In this document: positions 1 through 35,499 of the stretch, piece by piece
Position numbering within the stretch: the first letter of the stretch is position 1
Layout: each line of letters opens with the position of its first letter
Position numbers and translations under genes: made by a program
Notes under the pieces: model-generated
Database searches by the model: none
What the model was told of the DNA's origin: nothing
The model's input: only the letters and a program-made list of their open reading frames with translations
IMG/VR virus record: IMGVR_UViG_2718217860_000003
Reading direction: 5' to 3' (one strand)
DNA length: 35,499 bases
From: a virus
Taxonomy: Duplodnaviria; Heunggongvirae; Uroviricota; Caudoviricetes

Positions 1-1
1 A

Positions 2-1297
2 TTAATTTTTCATTGCTTCGTTATGGGGCATGGTTGGGGCAAACTCGCTTAACTGTGTATTTAACAAAGCTACCTGTGCATTATTGTTTTCAGACATCCA
101 TTTTCCGTATACCTGAAATACCATTTGCGCATCTGCATGGCCCATCTGGTTTGCTATAAATGCCGGGTTAGCACCAGCTGTCAGCGACCAGCAGGCATAA
201 GTATGTCTCGACTGATATGATTTTCGATGGCGGAGTCCGGCACGTTTTATCGCTGCGTCCCACATCTGCCTTATTGAGTCAACGGTAAAATGGTCACCAT
301 AATTTTTTACTCTCGCTGACACTTCAGGTTGAAAAACAAAGGTGCATTTTTGTTTTTCTGTTCTGCCATACTCTCTGAGGTGAACATCAATGATATGCTC
401 TTTGCTCAGTCTCGTTAATGTCATCTGACTCCGGAGAGCGTCGATTGCTGGCTTAATAAGATGAATGACCCGATTGGTTCCTGCCTGTGTTTTTGGTACC
501 GTGAAACGGTCTTTTGCTAAATTTCTCCTGATCATCATTGTTCCATTTTTCAGATCTATGTCCTCCCATCCAAGTGCACACAGCTCACCAGGGCGAACGC
601 CAGTATAAACAGAAACACACCATAAATTTTTTGCTTGCTGATTTCTGCACGCATCGATAAGACGGATAAATTCCTCCCGCGAAAGAGGATCCGGAATGCT
701 TCTTGATTCCTTTAATGGCGAGATCCCCTTAAACGGATTATCTGCCAGGTAACCGTTATCAACACCAAACTGGAACACGGCGTTAAGATTTGTCATGTAA
801 TTATTTACAGTTACAGCCGATCTCCCTGGTTGTGTAACAATATAGTTACTTTTGGGGATCTGGTATCCAGTCAGTAGCTCTTTACGAACCTCCAGTAATT
901 TTTCTTTATTAATCGATGAGGCAAGATTTTTTTCACCGATTATGCTCAGGATATTTTTGATGACGGCACGGTATGTGTTGAGTGATGTTTTGGCGACTTC
1001 AGTTTCTTTCAGTGCCAGAAATTTTTCAGCCAGTTCTTTTATGGTTAAATCTTGTCGGGCCTCACCAAATTTTTCCAGATTGCGTGAGGAGGGAAACTGT
1101 TTTGCATAGTCGAAAACACCAGTTTTTATTGCGTAACAAACAGAGGCGCGTAGTTCACCTGCAACGCGCCTGTTTTTTGCTGTGTCAGGAACCCCCAGAT
1201 TTTCCCTGACTCTTACGCCTTTATAAACAAACCAGATACGTAATTTCCCTCCATGGTTTTCCACGCCTGTCGGATATTTCATTTCAACTTCTCTCAT
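2..1297 (-). CDS. int: Tyrosine site-specific integrase (phage integrase family)
   Basis: 431-aa ORF with a C-terminal H-x-x-R and Tyr-containing region (LRHRKSYQSRHTYAC...VYGKW) typical of tyrosine recombinases; first gene of the prophage, next to an excisionase-like gene. The likely true start is the second Met at 1282 (MKYPTGVE...), preceded by AGAGAAG. Confidence 0.9.
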   Translation of the reverse strand: MREVEMKYPTGVENHGGKLRIWFVYKGVRVRENLGVPDTAKNRRVAGELRASVCYAIKTGVFDYAKQFPSSRNLEKFGEARQDLTIKELAEKFLALKETEVAKTSLNTYRAVIKNILSIIGEKNLASSINKEKLLEVRKELLTGYQIPKSNYIVTQPGRSAVTVNNYMTNLNAVFQFGVDNGYLADNPFKGISPLKESRSIPDPLSREEFIRLIDACRNQQAKNLWCVSVYTGVRPGELCALGWEDIDLKNGTMMIRRNLAKDRFTVPKTQAGTNRVIHLIKPAIDALRSQMTLTRLSKEHIIDVHLREYGRTEKQKCTFVFQPEVSARVKNYGDHFTVDSIRQMWDAAIKRAGLRHRKSYQSRHTYACWSLTAGANPAFIANQMGHADAQMVFQVYGKWMSENNNAQVALLNTQLSEFAPTMPHNEAMKN

Positions 1298-1316
1298 TAG
1301 TTAGTGTGGCTTTTAG

Positions 1317-1568
1317 TCAAGTAAGATGACGTCTTGGTCTCGCTGATGCCTGGCGCTCAATCCAGCGATCAATTTCTTCTAGGTTGTAAAAGCATGGACT
1401 GTTATCCCATGGCATACCGTCATGAGCGACATGCTTATATTCCCTTCCTTCCATAAACGATTTTTCCCGGGCCTTTTTTAACGTACCTTTTTTTATTCCT
1501 TTCAGCGCAATTAACTGCTCTTCGGATACCCATTTGCCGGGAGAGACAATCATGATTACTTCGCTCAT
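1317..1568 (-). CDS. xis: Excisionase-like small DNA-binding protein (Xis/AlpA-like)
   Basis: 83-aa basic ORF immediately upstream of int on the same strand, the canonical xis position. Confidence 0.55.
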   Translation of the reverse strand: MSEVIMIVSPGKWVSEEQLIALKGIKKGTLKKAREKSFMEGREYKHVAHDGMPWDNSPCFYNLEEIDRWIERQASARPRRHLT

Positions 1569-1640
1569 CGATTTCTTTATCTCTTACATCAGACGAGCGC
1601 CGGTTGCAGAATACCAGTCACAACCGGCGACAGTTGAACA

Positions 1641-4148
1641 TTAAGAATCAGCCTGACTCGGGATCAGTTTTTGCCAGATAACTGAAACGTATTTTGCCTG
1701 GTAACGGGCGTCATCAAGTGCATTATGGCGCTCACCTTCGAATGGAATAGCCGTTCTGGCATCGAAGTCTATGGCTTTCCCCAGCTCAACGATTGTGCGT
1801 ACATCGCGATCGTTGTAGTAACGCCACGGGCAGGGGATCCCCTGCCGTTCGTATGAACGGCGCAAAATCGTGTTGTCGAAGTTGGCTCCATTTCCCCAAA
1901 CCTGAACAAAAAATTCACCGGAGTTTTCGTCGATAAATTCTCGCAATTGTAACAGTGCATCATCTAACGGGATTTCATCGGTCATAATGGCAGATTGCGC
2001 TTCGCGTGATTGCTTAAGCCACCATTTAATGGTGTCCCGATCAATGACTCCGCCAGCAGTTTCCAGATCGATAGTCTTACTAAATTCCGGTCCCATATCT
2101 CCGGTTTGCGGATCGAAAAATATTGCACCTATTGAGATGATCGGGGCATCAGGATTTTTTCCCATGGTTTCAAGGTCGATCATTAGATGGTCACACGTCC
2201 TGCTGGTGGATGTGATTCCGTGATGACCGTTCACCTTAATTGGGTGATCTGCCGTCTCGCCAGTTTCATTATCGCTATTGTGATGCTGATTGCCGCCAGT
2301 GTTCTCCTTGTGTGGATGTTCAGCGCCTTCCATTTCCTCCGGATCATCTTCCTGAACTTCAACCTGATACTCTTCATCGAATGTTTCTTGGTATGTTGCG
2401 TCGCCCATCACCGCGCCACAATCAGGGCAGTTGCCGCCGCCGGTCTGACCGCAGGCGGTGCAGACTTTTTCCACTTCCTGTTGCGCTACTGGTTCAGGCT
2501 GTTTCGTTTCTGGCTCGTTTTGTAACGCATTTGGACTGTTTTGTTCCGCTTTTTGGTAGTTCCGTTCCGATTCATGCTGGTTCTGGTTCACAGAATCGCG
2601 GGTCTGGAGCCCCTTAACCCATTTCGGATCATTCGGGTCACTAATCCCTTCAACAAATTCACCACGTGATGCAGCAAGCAACTTATCGGCGTCAGGCTGG
2701 CTGATATTGGCTGCCTGCATAATTTTGTTTACTTCGTCAGCGGTAACTTTTATCGGCTCTGGTTGTTCTGAATCTTCAGCGGTATCTACATTTTGCGGTA
2801 AGCCCGTGTATGTGCCATTTTTTCGGGCAAAATATTCTTCTTTTGTGATTTCAGTGGCGCCAGCAGCCAGTGCCTTATCCAGACCAGAGAGTTTGTTTGC
2901 GCGACCGTATTTTTCTCCGTCCTTATCTGCGAAGAGGAAATAGAACGGCCCCTCACGCTCTACAGATGGTTCAGCTTCCGGCGCGGTTTCATTTTTTGGG
3001 ATATCAGATACCTCAGTTTCCACTGCATCAGTTTGTGTTTCTGATGACTGGAGAACATCAACAGTGCCCAGGTCTGTTTCTTCATTCTCAAACACGCCCT
3101 TTGTCGTCAGGTATTCGCAGATATATTTGTTCAGTGCTACGGGATCTTTGTGAATGTCGATCGGACGCTCACGGACAAGGCCAAAAATAGTTTGGCGGTC
3201 GTAGCGAAGGGCATCAGGCTGTTTGCGCATTGATGCCGAGATACGCTTCCAGTCTTCGCGGTCGTTGTCGATAACTTCTTTTTTTGCCCAGCGATGGATG
3301 CTGCCGTCAATGTTTCCGGCATCCACATCACCAGGCCAGAGAGCGTAGGCCAGTTCGTCATCCAGTGTTTTCCATGTCTGCTTGTATTCGCGATGAATGG
3401 CAGCAATGACCGGGCTGATTTTTCCTGTTGAATTTTCAGTGTACTGTTGATTGGCTCTGGCGCGGGCGAGATCAACAACAGACGTGTATTTTCCGGTTTC
3501 CTTGCGTTCACCTTCGCGACGTTTTTTCCAGATGCGCATCTCTGCCTGAATTTCGGGCCATTTAGCACCAGGAATACATTTATGCTTAACCCACCCAATG
3601 GCGTGCAACTTAAGCTCCGGATACATGGCGTTAACTTCTGGCATTTTCATCAACGCTTCAACGATATGTCCGTCGAATGTTGCCATGTCTTCCTGCAACA
3701 ATTCCTGTGCGCTAATAACCATATCAACGGTGATGTTTTCACATGTGTCGAACTTAACCATGACAGCGTTCTGTACTTCAGGGGCCAGCTTGTCAAAAGT
3801 GACGTTCATCGGATCGGATTCAGTCTCAACCGGGACAAAAGAAGCAGACTCCTCATCCCAGCGGTTTTCCTGCATATATTCAGCATCCCATGAATCGAGG
3901 GCAGGGCGGGGTATGCCAGGTTTATCCTCGCAGACAATAAATTTATAAGCGCAGTCCTGAGCAGCCGGATAATGTTCCAGGAATTGCCAGTGAAATTTTG
4001 CTCGAGCACGGCGTTCGTCGCCAGCTTCAATGGCTGTGGCTACAGCCACAGCGCCTTCTTCCCTTGTTGCCAGTTCGTCAGGAATAGCGGCGCAAATAAA
4101 GACTTTACTCATTTGTTTTAACCTCATGACAGATTTAAGGATGAACAA
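1641..4148 (-). CDS. Large early-region protein with a C-terminal DnaQ-like DEDDh 3'-5' exonuclease domain, a central Cys4 zinc-ribbon-like motif and an acidic low-complexity linker
   Basis: 835-aa ORF. The C-terminus carries Exo I (MIDLETMG), an Exo II-like (GNGANFDNTIL) and Exo III (ERHNALDDARYQ) motif. A Cys cluster CTACGQTGGGNCPDCG lies mid-protein. The more likely start is Met13 at 4112 (MSKVF...) with GAGG 9 nt upstream. Sits in the exo/recE position of lambdoid phages. Confidence 0.8.
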   Translation of the reverse strand: MFILKSVMRLKQMSKVFICAAIPDELATREEGAVAVATAIEAGDERRARAKFHWQFLEHYPAAQDCAYKFIVCEDKPGIPRPALDSWDAEYMQENRWDEESASFVPVETESDPMNVTFDKLAPEVQNAVMVKFDTCENITVDMVISAQELLQEDMATFDGHIVEALMKMPEVNAMYPELKLHAIGWVKHKCIPGAKWPEIQAEMRIWKKRREGERKETGKYTSVVDLARARANQQYTENSTGKISPVIAAIHREYKQTWKTLDDELAYALWPGDVDAGNIDGSIHRWAKKEVIDNDREDWKRISASMRKQPDALRYDRQTIFGLVRERPIDIHKDPVALNKYICEYLTTKGVFENEETDLGTVDVLQSSETQTDAVETEVSDIPKNETAPEAEPSVEREGPFYFLFADKDGEKYGRANKLSGLDKALAAGATEITKEEYFARKNGTYTGLPQNVDTAEDSEQPEPIKVTADEVNKIMQAANISQPDADKLLAASRGEFVEGISDPNDPKWVKGLQTRDSVNQNQHESERNYQKAEQNSPNALQNEPETKQPEPVAQQEVEKVCTACGQTGGGNCPDCGAVMGDATYQETFDEEYQVEVQEDDPEEMEGAEHPHKENTGGNQHHNSDNETGETADHPIKVNGHHGITSTSRTCDHLMIDLETMGKNPDAPIISIGAIFFDPQTGDMGPEFSKTIDLETAGGVIDRDTIKWWLKQSREAQSAIMTDEIPLDDALLQLREFIDENSGEFFVQVWGNGANFDNTILRRSYERQGIPCPWRYYNDRDVRTIVELGKAIDFDARTAIPFEGERHNALDDARYQAKYVSVIWQKLIPSQADS

Positions 4149-4204
4149 ATCCCTGCCATTGCTGGCATATAAGAATGAAACCGGATATTTATTACGGAAC
4201 TGTT

Positions 4205-4396
4205 TTAAAGACCTGCCGGGATTTCGATATTATCCTGGTGAATAACTTTATCGACCGGGTAACAGTTACCGGGAATTTTCTGTTCGGTTGCTGCAGTCAT
4301 ACACTCCTGCATTGTCCTGTGAACACTGACTGCAATATCAACTGGCTCTCCGGAAACAAGAAAAACTGTCAGAACAAGCACAAATGCTGAATTCAT
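4205..4396 (-). CDS. ydfD: YdfD-like small protein (Qin prophage lysis-inducing protein family), N-terminal hydrophobic segment
   Basis: 63-aa product MNSAFVLVLTVFLVSGEPVD... from the internal Met of the 81-aa ORF; its start overlaps the dicB stop as ATGA (translational coupling). Matches the YdfD sequence as recalled. Confidence 0.75.
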   Translation of the reverse strand: MNSAFVLVLTVFLVSGEPVDIAVSVHRTMQECMTAATEQKIPGNCYPVDKVIHQDNIEIPAGL

Positions 4397-4581
4397 TGTG
4401 CACATCCTTTTGGCATCAGACGTAAACGAGCCAGCATTGAAACAATGCATATTTTATTTAATAGCTCCCGTTCTTGTTTTCTCTTGTTAATGGCATCTTC
4501 AGTAAATACTGGGTTACTGATAGTGACACCAATTTCAAAACAACCTTCAGACGTATTAACGTTTGGTAATAACGTTTTCAT
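4393..4581 (-). CDS. dicB: Cell-division inhibitor DicB
   Basis: 62-aa product MKTLLPNVNTSEGCFEIGVTISNPVFTEDAINKRKQERELLNKICIVSMLARLRLMPKGCAQ from the internal Met of the 97-aa ORF; matches DicB as recalled; directly downstream of dicF. Confidence 0.85.
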   Translation of the reverse strand: MKTLLPNVNTSEGCFEIGVTISNPVFTEDAINKRKQERELLNKICIVSMLARLRLMPKGCAQ

Positions 4582-4750
4582 TATCGCGTCCTCAACAATG
4601 AATTTTGTGATGCAGTGCCTGGTGCCTCCAGGTGACGTTAACCAGTTAACAATTAACGCCGGATACAGAGAATCCACCCATAACACTGTTTTTGGTTTTA
4701 ACTGTTCCGCGTGCGCTCAGCCGCATTCACCACATCACAAAATTCACTTT

Positions 4751-4808
4751 AAAAAGGGCGGCAGAGCAGTCACGGAGTAAAACTGATACCGCCAAACGTC
4801 ACCAGAAA
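4751..4808 (-). ncRNA. dicF: DicF small RNA (ftsZ-targeting antisense sRNA) with its intrinsic terminator
   Basis: The minus strand reads UUUCUGGUGACGUUUGGCGGUAUCAGUUUUACUCCGUGACUGCUCUGCCGCCCUUUUU, a GGCGG...CCGCC hairpin followed by a U-run, lying between ydfC and dicB as in the Qin dicB operon. Ends are approximate. Confidence 0.85.
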
Positions 4809-5148
4809 ATTGATAACAGAGGGCGTTGCAGCGGGGTTGTCACTTAAGCGTATGGTCAACCTGACAACCCGGTGTCCTCAACGGGGAAGGAATAACCCCG
4901 CCATACTTACCGCCGCGCCATTTCGCGGGTTGCCACAACCGGAAGCGCACGGTCGACGAAAATTTAACGACAGGCTATCTATGAACCAGCTACCTCGCCG
5001 TGCGCTTTCGCGTTATGGTCTGACTTTTCAGGGAAATATCCTTTCAGTAAACTGTCAGTTCCGGATGCGCACCCGTGTCCGGCGCACGCACTCCACCTCA
5101 CCCGTGGAGAACTCCTTAATTACTAACCTTAGCTTTGTTGATTAGCTA

Positions 5149-5367
5149 CTAACGCGGGTATGTAATCATTCTGGCAATGCTTAATGCCGCTGCTTTTTCC
5201 AGATTGGTGATATCCTGCTCCAGAGCGGACAGATTTTCAGCCTGCTTAGCCCTGGCTTCATTAGCCCATTTCAGATCCTGCGCTGCATTAATTTTCTGGC
5301 GCATCCACTCATAAAGTTCATCATCGGTATAGTCTGGCGCGATGATGACGGGTTCTCGTTTCTGCAT
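5149..5367 (-). CDS. ydfC: YdfC-like prophage protein
   Basis: 72-aa ORF in the conserved position between ydfB and dicF. Confidence 0.7.
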   Translation of the reverse strand: MQKREPVIIAPDYTDDELYEWMRQKINAAQDLKWANEARAKQAENLSALEQDITNLEKAAALSIARMITYPR

Positions 5368-5396
5368 ACTGATTCCTCGCGGTGCTGTTTCGCTTA

Positions 5397-5524
5397 TCAG
5401 CCGTTAGATTTTGCCGAACTGGAAAGCGCCTGTTTAAACTCACTGAAGCTGAGAGCTTCTTCGCCTTCGGCAAGGCCTTCGAAGTATTCTTCGTAAGCCT
5501 TTTCCATGATTGTGTCGAAATCCA
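5397..5524 (-). CDS. ydfB: YdfB-like small acidic protein (42 aa)
   Basis: Not in the ORF track (too short). Manual minus-strand translation from ATG at 5524 gives MDFDTIMEKAYEEYFEGLAEGEEALSFSEFKQALSSSAKSNG*, stopping at 5397-5399. Confidence 0.7.
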
Positions 5525-5526
5525 TA

Positions 5527-5682
5527 TCACTCACCTGAGTTTCTTTCCAGCCAGCGACGGGCACCATTTTCGGTTTTAAACGTTTTGCTTTTGGTATACG
5601 TCATTGCGGTGAACGTGCCGTCCTGGTTTGGAAACACGCCGTACACCAGAGATTCGTTGTTGCCAAGATCGATAGTATCCAT
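5527..5682 (-). CDS. ydfA: YdfA-like small protein (51 aa)
   Basis: Internal Met of the 103-aa ORF gives MDTIDLGNNESLVYGVFPNQDGTFTAMTYTKSKTFKTENGARRWLERNSGE; first gene of the dicB operon, downstream of a DicA-operator-like palindrome. Confidence 0.7.
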   Translation of the reverse strand: MDTIDLGNNESLVYGVFPNQDGTFTAMTYTKSKTFKTENGARRWLERNSGE

Positions 5683-5797
5683 GCTGACCTCATTTCCCCT
5701 TAACGCTGGGGTAGCGGAACTGTTTGCGGAGAACACCGTGCGGTGTGTTGATGGAGGTAATTTAGTTTTCTCATTATTTTTCGTCAAGGTTTTTTGA

Positions 5798-5809
5798 TGA
5801 GAAAACTCA
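5798..5809. promoter_or_regulatory. Operator-like palindrome TGAGAAAACTCA at the ydfA (dicB operon) promoter region
   Basis: Inverted repeat TGAG-AAAA-CTCA between the dicA 3' end and ydfA; a near-identical copy lies in the dicA/dicC divergent region. Confidence 0.5.
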
Positions 5810-5874
5810 AGTGTTGGCGCAAGATAAAGCCAATACATTGAAATGTAAGGCTTTAAAATTTTGTGAAGGGATGA

Positions 5875-6282
5875 TTATTGATGCTTGTTGCGTTTGCGAG
5901 CCTCTAATAGCTCGGTGAACAGGCGATTAAAATTCTCAACGCGGGCGCGGAGTTCGCTGAGTTGTGCTTGTTGCTCTGATTTAGGAAGTGCGCGATACAA
6001 ACGCAGCATCTCTAACTCATCTTCCGATAAGTCTAGGGTACTATCGAGTGAAACAGGGGGAGCTGGTGTTTTGTCCTCGTCGCCAAACAGTATCCAGGTT
6101 GGTGAACATTGCAATACCTCGGCGAGGCGATGCAAATTTTGCCCGCGCGGGGCTGTATGGTCACTTTCCCATAATGAAATTGATGAGCCAGATACGCCAG
6201 CAGCTTTGCTTAAACCGTTTTGACTTAAGCCTACCTGCTTACGTCTTTCTCTAATGCGTTGACCTAAAGTTTTCTCGTTCAT
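5875..6282 (-). CDS. dicA: DicA-like repressor (XRE-family HTH, CI functional analogue)
   Basis: 135-aa product from Met18 (MNEKTLGQRIRERRKQVGLSQNGLSKAAGVS...LQCSPTWILFGDEDK...), closely resembling DicA as recalled; divergent from a dicC-like gene. Confidence 0.85.
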   Translation of the reverse strand: MNEKTLGQRIRERRKQVGLSQNGLSKAAGVSGSSISLWESDHTAPRGQNLHRLAEVLQCSPTWILFGDEDKTPAPPVSLDSTLDLSEDELEMLRLYRALPKSEQQAQLSELRARVENFNRLFTELLEARKRNKHQ

Positions 6283-6332
6283 ATTTAGATATCTTAATAA
6301 TCCTTGACTTGAGATTCCTTGAGTGATTAGCA

Positions 6333-6346
6333 TTGAGAAAACTCAA
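6333..6346. promoter_or_regulatory. Operator-like palindrome TTGAGAAAACTCAA in the dicA/dicC divergent promoter region
   Basis: Perfect inverted repeat 14 nt upstream of the dicC RBS (GGAGG); same core as the site at 5798-5809. Confidence 0.55.
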
Positions 6347-6359
6347 TATTGGAGGTGCG

Positions 6360-6587
6360 ATGTTTAAATCAGACGTAATTAATTTTTACGGTACGAAAGC
6401 CAAAGTAGCGAAAGCTGCTGGCGTTGACCCATCTGCTGTTTCTCAATGGCAAGAGCTAGTTCCTGAAGGTCGCGCGATGCGTCTACAGGAGGCATCTGGC
6501 GGCGAGCTTCTGTATGATCCCAAGGTTTATGACGAATATCGTAAGACGAAGCGGGCGGGGCGGTTGAACAATGAAAATCACTCCTGA
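6360..6587 (+). CDS. dicC: DicC-like Cro-type regulator
   Basis: 75-aa product from the internal ATG (MFKSDVINFYGTKAKVAKAAGV...GRAMRLQEASGGELLYDPKVYDEYRKTKRAGRLNNENHS) with GGAGG upstream; divergent from dicA. Confidence 0.8.
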   Translation: MFKSDVINFYGTKAKVAKAAGVDPSAVSQWQELVPEGRAMRLQEASGGELLYDPKVYDEYRKTKRAGRLNNENHS

Positions 6588-7092
6588 ACAGGCTCGTGAG
6601 GCTCTGGATGCCTGGATATGTCGACCAGGAATGACACAGGAGCAGGCGACGATATTAATCACTGAAGCATTCTGGGCTTTGAAAGAGCGCCCGAACATCG
6701 ATGTTCAGCGTGTCACAGATGAAGGTGGCGCGGTTGATCAGCGAGCGCTTGGCGTTAATCGAGTGAAGATATTCGAACGCTGGAAGGCTATCGACACCAG
6801 GGATAAGCGTGAAAAGTTCACGGCGCTAGTGCCTGCAATTATGGAGGCTATCCGGATTAATGATTTCAGGTTGTATCGTGAAATTAGTGACGGAAAAAGC
6901 ATCACGTACATGATCGCCGGGTTAAACAAAGAATATGGCGATGTGGTGGAGTCCGGACTGCTTTTTGCTGATCCTGCCGTAGTGGATCGTGAAACTGACG
7001 AACTTATAGAAAAAGCAATTGCTTTCAAACTTGCGTATCGACAGCAATACCAACAAAAAGCTGGATGGAATTATGAGCCTTCTTTTTGCTGA
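6571..7092 (+). CDS. Hypothetical early protein in the CII position (possibly a YdaT-family regulatory/toxin-like protein)
   Basis: 173-aa ORF overlapping the dicC stop and the start of the O-like gene. The family assignment is from memory only. Confidence 0.6.
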   Translation: MKITPEQAREALDAWICRPGMTQEQATILITEAFWALKERPNIDVQRVTDEGGAVDQRALGVNRVKIFERWKAIDTRDKREKFTALVPAIMEAIRINDFRLYREISDGKSITYMIAGLNKEYGDVVESGLLFADPAVVDRETDELIEKAIAFKLAYRQQYQQKAGWNYEPSFC

Positions 7093-8038
7093 ACGCCCAC
7101 TGGTTATAAACACACAGCTTGCGATGAAGATTGGCTTAAATGAAGCCATTGTGTTGCAGCAGTTGCATTACTGGTTGAGAGATACCAATTCCGGCATGGA
7201 ATGTGATGGTGTTCGCTGGATTTACAACACAACGGAACAATGGCTGGAACAGTTCCCATTCTGGTCAGAGTCAACGTTAAAGCGCGCGTTTGCAAGTCTG
7301 AAAACGCTGGGGCTCTTGCGTTGTGAAAAGCTCAATAAATCAAAGCGCGATATGACCAATTTCTACACGATTAACTATGGGAGCGAGCTTTTAGATGATG
7401 GCAAATTGAGCGAATCCATCGGTTCAAAATGCGCCGCTCCATCAGGTCAAAATGACACGATGGAAGAGGTCAAAATGAAACGCTCCATTGGTTCAAAACG
7501 ACCCAATGTCATCGGGTCAAAATGGCCCGATGATCCTACAGAGAATACAACAGAGATTACTACAGAGAATAAAAACACTTTTCGTCCGGAAGCTTCGCAA
7601 CCGGACCCGCAGACGGCTGAACAGGATTTTTTAATCTGGCACCCTGGCGCAGTTGTGTTTAGTGCGAAAAAACGCCAGTGGGGTAGCCAGGAGGATCTGG
7701 CGTGTGCGCAGTGGATATGGGGGCGGATCGTGGGTCTCTACGAACAGGCCGCCAGTGATGATGGCGAGATCATGCGACCAAAAGAGCCTAACTGGACTGT
7801 CTGGGCCAATGATGTGCGCACAATGCGGATGCTGGATGGCAGAAGCCACAGACAAATTTGTGAAATGTTTGGTCGGGTACAGCGGGATCCGTTCTGGGTA
7901 AAAAACATCATGAGCCCGTCAAAGCTCCGCGAAAAATGGGACGAACTGGTCATCCGCCTGGGGCGTTCACCTGTACAGCGTTGTGTTAATCATATTTCTG
8001 AACCGGATACAGAAATTCCGCCTGGTTTCAGAGGATAA
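7073..8038 (+). CDS. Replication initiation protein (lambda O-like replisome organiser) with internal iterons
   Basis: N-terminal region resembles phage replication organiser N-domains; the gene contains five approximately 23-bp-spaced direct repeats (iterons). Start placed at ATG 7073 (MSLLFAERP...); the track ORF begins at an upstream TTG. Confidence 0.75.
   Translation: MSLLFAERPLVINTQLAMKIGLNEAIVLQQLHYWLRDTNSGMECDGVRWIYNTTEQWLEQFPFWSESTLKRAFASLKTLGLLRCEKLNKSKRDMTNFYTINYGSELLDDGKLSESIGSKCAAPSGQNDTMEEVKMKRSIGSKRPNVIGSKWPDDPTENTTEITTENKNTFRPEASQPDPQTAEQDFLIWHPGAVVFSAKKRQWGSQEDLACAQWIWGRIVGLYEQAASDDGEIMRPKEPNWTVWANDVRTMRMLDGRSHRQICEMFGRVQRDPFWVKNIMSPSKLREKWDELVIRLGRSPVQRCVNHISEPDTEIPPGFRG
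7415..7525. repeat. Iteron array (putative phage replication origin) inside the O-like gene
   Basis: Direct repeats tccatcGGTTCAAAATG / tccatcaGGTCAAAATG / GAGGTCAAAATG / tccattGGTTCAAAACG / tcatcgGGTCAAAATG starting near 7415, 7438, 7461, 7484 and 7509 (spacing about 23 bp). Confidence 0.7.
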
Positions 8039-8078
8039 GTTTTGATTTCAGGTCATGAGGTAATTTTAAGGGGGACTT

Positions 8079-8501
8079 GTGGCAAAAGTTTTTACACAAG
8101 AAGAGCGGGAAAAAATTAAAGGGCAGGTGGTGGAACTCGTGCGCCAGAGCGGTCGTGAGACGTTACGGCAACTGGAAGTCAAGACAGGTGCGACAAGATA
8201 TCTGATGAGCGTTCTCGCAAGAGAGCTGGTTGCCAGCGGCGATGTATACAACTCTGGTTACGGGTTATTCCCGTCTGAACAGGCGCGTAAGGACTGGCAA
8301 AATGCCCGTAAAAAGCTCTCAAGGGCAAAGCTGAAGGAACCATCTGCGGTTGATCCGGACCTTATCTGGTCATTACCTGACGGAGAAATACGTCGCTACG
8401 ACAGGCGTCAGAACATAATCTGTCGCGAGTGCCGGAAGAGTGAAGTTATGCAGCGCATACTAGCATTCTATCAGGGAAATGCTCGATATTTATTGAAGTG
8501 A
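8079..8501 (+). CDS. Hypothetical protein (replication-module associated), GTG start
   Basis: 140-aa ORF with RBS-like TAAGGGGGA upstream of GTG; basic, Cys-containing C-terminus. No family recognised. Confidence 0.55.
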   Translation: MAKVFTQEEREKIKGQVVELVRQSGRETLRQLEVKTGATRYLMSVLARELVASGDVYNSGYGLFPSEQARKDWQNARKKLSRAKLKEPSAVDPDLIWSLPDGEIRRYDRRQNIICRECRKSEVMQRILAFYQGNARYLLK

Positions 8502-8753
8502 TGAGATTAAAGTTTATTAGTTCAGATATTGATTGGCTCTTTTGTGGAGTAGGGTAGAGTTAGTGTGTTTGTCTGCTTGGTGCCAGCAGCGGATATGTTT
8601 AACAACAGAAAGCATTCAGCATGGTTAGTGGATTTGCAAAGTGGATTAGGATTTGAGAAACTTTGATGAAGTTGTAAAGCTTGTTTCTATAAAAATAGAA
8701 ATTTAACTAATAGTTAAACACACCTCCAGCTTCATTGAAAAGGATTATTAGCT

Positions 8754-9653
8754 ATGATTGATCCACTTATTAGAAACTTACAGAGTGATATTGCACTACT
8801 CCAGCTTTATATCGCGCAACGCAAACAGGCAGGCTTTCATGACATGGAAAGAATAATTGAGTCATTGACCATCTTTATGTTTCGCGCGCTGAAAATGGGT
8901 GAACTGGTAAACATGAATCAGATTAAAGTTAATTTTCCCGCCATTGATTTAGCTGATAATAAAAACATGATAGCAGTTCAAGTTACTACGAATGCAAGTC
9001 CAGCAAAAATTAAAAAAACTATCGAATCTTTTGAGGAAGCAAATGAAATAGGAGAGAGTCTGAAAGATAAATACTCTACTTTATATATTTTTGGTTTTTG
9101 TAAAGCCTCAAGATACCTAACTCCAAGTTATTGTAAAATAATCGACCCCAGCTATTTCGTGAATGAACTTTGCGATAAAGCAGATGAAGATATGGTCCAG
9201 GATATGATTGACGCCATTCGACGCCATCATGATTATACATCATTACATCCATGGAGTGATAAAGATTCACTCGAAATTATACTCAATATTATTAATCGCA
9301 ATGCAATAAAACATCGGATGAGTTGCGAAGGCAGTCTGTCTGATATGCTCACTGGTTTAAAAGAAATTAATGAAGTAATTACAAAAGGAACAATTCAACG
9401 TAAGCAACGTTCAAAATCGATATCTGACTTCAAAGATCAAAGCATGGTGAAATTTATGAGAGGTGTAATGGATGATTTGTCTGTTATTCAAGCCATAGTG
9501 AACAAATCTAAAGTTAACCAAGGTGATATGGTTTATATAAGCCATGAAGATATGATTAATATTGATAAATTAAAAGCTAAAATAGCAAGTGATTCATCAG
9601 AGATTGCAAGGCTAAATAATATTGATATAACACTAAATGTTGTTGATTTATAA
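8754..9653 (+). CDS. Hypothetical protein encoded in an AT-rich accessory island (candidate defence/abortive-infection-type protein)
   Basis: 299-aa ORF in a visibly AT-rich block; no confident family match. Convergent with the membrane protein/methyltransferase operon. Confidence 0.7.
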   Translation: MIDPLIRNLQSDIALLQLYIAQRKQAGFHDMERIIESLTIFMFRALKMGELVNMNQIKVNFPAIDLADNKNMIAVQVTTNASPAKIKKTIESFEEANEIGESLKDKYSTLYIFGFCKASRYLTPSYCKIIDPSYFVNELCDKADEDMVQDMIDAIRRHHDYTSLHPWSDKDSLEIILNIINRNAIKHRMSCEGSLSDMLTGLKEINEVITKGTIQRKQRSKSISDFKDQSMVKFMRGVMDDLSVIQAIVNKSKVNQGDMVYISHEDMINIDKLKAKIASDSSEIARLNNIDITLNVVDL

Positions 9654-9967
9654 TTGTCGATTTAGCAAAACAGAGAATGCTTTGAAAGTTTCACCGAGAA
9701 ATATTTATTGTGAACCTCCTTATTGTTTATCGACTTTTACTCTCCGCTCATTGCAGTACTGTCGGAGAAGGCTACTATGTACAAGAAGCAGCTAACATAA
9801 GCGAGCATCACTATTGATATTAGGAAGAGTATATAAAAACTTCATGCTGAACCTTACAAAAGTAGGTAAACCGGCAATGGCCTAAGTGGCAGGGTCATGT
9901 TGATCCGGCACTGCCGAGCTAATAATTAACAAGCAAATCACTCTTTCTAATAATTTGTTGAAATAAA

Positions 9968-10627
9968 CTAAATATGTATATGTTTACCAACAACCACATA
10001 TGAACTACCTGCTTTGCTCCATGATTTTATTATTTCTAAATTATTATCTGAGCATATTTTACTTACAGTATCCACATCTAATAAACCATAGTAGAAAGCA
10101 TTACGAGAGTTTTGGTATATATACCCATGCAAATGTTTAATACCGCTCTCGTACCTCTTGAAATAAGAACTTTTGTATTGATTGACAATCAGTGCTTCAC
10201 CATCACTCTTTAATAATTCTCTAATCGCACTGAGGACTTTGTGAATTGTGGATTCACATGGAATTGCGGAAAGCACGTTTGCGCAAAGTATGAAATCATA
10301 ATGATTTGTTATTTTATCTATATTTTCATAAGAAACAATATTAGCATTCTTATAGTTATTTATCACGTAATCTGGAATCGTGGTTTGTACACCTCTGATA
10401 ATTTGCACTCTTTCTAGTTGTCTTCTGGAATCTAAAAATGTCACAGTTTCAAATTTATTTACTAATTGTTCTGAATATCTAAGTTTTCCACATCCAAAAT
10501 CAAGGGCATTGCCATTTTTATTAGTGCTTTCAATCTGTTTACAGAGATAGTTAGATGGCATAGTGTGCGGTTTCGCTGCATTTTCTGAACGTATGTTTAT
10601 TCCATTTATTTTGTAATTCAAAATCAA
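9968..10627 (-). CDS. Class I SAM-dependent methyltransferase (not a recognisable DNA methyltransferase)
   Basis: 219-aa ORF with SAM-binding motif I (ALDFGCGKLRYSEQL), an acidic post-I residue (VTFLDSRRQ) and a motif II-like segment (DFILCANVLSAIP). No DPPY/NPPY or PCQ motifs. Confidence 0.75.
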   Translation of the reverse strand: MILNYKINGINIRSENAAKPHTMPSNYLCKQIESTNKNGNALDFGCGKLRYSEQLVNKFETVTFLDSRRQLERVQIIRGVQTTIPDYVINNYKNANIVSYENIDKITNHYDFILCANVLSAIPCESTIHKVLSAIRELLKSDGEALIVNQYKSSYFKRYESGIKHLHGYIYQNSRNAFYYGLLDVDTVSKICSDNNLEIIKSWSKAGSSYVVVGKHIHI

Positions 10628-10633
10628 CCTCGT

Positions 10634-11341
10634 TTAAAAAATATTGTTATTGTTAAAGAATTCTTTTATTTTGCTATCAGGTATTTGTCTTACTTGGCTT
10701 TCTGTTCTTGGTTTAACTGATGCTATGAAAATAAGGAAGTCAAATGCGACAAGAGAAATAATCCACAACCAAAGATTAATTAAAGAGCCAGTAACAGAGA
10801 ATATATTTGTTAATTTGGCGATACTTATTATTAAAATAGTAACAAATGCGATTACTGTATGTTCAAAGAAAACCCAAAAGTAATAAACTTTGTTCCAGAA
10901 AAGTTCAACGTAATGTTTGTCTTTTAACTCTTTAACTTCTGGGTAATACAGTTTACTCATTACCTTGTGAGATTCATCAGTAGTTAATTTTCTCGTAACG
11001 CCTGCAATTTTTGCTAATGGTTTAATAATTAAATGACTATCCCACATCTTCCTTATTCCAATAATTTTTGCTACATTATTATGTAGATCTAAAGCTCCAC
11101 TAATTACTGACCAAAAAACTGAAGATGCAATTGGTAATATGCCAAAGGTTAATATCCATTTAATAAATTCCTCGTAGTCTTTAACGGGGGGGATATACTT
11201 GGCATTAATGCCAACCAATGGCATGTAGCCATAAATGACTAATGATAGGTAAAATATAAATGTAGTAATAAAAGTCGCCTTATGGAGCATAGGCAACATT
11301 TCATTATAACTCTTTGGTGGTTCTAACATTTTACTCTCCAA
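10634..11341 (-). CDS. Integral membrane protein (about 4 predicted TM helices), function unknown; forms an operon with the downstream methyltransferase
   Basis: 235-aa ORF with several long hydrophobic stretches; its stop lies 6 bp from the methyltransferase start on the same strand. Confidence 0.7.
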   Translation of the reverse strand: MESKMLEPPKSYNEMLPMLHKATFITTFIFYLSLVIYGYMPLVGINAKYIPPVKDYEEFIKWILTFGILPIASSVFWSVISGALDLHNNVAKIIGIRKMWDSHLIIKPLAKIAGVTRKLTTDESHKVMSKLYYPEVKELKDKHYVELFWNKVYYFWVFFEHTVIAFVTILIISIAKLTNIFSVTGSLINLWLWIISLVAFDFLIFIASVKPRTESQVRQIPDSKIKEFFNNNNIF

Positions 11342-12014
11342 ACATTCAAAAAAAAGCTAATCTTCTATAATAACGAAATTCAGCTGGCACAATTAAAGAT
11401 TAATTGCCACCAATTTCTTGATTTTATAATTTTATCTAAATGTTTTTGATTAATCTAGTCCTAAAAGAAACCTACTGCATAAATATTTATGCTGATGACC
11501 CACTCCCTGTTCGTTAACACATAGCAACGTTAGTAATGCATCCTAAGTGATCAATATTTTTGCTAGCTTCATCTGCTCGCTCAAAGGGAACTATAATGTT
11601 GGCTTGCGTGTGACTTGGCATGTTTAAAGAAGTGCTGGTGGTGACTGGTTGCTGTTTTCCATTTCCACAGAACAAAATCATAGAAACTATACCCAGTAGT
11701 TGTATTGAATCACTGACGAGACAGCCTCATATTTATCAGGACTGGTGTACGTCCAATACAGGAGGTTGTGGTGCTGGTTCTCAAATGTGCGCTGGCTATT
11801 GCTGCTGTAATGGCAATTTATTGTCTTGCTGTTGTTCTTATGGATCACCTTTCTGATTGATTTCATATTGGCGAGGTAACGGTAGTTAAGTAGAATTGCT
11901 GCGGGTGCTTGAGGCTATCTGCCTCGGGCATCAACACCAAAGGCAGATAGAGAAAAGCCCCAGTTAACATTACGCGTCCGGCAAGACGCTTAACATTAAT
12001 CTGAGGCCATATCT

Positions 12015-12227
12015 ATGCTCTACACACGTAGGTTAGCCTCTTACGTGCCGAAAGGCAAGGAGAAGCAGGCTATGAAGCAGCAAAAGGCGATGCTAATCGC
12101 CCTGATCGTCATCTGTTTAACCGTCATAGTGACGGCACTGGTAACGAGGAAAGACCTCTGCGAGGTACGAATCCGAACCGGTCAGACGGAGGTCGCTGTC
12201 TTCACAGCTTACGAACCTGAGGAGTAA
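12015..12227 (+). CDS. Mok-like leader ORF in frame with hokD (N-terminally extended reading frame)
   Basis: The track ORF starts 19 codons upstream of the Hok Met in the same frame. Confidence 0.35.
   Translation: MLYTRRLASYVPKGKEKQAMKQQKAMLIALIVICLTVIVTALVTRKDLCEVRIRTGQTEVAVFTAYEPEE
12072..12227 (+). CDS. hokD: Hok/Gef-family type I toxin (HokD/RelF-like)
   Basis: 51-aa product MKQQKAMLIALIVICLTVIVTALVTRKDLCEVRIRTGQTEVAVFTAYEPEE with AAGGAG RBS; single TM helix and conserved Hok C-terminus. Confidence 0.9.
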   Translation: MKQQKAMLIALIVICLTVIVTALVTRKDLCEVRIRTGQTEVAVFTAYEPEE

Positions 12228-12297
12228 GAGACCCGGCGAGGGAGAAATCCCTCGCCACCTCTGATGTGGCAGGCATCCTCAACGCACCCGCACTTAA

Positions 12298-12322
12298 CCC
12301 GCTTCGGCGGGTTTTTGTTTTT
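12298..12322 (+). terminator. Rho-independent terminator at the 3' end of the hokD transcript
   Basis: Hairpin CCCGC-TTCG-GCGGG followed by TTTTTGTTTTT; a second perfect hairpin GGCGAGGGA-GAAA-TCCCTCGCC lies at 12236-12257. Confidence 0.7.
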
Positions 12323-12443
12323 ATTTTCAACGCGTTTGAAGTTCTGGACGGTGCCGGAATAGAATCAAAAATACTTAAGTAGCGCGCAGGGATAAGAGGG
12401 ATGGTCCCTTAAAGGGGAGAGCTAATTATCCGGAAGGATTCTG

Positions 12444-12695
12444 ATGATGAACATCGAAGAACTGCGTAAAATTTTTTGTGAAGATGGCCTCTATGCTGTG
12501 TGCGTTGAAAATGGAAATATTGTTAGTCATTACCGCATTGTGTGTTTGCAAAAAAATGGGGCTGCGTTAATTAATTTTGTGGATGCCCGAGTGACGGACG
12601 GATTTATCTTGCGCGACGGTGAGTTTGTCACTTCATTACAGGCATTGAAAGAGATCGGAATAAAAGCTGGCTTTTCTGCTTTTTCAGAAGAATAA
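12444..12695 (+). CDS. rem: Rem-like prophage protein
   Basis: 83-aa ORF MMNIEELRKIF... adjacent to hokD, as in the Qin prophage. Confidence 0.65.
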   Translation: MMNIEELRKIFCEDGLYAVCVENGNIVSHYRIVCLQKNGAALINFVDARVTDGFILRDGEFVTSLQALKEIGIKAGFSAFSEE

Positions 12696-12761
12696 ACTCA
12701 TCTACAATCTTGCGCGGGGCTGAACTCCCGCTGAGTAACACCGTGCCACCGGAGAAAACCG

Positions 12762-13040
12762 ATGGCACGCAACGCAAAATATTACAATCATGATAATTCG
12801 ACCGTTCTTGCCCACACGCACGAGCGGTATTCTCATGCATTTAAGTCAGACTGGTACCAGCATCCCCCATGCACTGAAGAACAGGCCGAATGGCTCATTC
12901 AGTGTTACCGCAGGCGCGGATGCGAGGTTAAAAAAGCCCTTAGCCTCGACTACCGTCACTGGATAATCTCCGTCAGGCTCCCTTACTCCGAACGGCCACC
13001 GCGTCCGTCCCGCACATTCCAGCAACGTATCTGGAGGTAA
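12762..13040 (+). CDS. Hypothetical protein, translationally coupled to the downstream DUF968 gene
   Basis: 92-aa ORF; its stop TAA (13038-13040) is followed by GTG at 13042, with GGAGG just upstream. Confidence 0.5.
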   Translation: MARNAKYYNHDNSTVLAHTHERYSHAFKSDWYQHPPCTEEQAEWLIQCYRRRGCEVKKALSLDYRHWIISVRLPYSERPPRPSRTFQQRIWR

Positions 13041-13041
13041 C

Positions 13042-14091
13042 GTGCGGGTATTACTTCGACCTGTTCTGGTACCGGAACTCGGGCTGGTGATCGTTAAGCC
13101 GGGCCGTGAATCCATGCCGGTATTCCACAATACCCGGGTACTGGTGGAGCCGGAACCGAAAAGCATGCGTAATCTGTCGTCCGGGGTCGTTCCTGCCGTT
13201 CGCCAGCCGCTGGCGGAGGATAAATCATTACTGCCATTTTTCAGCGACGAACGAGTGATTCGTGCTGCTGGTGGCGCTGGCGCATTGTCTGACTGGTTAC
13301 TGCGCCATGTTAAATCCTGCCAGTGGCCACACGGCGATTATCACCACAGTGAAACCGTCATTCACCGTTATGGTACCGGCGCAATGGTGTTGTGCTGGCA
13401 CTGCGACAACCAGCTGCGCGACCAGACCTCCGAATCACTCGGGCAACTTGCTCACCAAAACCTGTCTGCATGGATGATTGACGTCATACTCCATGCAATG
13501 AATGGCTCGCAGGAACGGGAATTATCGCTGGCTGAATTATCCTGGTGGGCGGTCCGCAATCAGGTGGCGGACGCGCTACCGGAAGCGGTATTACGTCGTT
13601 CGCTGGGGTTGCGTGCGGAAAAAATCCGCTCAATGTACCGTGAAAGCGACATCGTACCGGGAGAGCAGACCGCCACCAGCATACTGAAGCAGCGCACAAA
13701 AAATCTTGCACTGTTGCCTCACGCCCACCAGGAACAACACCCACTACAGGAAAAGACGGTGGTAAGCATTGCCGTTGATCCTGAGTCTCCGGAATCTTTC
13801 ATGAAACGACCTAAACGTCGCCGCTGGGTTAACGAGAAATACACACGCTGGGTGAAGACACAGCCGTGTGCGTGTTGTGGTAAGCCAGCCGACGATCCCC
13901 ATCACCTGATTGGTCATGGTCAGGGCGGAATGGGGACAAAATCTCACGATATTTTCACGCTACCGCTGTGTCGGGAGCATCACAACGAGCTTCATGCGGA
14001 TCCGCTGGCGTTCGAAGAAAAGCATGGTTCTCAGGTTGATTTAATTTTTCGTTTTCTTGATCACGCCTTTGCAACTGGCGTGCTTGGGTAA
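13042..14091 (+). CDS. ydfU: DUF968-family prophage protein (YdfU-like) with a C-terminal HNH-like Cys/His motif
   Basis: 349-aa ORF; C-terminus has CACCGKPADDPHHLIGHGQGG...LPLCREHHNELH, a zinc-finger/HNH-like pattern. Confidence 0.7.
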   Translation: MRVLLRPVLVPELGLVIVKPGRESMPVFHNTRVLVEPEPKSMRNLSSGVVPAVRQPLAEDKSLLPFFSDERVIRAAGGAGALSDWLLRHVKSCQWPHGDYHHSETVIHRYGTGAMVLCWHCDNQLRDQTSESLGQLAHQNLSAWMIDVILHAMNGSQERELSLAELSWWAVRNQVADALPEAVLRRSLGLRAEKIRSMYRESDIVPGEQTATSILKQRTKNLALLPHAHQEQHPLQEKTVVSIAVDPESPESFMKRPKRRRWVNEKYTRWVKTQPCACCGKPADDPHHLIGHGQGGMGTKSHDIFTLPLCREHHNELHADPLAFEEKHGSQVDLIFRFLDHAFATGVLG

Positions 14092-14103
14092 AAGAGGTGA
14101 CTG

Positions 14104-14478
14104 ATGCTCATAGATTTGGTTTTACCTTACCCGCCGACGGTGAACACTTACTGGCGACGCCGTGGCAGCACATATTTTATCTCGGAGGAGGGAAAGCGTT
14201 ATCGCCGGGCTGTGGCGCTTATTGTTCGCCAGCAGCGGCTGAAATTAAGCCTGTCCGGAAGGCTAGCGATAAAGGTGATTGCAGAGCCACCGGATAAGCG
14301 TCGTCGCGACCTGGACAATATCCTGAAAGCACCGCTGGATGCGCTGACGCATGCGGGAGTGTTAATGGACGATGAGCAGTTTGATGAAATCAATATCGTT
14401 CGTGGTCAGCCAGTATCTGGTGGACGTATGGGGGTGAAGATTTACCCCATAATGCATGAAGAGCAGGTCAAAAAATGA
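14104..14478 (+). CDS. rusA: RusA-family Holliday-junction resolvase
   Basis: 124-aa ORF with conserved acidic residues (PDKRRRDLDNILKAPLDAL...VLMDDEQ) matching the RusA fold; overlaps the Q start by 4 nt. Confidence 0.8.
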   Translation: MLIDLVLPYPPTVNTYWRRRGSTYFISEEGKRYRRAVALIVRQQRLKLSLSGRLAIKVIAEPPDKRRRDLDNILKAPLDALTHAGVLMDDEQFDEINIVRGQPVSGGRMGVKIYPIMHEEQVKK

Positions 14479-15296
14479 AACTGGAAGATTTACCGAAATA
14501 CTACTCCCCAAAATCCCCTTGCCTGACCGATGCATCGGCCTCAACGTCAAAAGATGCGCTGAGTATCACTGATGTGATGGCCGCGCAGGGCATGACACAG
14601 AATCGGGCTGAGATGGGGTTTTCTGCGTTCCTGGGGAAAATGGGCATCAGTATGAATGACAGGGCGCGGGCAACAGAATTACTGGCAGATTATGCACTCA
14701 GTCGGTGCGATCGTGTGGCGGCGTTGAGAAAACTTCCGGCAGAAATAAAACCGTTAGTGATGCGCATTATGGCTTCGTACGCTTTTGAGGATTATGCCCG
14801 CAGCGCAGCGAGTAAAAAGCAGTGCCCTTGTTGCTATGGGGAAAAATTTATTGAAAGCGTAGTTTTTACAAACAAGGTCCAGTATCCGGATGGTAAGCCG
14901 CCGGTATGGGCAAAGTGTACGAAAGGTGTGTATCCGTCTTACTGGGAAGAATGGAAAAAAGTCAGGGAGGTGGTAAAAGTTGCCTGTCCGGAGTGTGGCG
15001 GAAAGGGTGAGGTTTCCACCGTCTGTAAGGATTGCCGTGGGCGTGGTGTCGCCATTCACCGTGAAGAGTCGGTAAAACGTGGTATGCCTGTTATCAGAGA
15101 CTGCCAGCGTTGTGGTGGTCGTGGCTATGAAAGACTACCATCAACGGAGGCATTTAATGCTATATGCGAGGTGACAAACCAGATAACACGCGCGTCATGG
15201 GAAAAAACAGTTAAGAAATTCTATGATGCGCTGGTGACCCGGTTTGATATTGAAGAAGCATGGGCTGAGCGGCAGTTAAAAAAGGTAACTAGGTAA
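14475..15296 (+). CDS. quuQ: Late-gene antiterminator Q (Q21/Q82-type, zinc-finger containing)
   Basis: 273-aa ORF with Cys clusters (CPCCYG, CPECGGKGE, CKDCRGRG, CQRCGGRG), immediately upstream of a promoter/terminator pair and the lysis genes. Confidence 0.8.
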   Translation: MKLEDLPKYYSPKSPCLTDASASTSKDALSITDVMAAQGMTQNRAEMGFSAFLGKMGISMNDRARATELLADYALSRCDRVAALRKLPAEIKPLVMRIMASYAFEDYARSAASKKQCPCCYGEKFIESVVFTNKVQYPDGKPPVWAKCTKGVYPSYWEEWKKVREVVKVACPECGGKGEVSTVCKDCRGRGVAIHREESVKRGMPVIRDCQRCGGRGYERLPSTEAFNAICEVTNQITRASWEKTVKKFYDALVTRFDIEEAWAERQLKKVTR

Positions 15297-15301
15297 CAAG
15301 G

Positions 15302-15329
15302 TTGATTTTTCCGGAATCTGTGGTAAATT
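15302..15329 (+). promoter_or_regulatory. Putative late promoter PR' (-35 TTGATT, extended -10 TGgTAAATT) with Q-utilisation region
   Basis: Sigma70-like hexamers a few bp downstream of the Q stop, followed by an intrinsic terminator; standard lambdoid arrangement. Confidence 0.45.
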
Positions 15330-15378
15330 CGTCATAACGATGGGCTTTTTATACCTGACGTTAGAAGAGTTTCTACAA

Positions 15379-15402
15379 CCCGCCACCGAGCGGGTTTTTT
15401 AT
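15379..15402 (+). terminator. Intrinsic terminator (tR'-like) downstream of PR'
   Basis: Hairpin CCCGC-CACCGA-GCGGG followed by TTTTTTATT. Confidence 0.6.
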
Positions 15403-15439
15403 TGCGGAATTAATTACGGACCGTTATTATTCTGCTCCC

Positions 15440-15515
15440 GGTCCTTTAGCTCAGTGGTGAGAGCGAGCGACTCATAATCGCCAGGTCGCTGGTTCAAATC
15501 CAGCAAGGGCCACCA
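15440..15515 (+). tRNA. tRNA with CAU anticodon (ileX/ileZ-type tRNA-Ile2 if lysidine-modified; reads as Met by anticodon alone)
   Basis: Cloverleaf: acceptor GGTCCTT/AAGGGCC, D-arm GCTCAGTGGTGAGAGC, anticodon loop CTCATAA, T-arm GGTTCAAATCC, 3' ACCA. One A-C mismatch at the base of the anticodon stem. Confidence 0.8.
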
Positions 15516-15621
15516 TCACAAACCGCCATGAGCTTATCAGGAAGAGCAGACGACACGATAACAGGGTTGTTGGTGCGGGGGGGGGGGCGGGTCCCCGATG
15601 GCGGTCCATTATCGGTATTCA

Positions 15622-15698
15622 GCGTTGTTAGCTCAGCCGGACAGAGCAATTGCCTTCTAAGCAATCGGTCACTGGTTCGAATCCAGTACAGCGCGCCA
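15622..15698 (+). tRNA. tRNA-Arg (UCU anticodon)
   Basis: Acceptor GCGTTGT/ACAGCGC, D-arm AGCTCAGCCGGACAGAGC, anticodon loop CTTCTAA, T-arm GGTTCGAATCC, 3' GCCA. Confidence 0.8.
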
Positions 15699-15808
15699 TA
15701 TTCATTCTTCCAGATTCCTTCCGGCAGAGCCTTATACTGGAATATACCTGGCTCAGGATATTGTTGAAAATATTATATGTTTGTCAAAAATAAAAGTTCT
15801 GTTAAGTA

Positions 15809-16162
15809 TTGATTGAGTGTTTGTTATACGGTCTAATGGTTTTTTCAGCATTAAATATTTATCATTCATATGGTGTGGGTAGAGTGAATATTGATGAGGC
15901 GTCGGGGTGTTTCATCCTTAGGCAGCGTATTGATATAGTCAATGCAGCACGAGCAAAGGCCTTCAGCCGTTTGACAGTTTTGTTCTGTGCTCCTGATCGT
16001 CTTTCGGGAAGAGACGTTATTATTCTGAATAGTGATGCTATACAGAGGGTTTGCGATGAGTTCATGGTTGCTAATTCAGAATTATTTGCTCTTGTTCAGG
16101 AGTACAACAGAATAGCCAGGACCTGTGGTATGGATGAACTTCGGATTACTCATCTGGGGTAG
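15809..16162 (+). CDS. Hypothetical protein (uncertain ORF)
   Basis: 117-aa ORF between the tRNAs and the lipoprotein genes; no convincing RBS seen. Confidence 0.35.
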   Translation: MIECLLYGLMVFSALNIYHSYGVGRVNIDEASGCFILRQRIDIVNAARAKAFSRLTVLFCAPDRLSGRDVIILNSDAIQRVCDEFMVANSELFALVQEYNRIARTCGMDELRITHLG

Positions 16163-16695
16163 ATACATATCTGGATTATCACCTGTTACGGTAAAAAGTG
16201 ATTGCTTACTGTTTTTGTGAATGGCATTGCAGCAGCCGGATAATGTCAGTGCTGGCTGACGGTGTGCTGGTGGCGGGTGTGGTGGTTGTTGCTTTCCCGT
16301 TGCTGAAAAAGAAAACGCCAGACTGTTAGCCGGGTATCAGTTAGCGGGAGAAATTTTTAAATACTTCACAATTCAGGCGGTTGACTGTTCTCTGGTTTGC
16401 GGGGAGTTTGTTAAAAGAAACTGGCATGGTGAATCCCCCTGTGCGGAGGGGCAATCAGCGAGTAGGCATATGGGATAATCGCGGATTCAGGTGCTGGTAC
16501 TGAATTCACCGGGAGGCACCCGGCACCATGCACTTCAATAGATTCTCTCCACATTATGGATATTCTTTCAGAATATCCCACGCAGACTTTGTGTAAATGT
16601 TAACAAATGTGCGTTTTATTTGATCTGATTCGCTGTTTGAGCGTCCAAAACAACGGTATATATAATCCTTTACTATATGACATATGTGAGGAAAA

Positions 16696-17124
16696 ATGGG
16701 TTTTCGTAGCGCATCAATTCTTACGTTGATTATTAGTGGGATTATTATCGGGTGCACTGATGCTGTATCGACAAATTATCATGACCGTACATCATATTAC
16801 TCCGATAAAGCAATAGAGACACAGTATGTGAGTTCATCTGAACGTACTTCTGATGTTAGTGAGGATATCCGTCTGTATGCCCATCAAATCAAGAGCGCCA
16901 TCGAAAAACAGTTCGGGGATGCGAGTAAGTATTCAGGAAAAGAGTGTACACTGAGAATGCATATGGCCCCGAATGGCCTTCTACTGGAGGTTAAAAGAGA
17001 AAGTGGAGACCTCGATTTATGTCGTGAAGCGATGAATGCGATAAAGAATGCTGATATACCTGCCCCCCCTTCGCCGGAAGTATATAAAGTATTTCAAAAT
17101 GGGGTGCTGGATTTTAAACCCTGA
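16696..17124 (+). CDS. Lipoprotein with a TolA C-terminal (domain III)-like domain
   Basis: 142-aa ORF; lipobox LIISGIIIGC; C-terminal segment (YAHQIKSAIEKQFGDASKYSGKECTLRMHMAPNGLLLEVKRESGDLDLCREAMNAIKNADIPAPPSPEVYKVFQNGVLDFKP) closely parallels the E. coli TolA domain III sequence as recalled. Confidence 0.8.
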   Translation: MGFRSASILTLIISGIIIGCTDAVSTNYHDRTSYYSDKAIETQYVSSSERTSDVSEDIRLYAHQIKSAIEKQFGDASKYSGKECTLRMHMAPNGLLLEVKRESGDLDLCREAMNAIKNADIPAPPSPEVYKVFQNGVLDFKP

Positions 17125-17274
17125 TATTTATTGTTTTGTAATAAACGGTTTCGGCTTAGGTTTGTTCTGACACAACTACGGCACTGAGCTAAATTTAGCG
17201 GATAGTCAGCTCTGAGCCAGTGGCGGACGTAACAACTACTATTGCTGAGATTTTAATGGATTGAGGAGCAAGAA

Positions 17275-17670
17275 GTGGGATTAAAGAAAATCGTTATGTT
17301 GACTTTTTGGGTCGGTTTTGTTGCGGGATGCACACCTTTACACCCTTCAGATTGCCACAAAACTACTGCTACAGGTAGTTGCAGTTCAGGACGCTGGGAT
17401 GATCAGGATGAATGGGGGGCGCAAGCGCGGGGAATCAGAGCTGCAATTAATGCCAAACTTGATGAGCCGCATAACTGGAAAGGGAAAATATGCAGGTTGC
17501 ATATGGAATTCTCTCAGGATGGCACGGCGTTAAAAATATCTACCAGTAACGGTGATAAAGCCTATTGCGAAGCGATAAAGTCCGCAGCTCATAAAGCCAA
17601 ATTTCCGGCCTTCAACAATCCGAAAGTCTACAGAGATTTTCAGAAATCTGGCTTTGACATGCGAGGTTAG
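17275..17670 (+). CDS. Second, divergent lipoprotein with a TolA domain III-like C-terminus (paralogue of the upstream gene)
   Basis: 131-aa ORF; lipobox VGFVAGC; shares KxCxLHM...G..L...........C.A...A.......P....VY..FQ spacing with the upstream protein and TolA-III. Confidence 0.7.
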   Translation: MGLKKIVMLTFWVGFVAGCTPLHPSDCHKTTATGSCSSGRWDDQDEWGAQARGIRAAINAKLDEPHNWKGKICRLHMEFSQDGTALKISTSNGDKAYCEAIKSAAHKAKFPAFNNPKVYRDFQKSGFDMRG

Positions 17671-17921
17671 CTCTTCAATTACTATATCTCATTCATAGCA
17701 AACTGACAGATTTGATGATGTTCTATATACGAAACCTGTGATGTCAAGTCTGAGCTAATACAAATAAACATAATATCAGAGAAATACATTTTATTAGCTC
17801 GCTACGGCGAGCTTTTTATATTGCATCGTCTCCAGCATATATATCAATTAAGGCTCTGATTGATGTGTCTGGAAGCCTACACATAATAACTATGCCATCC
17901 GTTCCGTGCGGAGGTGAGGCT

Positions 17922-18137
17922 ATGAAATCCATGGACAAAATTTCAACAGGCATTGCCTACGGCACCTCCGCAGGCAGTGCTGGCTACTGGTTTTTACAGC
18001 TGCTCGATAAAGTCACGCCCTCACAGTGGGCAGCAATAGGTGTGCTGGGTAGCCTGGTATTTGGCCTGCTGACGTACCTGACAAACCTTTATTTCAAGAT
18101 TAAAGAAGACAAGCGTAAGGCTGCACGGGGAGAGTAA
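17922..18137 (+). CDS. Holin (S21/EssD-type pinholin) with dual-start motif
   Basis: Product [71 protein letters not shown], with two Met codons (MKSM) for antiholin/holin; two TM segments. Confidence 0.85.
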
Positions 18138-18141
18138 TTCA

Positions 18142-18486
18142 ATGACTCAAAAATATGAACTGATTGTGAAAGGGATCCGCAATTTTGAGAATAAAGTTAC
18201 GGTAACTTTAGCGTTACGGGACAAAGAACGCTTTGACGGTGAAATTTTTGACCTGGACATCTCGCTGGACCGTGTTGAAGGTGCCGCGCTGGAGTTTTAT
18301 GAGGCAGCAGCCAGAAGGAGCATCAGACAGGTCTTCCTGGATGTTGCTGCCGGGTTATGTGAAGGGGATGAGCTGTCGCCGGAAAAGCGCCCCATAATTT
18401 TAGAGGCGCAGAATGTGTGGATAACCTACAAAGGAAAGCTACCGGGAAGAATTACTGGTTCTCTGAAGACTCCGCCGAAATGGTAA
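18142..18486 (+). CDS. Hypothetical protein inserted between holin and endolysin
   Basis: 114-aa ORF starting 5 bp after the holin stop. Confidence 0.55.
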   Translation: MTQKYELIVKGIRNFENKVTVTLALRDKERFDGEIFDLDISLDRVEGAALEFYEAAARRSIRQVFLDVAAGLCEGDELSPEKRPIILEAQNVWITYKGKLPGRITGSLKTPPKW

Positions 18487-18724
18487 TTTCACCAGCATAT
18501 TTTTCTTCCAGTAATACCGCCAGCCACTTGAAAGAATTTTGTTGTTGCTGGGACCATTTGGGGTTGAGTGATTCAAGCTGGAGCGATGCCAGTGTTGGTT
18601 GCATTTGTTCCTTGGGAATTGAGAATGCCAGATATGAAAATGCGACAGTAAGGGCATTTACATCATCCCGAAGCTTGGAAATGCAGTCGAGCAACTCCTG
18701 TAGAGAAATGGTGCTATTGTCCAT
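18452..18724 (-). CDS. Hypothetical small protein on the opposite strand within the lysis cassette
   Basis: 90-aa product from ATG 18724 (MDNSTISLQELLD...) with AGAGAGGA RBS 6 nt upstream; convergent with the upstream plus-strand gene. Confidence 0.45.
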   Translation of the reverse strand: MDNSTISLQELLDCISKLRDDVNALTVAFSYLAFSIPKEQMQPTLASLQLESLNPKWSQQQQNSFKWLAVLLEEKYAGEITISAESSENQ

Positions 18725-18829
18725 AAACAATCCTCTCTATTGTATTTAACTATTCCTTGCCTGATTCAACAGGCCGGGACAGATAAACATATCCAGGGTT
18801 CAGAAACCGATAAATCCTGATAAATATCC

Positions 18830-19372
18830 ATGAACGTAAAAATCAGATACGGCCTGTCGGCTGCCGTTCTGGCACTGATTGCCGTCCGTGCGCCTGCGCC
18901 TGATATTCTCGACCAGTTTCTGAATGAAAAAGAAGGTAACCACACAACGGCATACCGCGATGGTTCCGGCATCTGGACCATCTGTCGGGGTGCCACGGTG
19001 GTGGATGGAAAACCCGTTTTTCCCGGTATGAAACTGTCGAAGGAAAAATGCGACCAGGTTAACGCCATTGAACGGGATAAGGCGCTGGCATGGGTGGAGC
19101 GCAATATTAAAGTGCCACTGACCGAACCACAGAAAGCGGGTATAGCGTCATTTTGTCCCTATAACATTGGCCCCGGTAAGTGTTTCCCGTCGACGTTTTA
19201 TAAGCGGCTGAATGCCGATGATCGTAAGGGGGCATGCGAGGCGATTCGCTGGTGGATAAAAGATGGTGGGCGTGATTGCCGCCTGACAAAAGGGCAGAAG
19301 AATGGCTGTTATGGGCAGGTCGAGCGGCGCGATCAGGAAAGCGCACTGGCGTGCTGGGGGCTGGAGCAATGA
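18830..19372 (+). CDS. Endolysin (RrrD-like lysozyme with N-terminal hydrophobic signal/SAR-like segment)
   Basis: 180-aa ORF with catalytic E-x8-D-x5-T (EGNHTTAYRDGSGIWT) and hydrophobic N-terminus (YGLSAAVLALIAV). Confidence 0.85.
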   Translation: MNVKIRYGLSAAVLALIAVRAPAPDILDQFLNEKEGNHTTAYRDGSGIWTICRGATVVDGKPVFPGMKLSKEKCDQVNAIERDKALAWVERNIKVPLTEPQKAGIASFCPYNIGPGKCFPSTFYKRLNADDRKGACEAIRWWIKDGGRDCRLTKGQKNGCYGQVERRDQESALACWGLEQ

Positions 19373-19905
19373 AAATTAATCCGGATCTTATAGGCGTTGT
19401 CGTTATTGCTGGCCTTTCGGTCGCTCTCGTCAAGAGTTGCTCTCACGCCAGTAATCTTCAGAGCGATAACGACGTTCTGCGAAGTGACAACTCTATGCTG
19501 GGGCAGGTAATCGCCACCCAGGCATTCAACTTCAATCGATTCAATCAGGTTGCAGAACATGCCAACAGTCTTAACTCCCTGATCGACACCAGCACCGAAA
19601 AAACCGTAATCGAATACCGGGAGATTCTCCGCCGTGAAAAAACCTGTGATCTGCCTGTTCCTGCTGATATCGCTGGTGGGTTGCTCGAATACACGTACCG
19701 TTTACGTGCCAGCGCCATGCACACCGATACCGGCAGACCTAATGAAGCCTATGATCGTACCGCTACCACCAGCTCAATGACCTACTGCCAAGCTGTCTTG
19801 TGGATTAAGCCGCTACTGGCGTTGATAGAAAAAGGAAATAATAATTTTTCGAGTATTCGTGAAATTGATGAGTTGCGTTACAGACCATCTGAGCATGGCC
19901 AGTAA
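19369..19905 (+). CDS. Rz-like inner-membrane spanin subunit (i-spanin)
   Basis: Start ATG overlaps the endolysin stop (ATGA); N-terminal TM helix (LIGVVVIAGLSVALV) followed by a charged periplasmic domain. Confidence 0.75.
   Translation: MKINPDLIGVVVIAGLSVALVKSCSHASNLQSDNDVLRSDNSMLGQVIATQAFNFNRFNQVAEHANSLNSLIDTSTEKTVIEYREILRREKTCDLPVPADIAGGLLEYTYRLRASAMHTDTGRPNEAYDRTATTSSMTYCQAVLWIKPLLALIEKGNNNFSSIREIDELRYRPSEHGQ
19634..19780 (+). CDS. Rz1-like outer-membrane lipoprotein spanin subunit (o-spanin), embedded in the +1 frame of Rz
   Basis: Not in the ORF track. Manual translation from GTG 19634: MKKPVICLFLLISLVGCSNTRTVYVPAPCTPIPADLMKPMIVPLPPAQ*, with a lipobox (LVGC) and proline-rich tail. 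Confidence 0.65.
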   Translation: MKKPVICLFLLISLVGCSNTRTVYVPAPCTPIPADLMKPMIVPLPPAQ

Positions 19906-20073
19906 GGTTGCAGGAAATTTAAAATCTGGCGATGAAATTTAATATTAGAAATTCATTGCCTAGTGAGATTAATAATGGGCATCCCTTTGTGACGATAAGC
20001 TTTAACACATTCACAAAGGGATATTTAATATAGGGTGGTTAATTCCCACTTGCTGTGGTGTTTAGGGGGTAAT

Positions 20074-20766
20074 TCAAATCTTATCTAACTCATTATAGGC
20101 TTCGATAATAAAAATTCTGATTTTAATAAGGCATGATTCAATGAAAGGAATTACTTCATGGTCATTCCCATGGAATCTTATTTTTTTCTCTTCGGTAATG
20201 ACTATGTTTAAAGGTACACCATTACCACTTCTTTGTAATTTCCCATTTTCGAAAGTAAAGTCTTCTAATTTTTTGCCATTGATGTGGTTGTTTTTAAAGA
20301 GAATTTTTGCTGAGCTTCCTGCTGTGATTAAACCAAAACCATCTACGCTCACACTTAGGTCTTTAACAGAACTCTCTTCTCTTAAGGGGATTGGTTGTCT
20401 GTGCTTTACTTCATTAGTGAGATTACACATCATTTCCAACCAAGATTCGCCAGTGTGATAATCCTGTATAGAAGTAAAAATTTTATATAATGGAGAAGAT
20501 GATGGTGGGTTTATTTTTAGCGTCTTTGAGAAAAATTTATCAATAAACTCTTTTTTTCCGTAAGGGAAATATATTTTGGGGCGCTCATCATTACTGCGTG
20601 GAGAAATATATTTATCATAGGTATCATTAGCGAGATACTCTAAGGAACTTCGTAAGTTTTCCAAAATAGCTTTGACTTTTACAGGCTTGATATGCTGTGT
20701 CTGTCTCATTATGCCAAGACTTTCTTCAACTTCTTGCAATAAGTCCAACGAGCCTTCTCTAGACAT
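20074..20766 (-). CDS. Hypothetical protein in an AT-rich moron between the lysis cassette and terminase
   Basis: 230-aa ORF in a visibly AT-rich segment, opposite strand to the flanking late genes; no family recognised. Confidence 0.65.
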   Translation of the reverse strand: MSREGSLDLLQEVEESLGIMRQTQHIKPVKVKAILENLRSSLEYLANDTYDKYISPRSNDERPKIYFPYGKKEFIDKFFSKTLKINPPSSSPLYKIFTSIQDYHTGESWLEMMCNLTNEVKHRQPIPLREESSVKDLSVSVDGFGLITAGSSAKILFKNNHINGKKLEDFTFENGKLQRSGNGVPLNIVITEEKKIRFHGNDHEVIPFIESCLIKIRIFIIEAYNELDKI

Positions 20767-21337
20767 ACAGGTAATTCTCCTTTATGAATTTTCAACATGT
20801 TATAACTAATAATATATTTATCATATAACTGTATGAATAAATTGTGAGATTAGTAATGCAAGTTTCTATCCATAGTGTTCTCTAAGTACCCGCTTCCATC
20901 ATGTTGTTACGGACGGTATGGCTAAAACAAAGCACCTGAAGTTAAACGTTCTGAACTTTATGCTCGTTGAGCATATGAATTATCTGTAACCCGATGCGCT
21001 GGTTGTGGTTCACATTGATGGTCGTAATCAGCAGCGGTGGTGCCTGATGGCATGCAACTTCTTACTTATAAAACTTCGTATGGAATTGTTGCCATAACGA
21101 GCCCAGCTTAGCAGTTTTTAATGGGTCCTCCCGGCAGTGTGTCCTGCCACGGGGCGGGAGCGTCGCGGAAAAAGGCTAGTTTTTGAAATTTCATTCGTCA
21201 TCACCACTACTTTAATATATTGATATTACAGTGGTTTTATTTTTATGGTGTCGATTTTGATTGTTTTTTGTTCATCACTAACACCGTTTGCCTAAAGTTG
21301 TTCGCAAGATGCATGTTTAAAACATTCTGGAGCGGGT

Positions 21338-21638
21338 ATGGATCGAGAGTTGAAAAATCTGACGCTGAATATCAGTCAACTGGCGGCACTGTCAGGTGTA
21401 CATCGCCAGACTGCTGCGGCAAGGCTGCAAAATCTACCCGTTGCAGGGGGGCATGAAAGCAACCTCAAGCTTTATCGGGTGGTTGATATTGTGTCGGCAT
21501 TTCTGGCATTGCCACCGCCGGTTGCAGAAGGCGAAATGGACGCGCATGAGCGCAAAGCCTGGTATCAGTCTGAACGTGAGCGTCTTAAGTTCGAACAGGA
21601 AACGGCACAACTCATTCCGGCCAGTGATGTCAGACGGG
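21338..21638 (+). CDS. Terminase small subunit (Nu1/NohA-like), 3'-truncated by the assembly gap
   Basis: N-terminal HTH-like segment (LNISQLAALSGVHRQTAAARL); the ORF runs into the N-run. Confidence 0.6.
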
Positions 21639-21738
21639 NNNNNNNNNNNNNNNNNNNNNNNNNNNNNNNNNNNNNNNNNNNNNNNNNNNNNNNNNNNNNN
21701 NNNNNNNNNNNNNNNNNNNNNNNNNNNNNNNNNNNNNN
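21639..21738. other. Assembly gap (100 N) between terminase and tail gene M
   Basis: Run of 100 ambiguous bases; terminase-large through tail gene H are absent from the window. Confidence 0.99.
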
Positions 21739-21765
21739 TGGTCGGTTAAGTGGAGCATATCGGTA

Positions 21766-22095
21766 ATGGAGACGTTTCACTGGAAAGTGCGCCCGGATAT
21801 GAATGTGGTATCAGAGCCGAAAGTGGTGACAGTGAAGCTGGGCGATGGTTATGAACAGCGTCGTGTGGCGGGACTGAATAACCAGTTGTCGACTTACAGC
21901 GTGACGATACGTGTTCGTAAATGTGAACACCCATCTTTAAAAGCCTTTCTGGAACGGCACGGTGGCGTCCGCGCATTTCAGTGGACGCCACCTTATGACT
22001 GGAAGCCGATCAGGGTGGTTTGTCGTAAATGGTCGGCGAGCGTAGGGGCGCTGTGGGTAACCATAACGGCAGATTTTGAACAGGTCGTGGCATAG
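21766..22095 (+). CDS. M: Tail tip assembly protein M (lambda M-like)
   Basis: 109-aa ORF METFHWKVRPDMNVVSEPKVVTVKLGDGYEQR..., same length and pattern as lambda gpM. Confidence 0.9.
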   Translation: METFHWKVRPDMNVVSEPKVVTVKLGDGYEQRRVAGLNNQLSTYSVTIRVRKCEHPSLKAFLERHGGVRAFQWTPPYDWKPIRVVCRKWSASVGALWVTITADFEQVVA

Positions 22096-22104
22096 GAGGC
22101 TCTG

Positions 22105-22803
22105 ATGCAGGATATTCCACAGGAAACACATCATGAGACGACACGCCTCACTCAGTCAGCCCTGGTGGTGCTCTGGGAAATCGATCTGACAGAGGTCGGT
22201 GGAGAACGTTATTTTTTCTGTAATGAGCAGAACGAAAAAGGTGAGCCGGTTACCTGGCAGGGGCGGCAGTATCAGGCATACCCCATTCAGGGGACGGGAT
22301 TTGAACTGAACGGCAAGGGCAGTGCTGCCCGTCCGACACTGACGGTTTCTAACCTGCACGGCATGGTCACCGGGATGGCGGAAGACCTGCAGAGTCTGGT
22401 CGGCGGAACGGTGGTCAGGCGTAAGGTTTACGCCCGTTTTCTGGATGCGGTGAACTTCGTCAACGGAAACAGCGACGCCGATCCGGAGCAGGAGGTGATC
22501 AGCCGCTGGCGCATCGAGCAGTGCAGCGAACTGAGTGCGGTCAGTGCCTCCTTTGTGTTGTCCACACCGACGGAAACGGATGGTGCCGTTTTTCCGGGGC
22601 GCATCATGCTGGCTAATACCTGCACCTGGACCTATCGCGGTGATGAGTGCGGTTATCACGGTCCGGCGGTCGCGGATGAATATGATCAGCCGACGTCCGA
22701 TATCACGAAGGATAAATGCAGCAAATGCCTGAGCGGTTGTAAGTTCCGCAATAACGTCGGCAACTTTGGCGGCTTCCTTTCCATTAACAAACTTTCGCAG
22801 TAA
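22105..22803 (+). CDS. L: Tail tip assembly protein L (lambda L-like)
   Basis: 232-aa ORF with the conserved C-terminal Cys cluster (CTWTYRGDECGYHG...CSKCLSGC). Confidence 0.9.
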   Translation: MQDIPQETHHETTRLTQSALVVLWEIDLTEVGGERYFFCNEQNEKGEPVTWQGRQYQAYPIQGTGFELNGKGSAARPTLTVSNLHGMVTGMAEDLQSLVGGTVVRRKVYARFLDAVNFVNGNSDADPEQEVISRWRIEQCSELSAVSASFVLSTPTETDGAVFPGRIMLANTCTWTYRGDECGYHGPAVADEYDQPTSDITKDKCSKCLSGCKFRNNVGNFGGFLSINKLSQ

Positions 22804-22808
22804 ATACC

Positions 22809-23552
22809 ATGACACAGACAGAATCAGCGATTCTGGCGCACGCCCGGCGATGTGCGCCAGCGGAGTCGTGCGGCTTCGTGGTGAGAACACCGGAGGGGGA
22901 AAGATATTTTCCCTGCGTGAATATCTCTGGTGAGCCGGAGGCGTATTTCCGGATGTCGCCGGAGGACTGGCTGAGTGCAGAAATGCAGGGAGAGATTGTG
23001 GCGCTGGTCCACAGCCACCCCGGTGGTCTGCCCTGGCTGAGTGAGGCCGACCGGCGGCTGCAGGTGCAGAGTGATTTGCCGTGGTGGCTGGTCTGCCGGG
23101 GGGCGATTCATAAATTCCGCTGTGTGCCGCATCTCACCGGGCGGCGCTTTGAGCACGGGGTGACGGACTGTTACACGCTGTTCCGGGACGCTTACCATCT
23201 GGCGGGAATTGAGATGCCGGATTTTCATCGCGGGGATGACTGGTGGCGTCACGGCCAGAATCTCTATCTTGACAATATGGAGGCAACGGGTTTTTACCGT
23301 GTCCCACTGACAGAGGCGCAGCCTGGCGACGTGCTGCTGTGCTGTTTTGGTTCATCGGTGCCGAATCATGCCGCCATTTACTGTGGCGACGGCGAGCTGC
23401 TGCACCATATTCCTGAACAACTGAGTAAACGAGAGAGGTACACCGACAAATGGCAGCGACGCACACACTCCCTCTGGCGTCACCGGGCATGGCACGCATC
23501 TGCCTTTACGGGGATTTGCAACGATTTGGTCGCCGTATCGACCTTCGTGTGA
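22809..23552 (+). CDS. K: Tail assembly protein K (lambda K-like, MPN/JAB + NlpC/P60 domains)
   Basis: 247-aa ORF; HSHPGG (JAB-type) motif and a Cys/His peptidase-like region. The conventional lambda K start corresponds to Met49 at 22953 (199 aa). The 3' end overlaps gene I by 103 nt, as in lambda. Confidence 0.85.
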   Translation: MTQTESAILAHARRCAPAESCGFVVRTPEGERYFPCVNISGEPEAYFRMSPEDWLSAEMQGEIVALVHSHPGGLPWLSEADRRLQVQSDLPWWLVCRGAIHKFRCVPHLTGRRFEHGVTDCYTLFRDAYHLAGIEMPDFHRGDDWWRHGQNLYLDNMEATGFYRVPLTEAQPGDVLLCCFGSSVPNHAAIYCGDGELLHHIPEQLSKRERYTDKWQRRTHSLWRHRAWHASAFTGICNDLVAVSTFV

Positions 23553-24097
23553 AAACGGGGGCTGAAGCCATCCGGGCACTGGCCACACAGCTCCCGGTGT
23601 TTCGTCAGAAACTGAATGAGGGCTGGTATCAGGTGCGCATTGCCGGGCGTGATGCAGGCGAAAATGAATTATCTGCCCGTCTTAATGAGCCGCTGGCAAA
23701 TGGTGCCGTGATCCACATCGTGCCGCGTCTGGCGGGAGCTAAAAGTGGCGGTGTGTTTCAGGTGGTGCTTGGGGCGGCGCTGATTGCGGTGGCATGGTGG
23801 AACCCTGTGGGCTGGCTGGGGGCCGCGGCTGTATCGGGCATGTATGCGGCAGGGGCCAGTATGATCCTGGGCGGAGTGGCGCAGATGCTGGCACCGAAAG
23901 CCAGGACGCCCACGGCAGCCAGTACAGATAACGGCAAACAGAACACCTATTTCTCCTCACTGGATAACATGGTTGCCCAGGGCAATGTTCTGCCGGTTCT
24001 GTACGGTGAAATGCGCGTGGGGTCACGCGTGGTTTCTCAGGAGATCAGCACGGCAGACGAAGGGGACGGTGGTCAGGTTGTGGTGATTGGTCGCTGA
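23450..24097 (+). CDS. I: Tail assembly protein I (lambda I-like)
   Basis: 215-aa ORF MAATHTLPLASPGMARICLYGDLQRFGRRIDLRVKTGAEAIRALATQLP..., matching lambda gpI ends as recalled. Confidence 0.9.
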   Translation: MAATHTLPLASPGMARICLYGDLQRFGRRIDLRVKTGAEAIRALATQLPVFRQKLNEGWYQVRIAGRDAGENELSARLNEPLANGAVIHIVPRLAGAKSGGVFQVVLGAALIAVAWWNPVGWLGAAAVSGMYAAGASMILGGVAQMLAPKARTPTAASTDNGKQNTYFSSLDNMVAQGNVLPVLYGEMRVGSRVVSQEISTADEGDGGQVVVIGR

Positions 24098-24116
24098 TGC
24101 AAAATGTTTTATGTGA

Positions 24117-24143
24117 AACCGCCTCCGGGCGGTTTTGTCGTTT
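24117..24143 (+). terminator. Terminator-like hairpin between I and J
   Basis: AACCGCC-TCCG-GGCGGTT followed by TTGTCGTTT. Confidence 0.35.
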
Positions 24144-24157
24144 ATGGAGCGTGAGGA

Positions 24158-27100
24158 ATGGGTAAAGGCAGCAGTAAGGGGCATACCCCGCGCGAAGCAA
24201 AGGACAACCTGAAGTCCACGCAGTTGCTGAGTGTGATCGATGCCATCAGCGAAGGGCCGGTTGAAGGTCCGGTGGATGGATTAAAAAGCGTGCTGCTGAA
24301 CAGTACACCGGTGCTGGACAGTGAGGGGAATACTAACATCTCCGGTGTCACGGTGGTGTTCCGGGCAGGTGAGCAGGAACAGACACCGCCGGAGGGATTT
24401 GAATCATCAGGTTCCGAGACGGTACTGGGTACGGAAGTGAAATACGACACGCCGATCACCCGGACCATCACGTCGGCAAACATTGACCGTCTGCGCTTTA
24501 CCTTCGGTGTGCAGGCACTGGTGGAAACCACCTCAAAGGGGGACAGGAATCCGTCGGAAGTTCGCCTGCTGGTTCAGATACAACGTAACGGTGGCTGGGT
24601 GACGGAAAAAGACATCACCATTAAGGGCAAAACCACCTCGCAGTATCTGGCCTCGGTAGTGGTGGATAATTTGCCGCCGCGCCCGTTCAACATCCGGATG
24701 CGCAGGATGACGCCGGACAGCACCACAGACCAGCTGCAGAACAAAACGCTCTGGTCGTCATACACCGAAATCATCGATGTGAAACAGTGCTACCCGAACA
24801 CGGCACTGGTCGGCGTACAGGTGGATTCGGAGCAGTTCGGCAGCCAGCAGGTGAGCCGTAATTATCATCTGCGCGGGCGCATTCTGCAGGTGCCGTCGAA
24901 CTATAACCCGCAGACGCGGCAATACAGCGGTATCTGGGACGGAACGTTTAAGCCAGCATACAGCAACAACATGGCCTGGTGTCTGTGGGATATGCTGACC
25001 CATCCGCGCTACGGCATGGGGAAACGTCTTGGTGCGGCGGATGTGGACAAATGGGCGCTGTATGTCATCGGCCAGCATTGCGATCAGTCGGTGCCGGACG
25101 GTTTTGGCGGCACGGAGCCGCGCATCACCTGTAATGCGTACCTGACCACACAGCGTAAGGCGTGGGATGTGCTCAGTGATTTCTGCTCGGCGATGCGCTG
25201 TATGCCGGTATGGAACGGGCAGACGCTGACGTTCGTGCAGGACCGACCGTCGGATAAGGCGTGGACCTATAACCGCAGTAATGTGGTGATGCCGGATGAT
25301 GGCGCGCCGTTCCGCTACAGCTTCAGCGCCCTGAAAGACCGCCATAATGCCGTTGAGGTGAACTGGATTGACCCGAACAACGGCTGGGAGACGGCGACAG
25401 AGCTTGTGGAGGATACGCAGGCCATTGCCCGTTACGGTCGTAACGTCACGAAGATGGATGCCTTTGGCTGTACCAGCCGGGGGCAGGCACACCGCGCCGG
25501 GCTGTGGCTGATTAAAACGGAGCTGCTGGAAACGCAGACCGTGGATTTCAGCGTGGGTGCCGAAGGGCTTCGCCATGTGCCGGGTGATGTTATTGAAATC
25601 TGCGATGATGACTATGCCGGTATCAGCACCGGCGGGCGCGTGCTGGCGGTGAACAGCCAGACCCGGACGCTGACGCTCGACCGTGAAATCACGCTGCCAT
25701 CCTCCGGTACCACGCTGATAAGCCTGGTTGACGGAAGTGGCAATCCGGTCAGCGTGGAGGTCCAGTCCGTCACCGACGGCGTGAAGGTAAAAGTGAGCCG
25801 TGTTCCTGACGGCGTTGCCGGATACAGCGTATGGGGGCTGAAGCTGCCGACGCTGCGCCAGCGCCTGTTCCGCTGCGTGAGTATCCGTGAGAACGATGAC
25901 GGCACGTATGCCATCACCGCCGTGCAGCATGTACCGGAAAAAGAGGCCATCGTGGATAACGGGGCGCACTTTGACGGCGACCAGAGCGGCACGGTGAATG
26001 GTGTCACGCCGCCAGCAGTGCAGCATCTGACCGCAGAAGTCACCGCAGACAGCGGGGAATACCAGGTGCTGGCCCGCTGGGACACGCCGAAGGTGGTGAA
26101 GGGCGTGAGCTTCCTGCTTCGCCTGACCGTGGCAGCGGATGACGGCAGTGAGCGGCTGGTCAGCACGGCCCGGACGACGGAAACCACATACCGCTTCACG
26201 CAACTGGCGCTGGGGAATTACAGGCTGACAGTCCGGGCGGTAAATGCGTGGGGACAGCAGGGCGATCCGGCATCGGTATCGTTCCGGATTGCCGCACCGG
26301 CAGCGCCGTCTCGGATTGAGCTGACGCCGGGCTATTTTCAGATAACCGCCACGCCGCATCTTGCGGTTTATGATCCGACGGTACAGTTTGAGTTCTGGTT
26401 CTCGGAAAAGCGGATTGCGGATATCAGGCAGGTTGAAACCACAGCACGCTATCTTGGTACGGCGTTGTACTGGATAGCCGCCAGTATCAATATCAGGCCG
26501 GGCCATAATTATTATTTTTACGTTCGCAGTGTGAACACCGTTGGCAAATCGGCATTCGTGGAGGCTGTTGGTCAGCCGAGTGATGACGCATCCGGCTATC
26601 TGGATTTTTTCAAAGGCGAGATAGGGAAAACCCATCTGGCTCAGGAGCTGTGGACGCAGATTGATAACGGTCAGCTTGCGCCTGACCTGGCTGAAATCAG
26701 GACATCCATTACGGATGTCAGCAATGAAATCACACAGACCGTCAATAAGAAACTGGAAGACCAGAGTGCGGCAATCCAGCAGATACAGAAAGTTCAGGTT
26801 GATACAAATAATAACCTGAACAGCATGTGGGCTGTGAAGCTGCAGCAGATGCAGGACGGACGCCTTTATATCGCGGGTATCGGTGCCGGTATTGAGAATA
26901 CGCCAGCAGGAATGCAGAGTCAGGTGCTGCTGGCGGCAGACAGGATTGCGATGATTAATCCTGCGAATGGCAACACAAAGCCGATGTTTGTTGGTCAGGG
27001 CGATCAGATATTCATGAACGAAGTGTTCCTGAAATATCTGACGGCTCCCACCATTACCAGCGGCGGTAATCCTCCGGCATTTTCCCTGACACCGGACGGG

Positions 27101-27637
27101 CGGCTGACGGCGAAAAATGCCGATATCAGCGGTAACGTGAATGCGAACTCCGGGACGCTCAACAATGTCACGATAAATGAGAACTGTCAGATTAAAGGGA
27201 AACTGTCAGCCAACCAGATTGAAGGCGATATTGTCAAAACAGTGGGTAAGGCTTTCCCGCGGGACTCCCGGGCACCGGAGCGGTGGCCATCAGGGACCAT
27301 TACCGTCAGGATTTATGACGATCAGCCGTTTGACCGGCAGATTGTTATTCCCGCGGTGGCGTTTCGTGGCGCTAAACATGAGCGGGAGAATAACGATATT
27401 TATTCGTCATGCCGCCTGATAGTGAAGAAAAACGGTGCTGAAATTTATAACCGTACCGCGCTGGATAATACGCTGGTTTATACAGGTGTTATTGATATGC
27501 CTGCTGGTCGCGGTCACATGACGCTGGAGTTTTCGGTATCAGCGTGGCTGGTAAATGACTGGTATCCCACAGCCAGTATCAGTGATTTGCTGGTTGTGGT
27601 GATGAAGAAATCCACAGCAGGTATCACGATTAGCTGA
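24158..27637 (+). CDS. J: Host-specificity tail tip protein J (central tail fibre)
   Basis: 1159-aa [24 protein letters not shown]... with a lambda-J-like C-terminal receptor-binding region. Confidence 0.95.
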
Positions 27638-27657
27638 ATTTTCATAACCCATATGCG

Positions 27658-27682
27658 GGCGCCATTTCTGGCGCCTTTTTTA
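27658..27682 (+). terminator. Intrinsic terminator downstream of J
   Basis: GGCGCC-ATTTCT-GGCGCC hairpin followed by TTTTTTATT. Confidence 0.65.
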
Positions 27683-27705
27683 TTGCAGAAAAGCGAGAGG
27701 TAATT

Positions 27706-28305
27706 ATGCGTAAAGTTTGTGCAGCCATTTTGTCCGCAGCCATCTGTCTGGCCGTATCCGGTGCGCCTGCATGGGCGTCTGAGCAGCAGGCCACGCTGAG
27801 CGCAGGGTATCTTCATGCCCGTACGAACGCTTCCGGCAGCGATAATCTGAACGGGATTAACGTGAAATACCGTTATGAGTTTACGGACACGCTGGGGCTG
27901 ATTACGTCATTCAGTTATGCCAACGCTGAAGATGAGCAAAAAACGCATTACAGCGATACCCGCTGGCATGAGGATTCCGTGCGTAATCGCTGGTTCAGCG
28001 TGATGGCGGGGCCGTCTGTGCGCGTGAATGAATGGTTCAGCGCGTATGCGATGGCGGGTATGGCTTACAGCCGTGTGTCGACTTTCTCCGGGGATTATCT
28101 CCGCGTAACTGACAACAAGGGGAAAAAGCACGATGTGCTGACCGGAAGTGATGACGGTCGCCACAGCAACACGTCTCTGGCGTGGGGAGCTGGCGTGCAG
28201 TTTAACCCGACCGAATCCGTGGCCATTGATGTCGCTTATGAAGGCTCCGGCAGTGGTGACTGGCGCACTGACGGGTTCATCGTGGCTGTTGGTTATAAAT
28301 TCTGA
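27706..28305 (+). CDS. lom: Outer-membrane protein Lom (Ail/OmpX family)
   Basis: 199-aa ORF with signal peptide (AICLAVSGAPAWA) and beta-barrel C-terminal ...VGYKF. Confidence 0.9.
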   Translation: MRKVCAAILSAAICLAVSGAPAWASEQQATLSAGYLHARTNASGSDNLNGINVKYRYEFTDTLGLITSFSYANAEDEQKTHYSDTRWHEDSVRNRWFSVMAGPSVRVNEWFSAYAMAGMAYSRVSTFSGDYLRVTDNKGKKHDVLTGSDDGRHSNTSLAWGAGVQFNPTESVAIDVAYEGSGSGDWRTDGFIVAVGYKF

Positions 28306-28332
28306 TTAGCCAGGTAACACAGTGTTATGACA

Positions 28333-28358
28333 GCCCGCCGGTTCAGGCGGGCTTTTTT
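28333..28358 (+). terminator. Intrinsic terminator downstream of lom
   Basis: GCCCGCC-GGTTCA-GGCGGGC hairpin followed by TTTTTT. Confidence 0.7.
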
Positions 28359-28369
28359 GTGGGGTGAAT

Positions 28370-31300
28370 ATGGCAGTAAAAATTTCAGGTGTACTGAAAG
28401 ACGGCACAGGAAAACCGGTACAGAACTGCACAATCCAGCTGAAAGCAAAACGTAACAGTACCACGGTGGTGGTGAACACGCTGGCATCTGAAAATCCGGA
28501 TGAAGCCGGGCGTTACAGTATGGACGTTGAGTACGGTCAGTACAGCGTTATTCTGTTGGTGGAAGGATTCCCGCCGTCACATGCCGGGACCATCACAGTG
28601 TATGAAGATTCCCGACCCGGTACGCTGAATGATTTTCTCGGTGCCATGACGGAGGATGATGCCCGTCCGGAGGCACTGCGCCGTTTTGAGCTGATGGTGG
28701 AAGAGGTGGCGCGTAACGCGTCCGTGGTGGCACAGAACACGGCAGCCGCGAAGAAGTCAGCCAGTGATGCCAGCACATCAGCCCGTGAGGCGGCAACCCA
28801 TGCGACTGATGCTGCAGGCTCAGCACGCGCAGCCAGCACGTCAGCCGGACAGGCCGCGTCGTCGGCTCAGTCAGCGACTTCCAGCGCAGGAACGGCATCA
28901 ACAAAGGCCACTGAAGCATCAAAAAGTGCTGCCGCTGCAGAGTCCTCAAAAAGCGCGGCAGCTACCAGTGCCAGTGCCGCAAAAACGTCAGAAACGAATG
29001 CTGCAGCGTCACAACAATCAGCAGCCACTTCTGCATCCACCGCGACTACGAAAGCGTCAGAAGCTGCCACCTCAGCCCGGGATGCGGCGGCTTCAAAAGA
29101 GGCGGCAAAATCATCAGAAACGAACGCATCCTCGAGCGCCAGTAGCGCAGCTTCCTCGGCAACAGCGGCAGGAAATTCCGCGAAGGCGGCAAAAACGTCA
29201 GAGACGAACGCCAGGTCTTCTGAAACGGCAGCGGGACAGAGCGCCTCGGCTGCGGCAGGCTCAAAAACAGCGGCTGCGTCGTCTGCCAGTGCAGCGTCAA
29301 CAAGTGCCGGGCAGGCCTCAGCCAGTGCTAGCGCCGCCGGAAAATCGGCAGAAAGCGCCGCATCGTCTGCTTCAACAGCCACAACGAAGGCTGGCGAAGC
29401 CACTGAACAGGCCAGCGCAGCAGCGAGGTCTGCTTCCGCAGCGAAGACATCCGAAACGAACGCGAAAGCGTCGGAAACCAGCGCAGAATCCTCAAAAACG
29501 GCTGCCGCATCGTCAGCCAGTTCGGCGTCGTCATCGGCATCATCTGCGTCTGCTTCAAAAGATGAGGCGACCAGACAGGCGTCAGCAGCGAAGGGTAGCG
29601 CCACGACGGCATCCACGAAGGCGACAGAGGCAGCTGGCAGTGCGACGGCAGCAGCTCAGAGCAAAAGTACGGCGGAATCCGCGGCAACGCGCGCTGAGAC
29701 AGCGGCAAAACGGGCAGAGGATATTGCATCCGCCGTGGCGCTTGAGGATGCGAGCACGACGAAAAAGGGGATAGTACAGCTCAGCAGTGCGACCAACAGC
29801 ACTTCCGAGTCACTGGCGGCAACGCCAAAAGCCGTTAAGGCCGCGTATGACCTGGCTAACGGGAAATACACCGCACAGGATGCAACGACAGCACAGAAAG
29901 GGATAATCCAGCTAAGCAGCGCGACCAACAGCACGTCTGAAACGCTGGCGGCAACGCCAAAGGCAGTAAAATCAGCCTATGACAATGCAGAGAAACGTCT
30001 GCAGAAAGACCAGAACGGCGCTGATATACCCGATAAGGGACGCTTCCTGAACAACATTAACGCGGTCAGTAAAACAGACTTTGCTGATAAGCGTGGTATG
30101 CGTTATGTGCGGGTTAACGCTCCTGCAGGTGCAACATCTGGAAAATATTACCCTGTTGTTGTTATGCGTTCTGCTGGCTCAGTAAGCGAACTGGCATCAA
30201 GGGTCATTATCACCACGGCAACGCGAACCGCAGGCGATCCGATGAATAACTGCGAGTTTAACGGATTTGTTATGCCTGGTGGCTGGACTGACAGGGGGCG
30301 TTATGCTTATGGAATGTTCTGGCAATATCAAAACAATGAACGAGCCATCCACTCAATAATGATGAGTAATAAGGGCGATGATTTGCGCTCTGTGTTCTAT
30401 GTTGATGGCGCTGCTTTCCCTGTTTTTGCGTTTATCGAAGATGGCCTGTCAATATCCGCACCTGGTGCTGATCTCGTTGTTAATGATACGACCTATAAGT
30501 TTGGGGCAACAAATCCAGCGACTGAATGTATCGCGGCGGACGTTATCCTTGATTTTAAGAGTGGGCGTGGTTTTTATGAGTCTCATTCGTTAATCGTTAA
30601 CGATAACTTGTCGTGCAAAAAACTTTTTGCCACAGACGAAATTGTAGCGCGTGGTGGTAATCAGATTCGAATGATAGGTGGGGAGTATGGGGCATTATGG
30701 CGTAATGATGGCGCTAAAACTTACCTGCTGCTTACCAATCAAGGTGATGTTTATGGTGGATGGAATACATTAAGACCGTTTGCTATTGATAACGCAACCG
30801 GCGAACTGGTTATTGGAACCAAGCTGTCTGCAAGTCTGAACGGTAACGCATTGACAGCAACAAAGCTGCAAACGCCAAGACTGGTTTCTGGGGTTGAGTT
30901 TGATGGTTCAAAAGATATTACTTTAACCGCCGCGCATGTGGCTGCTTTTGCCAGAAGGGCAACGGATACATATGCCGATGCGGATGGTGGCGTTCCCTGG
31001 AATGCCGAATCAGGCGCTTACAATGTCACCCGCTCTGGCGACAGCTATATTCTGGTTAACTTCTATACCGGAGTCGGAAGTTGCCGGACCCTGCAGATGA
31101 AGGCGCATTACAGAAATGGTGGTCTGTTCTACCGTTCTTCAAGAGACGGTTATGGTTTTGAGGAAGACTGGGCAGAAGTTTATACCTCGAAAAATCTTCC
31201 ACCAGAAAGCTACCCAGTCGGCGCACCAATCCCGTGGCCATCAGATACCGTTCCGTCTGGTTATGCCCTGATGCAGGGGCAGACTTTTGACAAATCTGCC

Positions 31301-31900
31301 TACCCGAAACTTGCAGCCGCTTATCCGTCAGGCGTGATCCCTGATATGCGTGGCTGGACGATTAAGGGCAAGCCCGCCAGTGGTCGTGCCGTATTGTCTC
31401 AGGAACAGGACGGCATAAAATCGCATACCCACAGCGCCAGCGCATCCAGTACTGATTTGGGGACGAAAACCACATCGTCGTTTGATTACGGCACTAAATC
31501 CACGAATAACACTGGTGCGCATACCCATAGTTTAAGTGGCAGCACGAATGCAGCTGGTAATCACAGCCATAGAGATGGCCGTCGATTTAACCCCAGTGTT
31601 TTTAAAGATACTTATCAATATGGTTATACAAGCTCAGGTCAAAATACCTGGGGTGTACAAGGCTCAGTAGGTATGTCTACGGGGGCGTTAGCTAATACCA
31701 GTACAGATGGTAACCATAGCCACTCACTGTCCGGCACAGCAGCATCTGCAGGTGCACACGCACATACTGTCGGTATTGGTGCACACACGCACTCCGTTGC
31801 GATTGGTTCACATGGACACACCATCACCGTTAACGCTGCTGGTAACGCGGAAAACACCGTCAAAAACATCGCATTTAACTATATTGTGAGGCTTGCATAA
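28370..31900 (+). CDS. stf: Side tail fibre protein Stf
   Basis: Begins [26 protein letters not shown]... (the track ORF starts 2 codons earlier at GTG); long Ala/Ser-rich low-complexity shaft, tandem repeat units, His-rich HxH C-terminal tip. Confidence 0.9.
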
Positions 31901-32481
31901 TGGCATTCAGAATGAGTGAACAACCACGGACCATAAAAATTTATAATCTGCTGGCCGGAACTAATGAATTTATTGGTGAAGGTGACGCATATATTCCGCC
32001 TCATACAGGTCTGCCAGCAAACAGTACCGATATTGCACCGCCAGATATTCCTGCTGGCTTTGTGGCTGTTTTCAACAGTGATGAGGCATCGTGGCATCTC
32101 GTTGAAGATCATCGGGGAAAAACCGTCTATGACGTGGCTTCCGGCGACGCGTTATTTATTTCTGAACTTGGCTCGTTACCGGAAAATGTCACCTGGTTAT
32201 CGCCGGAAGGGGAATATCAGAAGTGGAACGGCACAGCCTGGGTGAAGGATACGGAAGCAGAAAAACTGTTCCGGATCCGGGAGGCGGAAGAAACAAAAAA
32301 CAACCTGATGCAGGTAGCCAGTGAGCATATTGCGCCGCTTCAGGATGCTGCAGATCTGGAAATTGCAACGGAGGAAGAAATCTCGTTGCTGGAAGCCTGG
32401 AAGAAGTATCGGGTGTTGCTGAACCGTGTTAATACAACAACTGCACCGGATATTGAATGGCCAGTAGCACCTATAGGGTAA
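31900..32481 (+). CDS. tfa: Tail fibre assembly protein Tfa
   Basis: 193-aa ORF; start overlaps the stf stop (TAATG); conserved Tfa C-terminus ...[31 protein letters not shown]. Confidence 0.9.
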
Positions 32482-33070
32482 ATTCGTAATGATTACCTAA
32501 ATACGTTATTCTTTTGTTCAAAAAGTGATTTTTCTATAGGTAGGGAGTATGTTCTTGGATTAAGAATAAAAAATCGCCATGAAAGAGCTTCATGGCGAGT
32601 ACATAAACGTACAAAATATGATGAAAGTAGAGTGGCGTAAGCCACTATATTAAGATATGACAATAGCGAAGAAAAGTAAATAACATTTTATGGGCGTTTA
32701 ATTGTTAATTATAAAAACTAGAGTGCCCGATATTGTTTATCTTGCTTTAAAATAATGTACTCAAACCAAATTTTTGAGCTAAAAGCTCAAATAATATAAA
32801 TGCAATGATAATGTTTAATAAGACAATTAGCTTGCTTTGTATTTTCATTTCGGAATACTGTTAAGTAACTTTGATGACACTAACAATAGATCGGAATTTT
32901 CTTAGAGTCAATGGTCACTGTTTTTGCTTGCAAAGCAAATCTTTTTGGTGGTTATAAGTTTTCTTAATATAGTCACCTATGCAACTTGTTCCGTGTGGAG
33001 ATTAAAGGTTAAAATTTAATGCGAAGATGGAATTATAATATATTTTTTTATAATTAATTTAACCTTAACA

Positions 33071-33169
33071 TCGTTGCTGGCGGCATGGAAGAAATATCGG
33101 GTCTTGCTGATGTCGTGTTGGCACTTCCTTAGTGCGGTTATCGAATGGCCAGCTGTACCTGTGGGGTAA
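33071..33169 (+). pseudogene. Relic 3' fragment of a second tfa gene
   Basis: DNA homologous to the last 33 codons of tfa ([13 protein letters not shown]...IEWPAVPVG*), with no upstream reading frame. Confidence 0.7.
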
Positions 33170-33301
33170 AAACTTTATATGGGTGCTATTTTTATAATAG
33201 CTGGTAAAAACTGGCCGAACTGAAATTCACTGTTGATAAAAAAGATGTGTTTGAGTGTATGTCATTGTTTTCTTAATGGAATCCACTAGAATGCAGCGAA
33301 T

Positions 33302-33499
33302 TTAAGAAGGTGGGTTTTTATTGGAATATAAACTACAATAATGCTCAACTCGTTCGTAGAATTGTTTTTTCTTATTTTTTGGAATGCTAACCATTATATG
33401 CATTATGGGGGCGATACTTCCTGATAATTTACATGATGCATACATTGAAGCAATAAATTCAATATCATTGTCATCAAAGTTAAAGCTTTCTCCGTCCAT
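33302..33499 (-). CDS. Hypothetical small protein (uncertain)
   Basis: 65-aa ORF with AAGGA about 7 nt upstream of the ATG, in an AT-rich gene-poor segment. Confidence 0.3.
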   Translation of the reverse strand: MDGESFNFDDNDIEFIASMYASCKLSGSIAPIMHIMVSIPKNKKKQFYERVEHYCSLYSNKNPPS

Positions 33500-34215
33500 T
33501 TCAATTCCTTATGTGTTTGGCACAACTGATGCTGTATCCCATGAGAATTTATGCAAGTTGTTATGTTTGATTTGATATTGCAATGATAATTGTAGCTAAT
33601 TGTTTTCAATTGAGTGAAAGTTTATTTCGAGTGATTAAGTCGAAAAAAAAGATTTCTCACGGTTAGTAAGCGTATTAGGTTAGTATTCAGATATGAATGG
33701 TATTAATGACTAAATTTTCAATCATATATGGATTTTTATGCTGATGAAGATGTTTTATTTGGCGATTCGTCAAGCATCTTCACTTAAGTAATCGTATATT
33801 TTAAGAGTGCAAAAGAGAAAGGGACAACGTTGCTCGCACTCTGGATTAAATATAGGGTGTTGTTAAACTGCGTTGATACATAATTGTACCGGATATTGAG
33901 TGGTCTGAAGTCCCAGTCATTAAGTAATCGTTTCGTGATATGCCGCAGAAACGTTGTATGCAATAACGTTCTGCGGTTGGCTGATGCACTTTCGAGAGTG
34001 TATTGAATAATTTCAAGCCGTTATTGTTTTTACGCGTAACACCATGAAAAGATTGCTTATCTGTTGGGGTGTTTTTTGGGGCATATATGGGACAGAAATA
34101 GGCCACAGATAGATAGTAAGATCGAACTCAGGATGTTTTTGAAAAAATGTAACTATCTGAAAAAACCTAGAAAGCGCCAAGGAAACCACAGAATGAGAAA
34201 AAACATCTGTGAATT

Positions 34216-35499
34216 ATGGATTTCCAGTTATATTCGCTCGGCGCAGCGTTAGTGTTTCATGAAATATTTTTTCCTGAATCATCAACGGCAATGGCGTTAA
34301 TTCTGGCAATGGGAACCTACGGTGCAGGTTATGTGGCGCGTATTGTCGGAGCATTTATTTTCGGCAAAATGGGCGACAGAATAGGGCGTAAAAAAGTGCT
34401 CTTTATTACCATCACCATGATGGGGATCTGTACCACCTTAATTGGTGTGTTACCGACCTATGCACAGATTGGTGTTTTTGCACCCATCTTGCTGGTGACG
34501 TTGCGTATTATTCAGGGGTTGGGTGCAGGTGCGGAAATTTCCGGTGCCGGTACGATGCTGGCGGAATATGCGCCAAAAGGTAAGCGCGGAATTATCTCCT
34601 CATTTGTGGCTATGGGAACTAACTGCGGAACCTTGAGCGCAACGGCAATCTGGGCCTTTATGTTCTTCATTCTCAGTAAAGAGGAACTGCTGGCGTGGGG
34701 ATGGCGTATACCGTTCCTGGCGAGCGTTGTCGTGATGGTCTTTGCTATCTGGTTGCGTATGAATCTGAAAGAAAGCCCGGTCTTTGAGAAGGTTAACGAC
34801 AGTAACCAACCGACAGCAAAACCTGCACCTGCTGGTAGCATGTTCCAGAGCAAATCCTTCTGGCTGGCAACAGGGCTGCGTTTTGGTCAGGCGGGTAACT
34901 CCGGGTTAATTCAGACTTTCCTTGCAGGCTATTTAGTGCAGACGTTATTGTTTAACAAAGCAATTCCAACAGATGCATTGATGATCAGTTCGATTCTCGG
35001 CTTTATGACCATTCCGTTCCTTGGTTGGTTATCCGATAAAATTGGTCGCCGGATCCCGTATATTATTATGAATACCTCCGCGATTGTGCTGGCATGGCCA
35101 ATGCTTTCTATCATTGTAGATAAAAGCTATGCCCCGAGCACCATTATGGTTGCACTGATTGTGATTCATAACTGTGCGGTGCTGGGATTATTTGCTCTGG
35201 AAAACATTACCATGGCAGAAATGTTCGGCTGTAAAAACCGCTTTACCCGGATGGCTATTTCTAAAGAAATTGGTGGTCTTATCGCTTCCGGTTTTGGTCC
35301 TATCCTGGCGGGTATTTTCTGCACCATGACGGAATCCTGGTATCCGATCGCCATTATGATCATGGCATATTCAGTAATTGGTTTAATCTCTGCGCTGAAA
35401 ATGCCAGAGGTGAAAGACCGTGATTTAAGTGCGCTGGAAGACGCTGCGGAAGATCAACCGCGTGTTGTAAGAGCTGCGCAACCTTCCAGAAGTCTGTAA
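34216..35499 (+). CDS. ydfJ: MFS transporter (YdfJ-like metabolite:H+ symporter), 5'-truncated at the prophage junction and running off the window end
   Basis: 427-aa ORF with multiple TM helices and an MFS signature (GKMGDRIGRKKV); the first TM helix and N-terminus are missing; no stop within the window. Confidence 0.75.
   Translation: MDFQLYSLGAALVFHEIFFPESSTAMALILAMGTYGAGYVARIVGAFIFGKMGDRIGRKKVLFITITMMGICTTLIGVLPTYAQIGVFAPILLVTLRIIQGLGAGAEISGAGTMLAEYAPKGKRGIISSFVAMGTNCGTLSATAIWAFMFFILSKEELLAWGWRIPFLASVVVMVFAIWLRMNLKESPVFEKVNDSNQPTAKPAPAGSMFQSKSFWLATGLRFGQAGNSGLIQTFLAGYLVQTLLFNKAIPTDALMISSILGFMTIPFLGWLSDKIGRRIPYIIMNTSAIVLAWPMLSIIVDKSYAPSTIMVALIVIHNCAVLGLFALENITMAEMFGCKNRFTRMAISKEIGGLIASGFGPILAGIFCTMTESWYPIAIMIMAYSVIGLISALKMPEVKDRDLSALEDAAEDQPRVVRAAQPSRSL

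What the first reader, a model, noticed from the sequence alone, without database searches (positions are those of the whole stretch)
1641..4148. Intact large exonuclease-domain fusion protein in the recombination slot
The gene in the exo/recE position encodes a protein of over 800 aa whose last roughly 180 residues carry the three DEDDh motifs of DnaQ/RNase T-type 3'-5' exonucleases, not the PD-(D/E)xK fold of RecE or lambda Exo. Upstream are a Cys4 cluster (CTACGQTGGGNCPDCG) and a long acidic low-complexity linker. No Bet/RecT-like annealase gene is visible next to it. As recalled, the K-12 Qin counterpart (ydfE) is a pseudogene fragment interrupted by an IS element, so this may be an intact copy of a poorly characterised phage nuclease.
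Basis: partly seen in the sequence, partly recalled or inferred. Interest (0 to 1): 0.55.

Follow-up and report, generated by a model that had tools for sequence, protein, structure and literature searches.

The report
RecE-like prophage protein with DnaQ-type exonuclease
This is the intact form of the E. coli K-12 pseudogene ydfE: a common, already catalogued but never tested prophage protein that keeps the front part of the recombination nuclease RecE and carries a 3'-to-5' DnaQ/DexA-type exonuclease in place of RecE's own nuclease.

Summary
Window 1641-4112 (-) encodes an 823-aa protein. The 835-aa ORF from TTG 4148 is the mechanical maximum; ATG 4112 has a GAGG Shine-Dalgarno sequence. Residues 641-823 are a DEDDh exonuclease (Pfam PF16473, E=2.5e-67). 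All five catalytic residues are present: D646, E648, D746, H796, D801. The best structural match is T4 DexA. K-12 ydfE equals the first 256 residues and is then cut by IS2.

The Cys4 knuckle and acidic linker are 65-70% identical to Rac RecE. Homology stops at RecE codon ~591, where its PD-(D/E)xK domain begins. Both N-terminal scaffold types (Qin-type and RecE-type) occur with either nuclease head. RecT followed the gene in all 5 RecE-head loci, which are copies of one prophage, Rac. It followed none of the 10 DEDDh-head loci.

All modules are under purifying selection. The prophage encodes no annealase and is Chi-rich.

The exact protein sits on 518 contigs in the protein collection, in a cluster of 23,183 members. 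Relatives covering at least 80% of the gene occur in 3489 of 5426 complete E. coli genomes. DnaQ-type nuclease genes near int in lambdoid phages were reported in 2025. Verdict: real, correctly read, already catalogued, biochemically untested. Interest is modest.

The parts
1641..4112 (-). Coding sequence of the 823-aa exonuclease (intact ydfE orthologue; identical to RefSeq WP_000048328.1). Stop codon TAA is at 1641-1643.
   Evidence: ORF; PGAP start and product name; full-length match to phrog_2082; coordinates checked by translation.
4122..4125 (-). Shine-Dalgarno-like GAGG, 9 nt upstream of ATG 4112. The TTG at 4146-4148 is only the mechanical ORF start.
   Evidence: Sequence read directly.
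3333..4112 (-). N1 module, residues 1-260 (the part surviving in K-12 as ydfE). AF2 models residues 1-205 confidently as an alpha/beta plus helical domain with no known fold relative. It is distantly related to the RecE N-terminal domain.
2718..3332 (-). N2 module, residues 261-465. It contains a helical domain (245-343), an acidic disordered stretch (344-385) and a small beta/alpha domain (390-432). It is homologous to the middle region of RecE.
   Evidence: NCBIfam RecE model NF007259 aligns residues 258-636 to profile positions 271-601; BLASTP against RecE E=1e-60; AF2; dN/dS 0.28-0.30.
2193..2717 (-). Connector, residues 466-640. It holds the conserved DKLLAASRGEFVEGISDPNDPKWVKG motif, a Q/N/E-rich stretch, the Cys4 knuckle and an acidic/His-rich linker. 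It is mostly disordered and is shared with Rac RecE.
   Evidence: 65-69% identity to RecE 451-592; AF2 pLDDT mostly below 60; dN/dS 0.36-0.48.
2418..2462 (-). Cys4 zinc-knuckle-like motif CTACGQTGGGNCPDC (C-x2-C-x9-C-x2-C), residues 551-565.
   Evidence: Regex and translation. It is present in the E. coli-type connectors of both RecE-head and DEDDh-head proteins and absent from more divergent long homologues. AF2 pLDDT is 70-76. Metal binding was not tested.
1644..2192 (-). DEDDh (DnaQ/DexA/Rv2179c-type) 3'-5' exonuclease domain, residues 641-823. Catalytic codons: D646 (2175-2177), E648 (2169-2171), D746 (1875-1877), H796 (1725-1727), D801 (1710-1712).
   Evidence: Pfam PF16473 E=2.5e-67; PDB sequence hit to T4 DexA 8KEL, E=1.5e-6; invariant catalytic columns; AF2 pLDDT ~95; Foldseek best hits DexA at E=5e-12, then RNase T and REXO2/Orn; dN/dS 0.15 at dS 1.13.
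4205..4807 (-). Upstream genes of the same leftward operon: ydfD (4205-4396), dicB (4393-4581) and DicF sRNA (4756-4807).
   Evidence: PGAP annotation of a near-identical genome (window = locus minus 703); Rfam DicF at 76.7 bits; K-12 gene order.
2..1568 (-). Downstream genes: excisionase (1317-1568) and tyrosine integrase (2-1282). No recT or other annealase lies between them and the exonuclease.
   Evidence: Pfam DUF1233 excisionase; tblastn with RecT negative.

Best explanation
The gene is the intact orthologue of K-12 ydfE. It is the last gene before xis-int of the early-left (dicBF) operon of a Qin/DicB-type lambdoid prophage.

The product is modular. A structured RecE-type N-terminal scaffold (~residues 1-432) is joined to a DexA/Rv2179c-type DEDDh head. 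The join is a ~170-residue, mostly disordered, acidic connector that carries a Cys4 knuckle.

Shown:
- domain identities and intact catalytic residues;
- purifying selection on every module;
- a homology break with RecE exactly at the start of RecE's nuclease domain;
- absence of any annealase gene.

Inferred:
- The head is a two-metal-ion 3'-to-5' exonuclease acting on free 3'-OH ends. DNA is the more likely substrate, because its closest solved relative and its swap partner are both DNases.
- The gene is transcribed with dicB/ydfD when the DicA/CI-type repressor is lifted.
- The scaffold brings the head to whatever target RecE's scaffold recognises.
- The enzyme trims 3' tails or ends of phage or host DNA during lytic growth, much as T4 DexA does in host-DNA breakdown and in widening double-strand-break gaps.
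- It does not form a RecET/Red-type exonuclease-annealase pair. The phage leaves strand exchange to host RecBCD-Chi-RecA.

Confidence in the molecular identity is about 0.9. Confidence in the biological role is about 0.35.
For: Molecular identity:
- Pfam PF16473, E=2.5e-67.
- DEDDh residues invariant.
- AF2 head pLDDT ~95; Foldseek best hits T4 DexA at E=5e-12, then RNase T.

RecE scaffold:
- NF007259 aligns 258-636.
- BLASTP 1e-60, near-identical over the connector.
- hhalign N1 against RecE-N gives 82% probability.
- DNA homology to Rac recE ends at codon ~591. The solved RecE nuclease is 605-866.

Interchangeable heads:
- P0124 and the L007-L010 genes combine a RecE-type N-terminus with a DEDDh head at 99-100% identity.
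- P0156 and P0138 combine a Qin-type N-terminus with a PD-(D/E)xK head.

RecT linkage: 0 of 10 DEDDh-head loci and 5 of 5 RecE-head loci have recT (contexts).

Selection: dN/dS is N1 0.08-0.11, head 0.15, N2 ~0.29, connector 0.36-0.48.

Occurrence: relatives cover at least 80% of the gene in 3489 of 5426 complete E. coli genomes, and the gene is in records deposited as phage genomes.

No phage recombination system:
- No annealase in the prophage.
- 8 Chi sites against 1.0 expected, 6 of them on the + strand. This fits the 'no Rec module, high Chi' class of Zheng et al. 2025, PMC12315714.

Against: - No activity has been measured for this protein or any close relative.
- The Pfam family is named after an exoribonuclease, so RNA remains a possible substrate.
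- 3'-5' exonucleases usually inhibit homologous recombination. Zheng et al. also note that DnaQ-type genes next to int may not belong to Rec modules.
- The scaffold has no recognisable fold or partner, so 'targeting' is conjecture.
- Co-transcription with dicB is inferred from gene order only. Promoter and terminator scans were uninformative.
- K-12 lost the gene without any known phenotype.
- The window's own prophage has lost about 12 kb of morphogenesis genes, so here the gene may be idle.
- The RecT association rests on few loci, and the five RecE-head loci are all the same Rac prophage.
Confidence: 0.6

Rival explanations
1. It is a true functional replacement for RecE or lambda Exo in phage recombination. 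The DEDDh head would resect DNA ends 3'-to-5', and the resulting single strands would be used by host RecA or by an unrecognised annealase.
For: It shares its scaffold and genomic position with RecE, and the heads are exchanged precisely at the linker. T4 DexA takes part in double-strand-break repair during intron homing (PMC12153337). Zheng et al. found DnaQ-type nucleases packed inside bona fide Rec modules of some lambdoid phages, for example epsilon34.
Against: No annealase gene was found in this prophage or in any of the 10 DEDDh-head loci. 5' overhangs are not RecA substrates in the canonical pathway. 3'-5' exonucleases usually inhibit recombination. The Chi-rich genome argues for dependence on RecBCD.
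Confidence: 0.15
2. It is a prophage-encoded defence or superinfection-exclusion nuclease. It would destroy incoming phage nucleic acid, like the E. coli DexA homologue EcD (5hmC DNA of T4) or the ISG20-like TONDO exonucleases (3' ends of RNA phages).
For: EcD is a stand-alone member of the same Pfam-type family, 38% identical to this head, and protects against T4 (PMC12153337). DEDDh exonucleases with auxiliary domains in prophages defend against MS2/Qbeta (PMC13344964). dicB in the same operon protects against some phages (title of PMC6832061). The gene is kept intact in many defective prophages.
Against: DexA's 5hmC-recognition residues W152 and D169 are W132 and E145 in EcD but Y766 and K779 here. 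The tetramer residue D90 (A78 in EcD) is D718 here. PADLOC gives only a generic Cas-associated DEDDh hit, E=1.7e-5. The gene sits in the repressed early-left operon, not in a lysogen-expressed moron position. It is also carried by records deposited as phage genomes. TONDOs are a different, ISG20-like clade of under 500 aa.
Confidence: 0.15
3. It is an anti-defence or host-takeover factor of the phage. It would remove host nucleic-acid species with free 3' ends (retron msDNA, reverse-transcriptase-made cDNA, primers or small RNAs), or degrade host DNA for nucleotides.
For: It is expressed with other host-directed early genes (dicB, ydfD, DicF). The domain family occurs in 1617 phage records, including many lytic phages. 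DexA scavenges host DNA.
Against: There is no direct evidence. No known anti-defence family matched. Temperate lambdoid phages are not known to degrade host DNA.
Confidence: 0.08
4. It is a non-functional relic of a decaying prophage.
For: K-12, an E. albertii copy and a Shigella copy are disrupted. The window's prophage lacks its head and tail genes.
Against: dN/dS is well below 1 in every module, including at dS above 1. All five catalytic residues are intact. At least 80% of the gene is present in 3489 genomes, and it occurs in records deposited as phage genomes.
Confidence: 0.02

Closest known systems
RecE (exonuclease VIII) of the Rac prophage, E. coli K-12
   Same: Similar length and the same position in a leftward early operon of a lambdoid prophage. 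The N-terminal and middle regions are homologous (BLASTP 1e-60; NF007259 aligns 258-636). The connector, with the same motif, Cys4 knuckle and acidic linker, is 65-69% identical. The N-terminal domains are distantly related (hhalign 82%).
   Different: It lacks the PD-(D/E)xK 5'-to-3' dsDNA exonuclease domain (3H4R, residues 605-866) and has a DEDDh 3'-to-5' head instead. It scores 282 bits against the RecE equivalog cutoff of 1269. No recT follows it. Many records nevertheless label it 'exodeoxyribonuclease VIII'.
T4 DexA (exonuclease A; PDB 8KEL/8KEN)
   Same: It is the closest solved structure by both sequence (E=1.5e-6) and fold (Foldseek E=5e-12). The catalytic residues are identical: DexA D7/E9/D119/H186/D191 correspond to D646/E648/D746/H796/D801.
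   Different: Identity is about 21-28%. DexA is a stand-alone 227-aa protein of a lytic phage with extra loops. The 5hmC-recognition residues W152 and D169 are Y766 and K779 here.
EcD, the E. coli 'HREX' DexA homologue (HAK9828821.1; PMC12153337)
   Same: Same domain family. A 189-aa protein fitting EcD's forward cloning primer (exact 17-nt match), its reverse primer apart from one base, and its A78, is 37-39% identical to this head over 183 aa.
   Different: EcD is stand-alone, has A78 at the tetramer position and keeps W132/E145. The window protein has D718, Y766 and K779 and is fused to a 640-residue scaffold. EcD's anti-T4 activity therefore cannot be transferred to it.
DnaQ-type nuclease genes of lambdoid early-left operons (Zheng, Casjens, Davidson, Amundsen, Smith 2025, PMC12315714)
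   Same: [quoted passage not shown] It also reports RecE-related proteins lacking a nuclease domain and a 'no Rec module, high Chi' class. All three points fit this gene and prophage.
   Different: The text I could read does not describe the RecE-scaffold/DEDDh fusion, the exact swap point or the loss of recT with the swap. Its supplementary tables were not available, so I could not see how it classifies mEp460-type phages.
Rv2179c of Mycobacterium tuberculosis (name-giver of PF16473)
   Same: Same Pfam family. The match covers the full model (positions 2-177 of 177).
   Different: From my own knowledge, not checked here: Rv2179c is a stand-alone bacterial 3'-5' exoribonuclease. It was not among the top 50 Foldseek hits.

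Membership tests
DEDDh (DnaQ-like) exonuclease superfamily / Pfam PF16473 Rv2179c-like | Profile match above the curated threshold | tested here: met
   226.4 bits against a cutoff of 27, E=2.5e-67, model positions 2-177 of 177.
DEDDh (DnaQ-like) exonuclease superfamily / Pfam PF16473 Rv2179c-like | Exo I (D-x-E), Exo II (D) and Exo III (H-x4-D) catalytic residues | tested here: met
   D646/E648, D746 and H796/D801 are invariant in alignments with DexA, EcD-like and stand-alone homologues.
DEDDh (DnaQ-like) exonuclease superfamily / Pfam PF16473 Rv2179c-like | RNase H-like alpha/beta fold superposable on solved DEDDh enzymes | tested here: met
   AF2 pLDDT ~95. Foldseek gives DexA at E=5e-12, RNase T at 1e-8 and REXO2/Orn at 1e-7, all with probability 1.00.
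DEDDh (DnaQ-like) exonuclease superfamily / Pfam PF16473 Rv2179c-like | Metal-dependent 3'-to-5' exonuclease activity | not testable with these tools
   Needs purified protein.
RecE / exodeoxyribonuclease VIII (NCBIfam NF007259 equivalog) | Full-length profile score above the equivalog cutoff | tested here: not met
   281.9 bits against a cutoff of 1269; only profile positions 271-601 of 877 align.
RecE / exodeoxyribonuclease VIII (NCBIfam NF007259 equivalog) | C-terminal PD-(D/E)xK 5'-3' exonuclease domain (3H4R; PF12684-type) | tested here: not met
   No Pfam hit. Protein and DNA homology to RecE stop at RecE residue ~591. The solved domain is 605-866.
RecE / exodeoxyribonuclease VIII (NCBIfam NF007259 equivalog) | RecE-type N-terminal/middle scaffold and connector | tested here: met
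   BLASTP 1e-60; connector 65-69% identical; hhalign of N1 against RecE-N gives probability 82%, E=1e-5.
Two-component exonuclease-annealase recombinase (RecET, Red alpha/beta) | An adjacent single-strand annealing protein gene (RecT, Bet, Erf, Sak...) | tested here: not met
   None in the PGAP annotation of the prophage. None by Pfam in unannotated ORFs. RecT tblastn was negative in 10 DEDDh-head loci and positive in 5 RecE-head loci. Only RecT was searched by tblastn; other annealase families were covered for the window only.
HREX / EcD-type 5hmC-specific DexA homologues (PMC12153337) | Trp and acidic residue equivalent to DexA W152 and D169 | tested here: not met
   Y766 and K779 lie at the aligned columns; EcD-like has W132 and E145. 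The D169 column is in a variable loop, where another alignment placed A, so this is moderately secure.
HREX / EcD-type 5hmC-specific DexA homologues (PMC12153337) | Loss of the tetramer-forming Asp (DexA D90; A78 in EcD) | tested here: not met
   D718 is retained at that column.
'No Rec module, high Chi' lambdoid phages (LLS type; PMC12315714) | No annealase, SSB or anti-RecBCD gene in the early-left operon | tested here: met
   Whether that paper's authors would count the DnaQ-type gene as a Rec-module gene is unknown.
'No Rec module, high Chi' lambdoid phages (LLS type; PMC12315714) | Abundant Chi (8 or more) in the active orientation | tested here: inconclusive
   8 Chi sites against 1.02 expected, with 0 of 100 shuffles reaching 8. 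Only 6 are on the + strand, and the window holds a prophage with a ~12 kb deletion.
TONDO / ISG20-like defence exonucleases (PMC13344964) | Membership of the ISG20-like DEDDh clade and defence against RNA phage | not tested
   No TONDO sequences were available. The paper restricted candidates to under 500 aa and ISG20-like hits.

The most novel reading that the evidence does not exclude
The RecE-type N-terminal region, whose function is still unknown even in RecE, may be an autonomous targeting platform. Lambdoid phages would mount interchangeable nuclease heads on it:
- a PD-(D/E)xK 5'-3' head that travels with recT;
- a DEDDh 3'-5' head that travels alone;
- a phrog_7838-type head;
- or no head at all.

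On this reading the DEDDh version defines an annealase-independent end-processing or counter-defence activity. That activity would be typical of Chi-rich lambdoid phages that rely on host RecBCD.
Probability: 0.25. Interest if true: 0.55.

Novelty: already known. Interest (0 to 1): 0.3.

Why it matters
The matter is mostly one of annotation and experimental opportunity.

- Annotation. The gene is very common: relatives cover at least 80% of it in 3489 of 5426 complete E. coli genomes. Many records call it 'exodeoxyribonuclease VIII', yet it lacks RecE's nuclease and should have the opposite polarity. The K-12 reference carries only a 256-residue stump, which is probably why nobody has studied it.
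- Experimental opportunity. Nature has supplied head-swapped pairs on 70-100% identical scaffolds. These offer a clean way to ask what the ~600-residue N-terminal part of RecE does, which remains unknown. They also allow a test of whether a 3'-5' exonuclease helps or restrains recombination in phages that depend on RecBCD and Chi.

Tried and rejected
- The search for homologous proteins with the N-terminus returned only E. coli sequences at 88% identity or more, useless for depth. The alignment for AF2 had to use representatives.
- The search for related loci in genome contigs gave only 10 loci, so the RecT association rests on a small, partly redundant sample.
- One literature query was badly chosen: 'RecE' matched 'receptor'.
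- The supplementary tables of Zheng et al. are not held.
- Is EcD this protein? No. Its cloning primers do not match the window, and it was not among the top 120 homologues. An EcD-like protein was then recovered from IMG/VR by an exact match to the forward primer. The reverse primer gave no exact hit and differs from the recovered gene by one base. The protein is only 38% identical to this head.
- PADLOC gave only a generic Cas-associated DEDDh hit.
- Promoter and terminator scans were no better than shuffles.
- Decay/pseudogene reading: rejected on dN/dS.
- The small + strand ORFs overlapping 1641-4148 have no support in any annotation.
Full report
**1. What is at the coordinates**

An uninterrupted ORF runs from 4148 to 1641 on the minus strand, 835 aa from a TTG. 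The probable start is the ATG at 4112. It is preceded at 9 nt by GAGG, and NCBI's PGAP annotation pipeline uses it as the start in a genome where the gene is 100% identical. The product is then 823 aa. All residue numbers below use that numbering.

The exact protein is on 518 contigs of the protein collection. Its 90% cluster has 23,183 members, named 'exonuclease' or '3'-5' exoribonuclease'.

**2. Where the window comes from**

The window is a Qin-type lambdoid prophage of E. coli, inserted next to rspB exactly like Qin of K-12. The leftward gene order is repressor, ydfA, ydfB, ydfC, DicF, dicB, ydfD, this gene, xis, int.

K-12 ydfE is identical to residues 1-256 and then runs into IS2E.

**3. 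The C-terminal head**

- Pfam PF16473 (Rv2179c-like 3'-5' exoribonuclease) matches over its whole length: E=2.5e-67, 226 bits against a cutoff of 27. PF00929 (RNase_T) is weak, and no PD-(D/E)xK family is hit.
- The only PDB sequence hits are 8KEL and 8KEN, T4 DexA.
- In alignments with a T4-type DexA, an EcD-like protein and stand-alone enterobacterial homologues, D646, E648, D746, H796 and D801 occupy the invariant DEDDh columns.
- An AF2 model of residues 466-823 gives pLDDT ~95 for residues 640-816.
- Foldseek against the PDB ranks DexA first (E=5e-12), then RNase T, then REXO2/oligoribonuclease.

**4.

- The NCBIfam RecE equivalog aligns residues 258-636 to profile positions 271-601. The total score is far below the cutoff, 282 against 1269 bits.
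- BLASTP against K-12 RecE gives E=1e-60. The two proteins are nearly identical over the stretch that holds DKLLAASRGEFV(E/D)GISDPNDPKWVKG, the Cys4 knuckle (CTACGQTGGGNCPDC against CNACGQTGGDNCPDC) and the acidic linker.
- Similarity ends at RecE residue ~591. At the DNA level, homology between a RecE-N/DEDDh gene and Rac recE also ends at codon ~591.
- The only solved part of RecE is 605-866, the nuclease.
- The first 260 residues look unrelated by BLAST. A profile-profile comparison with RecE-type N-termini gives 82% probability (E=1e-5) over 185 columns.

The protein is therefore a RecE-family scaffold whose nuclease head has been exchanged.

**5. The heads are interchangeable cassettes**

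I searched 1.8 billion representative proteins and then compared modules.

| N-terminal scaffold | Head | Examples |
|---|---|---|
| Qin-type | DEDDh | the window protein |
| RecE-type (72-99.6% identical to Rac RecE) | DEDDh (99-100% identical to the window's) | P0124; prophages at potC, tRNA-Ser, ompW and ynfA |
| Qin-type | PD-(D/E)xK | P0156, P0138 |
| RecE-type | PD-(D/E)xK | Rac RecE |
| Qin-type | phrog_7838 'exonuclease' | P0136, P0148, P0149, P0177, P0230 |
| Qin-type | uncharacterised C-terminus of phrog_26058 | P0130 |

The Cys4 knuckle is present only in the E. coli-type connectors. It occurs there with either head.

**6. RecT travels with the PD-(D/E)xK head only**

In ten loci with a DEDDh head, tblastn with RecT found nothing. 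These came from E. coli, E. albertii, E. ruysiae, Shigella and phage records, at five different attachment sites. Where flanking sequence exists, the next genes are xis and int.

In five loci with the RecE head, recT overlaps the end of the gene (annotations). The sample is small, and the five RecE loci are all the same Rac prophage. Within it the pattern has no exceptions.

In the window itself, no annealase appears in the PGAP annotation or in Pfam scans of unannotated ORFs.

**7. The gene is maintained by selection**

I computed pairwise Nei-Gojobori dN/dS against the mEp460, Evi and E. albertii alleles.

| Module | dN/dS |
|---|---|
| N1 | 0.08-0.11 |
| N2 | 0.28-0.30 |
| Connector | 0.36-0.48 |
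| Head | 0.15 (at dS 1.13 against Evi) |

A fourth comparison, against a near-identical E. ruysiae allele, was uninformative because dS was ~0.01. dS differs several-fold between modules of the same pair, which is a further sign of intragenic mosaicism. Relatives of the gene cover at least 80% of its length in 3489 of 5426 complete E. coli genomes. It also occurs in records deposited as phage genomes: PhiR42_1, HannyBb, Tritos, mEp460_ev081, Evi and the PPompW phages.

**8. Context for function**

The window has 8 Chi sites (GCTGGTGG) against 1.0 expected from shuffles. Six are on the + strand, which runs in the lambda-map direction towards the lysis genes.

[quoted passage not shown] They propose that these phages use host RecBCD. 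They also report three further points:
- DnaQ-like 3'-to-5' nuclease genes occur in lambdoid phages.
- 'RecE-2' proteins exist that lack a nuclease domain.

This gene and prophage fit that picture. The existence of such genes is therefore already in the literature, although the text I could read does not describe the RecE-scaffold fusion or the swap point.

**9. Functional precedents for the head**

- T4 DexA scavenges host DNA and acts in intron homing (PMC12153337).
- The same paper shows that an E. coli homologue, EcD, degrades 5hmC DNA and protects against T4.
- I recovered a 189-aa EcD-like protein from IMG/VR by an exact match to the forward cloning primer. The reverse primer fits its 3' end apart from one base. 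Its A78 aligns with DexA D90, exactly as the paper states. It is 37-39% identical to the window's head.
- The residues the paper ties to 5hmC recognition, DexA W152 and D169 (EcD W132 and E145), are Y766 and K779 here. D90 is retained as D718. EcD's specificity therefore cannot be transferred.
- ISG20-like 'TONDO' exonucleases with auxiliary domains in prophages defend against RNA phages (PMC13344964). They are a different clade.
- PADLOC gives only a generic DEDDh hit.

**10. Most likely mechanism**

Shown:
- a catalytically intact DEDDh head;
- a RecE-type scaffold;
- a disordered tether;
- no annealase;
- purifying selection on every module.

Inferred:
- The protein is made with dicB and ydfD when the early-left operon is derepressed.
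- The head removes nucleotides from free 3' ends. DNA is the likelier substrate, because both the nearest structure and the swap partner are DNases.
- The scaffold directs it to the same, still unknown, target as RecE's scaffold.
- The biological role is trimming DNA ends or 3' tails during lytic replication in a phage that leaves strand exchange to RecBCD-Chi-RecA.

I put about 0.9 on the molecular identity and about 0.35 on that role. The rivals are a true RecE-like recombination role (0.15), defence or exclusion (0.15), anti-defence or host takeover (0.08) and a decaying relic (0.02).

**11. Novelty and verdict**

The protein is already catalogued in RefSeq, UniRef and PHROG 2082, and newer Pfam accessions PF27430 and PF27432 are precomputed on it. 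The general phenomenon was published in 2025.

I found no experimental study of this protein, or of ydfE beyond its pseudogene status. That is a useful handle on the unknown function of RecE's N-terminal 600 residues, but it is not a surprise of kind. Interest is 0.3.

Noticed in passing
window 21638-21739 (junction); compare L004 22340-34541: Relative to the otherwise 99.99% identical prophage of strain CFSAN064035, the window lacks about 12.2 kb carrying terminase, portal, capsid, tail tube and tape-measure genes. The window's prophage is therefore defective in morphogenesis although int, xis and the exonuclease are intact.
   Followed up: partly
window 2202, 11634, 13267, 16266, 19248, 19672 (+); 13673, 19766 (-): There are eight Chi sites (GCTGGTGG) against 1.02 expected from shuffles (0 of 100 reach 8). 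All lie between 2.2 and 19.8 kb and are mostly in the + orientation. One lies inside the exonuclease gene, on the antisense strand. This fits the 'no Rec module, high Chi' lambdoid class of Zheng et al. 2025.
   Followed up: partly
window 1599-1628 (-), between the exonuclease stop and the xis start: A G+C-rich hairpin (GCCGGTTG...CAACCGGC, extended to ~10 pairs) sits in the 72-nt spacer. As RNA it folds at -20.8 kcal/mol, z = -2.2, and 4 of 200 shuffles fold as well. No T-run follows it, so it is not a typical intrinsic terminator. It could be a processing or retroregulation site.
   Followed up: partly
window 8754-11329: A low-GC island (0.31-0.37) holds a SMEK-domain protein, a class I SAM-dependent methyltransferase and a 231-aa protein with no Pfam hit. 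hokD/sok follows at ~11.9-12.2 kb. This looks like accessory or defence-type cargo between the replication and nin regions.
   Followed up: no
proteins P0130, P0136, P0148, P0149, P0177, P0230: Long proteins with a Qin-type N-terminal scaffold carry neither a DEDDh head nor a RecE-type head. Five have a phrog_7838 'exonuclease' C-terminus with no Pfam hit. One has the uncharacterised C-terminus of phrog_26058. They may correspond to the 'RecE-2' proteins of Zheng et al.
   Followed up: partly
L014 (E. albertii) 6502-7043; L015 (Shigella flexneri) 4620-7060: In these two genomes the orthologous gene matches in several reading frames, so it is frameshifted or degraded. These are independent pseudogenisations in addition to the IS2 hit in K-12.
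   Followed up: no
L013 (contig labelled MAG Veillonella parvula); L020 (Nitrolancea hollandica, 514-nt contig); L017 (MAG 'Proteobacteria bacterium'): Contigs attributed to unrelated organisms carry E. coli prophage sequence at 94-100% protein identity (dicB, the exonuclease, xis, or recE/recT). The likeliest cause is mis-binning or contamination in the public assemblies.
   Followed up: no
whole gene; phage records: Many phage and prophage records name this protein 'exodeoxyribonuclease VIII' or 'exonuclease VIII, ds DNA exonuclease'. It lacks RecE's nuclease domain and should have the opposite polarity, so the name has been propagated from the shared scaffold.
   Followed up: yes
L006 6025-6597 (phage phiSTEC1575-Stx2k): [quoted passage not shown] The head therefore occupies the same position with or without the scaffold.
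   Followed up: partly

Follow-up and report, generated by a model that had tools for sequence, protein, structure and literature searches.

A dicBF division-inhibition operon as the probable early leftward operon of a Qin-like prophage

The prophage sequence IMGVR_UViG_2718217860_000003, a single strand of 35,499 nucleotides referred to here as the window, carries between positions 5682 and 4205 a run of small genes that a preliminary description took to be the division-inhibition operon ydfA-ydfB-ydfC-dicF-dicB-ydfD. Such a locus raises the question of what an operon encoding an inhibitory small RNA, a division inhibitor and a lysis-type protein does for the prophage that carries it, with host takeover in lytic growth, protection of the lysogen, a silent relic and a lysis cassette as the readings to be weighed.

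Operon anatomy and relationship to E. coli K-12

The minus strand from 5682 to 4205 runs exactly from the ydfA start codon to the ydfD stop codon, as read from the sequence and a six-frame list of open reading frames, and the transcript comprises the following elements.

5752-5683, minus strand: 5′ leader of the operon transcript, with one substitution relative to K-12 at 5728
5682-5527, minus strand: ydfA, 51 aa, DUF1391 (PF07151, 98.5 bits; PHROG 751), no assigned function
5525-5397, minus strand: ydfB, 42 aa (PHROG 2061), no assigned function
5367-5149, minus strand: ydfC, 72 aa (PHROG 1744), no assigned function
5148-4809, minus strand: untranslated ydfC-dicF spacer including the DicF precursor, with one substitution relative to K-12 at 5000
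4808-4756, minus strand: DicF sRNA, 53 nt (Rfam RF00039), equal to K-12 b1574
4581-4393, minus strand: dicB, 62 aa, MinC-dependent division inhibitor by identity to K-12
4396-4205, minus strand: ydfD, 63 aa, DUF1482 lysis protein
4167-4144, minus strand: weak terminator-like hairpin with a T-rich tail 3′ of ydfD, from a pattern scan

This is the order of Qin-type dicBF operons, in which ydfA-ydfB-ydfC-dicF-dicB-ydfD share one strand and lie behind a DicA-family repressor, with a divergent DicC. The operon with intact reading frames that had been described was borne out, every element being recovered in place on the minus strand, including the 42-aa ydfB frame with 0 nt differences from K-12. 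A single base separates ydfA from ydfB, and the dicB start is an internal ATG within a longer 97-aa frame. The ATGA noted earlier at the dicB/ydfD junction can be read directly at 4396-4393 as the dicB stop overlapping the ydfD start, an arrangement suggesting that translation of the two genes may be coupled. All five small operon proteins matched PHROG families, with DicB matching PF05358 (136.8 bits, cut-off 27) and NF049927 (132.8 bits, cut-off 100) over residues 1-62 of 62 and YdfD matching PF07358 (91.1 bits, cut-off 25), and in the profile searches ydfB had no Pfam or NCBIfam match. DicF scored 76.7 bits (gathering score 48, E 2e-15) over positions 1-52 of the 52 in the RF00039 model, this being the one DicF match in an Rfam scan of the whole window (4807-4756, minus strand). 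In NZ_CP031134.1, which carries the identical sequence, PGAP labels ydfA, ydfB, ydfC, dicB and ydfD, naming ydfD a lysis protein. Antisense to DicF and the spacer, the plus strand has two open reading frames, 4445-4780 and 4810-5145, for which the annotation of phage PhiR42_1 gives hypothetical proteins; both are regarded as spurious.

Gene-by-gene comparison with E. coli K-12 MG1655 (b1571-b1576) found 0 nt differences in all five reading frames and in DicF. The preliminary description had named inactivating substitutions in the DicF pairing regions or in DicB as evidence that would count against it; both sequences are identical to those of K-12 and therefore carry none. By local alignment the window between 5753 and 3346 differs from K-12 by two mismatches in 2408 bases, both non-coding (5728 and 5000), with the identity stopping at 3346 where IS2E starts in K-12. 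Judged from its sequence, and with no evidence speaking against it, the region is the known dicBF operon, correctly identified and ordinary, and the operon, its sRNA, both active proteins, the repressor logic and the antirepressor have already been published for identical sequences. The 1.55-kb operon has some match in 4757 of 5426 complete E. coli genomes, with at least 80% of it present in 2113 of them, and where there is any match at all the number of matching places has a median of 2 and a maximum of 10. A 2.6-kb query taking in the control region had 100% identity to 12 chromosomes among the matches listed.

Control region, transcript and Rem

The K-12-identical stretch starts at 5753, a single base ahead of the predicted transcription start at about 5752 and 71 bases upstream of ydfA. 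The regulatory elements of the window are as follows.

5787-5759, minus strand: predicted dicBp-equivalent (PL-like) promoter, TTGACG, 17 nt spacer, TAAATT
5761-5774, minus strand: promoter-proximal operator candidate overlapping the -10, its 12-mer at 5762-5773 having one mismatch to TGAGAAAACTCA
5797-5810, minus strand: promoter-distal operator candidate just upstream of the -35, reading TTGAGTTTTCTCAT on the operon strand, with the 12-mer TGAGAAAACTCA exact at 5798-5809
6282-5875, minus strand: DicA-type repressor, 135 aa (NCBIfam NF007257, 239 bits, cut-off 101)
6334-6347, strandless: third operator candidate between the repressor and cro-like genes, with TGAGAAAACTCA exact at 6334-6345
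6360-6587, plus strand, divergent: DicC (Cro-like) regulator (NF007282, 165 bits, cut-off 130; PF14549 P22_Cro)
12444-12695, plus strand: rem, encoding a K-12 Rem homologue with 78 of 83 residues identical (94%)

The predicted promoter agrees with the consensus at 9 of 12 positions, such sites being no commoner in the region than in shuffled sequences, and the layout of operator, -35 and operator overlapping the -10 is shared with K-12 dicBp (TTGACC, 17 nt, TAATCT). The candidates at 5761-5774 and 5797-5810 form an inverted pair. At the third candidate a perfect palindrome, TTGAGAAAACTCAA, occupies 6333-6346 and a rightward promoter-like site (TTGACT, 18 nt, TAGCAT) adjoins it, the repressor gene being flanked on both sides by related candidate operators beside promoter-like sites on two strands. 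With at most one mismatch allowed, the window has three copies of TGAGAAAACTCA where 0.12 would be expected, a number reached in 0 of 100 shuffles, and within the window these copies are confined to the three control-region places. The DicA operator found at the K-12 promoter, TGTTAGT..ACTAACA, is absent from the window, which has the TGAGAAAACTCA sites instead. The repressor likewise differs from K-12 DicA, with 75 of 137 aligned positions identical (about 55%), and DicC diverges at its N-terminus, where 13 of 35 columns are identical as against 40 of 41 in the C-terminal part. The window has the K-12 architecture with an immunity cassette of a different type, membership of the transcribed operon being unaffected, and shows that immunity cassettes are exchanged at the predicted transcription start with the transcript left untouched.

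The predicted start near 5752 is supported because it reproduces three landmarks published for the K-12 transcript (PMC10448788). RNase III cuts that transcript between +813 and +814 (PMC10448788), which corresponds to about 4940/4939 in the window; the 190-nt species released by this cut is computed to end at 4750, just beyond the T5 run (4755-4751) that follows the DicF terminator stem; and the published 1,608-nt transcript would end at 4145, just after the hairpin and T-rich tail at 4167-4144. The fold at this post-ydfD terminator is weak (z = -0.61), and the 5′ leader, when searched for additional RNA structure, gave an unremarkable fold (z = +0.49). In K-12 no transcript was detected past ydfD (PMC10448788). 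Two internal terminators separate the predicted promoter from the exonuclease, xis and int genes. An N-type antiterminator was not recognised, YdfA, YdfB and YdfC having no matching family of this kind in Pfam, NCBIfam and PHROG searches.

In K-12, Rem relieves DicA repression with dicBp derepressed 165-fold, and dicBp does not respond to mitomycin C, responding to Rem, urea, heat and spontaneous switching, with the dicBF operon being expressed in stationary phase (PMC10448788). The upstream region of rem in the window has two differences from K-12 in 300 nt. A profile search of the window repressor matched HTH_3 only, with no peptidase or SOS-cleavage domain match, and a search for a LexA box found none upstream of rem and none at the operon promoter, generic CTG-N10-CAG matches lying elsewhere only. 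The arrangement resembles the Gifsy GfoR/GfoA system in that a short repressor (135 aa) with an HTH and without a cleavage-domain match is accompanied by a separate small antirepressor, rem, but differs from it in that the Gifsy antirepressors are LexA-controlled and no LexA box was found at the window rem.

The K-12-identical dicBF transcript abuts a repressor and operator cassette of another type within one base of the predicted start, and a near-K-12 Rem has been kept. This raises the speculative and rather doubtful suggestion that Rem, acting through patches conserved in both repressors (e.g. LQCSPTWILFGDEDK), could activate, within one cell, dicBF operons belonging to several prophages that differ in immunity. 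If true, Rem cross-activation would tie together the division-inhibition outputs of prophages without shared immunity. As an observation bearing on the same subject, many E. coli genomes have 2 to 10 places that match the operon.

Activities of DicF, DicB and YdfD

The molecular activities attributed to the operon here are all carried over from K-12 experiments on identical molecules. DicF pairs with the ribosome-binding site of ftsZ, a pairing shown in K-12 by compensatory mutations, with ftsZ, xylR and pykA being repressed (PMC5069750). The 5′ and 3′ target-pairing regions of the 53-nt window sequence are those of the characterised K-12 DicF (b1574), the precursor does not differ from that of K-12 between the inferred RNase III site and the 3′ end of DicF, and of 5425 complete E. 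coli genomes 5389 have the targeted ftsZ leader at 99% identity or more. The alignment of DicF to ftsZ that had been proposed as a check gave a duplex of -38.5 kcal/mol, which 9.6% of shuffled DicF sequences equalled or bettered; because this energy is not discriminating, the claim that DicF targets ftsZ mRNA rests on the K-12 genetics, by which it is upheld for the identical sequence (PMC5069750). Within the ydfC-dicF spacer, the DicF precursor region was searched for exceptional RNA structure and showed none (z = -1.35).

DicB works through MinC and ZipA and blocks ManYZ-dependent phages, the plating of lambda and phage 434 being lowered through blocked ManYZ-dependent DNA entry (PMC6832061). 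The window protein is identical to that of K-12, and both earlier statements about it, that it is a MinC-dependent division inhibitor and that it affects phage sensitivity via the mannose PTS (ManYZ), agree with the published work (PMC6832061).

YdfD binds IspG and lyses dividing E. coli, and DicB prevents that lysis (PMC8835842). The earlier designation of ydfD as a lysis-type small protein holds, given the PF07358 match, 0 differences from K-12 and the published lysis (PMC8835842). It could be argued from the lysis of E. coli by ectopic YdfD (PMC8835842), together with the PGAP label of lysis protein, that YdfD is the true lysis effector of the prophage and the operon its lysis cassette. Against this, ydfD lies in an early operon overlapping dicB, whose co-expression prevents YdfD lysis (PMC8835842), and downstream of a Q-like antiterminator, at about 17.9-19.9 kb, the window has a separate region with holin, endolysin and spanin. 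YdfD is therefore not the main lysis system, and a lysis-cassette role for the operon is considered extremely improbable.

Prophage setting and the role of the operon

Directly downstream of ydfD the following genes run to the prophage end.

4112-1641, minus strand: intact exonuclease, 823 aa (PF16473 3′-5′ exonuclease, 226.5 bits)
1568-1317, minus strand: excisionase, coordinates transferred from the NZ_CP031134.1 annotation
1282-2, minus strand: tyrosine integrase at the rspB-proximal prophage end, coordinates transferred from NZ_CP031134.1

The window outside its assembly gap is about 99.98-99.99% identical to the NZ_CP031134.1 prophage, which has the full gene set and adjoins rspB, the Qin site; the few differences all lie outside the operon and its regulators. 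The K-12 Qin dicBF operon (b1571-b1576) shares with the window its gene order, its chromosomal site beside rspB and, apart from the two non-coding substitutions, its transcript from about +1. It differs in the operator and repressor described above and in the state of the genes downstream, with the exonuclease truncated by IS2 (the remnant being the ydfE pseudogene) and int a pseudogene in K-12, whereas exonuclease, xis and int are intact in the window. Because these three genes are intact downstream, we read the operon as early-left in a lambda-like prophage. We consider it very probable that dicBF serves a Qin-like lambdoid prophage beside rspB as its early-leftward (PL-type) operon, repressed by a DicA-type repressor.

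The analogy of dicBp with PL has been drawn for K-12 (PMC10448788). Like the lambda PL operon, the window operon is leftward, early and repressor-controlled via operators beyond the repressor gene, with a small division inhibitor (kil in lambda) placed ahead of recombination, xis and int genes. The two have no sequence relationship, the window has the extra inhibitor sRNA DicF, and no N-like antiterminator was recognised in it. Lambda Kil acts on FtsZ itself, whereas DicB acts via MinC and ZipA.

On the early-leftward reading, an upstream-encoded DicA-type repressor would in the lysogen bind the palindromic candidate operators bracketing and overlapping the promoter, keeping the operon silent. 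Repression would be lost via the Rem antirepressor, if Rem acts on the window repressor, via spontaneous flipping of the DicA/DicC switch or via destabilisation of the repressor, with transcription then beginning near 5752. Some transcripts would stop at the DicF terminator and be cleaved by RNase III as well as RNase E to give DicF, which would pair with the ftsZ ribosome-binding site and other mRNAs, with read-through transcripts yielding DicB and YdfD. DicB, together with MinC and ZipA, would take apart Z rings and also stop the DNA entry of ManYZ-using phages, with YdfD inhibiting IspG and its lysis probably being masked during the division block. The natural role would be host takeover in lytic growth, as for lambda kil. 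The conditional host-takeover or exclusion module that the preliminary description proposed fits this anatomy, in which a repressor-controlled promoter in the lambda-PL position is followed by exonuclease, xis and int.

The two parts of that proposal can be separated, since the operon might serve mainly in defence or superinfection exclusion for the lysogen, through low-level or subpopulation expression, rather than in lytic takeover. The block by DicB of ManYZ-dependent DNA entry of lambda and phage 434 (PMC6832061) would suit such a role, as would the presence of the intact operon in very many genomes, degraded prophages included, and the observation that about 1% of K-12 reporter cells in which the dicBF operon was deleted spontaneously turn dicBp on (PMC10448788). 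With the operon intact, however, no dicBp-on colonies were obtained (Table 1, PMC10448788), the operon being tightly repressed and its products toxic (PMC10448788). PADLOC defence models gave 0 matches among the four operon proteins scanned (DicB, YdfD, YdfA and YdfC), and lytic early genes occupy just such a place, behind a leftward promoter under repressor control and before exonuclease, xis and int. A mainly defensive role is on these grounds unlikely, and the lytic early-left reading is preferred.

The capacity of the prophage for lytic growth turns in part on positions 21639-21738, which are 100 Ns, an assembly gap over the head-gene position. Identical complete genomes have 12.2 kb of terminase-to-tape-measure genes at the position of this gap. 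A 12.2-kb deletion of head and tail genes, making the prophage defective, was considered and dropped because the 100 unmatched bases are Ns and a search of complete genomes found no junction lacking the 12.2-kb segment. The window has intact int, xis and exonuclease genes, an intact Q-like antiterminator gene, and intact lysis and tail genes. The apparently inducible prophage described earlier is plausible, with the N gap hiding the head genes and with a repressor that appears to have no SOS-cleavable domain.

The gap at the expected place of the head genes, taken with the defective state of K-12 Qin carrying the same operon, could instead suggest a silent relic, intact through recent descent in a prophage as defective as that of K-12 and with no useful conditional expression. 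This is hard to reconcile with 0 differences in the reading frames despite a neighbouring immunity module of another type, with the intact genes from int to tail, and with the presence of all morphogenesis genes in complete genomes matching the operon at 100% identity. In addition, the operon is carried by deposited phage genomes, and even in K-12 it is expressed in stationary phase and responsive to Rem, urea and heat (PMC10448788). A relic is accordingly given little credence. Placed early-left and followed by intact exonuclease, xis and int, the dicBF genes appear here in their likely original setting, the window being a less degraded relative of the cryptic Qin prophage of K-12 and as such of modest value.

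Related phages carry the two halves of the region in different combinations. HannyBb (PP925841) resembles the window at 97.3% over the repressor, operators, ydfA and part of ydfB (window 8480-5425) and at 99.0% over window 5028-1100, but another gene stands where the window has the remainder of ydfB, ydfC and some of the spacer. PhiR42_1 (PV340562) is 99.87% identical over window 5753-1100, covering the operon through exonuclease, xis and the start of int, but has a K-12-type immunity module. Among the phage records listed none joins both halves over the whole query, HannyBb being the best with 85% coverage. Operon modules are also present in the further deposited phage genomes mEp460_ev081 (LR597641) and Tritos (OV696610).

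Variation within and beside the dicBF operon

The upstream half of the dicBF operon is, as judged by comparing sequences, itself mosaic among phages, since phage HannyBb (PP925841) lacks the end of ydfB, all of ydfC and a portion of the spacer, has a 205-aa hypothetical protein (4134-4751 of that genome) in their place, and has a DicF region that differs from K-12 DicF rather than being identical to it. The following reading frames lie opposite DicF or downstream of ydfD.

4445-4780 and 4810-5145, plus strand: a pair of ORFs, each of 111 aa, running antisense to DicF and the ydfC-dicF spacer
1641-4112, minus strand: intact 823-aa protein whose C-terminal part is a 3'-5' exonuclease domain (PF16473)

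The record of phage PhiR42_1 (PV340562, 4539-5239) lists both antisense ORFs as hypothetical proteins and leaves DicF and dicB unannotated; the two ORFs are probably an annotation artefact. The 823-aa protein fell well below the equivalog cut-off for RecE (exodeoxyribonuclease VIII), scoring 282 vs. 1269 bits. K-12 ydfE corresponds to its N-terminal part, truncated by IS2.

Genes between the replication genes and rem

Between the replication genes and hokD, the interval 8754-11329 may represent a defence or moron island. The 299-aa protein encoded there matched the N-terminal part of a candidate defence model in PADLOC, Aga_REase-PNTD1-PNTD2, with an E value of 1e-20.

8754-9653, plus strand: 299-aa 'SMEK domain' protein
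9968-10621, opposite strand to the SMEK domain gene and adjoining it: SAM methyltransferase
10634-11329, opposite strand to the SMEK domain gene, beside the methyltransferase: hypothetical protein
within 11903-12077: sok antisense RNA (Rfam match, 114 bits)
12444-12695, after sok and hokD: rem, DicA antirepressor homologue

The hokD toxin gene adjoins the sok RNA according to the annotation of the matching genome. In K-12, relBE lies between hokD and the dic region, whereas other genes occupy that place here.

The late region and the scaffold gap

14475-15296: Q-like antiterminator
15440-15695, downstream of the antiterminator: tRNA-Ile and tRNA-Arg genes
within 16395-17670: STnc100 sRNA match (113.7 bits)
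16696-17124 and about 17296-17670, after the STnc100 match and upstream of the lysis cassette: two small TolA-like proteins
32243-32441: IS009 RNA family match (225 bits)

The sole indel relative to the complete E. coli genome NZ_CP031134.1 falls at 15577, in a poly-G tract between the two tRNA genes. The IS009 match falls within the tail-fibre assembly gene region (31900-32481). A scaffold gap of exactly 100 consecutive Ns occupies 21639-21738; the listed ORF at 21338-21766 reads across it and is an artefact. At the gap position, otherwise identical complete genomes carry 12.2 kb, extending from the large terminase to the tape measure.

Follow-up and report, generated by a model that had tools for sequence, protein, structure and literature searches.

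Near-identical palindromes lie on both sides of the dicA-like repressor gene in the window (the whole 35,499-nt stretch of prophage DNA analysed here), and these are, at a probability that we put at roughly 85% from sequence comparison, the cognate operators of the DicA-like repressor of a Qin/mEp460-type prophage at both of its early promoters. A first-pass annotation of the same DNA had proposed that a single DicA-type repressor serves both promoters, and this is supported by promoter position, the architecture of the K-12 locus, covariation with the recognition helix, confinement of the sites to an exchanged cassette, and conservation. The model itself is already published: the window carries the known dicA/dicC/dicBp circuit in the usual layout of lambdoid phages, here in a variant predicted to be heteroimmune (mEp460 type), and the known model is left unchanged. 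The operator motif of this immunity type was not found in the searchable literature.

The immunity locus and its genomic setting

The window is a Qin-like prophage of Escherichia coli that matches strain CFSAN064035 at 100% identity over the query, and the region is carried by 797 of 5426 complete genomes. The dicA-like and dicC-like genes are divergently transcribed with 77 bp between them, and the dicB operon lies on the other side of dicA.

5875-6282, minus strand: dicA-like repressor gene (135 aa)
6360-6587, plus strand: gene for a dicC-like Cro protein (75 aa)
4205-5682, minus strand: the regulated operon, with ydfA (5682-5527), ydfB (5525-5397), ydfC (5367-5149), DicF RNA (4807-4756), dicB (4581-4393) and ydfD (4396-4205)

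The repressor is 57% identical to K-12 DicA and of the same length. It carries an N-terminal HTH_3 domain (Pfam), and its residues 1-72 are homologous to the DNA-binding domain of P22 C2 (E = 8e-16, PDB 1adr and 2r1j). Pfam matches of the 135-aa protein are to helix-turn-helix families only, with none to a peptidase family such as S24; K-12 DicA has been reported to be without an Ala-Gly bond (PMC10448788). The dicC-like protein belongs to Pfam family P22_Cro and is 70% identical to K-12 DicC, the differences being concentrated in the N-terminal helix-turn-helix. The proteins of the operon are all identical to their K-12 counterparts, and DicF RNA was identified by Rfam (76.7 bits).

Several further features of the prophage were recorded. 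The plus strand also encodes a YdaT-family gene. Downstream of ydfD lies an intact ORF of 835 aa whose C-terminus resembles an exonuclease (1641-4148, minus strand). In K-12 this place is taken by ydfE, a pseudogene disrupted by IS2, and in mEp460 the annotation of the corresponding gene is exodeoxyribonuclease. Other Rfam matches are a sok antitoxin RNA (11903-12077), which adjoins a hok-like ORF at 12015-12227, two tRNAs (15440-15512 and 15622-15695), the sRNA STnc100 (16395-16585) and IS009 RNA (32243-32441). Between the replication genes and hok/sok, at 8754-11341, are a plus-strand ORF of 299 aa and two minus-strand ORFs of 219 and 235 aa; the three could be a moron or defence insert.

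Operator-like palindromes

The first-pass annotation had described two palindromes flanking dicA, and both were read directly from the window at the positions given, TTGAGAAAACTCAA at 6333-6346 and TGAGAAAACTCA at 5798-5809. That description holds for these two sites but had overlooked a third copy (5760-5775), the full 16-bp extent, a related palindrome at 6283-6298 and a half-site at 6308-6313. The exact word common to the two regions is the 13-nt TGAGAAAACTCAA, at 5798-5810 and 6334-6346. With up to one mismatch allowed, the 12-mer occurs three times in the 35.5-kb window, at 5762-5773 (minus strand, one mismatch), 5798-5809 and 6334-6345, all within the two regulatory regions and at promoters; 0.12 matches are expected by chance, and none of 100 shuffles reached three. 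A search for further copies with up to three mismatches gave 16 matches against 18 expected, with nothing above chance outside 5760-6347. The full site is the 6-4-6 palindrome ATTGAG-AAAA-CTCAAT, and the following candidates were distinguished.

6332-6347: candidate OR1/Oc-equivalent operator, the perfect 16-bp palindrome ATTGAGAAAACTCAAT (ATTGAG-AAAA-CTCAAT)
5796-5811: candidate OL2-like operator, GATGAGAAAACTCAAG, adjoining the ydfA/dicB-operon promoter on the upstream side of its -35 (the second site of the first-pass annotation)
5760-5775: candidate OL1-like operator, ATTTAGTTTTCTCATT, with the A-tract in the opposite orientation, spanning the spacer and -10 of the ydfA/dicB-operon promoter
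6283-6298: OR3/Oa-like palindrome, ATTTAGATATCTTAAT (ATTTAG-ATAT-CTTAAT), with two mismatches, a symmetric G-to-T change in both half-sites
6308-6323: possible weak OR2-like site, CTTGAGATTCCTTGAG, of which the left half-site only matches (CTTGAG, 6308-6313)

The dicA-dicC spacer thus holds three motif-like centres, at 6290.5, 6315.5 and 6339.5 (25 and 24 bp apart), one belonging to a perfect palindrome, one to a palindrome with two mismatches and the middle one to a half-site only. The middle site is centred 24 bp from OR1 and adjoins the dicC -35, and a half-site (T/C)TGAG is retained at its position in the Buttiauxella loci; its function as an operator is uncertain. The palindrome at 6283-6298 lies directly beside the dicA ATG and shares bases with TAAGAT, a -10-like element for dicA. 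It is invariant across all window-type loci, and other immunity types have a palindrome of their own dialect at the same place. It may be an OR3-like autoregulatory site or a target of DicC, and its conservation may be due, in part or wholly, to the overlap with the dicA -10 and start.

A fifth element, GAGAAAACT at 6268-6276, was rejected as a site: it lies within the dicA codons N-E-K-T and is not conserved in relatives (loci L006, L007 and L008), and is therefore taken to be coincidental.

Predicted promoters and neighbouring elements

A consensus scan placed a promoter beside each group of sites.

6304-6333, plus strand: predicted dicC promoter, -35 TTGACT (6304-6309), 18-nt spacer, -10 TAGCAT (6328-6333)
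5759-5787, minus strand: predicted ydfA/dicB-operon promoter (dicBp equivalent), -35 TTGACG (5787-5782), 17-nt spacer, -10 TAAATT (5764-5759)
5825-5855, minus strand: stable hairpin (dG -11.3 kcal/mol, z -3.5) immediately past the dicA stop codon, with UUUAUCUU after it

Both promoters are consensus predictions only, two having been found against 1.5 expected in the region. Relatives retain TTGAC and TAnnAT of the predicted dicC promoter, and the equivalent K-12 promoter has been mapped by 5'RACE (PMC3441716). On the leftward side, the TTGAC between the two operators is conserved in all immunity types. The 6332-6347 palindrome shares 2 nt with the end of the predicted dicC -10 and also overlaps the expected start of transcription; its position is that of the tested K-12 operator Oc. 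The OL1-like and OL2-like sites, 36 bp apart centre to centre, bracket the leftward -35; repression of the ydfA promoter is probably exerted mainly from the -10-proximal site at 5760-5775, whose K-12 counterpart carries TGTTAGTCATGGCTAATC. A role of the palindromes as RNA hairpins was ruled out by position, one lying upstream of a -35 and one spanning the expected start.

No Shine-Dalgarno sequence precedes the dicA ATG (6282, minus strand), and the -10-like TAAGAT lies 8 nt upstream of it, which suggests, from the sequence, a leaderless, PRM-like dicA mRNA. In other immunity types TAGCAT or TAGAAT occupies this -10-like position; in K-12, no consensus dicA promoter was found by Yun et al. (PMC3441716). 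The hairpin at 5825-5855 probably terminates dicA transcription, shielding the ydfA promoter from read-through, and the block is conserved in the within-type alignment.

Two observations concern RNA structure in relatives and in the ydfA leader. At the terminator position of Buttiauxella L006, a hairpin with different stem bases is apparently retained, as judged by eye. Taken in full, the ydfA leader folds no better than shuffled sequences (z = -0.46); a small hairpin in its 5' part, CACCG-UG-CGGUG at 5734-5745, lies just past the predicted start and is identical in K-12, and in Buttiauxella it is replaced by another, AATCACT-CAGC-AGTGATT.

Exchange of the immunity cassette relative to K-12 Qin

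Global alignment of the window with K-12 Qin in 30-bp bins delimits a short block of divergence.

5750-6460: swapped immunity cassette, about 710 bp; identity to K-12 Qin is mostly about 55% within it and 93-100% per 30-bp bin in the flanks

Its left boundary lies near the expected start point of the ydfA promoter and its right boundary inside dicC, just after the helix-turn-helix. The cassette takes in dicA, the helix-turn-helix half of dicC and all of the operator-like sites. A cassette with the repressor genes and all of the sites fits the classical definition of a lambdoid immunity region, and its exchange predicts that the prophage of the window and K-12 Qin are heteroimmune, as does knowledge of the operator, ATTGAG-N4-CTCAAT. 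The two form a natural pair of repressor/operator specificities for studying specificity change in P22 C2-type helix-turn-helix proteins, and knowledge of the operator allows targeted reporters for dicBF induction in clinical strains and phage mEp460.

The regulatory logic of the K-12 locus is known from experiment. K-12 DicA represses dicC and binds in vivo the 20-bp inverted repeat Oc, TTGTTAGTCATAACTAACAA, which overlaps the dicC -10 and in which one base change abolishes binding; DicA is also required for its own transcription, and the additional sites predicted from sequence, Om and Oa, did not bind DicA on their own (PMC3441716). At dicBp, repression by DicA is 22-fold and is relieved by Rem (PMC10448788). 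Both K-12 intergenic regions have been described as having lambda-like operators, according to the account of Bejar et al. 1988 given in PMC10448788. In the K-12 sequence, Oc adjoins the dicC -10, and the dicBp -35, TTGACC, lies between a pair of Oc-like sites spaced by 35 bp. The Oc sequence is not found at the homologous position of the window, where ATTGAGAAAACTCAAT stands instead.

Covariation with the recognition helix and conservation among relatives

Thirteen DicA relatives from other genomes, with 44-99% identity, were grouped by recognition helix, and in every group the same palindrome, particular to that group, was found on both sides of dicA.

Helix VS[GD]SSISLWE (window, L002-L007): ATTGAG-N4-CTCAAT
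Helix ISHVSVSQWE (K-12, L009-L011): TTGTTAGT-N4-ACTAACAA
Helix V[AS]HVTISQWE (L012-L014): TTGTTAGA...TAACAA
Helix [RK]SSVSVFKWE (L015, L016): TAAC-TTTT-GTTA

Within the window group, upstream and downstream regions match at 13-14 of 14 positions, as against at most 12 with other groups and a shuffle mean of 10.7. The 14-nt-window matrix separated the window-type and L015/L016 groups and was noisy for the AT-rich K-12-like types. A palindrome-aware scan chose non-operator palindromes in 4 of 11 loci, and the seven with a dicC-proximal pick were relied on; in these the dicC-proximal site ends 47-50 bp from the dicA ATG, and in most of them a pair of cognate sites, spaced by 34-36 bp, lies downstream of dicA.

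These palindromes might instead be operators of the Cro-like DicC only, with DicA acting elsewhere or indirectly. The helix-turn-helix half of dicC shares the swapped cassette, so covariation alone cannot separate DicA from DicC, and K-12 DicC has ChIP-seq sites, with a palindromic motif, on both sides of dicA. However, it is DicA that binds Oc in vivo in K-12, with single-base specificity (PMC3441716), and deletion of K-12 dicA derepresses dicBp 22-fold while deletion of dicC is without effect (PMC10448788, PMC3441716). The 6-4-6 geometry, moreover, agrees with the P22 C2-type domain of DicA, and exclusive use of the sites by DicC is considered unlikely. Since CI and Cro share operators in lambdoid phages, binding of the palindromes by both DicA and DicC is the expected state, and it is as operators of DicA that they are treated below.

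Conservation within the immunity type was examined in 80 viral contigs (96-100% protein identity) together with L002-L007, which yielded 22 distinct dicA-dicC and 47 distinct dicA-ydfA spacers. The viral-contig scan returned only near-identical relatives (96-100%), and hence within-type variation and no new immunity types. In the three 12-bp cores, 31 of 36 columns are invariant, compared with 60 of 155 other non-coding columns (Fisher p = 2e-7, phylogenetic non-independence being ignored). The palindrome at 6332-6347 is nearly invariant among the 22 distinct homologous sequences, and the core of 5796-5811 is conserved inside variable flanks. In the Buttiauxella loci, where DicA is 73-76% identical, the flanks are unalignable but the cores are retained, together with the -35 TTGAC and the -10 TAnnAT.

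This pattern bears on whether all three sites are functional. Only 6332-6347 and 5760-5775 might be, with 5798-5809 either a duplicate without function or an A/T-rich element that serves the ydfA promoter in the manner of an UP element. The latter site is upstream of the -35, at a place from which bound repressor would not necessarily block RNA polymerase, its neighbouring sequence is A/T-rich, and the auxiliary sites of K-12 did not bind DicA alone (PMC3441716). Against this, its 12-bp core is an exact duplicate of the core of the strongest site and is as conserved as the other two while both flanks vary, even in Buttiauxella. A second cognate site also recurs 34-36 bp upstream of the -10-proximal one in most loci with a dicC-proximal pick, which points to selection on a two-site arrangement. 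We thus regard a dispensable upstream copy as quite improbable, and continue with three candidate operators for DicA.

Least credible is that the repeats bind no phage repressor and are coincidental, mark past recombination at mosaic joints, or are recognised by a host factor of fixed specificity (such as YjdC, a reported regulator of DicA targets): although lambdoid mosaic joints often carry short shared sequences, the sites here are internal to the cassette and away from its joints, three matches stand against the 0.12 expected, the sites are conserved while their flanks diverge, and the palindrome differs in every immunity type, tracking the recognition helix encoded by the phage, a pattern for which a host factor of fixed specificity cannot account.

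Proposed mechanism

By analogy with P22, a dimer of the DicA-like repressor would bind each 18-bp site, contacting the two ATTGAG half-sites across the 4-bp A-tract centre. The overlap of 6332-6347 with the dicC -10 and start point implies that repressor bound there would occlude both and shut off the transcript of the Cro-like dicC; stimulation of dicA may be a further effect, by analogy with K-12. Repressor at 5760-5775 and 5796-5811 would bracket the -35 of the leftward promoter and exclude RNA polymerase, silencing ydfA-ydfB-ydfC-dicF-dicB-ydfD. The two leftward sites, 36 bp or about 3.4 helical turns apart, are not on one face of the DNA, and cooperativity between them is therefore uncertain. 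Since Om and Oa of K-12 fail to bind DicA alone, functional sites may also be fewer than motif matches. DicC, being Cro-like, probably binds the same sites, which would give a bistable switch, and relief of repression probably proceeds through the antirepressor Rem and not through RecA-mediated cleavage.

The window-type repressor has Ala44 and Arg46 (codons at about 6145-6153, minus strand) where P22 C2 has Glu44/Asn46 and K-12 DicA has Glu44/Thr46. At the operator centre, AAAA/TTTT does not vary in any of the three sites, Buttiauxella included, and Arg46 may read the minor groove of this A-tract.

Rem and the probable route of induction

A homologue of the antirepressor gene is present in the same prophage, preceded by a good sigma-70-like promoter, TTGAAG-N18-TAGAAT, at about 12337-12366.

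12444-12695, plus strand: rem homologue, 94% identical to K-12 Rem

Because the repressor is without a match to a self-cleavage (peptidase) family, RecA-mediated self-cleavage is not expected and Rem is the likely route of induction. A search for LexA boxes upstream of rem or in the immunity region gave none that was convincing (13 matches against 10.6 expected).

The phages mEp460 and HannyBb pair a window-type DicA with a Rem that is 92.8% identical. Together with the 94% identity of Rem and the 57% identity of DicA between the window and K-12, this pairing suggests that one Rem may act on heteroimmune DicA variants. If one Rem does serve both, a single signal would cross-induce heteroimmune Qin- and mEp460-type prophages that share a cell. 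Two proposals may be put forward, tentatively and with more doubt than confidence: one Rem, 92.8-94% conserved, would inactivate DicA proteins of different DNA specificity (57% identical) via a conserved linker or C-terminal part, and the window-type repressor would read the invariant AAAA directly, through Arg46 in the minor groove, where P22 C2 (Asn46/Glu44) reads its centre only indirectly.

Comparison with known systems

The likeness to Gifsy-type prophages lies in a short repressor that is uncleaved by RecA and a small antirepressor as the likely inducer (as discussed in PMC10448788); unlike in the Gifsy type, no LexA box was found near the rem of the window.

Two temperate phages, mEp460_ev081 (LR597641) and HannyBb (PP925841), carry the same cassette with 98.8% DNA identity over 751 bp and share the immunity type, dicB and the 92.8% identical Rem. 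These are deposited phage genomes, whereas the window is a chromosomal prophage. Operators are not annotated in either record; homologues of dicAC, dicBF and rem have been reported in mEp460 by Ragunathan et al. (PMC10448788).

The locus also has the features of a P22-type switch, namely divergent repressor and cro-like genes, a domain homologous to that of P22 C2 (1adr, 2r1j, 3jxb) at the N-terminus of the repressor, a partner in the P22_Cro family, and the same palindrome at the rightward and leftward predicted promoters. The sequence C-ATTGAG-AAAA-CTCAAT-A of the window fits the 18-bp P22 frame exactly (6-4-6), and against the P22 consensus, ATTTAAG-N4-CTTAAAT, its half-site shows about one base of difference. 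In its own site, P22 repressor makes contact at positions 2-7 and 12-17, reads the uncontacted positions 8-11 indirectly and prefers ApA/ApT centres (PMC4267663); the three window cores have an A-tract at this centre. The differences are that the window repressor is without a peptidase-family match, that it has G32, S33, L37, A44 and R46 in place of N32, V33, Q37, E44 and N46 of P22, and that its leftward promoter has two bracketing sites where P22 has an adjacent triplet.

A close counterpart is the cryptic prophage Qin of K-12 (Bejar et al. 1986/1988 as cited in PMC10448788; Yun et al. 2012, PMC3441716; Ragunathan et al. 2023, PMC10448788), from which the window differs in its operator (ATTGAG-AAAA-CTCAAT, against TTGTTAGT-CATA-ACTAACAA in K-12), in DicA and DicC (57% and 70% identical) and in the recognition helices. 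Gene order, identical dicB-operon proteins, a 135-aa repressor without a peptidase match and the presence of Rem are common to both, as are an operator at the dicC -10, two operators 35-36 bp apart around the ydfA/dicB -35 and a palindrome beside the dicA ATG. As in K-12, a DicA orthologue stands beside dicC and upstream of ydfABC-dicF-dicB-ydfD, with candidate operators at the corresponding positions and Rem in the same prophage.

Follow-up and report, generated by a model that had tools for sequence, protein, structure and literature searches.

The closest described system is the origin of phage lambda, in which iterons lie inside the initiator gene O, in the linker between a DNA-binding N-terminal domain and a C-terminal domain, and in which O brings in the replicative helicase via the phage loader P. 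In a survey of enterobacterial lambdoid phages, 34 of 314 carried "O-only" modules, in which a single O homologue stands without a helicase or loader, and their replication "is not yet understood" (Zheng, Casjens et al., Genome Res 2025, PMC12315714). The O-only phage LLS was compared there with mEp460_4F5, whose initiator is among those analysed here; that paper describes no origin, no DnaT-like tail and no link to DnaC, and it nowhere mentions DnaC, DnaB or PriA. The term "initiator-solo" was not found in use in the literature. On the host side, how DnaT and the preprimosome recruit DnaB-DnaC is a stated open question (PMC13377028, PMC11087952).

Here we analysed a 35,499-nt stretch of Caudoviricetes DNA (IMG/VR record IMGVR_UViG_2718217860_000003; the window, below, means this whole stretch), whose replication module belongs to the O-only class. 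An earlier note, made from the sequence alone, had reported iterons inside an O-like gene and no recognisable loader gene downstream.

The initiator gene and its setting

The replication module and its flanking genes comprise the following features.

5875-6333, minus strand: cI-like repressor of the upstream immunity region, with HTH_3 among its Pfam/PHROG matches
6333-6587, plus strand: Cro-like gene, with P22_Cro among its Pfam matches
6571-7092, plus strand: YdaT/cII-like gene (YdaT_toxin; PHROG "CII-like transcriptional activator")
7073-8038, plus strand: O-like replication initiator, 321 aa, with its ATG at 7073 and a 20-nt overlap with the upstream YdaT/cII-like gene
7073-7390, plus strand: N-terminal winged-helix-like domain of the initiator, aa ~1-105 (predicted topology H-H-E-E-H-H-E-E, pLDDT 58-75)
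7640-7966, plus strand: C-terminal helical domain, aa ~190-298, a homologue of the lambda O C-domain (predicted helical, pLDDT 65-83)
7976-8035, plus strand: DnaT-like tail, aa 302-321, QRCVNHISEPDTEIPPGFRG-COOH, matching E. coli DnaT
8079-8501, plus strand: DUF977/LygF/"Ren-like" gene, 140 aa (Pfam DUF977, PHROG 142)

The initiator matched PHROG 391 ("replication initiation O-like") with E = 5.4e-91, and BLASTP aligned its aa 147-294 with lambda O at 34% identity (E = 3e-27); relatives of the C-domain recovered by tblastn were the O proteins of lambda and Stx phages and gp15 of phi80. These data supported the view that the gene encodes an O-like initiator. The order of genes, cI - cro - cII-like - O - (P) - ren-like, is also that of lambda, and since it is, rightward early transcription would be expected to run through the origin described below.

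The N-domain, in contrast, belongs to another family than that of lambda O. Lambda O itself scored 5.7e-36 against Phage_rep_O (PF04492), whereas the window protein did not match this model. The whole protein found nothing in Pfam or NCBIfam except through its tail, the isolated N-domain had no Pfam match even at E <= 10, and a PDB sequence search returned only the tail plus a spurious match to YteR. The structure model was of moderate quality (mean pLDDT 56.5), and fold searches with it gave generic winged-helix matches, none at E <= 0.001; the best for the N-domain were to that of plasmid RepA, alone and in complex with iteron DNA (4pql/5kbj), at a weak, non-significant E = 0.02-0.06. The N-domain is presumed to be the iteron-binding domain.

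Winged-helix N-domains and origin repeats inside the initiator's own gene are also features of RepA_N plasmid initiators and of the replisome-organiser/DnaD-like initiators of Gram-positive phages. The N-domain is ~50% identical to the N-termini of initiators from Staphylococcus, Listeria, Bacillus and Geobacillus phages, and its family comprises 10,352 representative clusters without a Pfam model. Genes of the S. aureus phage 42E type, which share this N-domain at ~50% identity, hold matching 22-23-bp repeats, but the 42E C-domain is DnaB_2 and the phage has its own loader and DnaB-like helicase.

At the nucleotide level, the initiator gene is 96-97% identical to those of phages mEp460_ev081 and HannyBb. 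HannyBb, deposited as a complete genome, carries the same module at 97% identity, and its origin motifs occur nowhere else in that genome. A similar module was found in 4,228 of 5,426 complete E. coli genomes.

Iterons and an A-rich array within the initiator gene

Three repeat features follow the segment encoding the N-domain.

7394-7416, plus strand: degenerate iteron 0, GATGATGGCAAATTGAGCGAATC, in register with the iteron array
7417-7532, plus strand: five 23-nt iterons with the consensus CATCGGGTCAAAATGACCCGATG, a near-palindrome
7536-7574, plus strand: three tandem 12-nt units, CTACAGAGAATA / CAACAGAGATTA / CTACAGAGAATA, within an A-rich tract at 7533-7580

A repeat search placed five 23-nt repeats in register, starting at 7417, 7440, 7463, 7486 and 7510 (spacing 23, 23, 23 and 24), with copies 70-100% identical to the reference copy. 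Lag 23 gave the strongest self-similarity in the initiator gene among lags 8 to 40 (gene nt 310-449, z = 7.2). In the motif search with the iteron consensus that the earlier note had called for, the core GKTCAAAAYG occurred exactly five times in the 35.5-kb window against 0.48 expected, every time within the iteron stretch, and a count of five was reached in none of 100 shuffles. The fixed-length pattern GGTYCAAAAYG was dropped; it matched three copies only, with no excess over chance, since a one-base shift in register between copies hid the others. The five iterons with ~23-bp periodicity were thus borne out. Both core spellings that had been given for them are real, differing only in register, and the limits of the array shifted from 7415-7525 to 7417-7532, plus the degenerate sixth copy at 7394-7416. 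The counterpart of this iteron 0 is well formed in mEp460_4F5 and in Klebsiella phage phi7.2.

When compared with its reverse complement, the consensus agreed at 20 of the 23 positions; random 23-mers did so at 5.6 on average (sd 3.1). The array covers aa 108-154, encoded in the linker-coding middle of the gene between the folded domains (model pLDDT < 50 over aa 85-175). The iterons start at codon positions 3, 2, 1, 3 and 3, so that all three reading frames are used, and such differences in codon phase indicate a repeat of DNA and not of peptide. The SIGSK-type peptide that had been described as repeated is indeed encoded, as (S/V)IGSK, by three of the five iterons, but copies 2 and 3 read SGQND and EEVKM.

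Directly downstream of the iterons, the 12-nt array lies in a stretch with a GC content of 0.30 (7540-7579) and an AT skew of 0.57, and ACAGAGAWTA, present three times in the array, occurs once elsewhere in the window (expected 0.10). Among the 40-bp windows of the initiator gene, duplex stability is lowest in those starting at 7536-7544; the instability is moderate, with 3.7% of all 40-bp windows in the whole window equally or more unstable. The look-up for an adjacent AT-rich unwinding element therefore returned an A-rich, least-stable stretch that directly follows the iterons, and from its sequence the 12-nt array is a candidate DNA-unwinding or helicase-entry element.

The locus thus has the sequence traits of a lambda-type origin, which calls for four or more direct repeats of ~18-23 bp, internally dyad-symmetric and about two helical turns apart, in the linker-coding part of the initiator gene, and for an easily melted AT-rich region directly downstream of them. 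The likeness to lambda ori inside gene O that had been pointed out held up in detail: the iterons occupy the same place, the units are palindromic with the central TCAAAAYG in common, the spacing is 20-24 bp, and an A-rich tract lies downstream. The two differ in that lambda has four units of ~18-19 bp and the window six of 23 bp, and in that the A-rich tract is here an ordered 12-nt tandem array.

To follow the repeats in relatives, we used a BLAST-anchored, codon-threaded alignment of 19 dereplicated genes, taken from tblastn on phage records; N-domain matches in viral contigs were only 99-100% identical and so uninformative. In this alignment, 56% of third-codon positions were invariant in the origin zone, compared with 11% for the N-domain (Mann-Whitney p = 2e-11) and 5% for the C-domain (p = 4e-16). 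Third-codon conservation was 0.93 for the iterons and 0.96 for the 12-nt array, versus 0.79 for the N-domain. In lambda O and in five homologues, too, self-similarity at this place in the gene peaked at lags 22-24. Homologues from Klebsiella, Erwinia, Pseudomonas and Staphylococcus phages have repeats at the corresponding site; the 12-nt array is kept in the first three groups and is a single copy in a Staphylococcus phage. The earlier note had held that its proposal would fail if the repeats were not conserved in homologues; they are kept as far as a Staphylococcus phage. The iteron sequence changes along with the N-domain: it reads GGTCAAAATGAC in phages of E. coli and Klebsiella, GGGCAAATTGCCC in the Erwinia phage PEp14, GGGCAwwwwGC in the Pseudomonas phage 8P and GGACAAAATGGCC in the S. 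aureus phage 42E. On this comparative evidence, selection acts at the DNA level on both the iterons and the 12-nt array, and both accompany the N-domain across very distant phages.

These sequence data indicated that the repeats are very probably a lambda-style replication origin of a lambdoid prophage, lying inside the initiator's own gene.

A DnaT-like tail and the supply of the helicase loader

As noted earlier, no P- or DnaC-like gene is recognisable downstream of the initiator, and this extended to the whole window: lambda P, E. coli DnaC, and the loader and DnaB-like helicase of 42E found nothing by tblastn better than E ~0.4, and Pfam searches of the other ORFs detected no helicase loader (PF06992 or DnaC/IstB PF01695). 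Homologues of P, DnaC and DnaB were likewise absent from HannyBb. Thus, the P-type loader that directly follows O in the lambda family is missing here.

The window protein also ends differently from lambda O, with IPPGFRG in place of NTDWIYGVDL, an end of the type common to most initiators upstream of P-type loaders. Its tail (...SEPDTEIPPGFRG) aligned with residues 160-179 of the 179-residue E. coli DnaT, with 14 of 20 positions identical and 18 similar (E = 9e-8), at the extreme C-terminus of both proteins. The tail was matched in PDB and NCBIfam searches as well; profile-profile alignment confined the match to the last 22 columns and detected no homology to DnaT across the C-domain. On the NCBIfam DnaT model NF002770, the initiator reached 16.3 bits against a cut-off of 201, over profile positions 160-179 only, and it had no match to the DnaT DNA-binding domain PF17948. 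The family assignment "Primosomal protein I", which would call for both, was rejected. The initiator does carry the ending ...PDxxIPxGFRG-COOH; among DnaT orthologues, 84 of 105 end in IPPGFRG and the remainder mostly in IPxGFRG, and the tail also stands at the end of no fewer than 21 unrelated initiator clusters from phages. Among the literature matches listed for the string "PGFRG", none concerned DnaT or phage.

The type of tail was associated with the type of loader. Among the 149 tail-bearing initiators with enough downstream DNA, 42 had a DnaC homologue 2-6 nt downstream, 107 had none, and not one was followed by a P-type loader or helicase; initiators identical over their last 60 aa were found both with and without a dnaC-like gene. 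Conversely, all 73 phage dnaC-like genes examined were preceded by a tail-bearing gene, and none of the 75 genes upstream of P-type loaders carried the tail. The sister initiator P0034, with the same body and a lambda-O-like end, had a P-type loader downstream (locus L410), as predicted beforehand. The association of tail and DnaC could reflect linkage; the dnaC-like genes sampled were 84-100% identical to one query, and their loci come from heavily redundant enterobacterial prophages.

The host and the Rac prophage show the same juxtaposition. In K-12, Rac ydaU (with the tail) adjoins ydaV (50% identical to DnaC), as dnaT adjoins dnaC; in each pair, 2-6 nt separate the gene of a protein ending in ...PDxxIPPGFRG from the DnaC-family loader gene that follows it, and in Rac a DUF977 gene (ydaW) comes next, as in the window. 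The window differs in having no DnaC-family gene and a protein that is not a DnaT, and the body of YdaU is an unrelated DUF1376. We infer from these patterns that tail-bearing solo initiators recruit host DnaB-DnaC. Of the two sources that had been suggested for the loader, host-supplied or novel, the tail match and the tail-loader association favour the host.

Proposed initiation and alternative explanations

In the initiation scheme we propose, dimers of the N-terminal winged-helix domain would bind the iterons to form an O-some-like complex, which would strain the adjacent A-rich array open, and the C-terminal part of the initiator would then bring in the replicative helicase. The tail would recruit host DnaB-DnaC, with DnaC or DnaB-DnaC as its direct partner, and the host loader would thereby replace P. 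The scheme as a whole, origin plus tail-recruited host loader, is reasonably likely; for the step from the tail to DnaC, judged from sequence, the arguments are evenly poised.

The strongest alternative, which we consider unlikely, keeps the origin and lets the tail act via the PriA restart primosome instead of by contact with DnaC or DnaB. As a mimic of DnaT, the initiator would dock on PriA/PriB or hold single-stranded DNA, and DnaB-DnaC would arrive by normal restart, or else replication would be mainly recombination dependent. The C-terminal domain of DnaT is docked on PriA in the structure of the preprimosome (PMC13377028), and loss of residues 154-179 weakens the cooperative binding of DnaT to single-stranded DNA (PMC4132743), as would fit such mimicry; the PriA-contacting DnaT residues were not found in the text of the preprimosome paper. 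However, only the last ~20 residues are common to DnaT, and neither its three-helix DNA-binding bundle nor its PriB-binding linker, and a contact specific to the loader would better account for a tail that is closely tied to DnaC-type loaders and kept out of P-type modules. As to recombination, RecBCD improves the growth of LLS, a lambdoid phage of the O-only class (PMC12315714), but the window prophage has its own exonuclease region and is not obviously of the LLS type.

It is improbable that the origin and initiator are an inactive relic of a defective prophage. The window passes from lysis genes to the tail genes L-J without head genes, and in-frame iteron deletions occur naturally in relatives, among them P0020, which lacks iterons 1-4; yet the head-gene gap coincides with a 100-N scaffold gap at 21639-21738 and may be an assembly artefact, so we withdrew the missing head genes as a sign of defectiveness. 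The six repeat units and the ORF are all intact. Many E. coli chromosomes carry the module with 100% identity, and that of the complete phage HannyBb matches it at 97%.

Still less probable is that the 140-aa protein serves as a novel helicase loader in place of P. Its gene lies directly downstream of the initiator, where P lies in lambda, and in several phages gene and tail move together as one mosaic unit. The protein, described before as unknown, belongs to a known family, matching Pfam DUF977 (PF06163) over residues 1-135 with E = 1.7e-30 (106.2 bits, where the gathering score is 22.1), and PHROG 142 "Ren-like exclusion protein"; it groups with lambda Ren, with which it shares a C-terminal motif, and has no similarity to lambda P. 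DUF977 genes follow solo, DnaC-type and P-type modules alike, including modules that already have a loader (P-type L410, DnaC-type L205 and Rac ydaV-ydaW), and many tail-bearing solo initiators are followed instead by a PerC-like, Dam, RuvC or Rha gene.

That the repeats are a protein-level SIGSK repeat, or chance or slippage in a low-complexity linker, with no DNA function, is scarcely credible: three copies do encode (S/V)IGSK, in a poorly conserved linker modelled with low confidence, but the copies use three frames, every unit is palindromic, conservation of synonymous sites exceeds that in the folded domains, and the same DNA periodicity recurs in genes whose proteins are only ~50% identical.

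Taken alone, the origin varies the lambda design in a routine way. It is of value because it gives a very large initiator family, present in both Gram-negative and Gram-positive phages and without Pfam annotation, an origin, an iteron consensus and a candidate unwinding element, and because it corrects misleading database names, such as "Primosomal protein I" for the initiator and the "toxin" and "hypothetical" labels around it. More tentatively, and with somewhat less than even confidence, we suggest from sequence comparison that ...PDxxIPxGFRG-COOH may be a portable docking motif for DnaC-family loaders or DnaB-DnaC, used by host DnaT for delivering DnaB-DnaC at restart sites and carried by at least 21 unrelated phage initiator families to use phage or host DnaC. 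The dnaT-dnaC pair would then be a domesticated tail-plus-loader cassette, ...NTDWxxG... the P-type docking counterpart, and O-only phages mimics of DnaT. The tail and its strict association with loader type join two questions, O-only replication and recruitment by DnaT, in one peptide-level experiment, and the tail may explain how loader-less phages of this type manage.

Iterons and an adjacent candidate unwinding element

All lags from 8 to 40 nt were scanned in the O-like replication gene (the initiator; 7073-8038, 321 aa), and lag 23 gave its top self-similarity (gene nt 310-449, z = 7.2). The repeats of about 23 bp described in the earlier note are therefore real.

7394-7416, degenerate sixth iteron unit
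7417, 7440, 7463, 7486 and 7510, starts of five 23-nt iteron copies in register (repeat search)
7536-7574, three tandem 12-nt units after the iterons, CTACAGAGAATA / CAACAGAGATTA / CTACAGAGAATA

A motif search found the shared 10-mer, GKTCAAAAYG, five times in the 35.5-kb window versus 0.48 expected, all within the iteron stretch, and at least five copies were reached in 0 of 100 shuffles. The iteron consensus, CATCGGGTCAAAATGACCCGATG, is nearly palindromic: 20 of its 23 positions agree with the reverse complement, compared with a mean of 5.6 for random 23-mers of the window. The copies start at codon positions 3, 2, 1, 3 and 3, and the SIGSK-type peptide repeats proposed earlier hold for only three of the five ((S/V)IGSK), the remaining two encoding SGQND and EEVKM. 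P0020, a natural variant of the initiator protein (290 aa), lacks exactly 31 aa (93 nt; alignment A2 columns 116-146), equal to window 7417-7509; the gap deletes iterons 1-4 in frame, as recombination between repeat units would, and recalls lambda's classical ori-minus deletions, which are likewise in frame.

An AT-rich element was sought beside the iterons and found in the 12-mer array, with a GC content of 0.30 and the gene's least stable duplex (the least stable 40-bp windows begin at 7536-7544). The motif ACAGAGAWTA occurred four times in the window versus 0.10 expected, three of them in the array. The fourth, an exact 12-mer core, ACAGAGAATA, lies at 10794-10803 inside the 10634-11341 ORF region, probably by chance. 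Array copy number is variable, since the relatives P0100 and P0119 (Citrobacter and Salmonella) hold four units versus three, with an extra TTEN/TTES.

Iteron conservation in homologues, set in advance as a test that could refute the reading, extended to all five inspected: Klebsiella phi7.2 and mEp460_4F5 (six units each, core GGTCAAAATGA), Erwinia PEp14 (five, GGGCAAATTGCCC), Pseudomonas 8P (five, GGGCAwwwwGC) and even S. aureus 42E (three, GGACAAAATGGCCCGA). In each, 22-24-nt repeats lie immediately 3' of the N-domain, and this periodicity is the strongest of the whole gene. The 12-nt ACAGAGAnTAC array is also retained, despite a GC content of 60% in the Pseudomonas gene, with one copy in the Staphylococcus phage. 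These relatives keep iterons and 12-mers but swap C-domains (Phg_2220_C in phi7.2, DnaB_2 in 42E), and thus both elements form one module with the N-domain.

Over 19 dereplicated window-type genes, third-codon-position conservation was 0.79 in the N-domain, 0.93 in the iteron zone, 0.96 in the 12-mer zone and 0.72 in the C-domain, and the share of invariant third positions was 56% for the origin zone versus 11% in the N-domain (p = 2e-11) and 5% in the C-domain (p = 4e-16). Since third positions are far more invariant there than in either domain, the origin zone is under selection as DNA. Lambda iterons occupy the equivalent gene position, share the central TCAAAAYG and precede an A-rich tract, as in the window, in agreement with the proposed likeness to lambda ori inside gene O. 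This selection and the lambda homology make the iterons a strong candidate for the replication origin, which would be of the lambda type, here in a chimeric initiator.

Composition of the initiator protein

The initiator is O-like as claimed, matching PHROG 391 ('replication initiation O-like', 5e-91), and residues 147-294 align with lambda O 135-270 at 34% identity (E = 3e-27). No similarity to lambda O was detected in the N-terminal 116 residues, a Pfam search of the initiator gave no match, and no Pfam-A model in the searched copy covers the N-domain (window 7073-7420). At E <= 0.001 the N-domain family comprises 10,352 representative clusters, with relatives ~50-75% identical in phages of Klebsiella, Erwinia, Pseudomonas, Staphylococcus, Listeria, Bacillus and Geobacillus; some relatives (400-880 aa) hold two matched stretches. 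The AlphaFold model, only moderate (mean pLDDT 56.5), predicts a winged-helix-like N-domain (aa 10-101) and, at aa 183-295, a helical C-domain; the linker (aa 85-175), modelled like the tail at low confidence, spans both DNA elements.

Solved-structure and NCBIfam searches matched only the last ~20 residues, to the very C-terminal end of DnaT from E. coli. This tail, QRCVNHISEPDTEIPPGFRG, is identical to the 20-residue DnaT end at 14 of 20 positions and similar at 18, the C-terminus ending both, and profile-profile comparison confined the likeness to the last 22 columns. Among DnaT orthologues, 84 of 105 end in IPPGFRG and most others in IPxGFRG. Viral contigs scanned for genes ending IPPGFRG-stop or IPAGFRG-stop yielded at least 240 loci; among the matches listed, 239 close real ORFs, and at least 211 reach 200 aa or more and group into at least 21 clusters whose bodies are unrelated, among them the window type and HTH_36-like, replisome-organiser-like, DUF1376/YdaU-like and lambda-O-N-like kinds. 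The initiator is a three-part chimera whose N-domain is non-lambda, whose C-domain is of the lambda O type and whose tail is of the DnaT type; it does not belong to the DnaT family, nor, judged by the N-domain, to Pfam Phage_rep_O. Its gene is publicly named 'hypothetical protein' (PGAP, most E. coli genomes), 'Primosomal protein I' (RAST-style phage records) or, elsewhere, 'replication initiation O-like', and the cII-like gene 5' of it 'toxin YdaT family protein'.

Gene neighbourhood and loader type

The window is a lambdoid prophage of E. coli. Many chromosomes match it with 100% identity, 4,228 of 5,426 complete genomes contain similar sequence, and phages mEp460_ev081 and HannyBb are 96-97% identical to it. 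Its gene order is as follows.

Integrase, exonuclease and DicB genes, first in order
5875-6333, minus strand, cI-like repressor
Cro-like, then YdaT/cII-like gene, between repressor and initiator
7073-8038, initiator
8079-8501, DUF977 gene
8754-9653, plus strand, SMEK_N-domain protein
9968-10627, minus strand, methyltransferase
10634-11341, minus strand, 235-aa ORF without a Pfam match
DUF968, RusA, Q, lysis and tail genes, after the SMEK-domain gene

The three genes of 8754-11341 separate the replication module from the nin-like region and may form a variable accessory or defence island; HannyBb and mEp460 carry other genes there. Two neighbouring ORFs just 5' of the lysis genes (16696-17124 and 17275-17670) each encode a C-terminal TolA domain (E = 2e-23 and 4e-14). 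A 100-N scaffold gap (21639-21738) lies in the DUF1441 ORF region, where lysis and Nu1-like genes pass straight to tail genes L-J and head genes are absent; because the gap sits at this junction, the apparent loss of morphogenesis genes may stem from a join made in assembly instead of a true deletion.

As the earlier note had remarked, no recognisable loader gene is present: P, DnaC and DnaB homologues were found neither in the window nor in the complete HannyBb genome, which shares the five iterons and three 12-mers and has them nowhere else. The 140-aa neighbour, described as unknown, belongs to DUF977 and groups with lambda Ren; it is not the loader, because the family follows P-type (lambda P homologue, PF06992), DnaC-type and loader-less modules alike. 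Only an O homologue was reported in 34 of 314 lambdoid phages, whose replication 'is not yet understood' (2025, PMC12315714), and DnaC, DnaB and PriA are not mentioned in that paper.

The tail survey covered redundant enterobacterial prophages with closely related dnaC-like genes, so its counts exceed the number of independent events: among the matches listed, 149 tail-bearing initiators had 2.5 kb or more of sequence downstream, of which 42 had a DnaC homologue (47-54% identity to the host protein) 2-6 nt further on, 107 had no DnaC homologue and none had a P-type loader or helicase downstream. In solo-cluster representatives (initiators without a loader gene) the next genes were PerC-like, RuvC, Dam or Rha, and initiators with identical last 60 residues occurred at 10 loci with a dnaC-like gene and 8 without. 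In the reverse test a tail-bearing gene preceded all 73 phage dnaC-like genes examined, and in the control the tail was absent from 75 of 75 genes upstream of P-type loaders, most of which share the ...NTDWxxG... end of lambda O.

Rac YdaU of K-12 has the end ...LPDSAIPPGFRG, and YdaV, 6 nt on, is 50% identical to DnaC; host dnaT and dnaC adjoin in the same manner. The L411-L490 initiators, upstream of P-type loaders, mostly have ...NTDW(I/A)xG(V/L)... ends even where their bodies differ (TNTDWIYGVDL in lambda O), and this end is a possible P-specific equivalent of the DnaT-like tail. Initiators with the end ...YDNVDYSQIPAGFRG, at L085 (3451-3939) and many IPAGFRG-type loci, are loader-less in all sampled loci, typically with a ~160-aa PerC-domain protein in DUF977's place.

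Proposed mechanism

We propose that the N-domain would bind the iterons and open the 12-mer tract, and that the C-terminal tail would recruit host DnaB-DnaC, host DnaC standing in for the facultative phage homologue. The main rival is that the tail acts by way of PriA. Pure linkage would also associate tail with loader, but initiator bodies are diverse (nine of at least 21 clusters include a dnaC-like gene), and in the relative P0034 the end is swapped together with the loader: because a window-type body there ends ...DWNSADGWEDVL, a P-type loader was predicted in advance, and a PF06992 gene indeed overlaps the stop codon, followed by a DUF977 gene.

For recruitment by the tail, the relevant background is that DnaB/DnaC recruitment by the preprimosome 'remains unknown', the authors suggesting the DnaT N-domain (PMC13377028). 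Combining a DnaT-like tail with the lack of a loader gene, this architecture offers a directly testable hypothesis for two questions, how O-only phages replicate and how DnaB/DnaC is recruited.

Follow-up and report, generated by a model that had tools for sequence, protein, structure and literature searches.

In short Argonaute (pAgo) systems and in short Lamassu, SMEK serves as an effector nuclease (PMC10810196; 10.1101/2023.06.08.544223; PMC12663957), while ymfE and ymfD of the e14 prophage of Escherichia coli K-12 are uncharacterized genes with no known function (PMC12096079, PMC6590174, PMC11002266). A K-12 delta-ymfD strain grows normally and displays no specific phenotype (PMC12096079), and K-12 ymfE tolerates few transposon insertions (PMC5821084). 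Relatives of both are found side by side in the 35,499-nucleotide stretch of viral DNA analysed here (IMGVR_UViG_2718217860_000003, hereafter the window), which is a lambdoid prophage of the Qin type, located at rspB. We propose, with a probability of roughly 0.55, that they form a horizontally acquired composite cassette in a Qin-type slot, in which a self-contained nuclease unit (module 1) and an obligate two-gene operon (module 2) together constitute a mini defence island. What the analysis shows is the composition and gene content of the block, its location in a hotspot, the domain homology, the linkage patterns and purifying selection. That the nuclease is active, what triggers it, what the methyltransferase acts on and whether phages are affected are matters of inference.

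The GC content of the cassette (Table 1) is 0.324 vs a window mean of 0.471, which makes it the lowest among all 2.9-kb sliding windows, only 0.15% of which are as low (minimum at 8651). GC is 0.47-0.52 in the flanks and drops to 0.31-0.36 across 8501-11500, and the GC3 of the three cassette genes is 0.25-0.28 vs 0.50-0.55 in the neighbouring O-like, DUF977 and DUF968 genes. Sliding-window GC and GC3 thus bear out the low-GC block of the original prediction, and the cassette is foreign and probably horizontally acquired. The open reading frames likewise agree with the three genes that had been described, that is, one for a 299-aa protein on the plus strand that is convergent with an operon for a membrane protein and a methyltransferase on the minus strand. 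The interval first proposed for the island, 8502-12014 (GC 0.341), does contain it, but its right-hand 500 bp (~11573-12014) are conserved hotspot flank and the start of hok/sok.

Terminal direct or inverted repeats were rejected as the source of cassette mobility, as nothing beyond chance AT-rich matches frames the cassette. Scans for sigma-70 promoters and terminators gave no more sites than expected from shuffled sequence, the spacer between the convergent modules yielded no terminator-like site, and consensus promoter scans over the region upstream of the ymfE-like gene were not above chance. This upstream region aligns across seven lineages, which carry either all three genes (trio) or the two-gene operon only (pair-only), and has no alignment to the e14 or P2-type copies. 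A candidate operator 5' of the ymfE-like gene, the perfect 16-bp palindrome GCATAAATATTTATGC (11477-11492), was rejected, as no other lineage conserves it.

Table 1. Features of the cassette and of the hotspot in which it is found (positions counted from the first nucleotide of the window).
Feature	Position	Strand	Basis
DUF977 ('LygF'/'Ren-like') gene, conserved left hotspot flank	8079-8501	+	RefSeq annotation of 100%-identical record
Cargo cassette (SMEK, ymfD-like and ymfE-like genes), mobile unit between elements	8582-11495		Collinearity, plasmid copy, GC
Module 1, gene for 299-aa stand-alone SMEK protein	8754-9653	+	ORF
Convergent intergenic spacer between modules 1 and 2	9654-9967		Module junction at ~9813-9885
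Module 2b, predicted 217-aa class I SAM-dependent methyltransferase, homologue of e14 YmfD	9968-10621	-	Profiles, identity
Module 2a, predicted 231-aa inner-membrane protein, homologue of e14 YmfE	10634-11329	-	ORF, homology
Upstream (promoter/leader) region of ymfE-like operon, inside cassette	11330-11495	-	Alignment across lineages
Conserved right hotspot flank, upstream of hok/sok, outside island	11573-11902		Homology resumes; GC 0.43
sok/mok/hokD type I toxin-antitoxin locus, right hotspot anchor	11903-12227	+	Rfam and RefSeq

On the left side, nucleotide homology to the phages Tritos, HannyBb, 640R1 and PhiR42_1, whose DUF977 genes are 89-96% identical to that of the window, stops at 8480-8604. 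On the right side it resumes at 11573 (Tritos), 11728 (HannyBb) or 11883 (640R1/PhiR42_1), and is followed by the sok RNA (Rfam RF01794, 114 bits, 11903-12077) and the hokD CDS (12072-12227 in the RefSeq annotation of an identical record). The hotspot flanks, i.e., the DUF977 gene and mok/hokD, are 89-100% conserved among Tritos, HannyBb, vB_EcoS-640R1, PhiR42_1 and K-12 Qin, and the cargo between them differs from element to element: a FRG-domain protein that matches the PADLOC candidate PDC-S15 at 1e-98 in Tritos, QueH in HannyBb, relBE with ydfV and flxA in K-12 Qin, or small ORFs. Given these conserved flanks with different content in related phages and K-12 Qin, the DUF977-hokD interval is a true variable cargo hotspot, as had been suspected; the K-12 layout cited in support of that suspicion is also correct, since relB-relE directly adjoin hokD at the equivalent place in Qin. 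The three cassette genes are accessory rather than core genes, as the island is present in only 146 of the 5426 complete E. coli genomes.

The module 1 protein is predicted to consist of a SMEK/Mrr-like, PD-(D/E)xK-type nuclease domain (residues 1 to ~135) and a family-specific helical domain with four helices (residues ~140-299). The former matches SMEK_N of Pfam (PF21941) with 80.3 bits (cut-off 27) and of NCBIfam (NF033859) with 106.1 bits (cut-off 30), and SMEK_N is matched by all 39 members of the family. E36, D65, Q76, T78 and K85 are invariant among the homologues. The N-terminal ~135 residues are also homologous to the Mrr-APAZ nuclease domain of Kordia jejudonensis (PDB 26bh; profile E-value 8e-13), and the NFPAIDLAD, Q-x-T/S and downstream K motifs align with those of 26bh_D. 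The nuclease domain is intact.

In each of the 31 metagenome loci the C-terminal domain follows SMEK_N in one fused protein, and a pattern-limited scan of these loci found no case of its being swapped onto another effector. Its relatives are not recognizable in Pfam, PADLOC or PDB. It contains an R-x4-6-H motif, R182-N-A-I-K-H187, of which R182 is invariant and H187 is found in at least 90% of the 39 homologues. RNAIKH fits the R-x4-H of HEPN RNases, but neither a HEPN profile nor a HEPN fold was matched; assignment as a HEPN RNase was rejected and is retained as a low-probability idea. In 24 lineages the SMEK gene is found alone, with no neighbour family common to more than two of the 24 and hence no conserved partner gene. 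A 219-aa gene downstream of a Pseudomonas SMEK homologue, considered as a diverged YmfE, is unrelated. The neighbours of the SMEK homologues include CBASS SMODS+S_4TM, AbiGi, Mrr/FRG, SLATT, TacAT/SymE and AbiTii genes and are typical of defence islands.

In module 2, the methyltransferase matches Methyltransf_12 with 35 bits (cut-off 30) and Methyltransf_23 with 34.2 bits (cut-off 27). NAAKP, LDFGCGKLRYS, F-DS and NVLSAIPC are conserved among 30 homologues, and the SAM-binding motif I (LDFGCGK) and the F-DS acidic motif are invariant in the alignment. It is therefore predicted to be a class I SAM-dependent enzyme. Its relatives in PDB gave weak and generic matches only, and a substrate assignment from them was rejected. 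The membrane protein, relatives of which are recognizable neither in Pfam nor in PDB, is predicted to have four transmembrane helices, a basic helical loop of ~65 residues between the second and the third helices, and a basic C-terminal tail. The pair shares 68.9% nucleotide identity with K-12 ymfE-ymfD over 98% of its length, and the protein identities are 60% for the membrane protein and 68% for the methyltransferase; module 2 is the homologue of the e14 pair, so that an operon of this kind was already present in E. coli K-12. The membrane protein gene directly precedes the methyltransferase gene in all loci examined, including those of Marinobacter and Microbulbifer, over identities from 100% down to 21-37% (membrane protein) and 43-45% (methyltransferase), and the two genes are separated by 1-13 bp or overlap. 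Lambdoid and P2-like prophages harbour the pair at moron positions, and its e14 copy is next to the abortive-infection gene of the protease Lit.

The same features have to be weighed under a different interpretation, in which the pair serves lysogenic conversion or physiology, its methyltransferase modifying a lipid, a quinone or some small molecule, for example in TehA/TehB-like detoxification, and SMEK is an unrelated neighbour. In the tehAB operon, too, a membrane protein gene accompanies one for a SAM methyltransferase, the cassette enzyme scores 24.4 bits against Pfam TehB (cut-off 20.4) along with weak matches to NCBIfam TehB, some sources label its homologues as UbiG-like benzoquinol methylases, and the remote pairs of Marinobacter and Microbulbifer are located outside prophages. 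However, the matches to the NCBIfam TehB equivalogs (28 vs 218 and 29 vs 303 bits) are far under the cut-offs, the generic Methyltransf_12 and Methyltransf_23 outscore TehB, and the membrane partner shows no similarity to TehA or any Pfam family. The contexts examined, moreover, are all mobile elements or variable islands with transposases and toxin-antitoxin (TA) genes, and in e14 the pair adjoins Lit. We consider this interpretation unlikely.

The tight operon coupling is also what would be expected if the pair were a TA-like addiction module, in which the methyltransferase, as a type VII-like enzymatic antitoxin, continuously neutralizes a membrane toxin and thereby stabilizes the prophage or triggers abortive infection upon collapse of SAM or expression. 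In line with this, other cargo of the hotspot includes TA loci (relBE, hok/sok), the membrane protein gene is under stronger constraint than the other two (dN/dS 0.09-0.12), and transposon insertions in K-12 ymfE are few. On the other hand, H-NS occlusion of AT-rich DNA would lower the density of transposon insertions and is, in our view, a more ordinary explanation of that scarcity, K-12 survives and grows normally after loss of ymfD, and to the best of our knowledge there is no example of a methyltransferase antitoxin. An addiction module is thus very improbable.

Returning to the composite cassette, it is collinear at 83-87% nucleotide identity in five other prophages, and the trio is also found in the same arrangement on an IncHI2A plasmid of Citrobacter koseri. 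In all, the trio layout is present in at least four diverged lineages (SMEK identities of 100, 90, 88 and 83%), whose carriers are the Qin-type slot, other lambdoid prophages and the IncHI2A plasmid. The SMEK proteins of trio loci are monophyletic. Three pair-only cassettes start to align at positions 9885-9893 of the window, the alignment of one collinear prophage copy (L048) is broken between 9813 and 9882, and the pair-only loci nest beside the trio pairs in the tree. Purifying selection acts on each of the three genes (dN/dS 0.09-0.33; 0.11-0.33 for the methyltransferase). The island is composite: its two modules are of separate origin and were joined once in Enterobacteriaceae, as indicated by the monophyly of SMEK among trio loci and the collinearity of the cassette, and they have later travelled together. 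Among complete E. coli genomes, SMEK is found in 146+5+1 and the non-e14 pair in 146+5, and they are together in 151 of 152. Given this co-occurrence and the retention of the trio on a plasmid, a functional link between the modules is possible.

In one form of such a link, the trio would be one three-gene system, in which either self DNA is marked by the methyltransferase, with the membrane protein as its anchor or regulator, and the nuclease attacks unmarked DNA (marked DNA in the case of an Mrr type), or the pair senses infection and switches the nuclease on. The convergent arrangement on collinear DNA in at least four diverged lineages and different element types, the matching E. coli counts and the monophyly of the trio SMEK proteins are all consistent with one system, and convergent layouts of nuclease and methyltransferase genes are common in restriction-modification systems. 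Several observations, however, argue against it. SMEK persists alone under purifying selection in 24 lineages without a conserved neighbour, and so does the pair in e14, P2-like prophages, other lambdoid prophages, Marinobacter and Microbulbifer, with pair-only loci nested beside the trio pairs. The modules are separate, convergent transcription units, and the methyltransferase has no match to DNA-methyltransferase families (N6/N4 or C5) among its Pfam and NCBIfam matches at E <= 1 and no (D/N)PP(Y/F) or C5 motifs in its alignment. A single system is therefore rather unlikely.

Searches of Pfam, NCBIfam and PHROGs assign no routine phage function to the three proteins, in keeping with the earlier view that they have no structural or replication role. 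None of them has a full-length match to the known anti-phage systems in PADLOC-DB 2.0.0 (catalogue to 2023), in which SMEK is matched over its N-terminal domain only, the methyltransferase has a weak, generic match to mad2 (9.7e-5), and neither the membrane protein nor any of its 17 relatives is matched. No literature mention of the three RefSeq protein accessions was found. As all three proteins fall outside the PADLOC 2.0 systems, 'undescribed' holds as far as tested. The expectation of one undescribed system has to be modified, however, as there are two modules and the operon already exists in E. coli as e14 ymfE-ymfD. With no PADLOC 2.0 system matched, a defence role is argued from context, from which both modules look like anti-phage candidates.

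Based on the short-Argonaute and short-Lamassu systems, which use the same effector domain for DNA destruction once triggered, we propose that module 1 may work as a single-gene unit, its SMEK/Mrr-like nuclease being combined in one protein with an invariable four-helix domain specific to the family. The helical domain would restrain the nuclease until an infection cue or oligomerization, and the released protein would cut DNA, leading to abortive infection or direct restriction. In module 2, the inner-membrane protein, with its four predicted transmembrane helices and basic cytoplasmic helical domain, is probably translationally coupled to the cytoplasmic methyltransferase and may dock it at the inner membrane, where the docked pair could function as a phage-exclusion or conflict module. 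Once joined in Enterobacteriaceae, the two modules would move together as a mini defence island. A more specific and unlikely version, which we put forward tentatively, is that the ymfE/ymfD-type pair is a new anti-phage or exclusion system that has gone unnoticed in K-12, where it adjoins Lit in e14, with a dedicated methyltransferase acting with or on its inner-membrane partner of four transmembrane helices and, in this cassette, perhaps cooperating with SMEK as a three-gene system.

If module 1 is active, the SMEK/Mrr effector of the Argonaute and Lamassu systems would also work as a single gene with its own sensor domain, and a compact defence gene spread across Proteobacteria would be added to those known. 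If module 2 is active, the long-uncharacterized K-12 genes ymfE and ymfD would gain a function, and a membrane-anchored, methyltransferase-based mechanism would be new to current defence catalogues. The cassette is a good experimental candidate, and its present value lies in a well-defined and cheap experiment. The Qin-type DUF977-hokD slot is also a usable discovery site, as illustrated by relBE, FRG/PDC-S15, QueH and the SMEK and ymfED-like cassette.

Among the known systems, module 1 shares with the K. jejudonensis short pAgo the homologous N-terminal ~135 residues and their core motifs, and the PADLOC model Aga_REase-PNTD1-PNTD2 matches its residues 8-146 at 1e-20. It differs in that only positions 9-143 of the 463 in this model are matched, APAZ is lacking and an unrelated domain of four helices, restricted to its own family, makes up the C-terminal half. 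No short Argonaute (PIWI) gene is found near SMEK either in the window, where the neighbours are the DUF977 and methyltransferase genes, or in the neighbourhoods examined. LmuA of short Lamassu (PMC12663957) is likewise a protein with an N-terminal SMEK nuclease effector and a C-terminal part that confers regulation, whereas no LmuB/SMC-like or LmuC partner is found beside module 1 in the window and the 24 lineages, and none of the 39 family members is matched by LmuA of PADLOC. The cassette also differs from type II/IV restriction, whether by an Mrr-type nuclease or by a nuclease with a methyltransferase, as its methyltransferase falls outside the DNA-methyltransferase families and the SMEK and methyltransferase genes are not obligately linked. 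With TehA/TehB, module 2 shares the combination of a membrane protein and a class I SAM methyltransferase and the weak Pfam TehB match, and differs in falling far below the NCBIfam equivalog cut-offs and in its unrelated membrane partner. The e14 ymfE-ymfD genes are a homologous pair with the same gene order and coupling, of which module 2 represents a diverged lineage in another prophage and slot, joined to SMEK and not beside lit. Finally, the K-12 Qin relBE-hokD region is alike in prophage type and attachment site (rspB), and it has its cargo in the same slot, flanked by the replication region and hokD-rem-ydfU. That cargo consists of relBE, ydfV and flxA, whereas the slot is occupied here by the SMEK and ymfED-like cassette.

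The low-GC block between the O-like replication genes and hokD is a genuine cassette of foreign cargo and occupies a genuine hotspot. The composition profile of 8501-11500 ranges in GC from 0.31 to 0.36, versus 0.45-0.52 in both flanks, and among 2.9-kb stretches of the window GC is lowest in the cassette (0.324; window mean, 0.471), while GC3 is 0.25-0.28 in its three genes versus 0.50-0.55 in the neighboring phage genes. The low-GC block first noticed is thus borne out, and the ORF list and the RefSeq annotation, the latter taken from a 100%-identical chromosome, agree on the gene for a 299-aa protein (SMEK protein; module 1) convergent with two minus-strand genes, which encode a ymfE-like membrane protein and a ymfD-like methyltransferase (module 2). 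The ~3.5-kb interval first proposed, 8502-12014 (GC 0.341), holds for the island itself, but its final ~450 bp lie outside and comprise conserved hotspot flank and the start of hok/sok. A perfect palindrome at the extreme edge of the cassette sits 148-163 bp upstream of the ymfE-like start codon and is not kept in other cassette lineages.

Positions of the cassette and of other features in the window
Feature	Position	Strand	Remarks
DicF	4756-4807	-	Rfam, 76.7 bits
Cassette	8582-11495		AT-rich, three genes
SMEK protein gene	8754-9653	+	299 aa; ORF list and RefSeq
Methyltransferase gene	9968-10621	-	217 aa; ORF list and RefSeq
Membrane protein gene	10634-11329	-	231 aa; ORF list and RefSeq
Perfect palindrome	11477-11492		16 bp, GCATAAATATTTATGC
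Small ORF	11620-11856	+	78 aa, unannotated, very cysteine-rich (…CAGYCCCNGNLLSCCCSYGSPF)
sok RNA	11903-12077		Rfam match
Two tRNAs	15440-15512, 15622-15695	+	Rfam; Ile and Arg per RefSeq; downstream of Q antiterminator gene
sRNA STnc100	16395-16585	+	Rfam, 113.7 bits
230-aa ORF	20074-20766	-	RefSeq hypothetical WP_176607959; between lysis genes and DUF1441/terminase
Tail-fibre-assembly-like ORF	31900-32481		precedes AT-rich stretch
IS009 sRNA	32243-32441		Rfam, 225 bits; before AT-rich stretch
AT-rich stretch	32450-34100		GC 0.33
MFS-type transporter gene	34216 to window end		after AT-rich stretch

The window is identical to the prophage beside rspB of E. coli ARL09/232 and is found in many further strains. 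Its gene order (int, xis, exo, dicB, DicF, ydfABC, repressor/cro, YdaT, O-like, DUF977, the island, hokD, rem, DUF968, RusA, Q, tRNAs, lysis, terminase) is that of a prophage of the K-12 Qin site and type. In the equivalent place K-12 Qin carries flxA, ydfV, relB and relE immediately beside hokD, as first stated for relBE. Phages Tritos, HannyBb, vB_EcoS-640R1 and PhiR42_1 retain DUF977 and mok/hokD (protein identities of 89-96% and 96-100%, respectively) with content between them that differs from the island, and nucleotide homology to the four ends at 8480-8604 and restarts at 11573-11883. Cargo found in place of the island includes a 444-aa FRG-domain protein in Tritos (L002 2840-4174, minus strand; match to PADLOC candidate PDC-S15, E 1e-98), QueH in HannyBb (L003 2865-3551; 1.9e-65; annotated there merely as hypothetical) and relBE in K-12. 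Of 5426 complete E. coli genomes, 146 have the entire island and 4787 have portions of the flanks. The DUF977-hokD interval is therefore the genuine variable cargo hotspot that had been suspected, and the three genes are not core genes and were assigned no routine phage function. Prophage hotspots commonly hold cargo genes of unassigned role. The small cysteine-rich ORF of the conserved right flank lies upstream of sok/hokD and may be non-coding DNA of the hok/sok leader; in this region small opposite-strand ORFs are annotated in other phage records, one of them named "hornerin".

Residues ~5-120 of the module 1 protein form a SMEK_N domain that scores far over the Pfam and NCBIfam cut-offs, and in PADLOC the protein matches a model of an Argonaute-associated protein over that model's N-terminal REase part only. 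The profile built from 39 homologues matches one solved structure, 26bh_D (E 8e-13), described as "Mrr domain from Kordia jejudonensis Mrr-APAZ pAgo", and E36, D65, Q76, T78 and K85 are invariant within this family of homologues. The C-terminal half has invariant residues of its own, including R182-N-A-I-K-H187, E192 and G193; the first of these agrees with the HEPN R-x4-H signature, but the HEPN assignment was dropped because neither profile nor fold searches support it. When used alone as query, this domain recovered 31 metagenome loci, in all of which it is joined to SMEK_N, so that the two-domain architecture is fixed. Among 38 loci that lack the methyltransferase pair (24 lineages at below 90% identity), no neighbor family recurs in more than two lineages, so that the SMEK gene lacks a conserved partner. 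The neighbors vary but are of defense-island and mobile-element kind: a CBASS-like SMODS and S_4TM pair, AbiGi with an N6/N4 methyltransferase on an ICE, HipA-like, FRG and Mrr genes, SLATT_5, TacA/acetyltransferase, SymE and integrases. The dN/dS of the SMEK gene is 0.11-0.29.

On metagenome contig L023 (7050-8981), a CBASS-like pair, a SMODS cyclase (weak match) and an S_4TM effector, lies directly downstream of an 82%-identical SMEK homologue and is followed by ArdC and IS66. In Pseudomonas (L010 6958-9736), a 68%-identical homologue precedes three same-strand genes: an unannotated one of 219 aa, which is unrelated to YmfE, one for a SLATT_5 membrane protein and one of 309 aa; this set, found again in contigs L011 and L012, may be a separate conflict system.

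The module 2 methyltransferase exceeds the cut-offs of Methyltransf_12 and Methyltransf_23, carries the SAM motif LDFGCGK and is a class I SAM enzyme, with no match to any DNA-methyltransferase family of Pfam or NCBIfam and only generic relatives in PDB; one homologue bears the name ymfD. A direct search aligned 98% of the pair's length with ymfE-ymfD of the K-12 e14 prophage, which adjoin lit, at 68.9% DNA identity. In all loci examined, the membrane protein gene comes first and the methyltransferase gene lies next to it. These loci include e14, 28 IMG/VR prophage contigs, P2-like prophages of Providencia and Enterobacter asburiae (immediately after ogr), another lambdoid prophage (immediately after O/P) and variable islands in Marinobacter, with a 37%-identical membrane protein (hhalign E 8e-54), and in Microbulbifer (97% probability); the methyltransferases of these two are 43-45% identical. 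A profile search of 1.84 billion representatives found 215 YmfE-like proteins of 220-250 aa, none assigned to a Pfam family. The membrane protein has a dN/dS of 0.09-0.12 and the methyltransferase one of 0.11-0.33. In E. coli FXCREC004 (NZ_CP196743.1 2489391-2491836; H46), the IS30-family ISApl1 splits the pair, which is therefore dispensable at least in that strain. In Microbulbifer (L062 1986-7669), three unannotated same-strand genes (224, 575 and 565 aa; no Pfam family) precede the remote pair, and a transposase, a SUFU-like gene and a Tse2-type ADP-ribosyltransferase toxin gene follow it; the region could be a larger operon or toxin island.

The literature searched gives no function for ymfE or ymfD. 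A ymfD knockout grew normally and, in a survey of m6A, behaved as did knockouts of three other methyltransferases (PMC12096079). ymfE appears solely as carrying a "potential SOS box" in one study (PMC6590174), was without SOS induction in a later one (PMC11002266) and tolerated few transposon insertions (PMC5821084); a 2026 preprint that deals with the silencing of immunity loci by H-NS names it 11 times.

There is evidence on both sides as to whether the island is one system or two, and a functional link that would make the three genes one system is kept as an unlikely rival. In favor of one unit, the convergent trio is collinear (83-87% nucleotide identity) in other prophages whose replication genes differ, a conjugative IncHI2A plasmid of Citrobacter koseri carries it next to AbiTii and a DUF4145 protein, and in complete E. 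coli genomes the SMEK gene (146+5+1 genomes) and the non-e14 pair (146+5) coincide. In favor of two units, each module is kept alone, under purifying selection, in many lineages; a pair-only cassette starts at 9885, within the convergent spacer; the methyltransferase is not a DNA methyltransferase; and the SMEK proteins of the trio form a single clade outside which every SMEK-only homologue falls, while pair-only loci adjoin the trio pairs in the pair tree. The simplest history is that the SMEK gene was captured once beside an older prophage-borne pair, after which the 2.9-kb block spread with occasional loss. We therefore treat the island as two co-travelling modules.

Elsewhere in the window, a second low-GC block (0.34 over 20000-21000) contains the 230-aa ORF, which matches nothing in Pfam or PADLOC and looks like another moron slot with uncharacterized cargo. 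The AT-rich stretch near the window end, with no ORF of at least 90 aa, is probably a prophage end or attachment region.

The cassette carries two uncharacterized modules that are selectively maintained and occur in defense-like contexts; neither matches a catalogued defense system, and the cassette is a sound candidate for experiment. What the analysis shows for both modules is limited to homology, linkage, context and selection, from which we infer activities and phenotypes. With low confidence, we propose that module 2 is a membrane-anchored complex in which the 4-TM protein may recruit the methyltransferase, or the methyltransferase may control the 4-TM protein, and that the pair may act in phage exclusion or conflict; rival readings are TehAB-like methylation of a small molecule or lipid and a TA-like role. 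The more novel reading, in which the pair is a membrane system built on a methyltransferase or all three genes form a single system, is unlikely. By analogy, we propose that module 1 is an infection-triggered nuclease with the SMEK domain as effector, which the family-specific helical domain would gate through sensing or oligomerization. In the literature, SMEK is an Mrr-like effector nuclease that short pAgo systems carry as a fusion with APAZ and that short Lamassu systems use as one of the effectors at the N-terminus of LmuA (PMC10810196; 10.1101/2023.06.08.544223; PMC12663957). The effector is already known from other architectures. Module 1 lacks the APAZ and pAgo that define short pAgo systems and the LmuB partner that defines short Lamassu. 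It has NFPAIDLAD, Q-x-T/S and a downstream K in common with the Kordia Mrr-APAZ nuclease domain. The analogy to SMEK/Mrr-APAZ and LmuA concerns domain role rather than family membership.

Follow-up and report, generated by a model that had tools for sequence, protein, structure and literature searches.

A stand-alone SMEK-domain protein in a Qin-like Escherichia coli prophage is a candidate one-gene defence nuclease

We argue that a 299-aa protein carried as cargo by a Qin-like prophage of E. coli may be a one-gene defence nuclease, acting against phages or other mobile elements, with a control domain specific to its family. Its gene lies at 8754..9653 (+) of a 35,499-nucleotide stretch of virus DNA (IMG/VR record IMGVR_UViG_2718217860_000003), which is called the window throughout. 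We give this reading a probability of roughly 0.5. It rests on analogy. The N-terminal domain of the protein is SMEK, which is the output arm of a sensor in pAgo and Lamassu systems, and by that analogy it would be an effector nuclease here as well. The second domain is found only in this family and is joined to SMEK in every full-length member scanned. The sections below set out the protein, the cassette and prophage slot in which its gene lies, and the known systems with which it must be compared, and then weigh the other roles that one can imagine for it.

The gene and its two domains

The coding sequence is complete (ATG start, 299 aa plus stop). The ORF list places it exactly where the original prediction did, convergent with a methyltransferase operon. 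An identical CDS is annotated in RefSeq genomes, where the protein is WP_000566845.1, 'SMEK domain-containing protein', and the exact protein sequence is present on 538 public contigs. A Shine-Dalgarno AAGGA, read off the sequence at 8740..8744 (+), stands 9 nt 5' of the ATG, and AAAAGGAT at this site shows no change among the aligned copies (6/6). The ORF is judged to be more than chance because it has full-length homologues, a dN/dS of 0.14-0.28 against copies that are 12-24% diverged in nucleotide sequence, and an intact frame in 150 of its 152 E. coli carriers. It is real, intact and under purifying selection. The carriers come from 5426 complete E. coli genomes. Disruption of the frame in close relatives, a possibility that the original prediction had raised against itself, is confined to the 2 remaining carriers, which have a frameshift.

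The original prediction could assign no motif to the protein. This was mistaken, and RefSeq already annotates one. Residues 5-120 (8766..9113, +) match SMEK_N in both Pfam (PF21941, 80.3 bits against a cut-off of 27, E 1.6e-22) and NCBIfam (NF033859, 106.1 bits against a cut-off of 30, E 6.5e-31). These profile scores and its core motif place the protein in the SMEK_N domain family. The elements of the domain run alpha-alpha-beta-beta-beta-alpha-beta and include the alpha-beta-beta-beta-alpha-beta core fold of the PD-(D/E)xK superfamily. The domain is a Mrr-like member of this restriction-endonuclease (REase) fold. Its core is FPAIDLADNKNMIAVQVTT (aa 61-79, 8934..8990, +), a beta2-beta3 hairpin with D65 and Q76-V-T78. 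The original prediction had singled out this same compact segment and expected helices on either side of it, and in the AlphaFold model the segment is indeed bordered by helices. The full core motif, N-F-P-A-I-D-L...Q-V-T-(S/T)...K, spans aa 60-85 and is also present in PDB 26bh.

E36 (codon 8859-8861), D65, Q76 and K85 (codon 9006-9008) are invariant in 44/44 diverse members, down to 17% identity. N60 is kept in 41/44, and position 78 is T in 41/44 and S in the other 3. An alignment finds the same E/D/Q/K residues in the solved Kordia jejudonensis Mrr domain. Invariance of these four residues across very divergent members is as expected for a putative metal-dependent active site. It must be noted that the motif is not the textbook one. 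It has the form E...D...Q-x-T, with an invariant Lys seven residues on, whereas the textbook form is D...(E/Q)-x-K, and the canonical Lys is Thr or Ser in every one of the 44 members. K85, on the next helix, could stand in for the canonical lysine. Since that lysine is replaced, catalytic competence depends on the putative substitute. A survey of SMEK_N architectures by a word-indexed search with the N-terminal profile returned short fragments only. A separate observation is a SMEK_N-like N-terminus in a protein annotated as TPR-repeat, at 216947-217231 of the Herpetosiphon aurantiacus plasmid CP000876.1. This case suggests that there are more SMEK-plus-sensor architectures beyond APAZ, LmuA and the ~300-residue family.

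The rest of the protein is a family-specific helical domain (~aa 145-299, 9186..9650, +). AlphaFold predicts a helical bundle with two short strand pairs. Structure prediction had been proposed from the outset as a check, and it delivers models of both the REase-like SMEK fold and the bundle, but with a pTM of 0.53 the arrangement of the two domains relative to each other is uncertain. The C-terminal half had been described as charged and rich in Lys and Asp, and it is moderately so (D 10.7%, K 8.7%, 29% charged). Its conserved positions are the polar residues D169, R182, E192 and K221 together with A184 and G212. Pfam gives no match to this domain even when E up to 10 is allowed, and Foldseek gives no significant match in the PDB. 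A profile of the domain searched against 1.84 billion representative proteins gave 92 matches only. Nearly all of these are proteins of ~290-320 residues with the domain at the same position, or fragments of such proteins, and SMEK_N precedes it in 44/44 full-length members scanned. The two domains therefore make up one fixed architecture in a small family.

Other identities for the bundle were considered and rejected. It contains R182-x4-H187, which recalls a HEPN RNase; the His is not a conserved position, and neither profiles nor the fold support a HEPN identity. It is not APAZ: the match to the PADLOC model Aga_REase-PNTD1-PNTD2 covers profile positions 9-143 of 463 only. Nor is it the C-terminal domain of LmuA, to judge from hhalign against the Citrobacter LmuA (CTD7), which gives a probability of 0.2%.

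Full-length homologues of 293-320 aa occur across many Proteobacteria and Bacteroidota, and the taxonomic spread is patchy. Among 50,697 deposited phage genomes none has a full-length member; the one match found covers the N-terminal domain only. In the plasmid collection it is on one plasmid only, from Citrobacter. A contig of 3048 bp labelled Streptomyces sp. NPDC088196 holds the gene and its leader in an 87%-identical copy, which suggests contamination of the assembly. Some records of close homologues carry the older name 'regulator', with no evidence attached to it. The family is already in databases under its domain name. In the library of papers searched we found no description of a stand-alone SMEK protein or of its C-terminal domain.

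A one-gene cassette in a variable prophage slot

The window is an E. coli prophage of lambdoid, Qin-like type and is integrated beside ynfA/rspAB. Its genes run in the order integrase, exonuclease, dicB, ydfABC, repressor, cro, ydaT-like, replication protein and DUF977/Ren-like, followed by an AT-rich island and then hokD, rem, DUF968, rusA and the antiterminator. The island spans ~8502-11500 (3 kb, 32.5% GC), and the SMEK gene is the first gene in it. The gene was predicted to be AT-rich and to lie in an island, and its GC is 33% (GC3 27%) against 47% for the window. Directly 3' of the island is hokD (relF), a type I toxin gene at 12015-12227. In K-12-like Qin prophages relBE sits where the island sits here. 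Two other AT-rich stretches of the window can be recorded. At 20074-20766 (-), between the lysis and terminase genes, there is a second AT-rich orphan (GC ~34%), a 230-aa ORF with no Pfam or PADLOC match that is another possible cargo gene. The stretch at 32482-34215 (GC ~32-38%) separates the tail-fibre assembly gene from a host MFS transporter gene; it has no ORF of >=100 aa and is probably a decayed prophage end or junction.

What moves with the gene can be read from its copies in unrelated contexts. We compared copies from another type of E. coli prophage, from integrase islands, and from Pectobacterium and Enterobacter chromosomes. Homology among them begins at window 8565-8582, ~175-190 bp 5' of the ATG. 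At the 3' end it stops at the stop codon, or includes a further patch of ~50 bp that ends ~100 bp past the stop. Homology is limited to the leader and the ORF, and so the mobile unit is one gene with its own leader. This conserved 5' leader (8575..8753, +) is non-coding and contains a promoter-like TTGATG-N17-19-TATAAA element. The element is likely to be the promoter by its sequence, and a consensus sigma-70 scan gave no call there. At the threshold of the tool, that scan detected no strong sigma-70 promoter or terminator around the SMEK gene. In the convergent intergenic region no terminator is predicted, and folding there has z = -0.77. Among 21 loci from different genera there is no gene common to the neighbourhoods. 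Conservation extends over the upstream 100 bp of the leader (GTGCCAGCAGCGGA...TTAGTGGATTT) as well.

The slot between the DUF977/Ren-like gene and hokD (window 8502-11900) varies among E. coli strains. In E. coli MS14387 it holds a 595-aa DUF4209 protein (6000-7787) that matches PADLOC PDC-S39 with E 8e-103. Further strains have relBE with flxA/ydfV, IS66/IS1, or small DUF7167-type genes. Prophages that are otherwise similar differ at this slot, which is dispensable.

In this window the SMEK gene shares the slot with the two-gene minus-strand operon with which it is convergent. The operon consists of a class I SAM methyltransferase (9968-10627, -; ORF list and profile search) and a membrane protein (10634-11341, -; ORF list) that has no Pfam or PADLOC match. 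As a whole (9968-11341) it shares 69% nucleotide identity with its homologue in the K-12 e14 element, ymfD/ymfE. In e14 that pair adjoins lit, the gene for the Lit abortive-infection protease. One other prophage keeps SMEK, methyltransferase and membrane protein together at 82-83% nucleotide identity. One can imagine a restriction-modification pair of SMEK and methyltransferase, but the two are separable both ways. A ymfD/ymfE-like pair without the SMEK gene is found in ~283 E. coli genomes, whereas E. coli EC05 and every more distant locus have SMEK without the pair. The enzyme is also of the wrong type, with matches to Methyltransf_12/23/25 and TehB-type (small-molecule-type) families and to no DNA methyltransferase family. 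Since they occur separately and the methyltransferase is of the small-molecule type, we treat the SMEK gene and the operon as separate cargo.

Close homologues outside this prophage type lie in integrase islands that are not phages, and in defence islands of the chromosome. The Pectobacterium homologue is directly upstream of a CBASS cyclase and 4TM effector. In Citrobacter the homologue lies between a Lamassu operon, directly before it, and AAA_15/AAA_21 genes; that Lamassu is complete alone. The homologue is beside SLATT_5 and HigBA in Pseudomonas and adjoins Abi_alpha in Vibrio. Enterobacter has it beside SymE and TacAT, or beside integrases, a resolvase and an AAA_13/SMC_N protein. A PADLOC scan of the 143 proteins within 5 kb of 18 homologues found GajB, DpdF, AriA, PtuA and AbiLi, as well as MADS components, RT-type proteins and several PDC candidates. 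Genes of Gabija, PARIS and Septu type are among the defence neighbours in other taxa. Ordinary housekeeping genes are among the neighbours too, and in other genomes there are many of them. The slot and the neighbourhoods also contain toxin-antitoxin modules (hokD, relBE, SymE, TacAT, HigBA, CbtA). A defence role argued from such company is guilt by association, and we use it in that sense.

Comparison with known systems

SMEK has been described in two settings. It is fused to APAZ as a nuclease-type effector in short Argonaute systems (PMC10810196; bioRxiv 10.1101/2023.06.08.544223), and in short Lamassu systems LmuA carries it at the N-terminus, again as the effector (PMC12663957). Weak collateral nuclease activity is reported for the K. 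jejudonensis SMEK-APAZ/Ago complex (PMC12205087). This activity, described as weak, is the only one published for SMEK.

The likeness to the short pAgo proteins is confined to the N-terminus. The N-terminal domain is homologous to that of the SMEK/Mrr-APAZ protein ('SPARMA', the KjAgo partner, PDB 26bh) with E 1.5e-12, and it matches the PADLOC pAgo-associated model Aga_REase with E 1.1e-20. The two proteins have in common the NFPAIDL...QVT(S/T)...K motif, the E/D/Q/K residues and the N-terminal position of the effector. However, the 299-aa protein has no APAZ, and its C-terminus is an unrelated 155-residue helical bundle. It also stands alone, with no adjacent MID-PIWI gene in the window. LmuA of short Lamassu is built on similar lines, with the same kind of N-terminal effector joined to a C-terminal control domain, but the window has no SMC-like LmuB or LmuC gene and the C-terminal profile is unlike LmuA. 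The protein is not the pAgo-associated SMEK-APAZ protein, because it has neither APAZ nor an Argonaute partner. It is not LmuA either, because its C-terminus is unrelated and LmuB and LmuC are missing.

The protein also differs from canonical Mrr. It has no profile match to Mrr_cat PF04471 at E up to 1. Its motif reads D...QxT, and the lysine has been moved or replaced (K85), whereas canonical Mrr and AF1548-like proteins have D...(E/Q)xK. Unlike Mrr and the type IV restriction enzymes, it has no DNA-recognition domain for modified bases.

We argue that the protein would work most like the single-polypeptide nuclease defences such as Shedu. Shedu (SduA) is a single polypeptide in which a REase-fold nuclease is joined to a domain for regulation or sensing, and it is found in defence islands and prophages. 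Its nuclease is DUF4263, whereas here it is SMEK, and the order of the domains is opposite to that of the SMEK protein. There is no sequence match to the PADLOC Shedu models. No full-length model in PADLOC v2.0.0 matches the 299-aa protein.

Alternative roles and the proposed function

Since both the prophage slot and the SMEK fold are open to other readings, it is worth considering them before the defence role is spelled out. One can imagine that the gene is selfish, a toxin or addiction module in which a nuclease-like protein is restrained by a leader RNA or by self-inhibition and stabilises the prophage or island. A non-coding leader of ~180 bp always accompanies the gene, toxin-antitoxin modules are plentiful in the slot and around the homologues, and pairing between the leader and the start-codon region is predicted. 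That pairing is without covariation support, however, and the leader has no Rfam match and a weak consensus fold (-6 kcal/mol) with a positive covariation term; no structure in it is supported by covariation. A structured RNA or RNA antitoxin in the leader is therefore without support, and there is no small conserved ORF near the SMEK gene. We consider an addiction module unlikely, while noting that toxin-antitoxin and defence roles are not mutually exclusive. A different scenario is that the REase fold is inert, and that the protein binds DNA or RNA as a regulator or sensor and cuts nothing. All members have Thr or Ser in place of the canonical catalytic Lys, close homologues have been named 'regulator', and REase folds are reused for binding, as in Rpb5 and TBP-interacting protein, which are among the REase-fold matches. 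Against this, E36, D65, Q76 and K85 are invariant across very divergent members, as expected for a metal-dependent active site, and the same residues are found in pAgo-linked SMEK, which is in the effector position and for which nuclease activity is reported (PMC12205087). The 'regulator' names come without evidence. An inert binder is, to our minds, an improbable account of the family.

The remaining alternatives tie the gene to its neighbours. It could encode an enzyme that the prophage itself uses in lytic growth, expressed by read-through from the early-right replication operon, to degrade host DNA or to act on replication or recombination intermediates. The gene is co-oriented with the replication module (cro, ydaT-like, replication protein, DUF977) and directly 3' of it, with no predicted terminator between. 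But the family is missing from 50,697 deposited phage genomes save for one N-terminal-only match, and it has close homologues in integrase islands that are not phages and in chromosomal defence islands. The slot is dispensable and variable among similar prophages, and the gene has its own leader. We find a lytic role quite improbable. The protein could also be an orphan effector that serves another system in trans, such as Lamassu or short pAgo, or that forms a modification-linked pair with the ymfD/ymfE-like operon. SMEK is an effector module of both systems (PMC12663957, PMC10810196), the Citrobacter gene comes directly after a Lamassu operon, and a different E. coli prophage has the whole three-gene cassette at 82-83% identity. 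However, the C-terminal domain matches neither APAZ nor the LmuA that is its neighbour in Citrobacter (hhalign 0.2%), and the window has no PIWI, LmuB or LmuC gene. The methyltransferase pair is found without SMEK in ~283 genomes and SMEK without the pair in EC05 and the distant loci, and the methyltransferase belongs, by its matches, with small-molecule-type families and not with the DNA methyltransferases. A role in trans is very unlikely.

We argue for the one-gene defence nuclease instead. In the scheme that we propose the N-terminal SMEK domain would be the effector, and it is predicted most likely to cut nucleic acid. The C-terminal helical bundle would be a control module that keeps the nuclease inactive. 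The nuclease would be switched on when the bundle senses a phage-derived trigger or drives oligomerisation, and once active it would attack invading DNA, host DNA or both, so that the infection is stopped. Expression would be from the gene's own conserved leader and not as part of a multi-gene system. We infer the nuclease activity, the trigger and the anti-phage phenotype, abortive infection included, by analogy with the systems above. A sensor role for the C-terminal domain is offered purely as conjecture.

The original prediction had taken the protein for a single-gene abortive-infection or exclusion protein, going by its size, AT-rich codons and place in an island. The lack of a conserved neighbour, the one-gene cassette, the defence-type domain and the defence-rich context all agree with it; its premise that the protein is unassignable does not stand. 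It had also held that a confident match to a known phage or housekeeping family would count against it. The profile searches did return a confident domain match, but the match is to a defence-effector domain and aids the interpretation. One can go further, tentatively and at a little under even odds, and suggest an unnamed one-gene anti-phage system in which a SMEK nuclease is gated by a new helical sensor joined to SMEK_N, with D169, R182, E192 and K221 as a trigger-binding site or oligomerisation switch. That these four residues form a second catalytic centre is more speculative.

If the protein turns out to be inactive, or merely a toxin, it is an ordinary prophage cargo gene. If the defence role is confirmed, it would be a compact and self-contained defence gene of 0.9 kb with a 0.18-kb leader. 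It would be a simple model for the activation of a SMEK nuclease, and the sensor domains known so far would gain a new member. The DUF977/Ren-like-hokD slot of Qin-like prophages would then be a place to seek further E. coli defence cargo. It would also mean that the SMEK module, so far described in Argonaute and Lamassu systems as their effector arm, can work alone as well, with a small sensor of its own.

Follow-up and report, generated by a model that had tools for sequence, protein, structure and literature searches.

Within a 35,499-nt stretch of viral DNA (Caudoviricetes; IMG/VR record IMGVR_UViG_2718217860_000003), referred to below as the window, a gene for a multi-pass membrane protein is followed directly by one for a methyltransferase. 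The question raised by this locus is whether the two genes constitute a module with a function of its own and, if so, what that function may be. A reading made by a model from the letters alone (the sequence-only reading) did not recognize the pair as a described module and considered a defense, exclusion or toxin-modification role plausible but unproven. A homologous pair is in fact catalogued already, as ymfE–ymfD in the e14 prophage of E. coli K-12. The pair is thus known as sequence; what is new is its near-obligate pairing, the occurrence of both gene orders, the natural fusions, the TIR-bearing relatives, and the variability of the neighboring genes.

A two-gene unit in a prophage island

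Both open reading frames lie on the minus strand, at the coordinates where the sequence-only reading, which did not give the strand, had placed them. In their longest versions, each with a TTG start, they encode 235 aa (10634..11341) and 219 aa (9968..10627), and the stop codon of the membrane-protein gene (TAA, 10636–10634) is 6 nt from the TTG at 10627, exactly as had been described. Although these longest-frame coordinates are right, the true starts are probably the ATG at 11329 for the membrane protein (231 aa; 10634..11329, minus strand) and the TTG at 10621 for the methyltransferase (217 aa; 9968..10621, minus strand). A GGAG (11339–11336) stands 6 nt upstream of the former and a GAGG (10631–10628) 6 nt upstream of the latter, RefSeq uses the same two starts, and both agree with the conserved N-termini of homologs (MLEPPKSY...; xNYKI.G..IRSENAAKPH). 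The intercistronic spacer then becomes 12 nt (10622..10633, minus strand), with the putative methyltransferase ribosome binding site, the GAGG, inside it. On these sequence features, the spacer indicates co-transcription of both genes, and translational coupling across it is probable. The earlier description of a co-directional, tightly spaced two-gene unit is borne out. Estimates from the domain envelopes of relatives put their junctions between a short overlap (a few nucleotides) and a spacer of about 25 nt. The promoter is expected in the AT-rich region upstream (11330..11520, minus strand; GC 0.31), where a scan of this strand for the sigma-70 consensus gave no match; a terminator scan downstream of the pair found none. 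A chance pair of open reading frames is excluded by the length of the frames (231 and 217 codons within 31% GC DNA), by the hundreds of homologs and by low dN/dS (0.09–0.16 for the membrane gene and 0.10–0.27 for the methyltransferase gene, in comparisons with relatives). Both genes are under similar purifying selection.

The pair is part of a low-GC cargo island (8500..11500; 31–35% GC vs. about 47–55% in the flanks) located between the replication region of the prophage (DUF977 gene) and hok/sok-rem-nin. The gene assignments in the island are based on an identical locus annotated in E. coli ARL09/232, and the host element is a Qin-like lambdoid prophage. The only Rfam match is the sok RNA at 11903–12077, in the neighboring hok/sok locus. 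Tail-to-tail with the methyltransferase gene, whose stop codon is 314 nt away within the same island, is a SMEK-domain gene on the plus strand (8754..9653; Pfam SMEK_N, 1.6e-22).

Judged by sequence similarity, the pair is a homolog of ymfE (b1138) and ymfD (b1137) of the cryptic e14 prophage. Nucleotide identity is 68.9% over 98% of the pair (blastn), and amino acid identity is 60.1% over 223 residues between the membrane proteins (tblastn) and 68.9% between the methyltransferases; another homolog, 85% identical, carries the name “ymfD [Citrobacter freundii].” In both prophages the same two families are adjacent and co-directional, with the membrane protein first, and in both they are cargo in a low-GC spot. 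The positions differ: the pair described here sits between the replication and nin regions, next to SMEK, whereas the e14 pair is at the attachment end beside icd, where it adjoins intE and the gene for the Lit abortive-infection protease, a defense gene. The full-text literature accessible to us gives no function for either ymfD or ymfE, and the K-12 genes are uncharacterized there. A ymfD knockout had no growth defect and ymfD was not solely responsible for m6A in mRNA (PMC12096079), and a ymfD point mutation was neutral (PMC6828540). A preprint on the silencing of antiviral immunity by H-NS (bioRxiv 10.64898/2026.09.05.749240) contains the phrases “ymfE and lit” and “ymfE locus” once each, and probing it for “ymfD” gave no match.

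The membrane protein and the methyltransferase

The membrane protein (RefSeq WP_000892866, “hypothetical protein”) has four hydrophobic helices, at about residues 18–41, 58–80, 148–172, and 183–208, on which a Kyte-Doolittle scan and an AlphaFold2 model (pLDDT 90.9) agree; the sequence-only reading had counted about four. A helical domain of roughly 65 residues, predicted to be cytoplasmic, separates TM2 from TM3. The predicted topology is N-in/C-in with four TM helices, because the central domain is rich in Lys and Arg (12 K/R) and the outer loops are short and uncharged. With this orientation, TIR and methyltransferase domains fused at either terminus could lie in the cytoplasm (see below). 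Among 65 diverse sequences, H83, R93, Y129, W152, and E156 are invariant. In the model, H83, R93, and two further invariant residues, D137 and H139, lie where the membrane meets the cytoplasm, and E156 is within TM3. Invariant polar residues in such a position suit a site for a substrate or ligand better than they suit a simple pore-forming effector. Domain searches with the membrane protein returned nothing significant in Pfam, NCBIfam, PADLOC, or PHROGs, and no relative of its fold with a solved structure was found. The family comprises 573 clusters at 50% identity.

Motifs and predicted fold mark the second protein as a class I SAM-dependent methyltransferase: motif I is rich in Gly, strand 2 is followed by an acidic residue, and the Rossmann-like fold has seven strands. 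In the motif LDFGCGKLRY, residues D41, G43, C44, K46, L47, R48, and Y49 are invariant among homologs, as are D64-S65 after strand 2 and C113, N115, and V116 of the strand 4 motif DFILCANVL. The SAM motifs that had been picked out from the letters, including DFILCANVL and the acidic post-I residue, are thus present and conserved. R48, K17, and R71 are invariant basic residues, and K155 is nearly so. The closest folds are those of small-molecule enzymes (DhpI, NodS, phosphoethanolamine N-methyltransferases, UbiG, and cyclopropane-fatty-acid-synthase-like proteins).

Several family assignments were tried and rejected. The sequence-only reading had noted the lack of a DNA-methyltransferase signature, and we agree: the protein contains neither a (D/N/S)PP(Y/F/W) motif (the DPPY/NPPY type) nor PCQ, and it belongs to none of the Pfam families N6_Mtase, N6_N4_Mtase, MethyltransfD12, or DNA_methylase, so that an orphan restriction-modification enzyme can be set aside. 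TehB is matched in Pfam just over threshold (24.4 vs. 20.4), and the NCBIfam TehB models give 28 and 29.1 bits where 218 and 303 are required; this identity too was rejected. JGI labels some homologs ubiquinone methylase; no UbiG or UbiE model of NCBIfam was matched, and that identity was likewise rejected. A match to a housekeeping family had been named at the outset as a finding that would undermine the proposal, and the methyltransferase is far under every NCBIfam housekeeping equivalog cut-off. In PADLOC-DB v2.0.0, which includes Kiwa, MADS, and the PDC candidates, the membrane protein matched 0 families and the methyltransferase only mad2, at 19.4 bits, through the generic SAM-binding core.

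Pairing across genomes

The sequence-only reading had proposed asking whether the two genes co-occur in other genomes, and they do. Loci were retrieved using a methyltransferase profile and an alignment of a membrane-protein subfamily, the 65-sequence membrane profile being too divergent for pattern-based retrieval. Starting from the methyltransferase, an adjacent same-strand reading frame matched the membrane-protein HMM in 60 of 62 genome loci, and the two unpaired loci are contig ends. The order is membrane protein to methyltransferase in 44 of the paired loci and the reverse in 14, and in two the proteins share one reading frame. These 62 loci cover Proteobacteria, Planctomycetota, Acidobacteriota, Bacillota, Nitrospirota, Verrucomicrobiota, and others, and include both diderm and monoderm phyla. 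Starting instead from the membrane protein in metagenomes (n = 80), the methyltransferase was adjacent in 71 loci and seven were at contig edges, leaving a partner in 71 of the 73 that could be resolved; of the other two, the membrane gene adjoins an IS transposase in one and has no clear neighboring gene in the other. Pairing of the two families is near-obligate.

The two proteins are also found as a natural fusion of 459 aa, on four contigs. From the fusion P0293 one would expect the N-terminus of the methyltransferase to be close to the C-terminus of YmfE. Some distant relatives of the membrane protein carry a TIR_2 domain, fused at the C-terminus in P0357, P0358, L074, and L075 and at the N-terminus in P0206, and the methyltransferase is adjacent at every TIR locus where this could be checked (L015/L016, which represent the P0206 locus, L074, and L075). 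Neither protein of the window has a TIR match.

The surroundings of the pair are heterogeneous. Across about 48 nonredundant loci we found no conserved third gene, and a third reading frame is conserved in two Acidobacteriota loci only. Within about 3.5 kb there are occurrences of Lit, HamA/HamB (in two unrelated lineages), GajA/GajB, and LmuB, so that Hachiman, Gabija, and Lamassu are represented, as well as type I, II, III, and IIG restriction-modification, PrrC, PDC-S56, resolvases, integrases, and transposases. It should be noted that these defense neighbors are listed occurrences rather than an estimate of enrichment, and that many neighbors are ordinary housekeeping genes. In Providencia and Enterobacter the pair is at the ogr end of P2-like prophages, and outside Enterobacterales it is in chromosomal islands. 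Searches of 50,697 genomes of isolated phages did not find the membrane protein, and the majority subfamily is absent from 2.9 million viral contigs. The pair is not specifically a phage module.

Possible functions of the module

The reading that we prefer, tentatively and at slightly less than even odds, is that the pair forms a complex in which the methyltransferase is docked at the membrane, carried on mobile elements as a module for conflict or defense. We infer the physical complex, as we do the topology given above and the defense role. The YmfD-type methyltransferase would dock on the cytoplasmic face of the four-pass, inner-membrane YmfE-type protein, at a surface comprising the N- and C-terminal tails, the helical domain between TM2 and TM3 (with invariant His, Arg, Asp, and Tyr), and the invariant Glu buried in TM3. 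At the membrane, binding of SAM or transfer of a methyl group would control or constitute the response, and the methyl target, more speculatively, would be the membrane partner itself or a membrane-bound substrate. The membrane protein would serve as sensor or executor, and in some relatives the fused TIR may be the executor. As accessory cargo of mobile elements, the module would act as an anti-phage or abortive-infection type system; the support for this candidate role is circumstantial and comes from the mobile and defense-island context and from the TIR fusions. Several points speak against defense: the pair is not known to confer phage resistance, and K-12, which carries ymfED, is the standard sensitive host; the ymfD knockout and point mutation gave negative or neutral results; apart from the generic mad2 match, no PADLOC v2 model is matched; the membrane protein is missing from the isolated phage genomes and the majority subfamily from the viral contigs; many neighbors are housekeeping genes; the invariant polar residues look unlike a simple pore-forming effector; and a methyltransferase is unusual as a sensor or effector.

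A possible analogy for methylation of the membrane partner is CheR, a soluble class I SAM methyltransferase that acts on the cytoplasmic helical domain of chemoreceptors and thereby sets their signaling state. YmfD could act on YmfE in a comparable manner. Pfam searches found no homology to CheR or to MCP signaling domains, and, unlike the CheR system, the pair includes no demethylase.

Among known defense systems, Kiwa consists of the four-pass membrane protein KwaA and the cytoplasmic KwaB (DUF4868) and occurs in defense islands and prophage hotspots. The pair recalls Kiwa in its two-gene layout of a small tetraspanning membrane protein and a cytoplasmic partner, but PADLOC gives no KwaA or KwaB match, and a SAM methyltransferase takes the place of the DUF4868 protein. 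The systems reported from P4 and P2 hotspots include a HAD-like hydrolase with a TM protein, an RT-nitrilase with a TM protein, and the TIR and TM proteins of phage AC1 (Rousset et al. 2022, PMC9122126). Like our pair, these are small cassettes borne by prophages or satellites in which a cytoplasmic enzyme or TIR protein accompanies membrane proteins (thought to be abortive-infection effectors), and relatives of the pair lie at the ogr end of P2-like prophages. Unlike those systems, the pair has an enzyme of another class, and its membrane partner is highly conserved, with invariant polar residues. Neither the text nor the supplements of that study contain ymfD or ymfE; the main text has no methyltransferase, and the methyltransferase-type entries of the supplement are other families.

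A bolder version, which we regard as possible but rather doubtful, is that YmfE/YmfD represents an unrecognized, phylum-spanning immune class, in which a class I SAM methyltransferase lacking any nucleic-acid methyltransferase signature, or a SAM-occupancy sensor of the same fold, would be docked on a four-pass membrane protein and would translate a cue from the infection into abortive infection through the membrane or TIR. As a matter of speculation, the cue could be perturbation of the inner membrane or depletion of SAM by phage SAM-degrading enzymes, and the K-12 copy would be silent, possibly through H-NS. A defense system of this kind would bring a new immune logic (the membrane as a site of methyl transfer or SAM sensing, without a DNA-methyltransferase signature) and a function for two long-standing K-12 “y-genes,” for which Keio mutants, e14-cured strains, and hns backgrounds exist. 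The pairing, fusions, and TIR variants suggest hypotheses and the mutants with which to address them (D41, G43, and D64 in the enzyme; H83, R93, and E156 in the membrane protein). With or without a defensive role, the pair defines an unannotated membrane family, without a Pfam match, that has a dedicated methyltransferase partner.

The strongest alternative, in our view unlikely, is modification of the membrane or envelope. Here YmfE would present a substrate embedded in the membrane, such as the head group of a phospholipid, a polyprenyl-linked intermediate, or a quinone, and YmfD would methylate it constitutively; the benefit would be superinfection exclusion at DNA injection or membrane adaptation instead of a triggered immune response. 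Prophage cargo often changes the envelope. The four interface residues and E156 resemble a binding or catalytic site, the nearest enzyme folds are small-molecule methyltransferases, and the conserved basic residues of the enzyme (K17, R48, R71, K155) suggest an anionic substrate. However, occurrence in both diderm and monoderm phyla makes an LPS-specific target impossible, no conserved lipid or quinone pathway genes are nearby, the enzyme is far below all equivalog cut-offs, and TIR fusions are hard to reconcile with a biosynthetic enzyme.

Considerably less probable is a three-gene unit, in this prophage clade, made up of the SMEK protein, the membrane protein, and the methyltransferase. The proximity of SMEK in the same low-GC island is consistent with this, as is its PADLOC match to an Argonaute-associated model (Aga_REase-PNTD1-PNTD2, 1e-20). 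Moreover, SMEK co-diverges with the pair in IMG/VR prophage loci (83–100% aa identity, where the methyltransferase is 81–100% identical), and at least 80% of the 3.4-kb block is present in 151 E. coli genomes (the pair itself at ≥99% identity in 146). However, SMEK is on the opposite strand and convergent with the pair, it is absent beside the pair in P2-like prophages, e14, a relaxase island, and all distant loci, and the pair is self-sufficient across phyla. Its joint occurrence with the pair is confined to the enterobacterial lambdoid-prophage clade, and SMEK is probably a separate cargo gene.

We give a similarly small chance to a toxin-antitoxin or addiction system, in which the membrane protein would depolarize the membrane, the methyltransferase would neutralize it by binding or methylation, and the mobile element would be stabilized. 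Strict pairing, tight coupling, and small size are what such a system might show, as is mobile carriage beside other such loci (hok/sok is 600 bp away, and relBE occupies the corresponding Qin position in K-12); in certain E. coli genomes (H14 and H21) IS elements have inserted into the block, which also counts in its favor. Against it, weakly, are the fusions and the two gene orders, unusual where differential stability matters. Selection on the two proteins is similar, and the Keio ymfD deletion is viable with no growth defect, although H-NS silencing could hide toxicity.

Least probable of all is a detoxification or resistance role like that of TehA/TehB, or a quinone methylase, whereby the enzyme would methylate a toxicant or cofactor that the membrane protein exports or binds: tehA-tehB has the same order of membrane-protein gene and class I SAM methyltransferase gene, and the TehB matches and ubiquinone-methylase names given above point the same way, but TehAB membership was rejected on TehB scores below cut-off, no UbiG or UbiE model fits, the partner, with four TM helices against the ten of TehA, has no relation to it in Pfam, and the module is patchily distributed, mobile, and in some relatives fused to TIR.

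The ymfE–ymfD-type operon

The window carries, on its minus strand, a membrane-protein gene (longest ORF 10634..11341) and, downstream of it, a gene for a class I SAM methyltransferase (longest ORF 9968..10627). The likeliest starts are the ATG at 11329, with GGAG 6 nt before it (231-aa product), and the TTG at 10621, with GAGG 6 nt before it (217-aa product), the latter leaving a 12-nt spacer between the genes. RefSeq uses the same two starts in an identical locus, and both agree with the conserved N-termini of homologues.

One methyltransferase homologue is named ymfD in its source record, and a sensitive blastn search of E. coli genomes aligned the pair with K-12 ymfE and ymfD at 68.9% nucleotide identity over 98% of its length (~60% amino acid identity between the membrane proteins, ~69% between the methyltransferases). 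In K-12, the two genes are found at the e14 prophage's attachment end, with icd on one side and the gene for the abortive-infection protease Lit on the other. There is little doubt that the locus is a real operon of this type; because the K-12 genes were catalogued decades ago, it is another member of the ymfE–ymfD family.

We found no function for ymfD or ymfE in the accessible literature. When tested, ymfD was not solely responsible for mRNA m6A (PMC12096079), and a point mutation in it was neutral (PMC6828540). A potential SOS box is listed for ymfE (PMC6590174), despite which the gene was not induced (PMC11002266). A 2026 preprint that deals with the silencing of immunity loci by H-NS (bioRxiv 10.64898/2026.09.05.749240) names ymfE 11 times, lit 18 times, e14 six times, and ymfD not at all.

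Pairing across genomes

The methyltransferase gene follows close relatives of the membrane-protein gene immediately behind ogr in P2-like prophages (Providencia, Enterobacter), in an island with relaxase and reverse transcriptase genes, and at a Hachiman-adjacent locus. The methyltransferase homologues of 40-50% identity in Neptuniibacter, Pseudomonas, Colwellia, and Microbulbifer all have directly upstream an unannotated ORF of 219-233 aa that can be aligned with the membrane protein of the window. A genome-wide scan with a methyltransferase profile returned 62 loci from many phyla, and the membrane-family HMM matched an adjacent same-strand ORF at 60 of them, the two misses being contig ends. 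The membrane-protein gene comes first in 44 of these, the order is reversed in 14, and two have one shared reading frame; judged by domain envelopes, most junctions range from a small overlap to ~25 nt. In the reverse test, the membrane protein served as the seed for 80 metagenome loci; of these, 71 have the methyltransferase next to it, seven are contig-edge cases, and two lack it (one with an IS transposase beside the membrane-protein gene, the other without a clear neighboring gene). The two domains are joined directly in a natural 459-aa fusion on four contigs. Both genes are under purifying selection (dN/dS 0.09-0.27), and an exhaustive profile search for the membrane family gave 573 clusters (50% identity level). 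The association is ancient and almost obligate.

Some loci deserve separate mention. The metagenome island (L007/L008) holds a 59%-identical pair with genes for a relaxase, a 613-aa reverse transcriptase (RVT_1), Hcp, and DUF4225, and is a further mobile, conflict-rich setting. A conserved third ORF of 169-192 aa, with no Pfam match, separates the two genes in two Acidobacteriota loci (L048, 5447-6025; L055, 5529-6038), where the longest membrane-protein frame also starts ~100-140 codons before the conserved domain; these loci may represent a three-component form. Three contigs (L019, L020, L021) are most likely enterobacterial contamination: MAGs labelled 'Candidatus Scatousia' and 'Haemophilus' carry the 100%-identical E. 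coli version on 2.6-3 kb contigs, and 'Streptomyces sp. NPDC088196' an 86% version on a 2.4-kb contig.

What is new is the extent of this module over many phyla, its natural fusions, the TIR domain on some relatives, and the known defense systems often found beside it. The pair is absent from PADLOC v2, and the searchable literature gave no description of it; as an enzyme plus membrane-protein cassette on mobile elements, it is of a kind already known.

Neighbors, mobility, and possible functions

Among 181 neighboring ORFs from ~48 nonredundant loci there is no conserved third gene. Resolvases, recombinases, integrases, and transposases recur, and PADLOC matches include Lit, HamA/HamB, GajA/GajB, LmuB, PrrC, PDC-S56, E1-E2 proteins, and restriction-modification types I, II, III, and IIG; plain housekeeping genes also occur. 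Hachiman (HamA and HamB) directly adjoins the pair in Pseudomonas (L012/L035/L010) and Amphritea (L027), in two unrelated lineages with opposite arrangements (upstream in one, downstream in the second). The Eubacterium multiforme pair (L041) has a gene for a UvrD-type (GajB-like) helicase directly upstream, and the same neighbor batch gave GajA and GajB matches. Several membrane-protein relatives have a TIR_2 domain, at the C-terminus in P0357, P0358, L074, and L075 and at the N-terminus in P0206; wherever a check was possible (L015/L016, the P0206 locus; L074; L075), the methyltransferase still adjoins.

The membrane protein was found in none of 50,697 isolated phage genomes and on only three plasmids, and its majority subfamily in none of 2.9 million viral contigs. 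Prophage carriage is therefore a trait of the enterobacterial clade, not of the whole family. The module is clearly accessory and horizontally mobile.

We infer that, on the cytoplasmic side of the inner membrane, the two proteins form a physical complex. A conflict or defense role, suggested by the neighboring defense systems, the TIR fusions, and carriage as cargo in prophages of three different types, is slightly less than an even bet; that YmfE/YmfD constitute a new class of immune system is less likely, but has a real chance. Lipid or envelope modification, with the membrane protein as substrate-presenting partner, is improbable, the invariant polar residues at the membrane interface keeping such presentation viable. 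TehAB-like detoxification is less likely: the methyltransferase passes Pfam cut-offs for Methyltransf_12, Methyltransf_23, and (barely) TehB, but falls far under all NCBIfam equivalog cut-offs (e.g., 28-29 bits for TehB versus 218-303). The Pfam search gave no DNA-methyltransferase family match, in keeping with the sequence-only reading; this is firmly an enzyme without that signature, and it matches no characterized housekeeping enzyme. A toxin-antitoxin module is likewise less likely, as is a three-gene unit with the nearby SMEK gene, which accompanies the pair (83-100% amino acid identity) only in lambdoid prophages of the enterobacterial clade and nowhere else.

The host prophage and its low-GC cargo

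The composition profile places the pair within an island (~8500-11500) of 31-35% GC, against 47-55% around it. The island lies inside a Qin-like lambdoid prophage whose integration site adjoins rspB. In order, this prophage carries int, xis, exo, ydfD, dicB, ydfC/B/A, repressor/cro, YdaT, a replication gene, and DUF977, directly followed by the island (SMEK on the plus strand, methyltransferase and membrane protein on the minus strand), and continues with hok/sok, rem, DUF968, rusA, Q, tRNAs, and lysis genes. The SMEK-domain gene (8754-9653, plus strand, 299 aa), tail-to-tail with the methyltransferase gene, matches SMEK_N (Pfam 1.6e-22; NCBIfam 6.5e-31) and the Argonaute-associated 'Aga_REase-PNTD1-PNTD2' of PADLOC (1e-20), and is probably a separate defense-type cargo gene.

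The stretch 11903-12227 (plus strand) is a complete type I toxin-antitoxin locus, hok/sok (HokD peptide MKQQKAML...; Rfam sok 114 bits), which is ~600 bp from the membrane-protein gene on its upstream side and on the other strand; the corresponding part of K-12 Qin carries relBE. A second low-GC cargo gene (20074-20766, minus strand, 230 aa, local GC ~0.34), 'hypothetical' in RefSeq, lies in the lysis/terminase region, and an ORF near the terminase region contains masked or undetermined bases (~21640-21740, a block of X in translation). The stretch 32500-34200, flanked by the tail-fiber assembly gene and a host gene for an MFS transporter, has a GC of 0.32-0.38 and no ORF of at least 100 aa, and may be decayed cargo or the attachment-site region at the prophage end.

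Of 5,426 complete E. coli genomes, 151 carry the 3.4-kb block of SMEK, methyltransferase, and membrane-protein genes. IS elements (IS5, ISApl1) break it in certain E. coli genomes, as in H14 (NZ_CP127265.1) and H21 (NZ_CP196743.1), which may hint at a carriage cost of the module; in the ISApl1 case, two 'hypothetical protein' features are annotated beneath the match.

Follow-up and report, generated by a model that had tools for sequence, protein, structure and literature searches.

Small type I toxins such as Fst/Ldr, TisB, Ibs, ShoB and ZorO are hydrophobic peptides with a charged tail, and long-range closure between the 5' and 3' ends is typical of hok mRNAs. The closest described relatives of the locus analysed here are hokW-mokW-sokW of phage 933W and Sakai prophage Sp5, and hokD of the K-12 prophage Qin. 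The hokW-sokW pair was shown experimentally to be a functional type I system, which assists phage release after induction (PMC8621323).

Our locus occupies positions 11342-12322 (981 bp) of a viral DNA stretch of 35,499 nucleotides (IMG/VR record IMGVR_UViG_2718217860_000003), and the whole of this stretch is referred to as the window. The hok module in it shares with the 933W/Sp5 and K-12 Qin loci the mok/hok/sok layout (for sok as a prediction), a promoter, the pairing that closes the 5' and 3' ends, and a terminator, and its position in the lambdoid prophage is the same, ahead of the rem/Q region. Nothing essential in it differs from 933W or Qin. However, 933W and K-12 Qin lack a small ORF that lies upstream of hok in the window and encodes a hydrophobic peptide of 29 aa.

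This peptide resembles several groups of small membrane peptides. Like Fst/Ldr, TisB, Ibs, ShoB, DinQ and ZorO, it is ~30 aa long, with one predicted transmembrane helix and a tail that is short and polar or charged, and it is encoded on a mobile element beside a genuine type I locus. Unlike them, it shows no sequence similarity to any family, has no antitoxin RNA that could be found in cis or in trans within the window, and has no long structured leader. With KdpF (29 aa), MgtS, AcrZ and CydX/AppX, it shares its size and predicted single-helix architecture, and most gene callers miss it; in contrast, it is not homologous to these proteins (no match in NCBIfam or Pfam at E <= 10), and its gene has no terminator of its own before hok. 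As for prophage "moron" genes, the small gene likewise seems to own a promoter within the prophage, with a strong ribosome-binding site and no antisense partner found. We consider it likely that the locus comprises two independent modules side by side, namely the known hok/mok/sok system and a self-contained gene for a small membrane peptide. The features, in window coordinates, are as follows.

11342-11559, no strand: cargo-specific intergenic DNA, upstream of the divergent minus-strand genes at 9968-11341 (BLAST layering)
11560-11700, no strand: moderately conserved non-coding backbone block (alignments, conservation profile)
11620-11856, plus strand: 78-aa Cys-rich ORF that overlaps the 29-codon ORF in another frame, judged a frame artefact
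11705-11733, plus strand: promoter-like site, -35 TTGAAT (11705-11710), 17-nt spacer, -10 CATATT (11728-11733) (conservation across upstream types)
11760-11765, plus strand: Shine-Dalgarno sequence AGGAGG, 5 nt before the start codon
11771-11860, plus strand: gene for the 29-aa hydrophobic peptide, start GTG 11771, stop TGA 11858-11860 (codon-level conservation)
11868-11896, plus strand: hok promoter TTGGCG-17-TAGAAT, whose -35 starts 8 nt past the stop codon of the small ORF (promoter scan)
11903-12322, plus strand: full-length hok mRNA (Rfam RF01794, fold, terminator scan)
11953-12023, minus strand: predicted Sok-type antisense RNA (coordinates transferred from the annotated sokW of phage 933W; 94% identity, single BLAST piece)
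12015-12227, plus strand: mok-like reading frame of 70 codons (ORF list; equals mokW of phage 933W by coordinate transfer)
12072-12227, plus strand: hokD-type toxin gene, 51 aa (Pfam HOK_GEF; RefSeq)

Prophage setting and the hok/mok/sok module

The 981-bp region was 100% identical to chromosomal prophage DNA in many E. coli strains. In strain CFSAN064035, genes for cI/Cro-like regulators, YdaT, a replication protein and a DUF977 protein are followed by those for a SMEK-domain protein (plus strand), a class I SAM methyltransferase and a 231-aa hypothetical protein (both minus strand), and then by hokD, rem, a hypothetical protein, a DUF968 protein, RusA and the Q antiterminator. The gene order is that of the early-right region in a lambdoid prophage of the Rac/Qin kind. 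No RefSeq feature is annotated between the 231-aa gene, the end of which lies at window positions 11329-11341, and hokD (12072-12227).

Both modules border a hypervariable cargo slot on its right side, between the DUF977 gene of the replication region and rem/DUF968/rusA/Q. The cargo in this window consists of the SMEK protein, the methyltransferase and the 231-aa protein, while other loci carry two hypothetical proteins, a RelA/SpoT-domain protein, NUDIX and HAD hydrolases, QueH, or a DUF262 protein with a YfgM-like protein. In isolated phages, the slot holds an acetyltransferase (Evi) or a 445-aa hypothetical protein (Tritos). Note that the SMEK protein of the window matches a PADLOC defence model (1.1e-20).

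The stretch from ~11868 to 12322 is a canonical hok/mok/sok type I toxin-antitoxin module, of a kind already known, and adds nothing new to it. The original prediction of a Hok-family gene was borne out at 12072-12227, as the product scored 81.6 bits against Pfam HOK_GEF (PF01848; cut-off 22, E = 2.9e-23) and RefSeq names it "type I toxin-antitoxin system toxin HokD" in the 100%-identical genomes. The in-frame upstream mok-like frame that had been proposed is also present (12015-12227); it overlaps hok in frame and uses the same stop codon, and phage 933W annotates mokW and hokW alike. Positions 11884-12299 of the window show 94% DNA identity to phage 933W, and upon transfer of the 933W annotation, mokW and hokW fall exactly on the ORFs of the window. 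On the minus strand, a putative Sok promoter with -35 TTGCCT (12058-12053), 17 nt and -10 TAACCT (12035-12030) scored below the scan threshold; we regard it as a candidate, the position of which would fit a start at 12023.

With respect to the ends of the hok mRNA, the full Rfam model RF01794 (hok/sok leader) was matched at 11903-12077 on the plus strand with 114 bits against a gathering score of 59 (E = 2.5e-26). The promoter TTGGCG-17-TAGAAT is correctly placed, because the start that it predicts, 11903, is the first base of this match. The predicted fold of 11903-12322 has an energy of -176.5 kcal/mol (z = -8.75), which none of 100 shuffles equalled. In both the minimum-energy and the centroid folds, the 5' element at 11903-11914 (GGGUGCUUGAGG) pairs over a long range with the 3' fold-back element at 12277-12289 (CCUCAACGCACCC). 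The two 3' hairpins noticed earlier were recovered by the terminator scan and the fold; one is internal (~12235-12256), and the other is an intrinsic terminator (12296-12313) followed by a T-run. In such a module, a weak promoter would give rise to a stable hok mRNA closed by pairing of its 5' and 3' ends, and Sok, made from the opposite strand (12023-11953), would block translation of mok and hence that of hok.

The original prediction had also treated 11342-12014 as one long untranslated hok leader containing Sok and the fold-back elements. However, the hok model and the promoter put the mRNA start at 11903, and it is 11903-12322, rather than 11342-11900, that contains the predicted Sok and the fold-back elements. 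When 11342-11885 was searched against 5,426 complete E. coli genomes, three layers were seen. Positions 11342 to ~11559 occurred with this cargo only, i.e., they were matched by just 141-143 genomes carrying the identical cargo, and ~11560-11885 was found in thousands of genomes at 86-95% identity. In all other relatives, the match began at query position ~218-236, which corresponds to window position ~11559-11577, so that 11342-11559 belongs neither to the hok locus nor to the conserved block. Many E. coli genomes keep just 11838-11885 beside hok, and in Stx phages, phage Rac and many others the hok module is common only from ~11876-11884 onward. The DNA upstream of 11903 is thus cargo-specific sequence plus a separate conserved block, and there is therefore no hok leader in it. 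An extended leader has adjacency in its favour, and nothing else except that transcription from the small-ORF promoter might read through into hok, as no terminator lies between them. Given that the model and the promoter fix the 5' end, that the closing pairing employs 11903-11914, that functional hokW-sokW loci do without anything upstream of ~11884, and that 11342-11559 is specific to one cargo, we consider such a leader extremely improbable.

Codon-level conservation of the 29-codon ORF

The first part of the conserved block (11560-11700) showed a majority identity of 0.72-0.85 with indels, including a 14-nt deletion in one locus (L007), and gave no Rfam match. It is common to the downstream side of many cargos, and other sequence stands in its place in QueH-type loci and in a third locus type. 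Among the 118 loci with enough flanking sequence, the next gene after the block was hok in 102; the other 16 had a convergent TehB/DUF1971 gene (15 loci) or, in the case of Shigella pINV, a decayed hok leader. Conversely, hok loci without the block were numerous, including those of 933W, K-12 Qin and phage Rac. Since the block is present without hok and hok is present without the block, the block is an independent module. About 20 nt past the stop codon of the small ORF were also conserved, even in loci without hok.

The hydrophobic ORF that had been pointed out within this block is as described, with 29 codons, GTG at 11771, its end at 11860 and AGGAGG at 11760-11765 upstream. Its product is MLVLKCALAIAAVMAIYCLAVVLMDHLSD, in which residues 2-24 are nearly all hydrophobic, Lys5 being the sole charged residue among them. 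The peptide is predicted to span the membrane once, as a helix, and its C-terminus is an acidic tail (M-D/E-H/R-L-S-D). In the Shigella pINV copy, ATG is found in place of GTG 11771 behind the same AGGAGG, and this alignment fixes the start codon. Of 48 unique full-length variants, nearly all kept the Shine-Dalgarno sequence, as CAGGAG or GGGAGG; three had a weakened form (AGAAAG, AGAAGA), and in two of these the ORF is frameshifted.

Further upstream, the promoter-like site TTGAAT-17-CATATT predicts a transcription start at ~11738-11740. The site agrees with the consensus at 8 of 12 positions and falls under the threshold of the promoter scan. In most of the deeply diverged upstream types that were compared, TTGAAG, TTGAGT or TTGCTG was followed after exactly 17 nt by CATATT, and the spacer sequence itself diverged, although one E. 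albertii copy (L141) has no -35. Retention of the hexamers and of their spacing amid spacer divergence is what would be expected of a used sigma-70 promoter, and we treat the site as a putative one. In the transcription-start dataset for Shigella M90T pWR100 (PMC7132871 Table S3), no start was listed near the pINV copy on either strand. The terminator scan detected none between the small ORF and the hok promoter. A terminator-like hairpin inside the ORF (11795-11814) was not conserved in one further locus (L008) or in Shigella when the alignment was read by eye, and it was thus treated as chance.

To analyse codon-level conservation, copies were gathered with a degenerate pattern for the C-terminal half (>120 IMG/VR prophage loci) and from BLAST-derived loci. 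The ORF was intact, with exactly 29 codons, in 129 of the 131 copies. When the most diverged copies were aligned, the ORF and its Shine-Dalgarno sequence were the best-conserved part of the block; majority identity per 10-nt window was 0.90-0.98 in the ORF (at least 0.94 in all but one window) as against 0.7-0.9 in the flanks. The search pattern itself constrained parts of the C-terminal half, which leaves codons 2-15 alone free of ascertainment bias; in these codons, pN/pS was 0.18 in frame versus 0.74 and 2.13 in the other frames. Parsimony changes on a neighbour-joining tree were distributed over codon positions 1, 2 and 3 in a ratio of 19:10:40, and synonymous to non-synonymous counts were 34:35 in frame versus 17:49 and 9:57 out of frame. 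Replacements in the peptide were conservative (A/V/I/T, M/V/I, D/E, H/R, L/F). Eleven BLAST-derived loci, which are free of the pattern bias, agreed with the larger sample. The ORF thus displays frame-specific purifying selection together with conserved ends and translation signals. On these grounds, we conclude from the comparison of copies that the 29-codon ORF is a genuine gene, which is under purifying selection, independent of hok and widespread. Conservation across related loci, on which the original prediction had made the reality of the small ORF depend, was accordingly found.

The same block could alternatively be conserved as a non-coding element in which the ORF is incidental, for example as a regulatory region of the hok promoter, as part of a 5'-extended hok transcript or as a lambdoid recombination boundary. 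Consistent with this, the stop codon lies 8 nt from the hok -35 without a terminator between, the ~20 nt after it are conserved even in the absence of hok, and the genomes that retain just 11838-11885 by hok place a recombination breakpoint within the 3' end of the ORF. In addition, the 3' half of the ORF shows reduced synonymous variation, which may reflect overlap with the hok promoter region, and part of the conservation of this half may be a DNA- or RNA-level constraint common to that region. A non-coding element does not, however, account for an excess of third-position changes and a low pN/pS that are frame-specific, the unbiased 5' half included, nor for the fixed length and both fixed ends in 129 of 131 copies. 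Furthermore, the Shine-Dalgarno sequence and the start codon are kept, even with a GTG to ATG change, and the block is intact in loci without functional hok. We thus regard a purely non-coding block as quite improbable, and we retain the reading that the ORF is a gene.

The overlapping Cys-rich ORF of 78 aa behaved differently. In 83 unique sequences, the length of the ORF in its frame varied between 11 and 125 codons, pN/pS in this frame was 2.13 and 1.14, and indels interrupted it in two loci (L006 and L007). These values mark the 78-aa ORF as a frame artefact and not a gene. The original prediction had left open whether either small ORF was an unannotated type I toxin-like peptide or a frame artefact; the 29-aa ORF (129/131 intact) is a real, unannotated peptide gene, and the 78-aa ORF (11-125 codons, pN/pS 1.1-2.1) is an artefact.

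Distribution and annotation of the small gene

The small gene was found in ~1,850 of the 5,426 complete E. coli genomes, i.e., about one third, and active temperate phages carry it too, with Evi, Tritos, mEp460_ev081 and HannyBb as isolates. Virulence plasmids have it upstream of icsP, namely 124 from Shigella and several from EIEC. When each prokaryotic species was represented by a single genome, the gene was found in E. coli/Shigella, E. ruysiae and E. albertii only, apart from three contigs that had been mis-binned. The small gene is thus restricted to Escherichia/Shigella. The three metagenome-assembled bins in question look like E. coli contamination. No copy was detected in the K-12 prophages Qin, DLP12 and Rac, and for this reason the gene has no K-12 gene name.

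The RefSeq pipeline (PGAP) skips the small gene, and 39 of 40 sampled E. coli matches were without annotation, the exception being a deletion-fused DUF977 CDS in NEBExpress. Note that NEBExpress(lowRF1), which was considered as an "empty-site" locus, is really a deletion derivative and uninformative. In GenBank and UniRef, the exact sequence carries only the labels "membrane protein", "hypothetical protein" or "conserved hypothetical protein" (REL606, BL21), and the start called for it varies between entries. Neither the 29-aa nor the 78-aa product belonged to a family in Pfam, NCBIfam (E <= 10), PHROGs or PADLOC. The sole family match, phrog_19319 at E = 0.7, is noise. A HMMER scan of 1.84 billion representative proteins retrieved the same ORF only, under alternative start calls, and one spurious hydrophobic match, and a literature search with the peptide sequences found no paper. 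The Pas prophage sRNAs are located elsewhere in lambdoid prophages. A decayed duplicate of Hok was rejected as the origin of the peptide, since HOK_GEF gave no match at E <= 10 and DNA similarity was absent by eye.

Possible functions of the 29-aa peptide

The original prediction had suggested that the peptide might be type I toxin-like. If so, it would be the toxin of a second, new type I system beside hok with an antitoxin RNA that escaped detection. Its size, hydrophobicity and charged tail do resemble those of Fst/Ldr, TisB, Ibs, ShoB and ZorO as generally known, the gene is prophage-borne and adjoins hok, and all intact copies but one have the weak start codon GTG. On the other hand, the minus-strand promoter and terminator prediction proposed with the original prediction was run, and nothing was found antisense to the small ORF; a weak promoter, or a partner encoded elsewhere in the genome, may have been missed. 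The Shigella M90T dataset likewise holds no antisense start. The longest complementarity to the small-ORF mRNA within the 35-kb window was 12 nt, which lies in the range of shuffled controls (9-15 nt, mostly 11). Inverted and direct repeats in 11340-11910 were just short chance pairs, and there were no tandem copies. The leader is short, and neither its folding (z = -0.29, not significant) nor its consensus fold (covariation term -1.43, one compensatory pair out of 34) supports a hidden ribosome-binding site. A strong and exposed AGGAGG would moreover be unusual for a lethal peptide; together with the short leader, it seems easier to reconcile with a small membrane protein that the cell tolerates than with a lethal toxin. 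In summary of the type I toxin features, the peptide is small, hydrophobic and predicted to span the membrane, whereas an RNA antitoxin and a structured leader were not found within the window. The designation "type I toxin" for it is thus unsupported by the sequence, in which antisense signals, above-chance complementarity in the window and a conserved leader structure are all missing, and the evidence leans against it; we consider a second type I system unlikely.

A related scheme would make the peptide a partner of the membrane-damage modules of lambdoid prophages, either as an Escherichia-specific type I-like toxin with an RNA partner outside the window or as a modulator of Hok at the protein level. 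In the latter version, the small helix would delay or potentiate pore formation by Hok at prophage induction, as antiholins modulate holins. If this were true, the gene would owe its conserved place on the border of a defence-cargo hotspot to a function in lysis timing or in abortive infection. We regard this partnership as improbable.

We favour instead the reading of a self-contained small membrane-peptide gene. This gene would extend over ~11700-11885, with a sigma-70-type promoter, a leader of ~32 nt, a strong Shine-Dalgarno sequence, the GTG start and 29 codons. Most likely, the prophage expresses the peptide from its own promoter in the manner of a moron, and the peptide would then insert into the inner membrane as a single helix and act on the membrane or on a membrane protein. 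The Ala-rich face (A7, A11, A15) and the conserved motifs Tyr-Cys-Leu and Met-Asp/Glu-x-Leu-Ser-Asp suggest helix-helix contact with a membrane partner, or self-association. No homologue of known function exists; we infer the mechanism of the peptide, as well as the transcription, membrane insertion and function of the small gene, from such sequence features. Since no terminator precedes hok and just 8 nt separate the stop codon from the hok -35, transcripts may read through into hok, or promoter interference with hok may occur.

The small gene is a concrete addition to the catalogue of E. coli small proteins, and it belongs to the prophage-borne small membrane peptides. In addition, the hypervariable cargo slot ends at this gene on its right-hand side, and this fixed border could be the anchor point of searches for cargo and defence genes in prophages. 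Proof that the peptide is toxic, or that it interacts with Hok, would enlarge the group of phage peptides that act on membranes.

Cargo hotspot upstream of the small ORF

A hypervariable cargo hotspot was observed between the DUF977 gene and the 29-codon small ORF, at 8754-11341 in the window and in the equivalent slot of the relative loci L002-L010. The cargo in the window comprises SMEK, a methyltransferase and a 231-aa membrane-like protein; in a search of the PADLOC models, the SMEK protein matched Aga_REase-PNTD (1e-20) and a weak match to mad2 was obtained for the methyltransferase. The slot in other loci is occupied by RelA/SpoT, NUDIX and HAD, QueH, DUF262 or acetyltransferase. On the 3' side of many unrelated cargos lies a non-coding segment of ~140 nt (window 11560-11700), which is 72-85% conserved and contains indels among relatives. 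Neither a conserved ORF nor a match in Rfam was found for this segment, and it is replaced by different sequence in loci of the QueH type and of a third type.

Furthermore, the E. coli NEBExpress(lowRF1) locus (NZ_CP174526.1; L144 1400-1640) carries a deletion that joins the DUF977 CDS to DNA just 5' of the small-ORF Shine-Dalgarno sequence, so that the QueH cargo and the predicted small-ORF promoter, both present in E. coli B, were lost.

Sequences at and beyond the 3' end of the small ORF

Numerous E. coli genomes, O157:H7 among them, keep only ~45 nt of this region beside hok (window 11838-11885), comprising the terminal 23 nt of the small ORF together with the hok -35 element. These nucleotides mark a recurrent recombination breakpoint within the small ORF, which may be the cause of the low synonymous variation in its 3' half.

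Where hok is absent (L008 and L009), a 113-aa TehB/DUF1971 gene is convergent with the small ORF. The two are separated by a GC-rich hairpin (GACCCG...CGGGTC) located ~150-190 nt 3' of the small ORF and accompanied by a T-run on the minus strand. This hairpin probably serves as the TehB-like gene's terminator and may function in both directions.

In the Rfam search, the 3' end of the hok mRNA (window 12236-12317) scored 25.7 bits for isrK, a prophage sRNA from Salmonella. This weak hit falls below the gathering score of 50 and probably reflects mere hairpin-plus-terminator resemblance.

Virulence-plasmid copy upstream of icsP

A homologue of the small ORF was located on a virulence plasmid:

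L011 4001-4087 (NZ_CP037924.1 90911-90997), minus strand, small-ORF homologue, Shigella flexneri M90T pWR100

The encoded homologue of the 29-aa peptide is intact, with an ATG start and 76% identity, and the promoter geometry is retained. The published dRNA-seq list for Shigella M90T (PMC7132871 Table S3) contains no transcription start at this pWR100 copy. On Shigella and EIEC virulence plasmids, the small-ORF copy precedes a decayed hok leader, and icsP/sopA lies ~290 nt downstream of the peptide homologue. The presence of the small-ORF homologue and the decayed hok leader shows that the region upstream of icsP is a lambdoid-prophage fragment.
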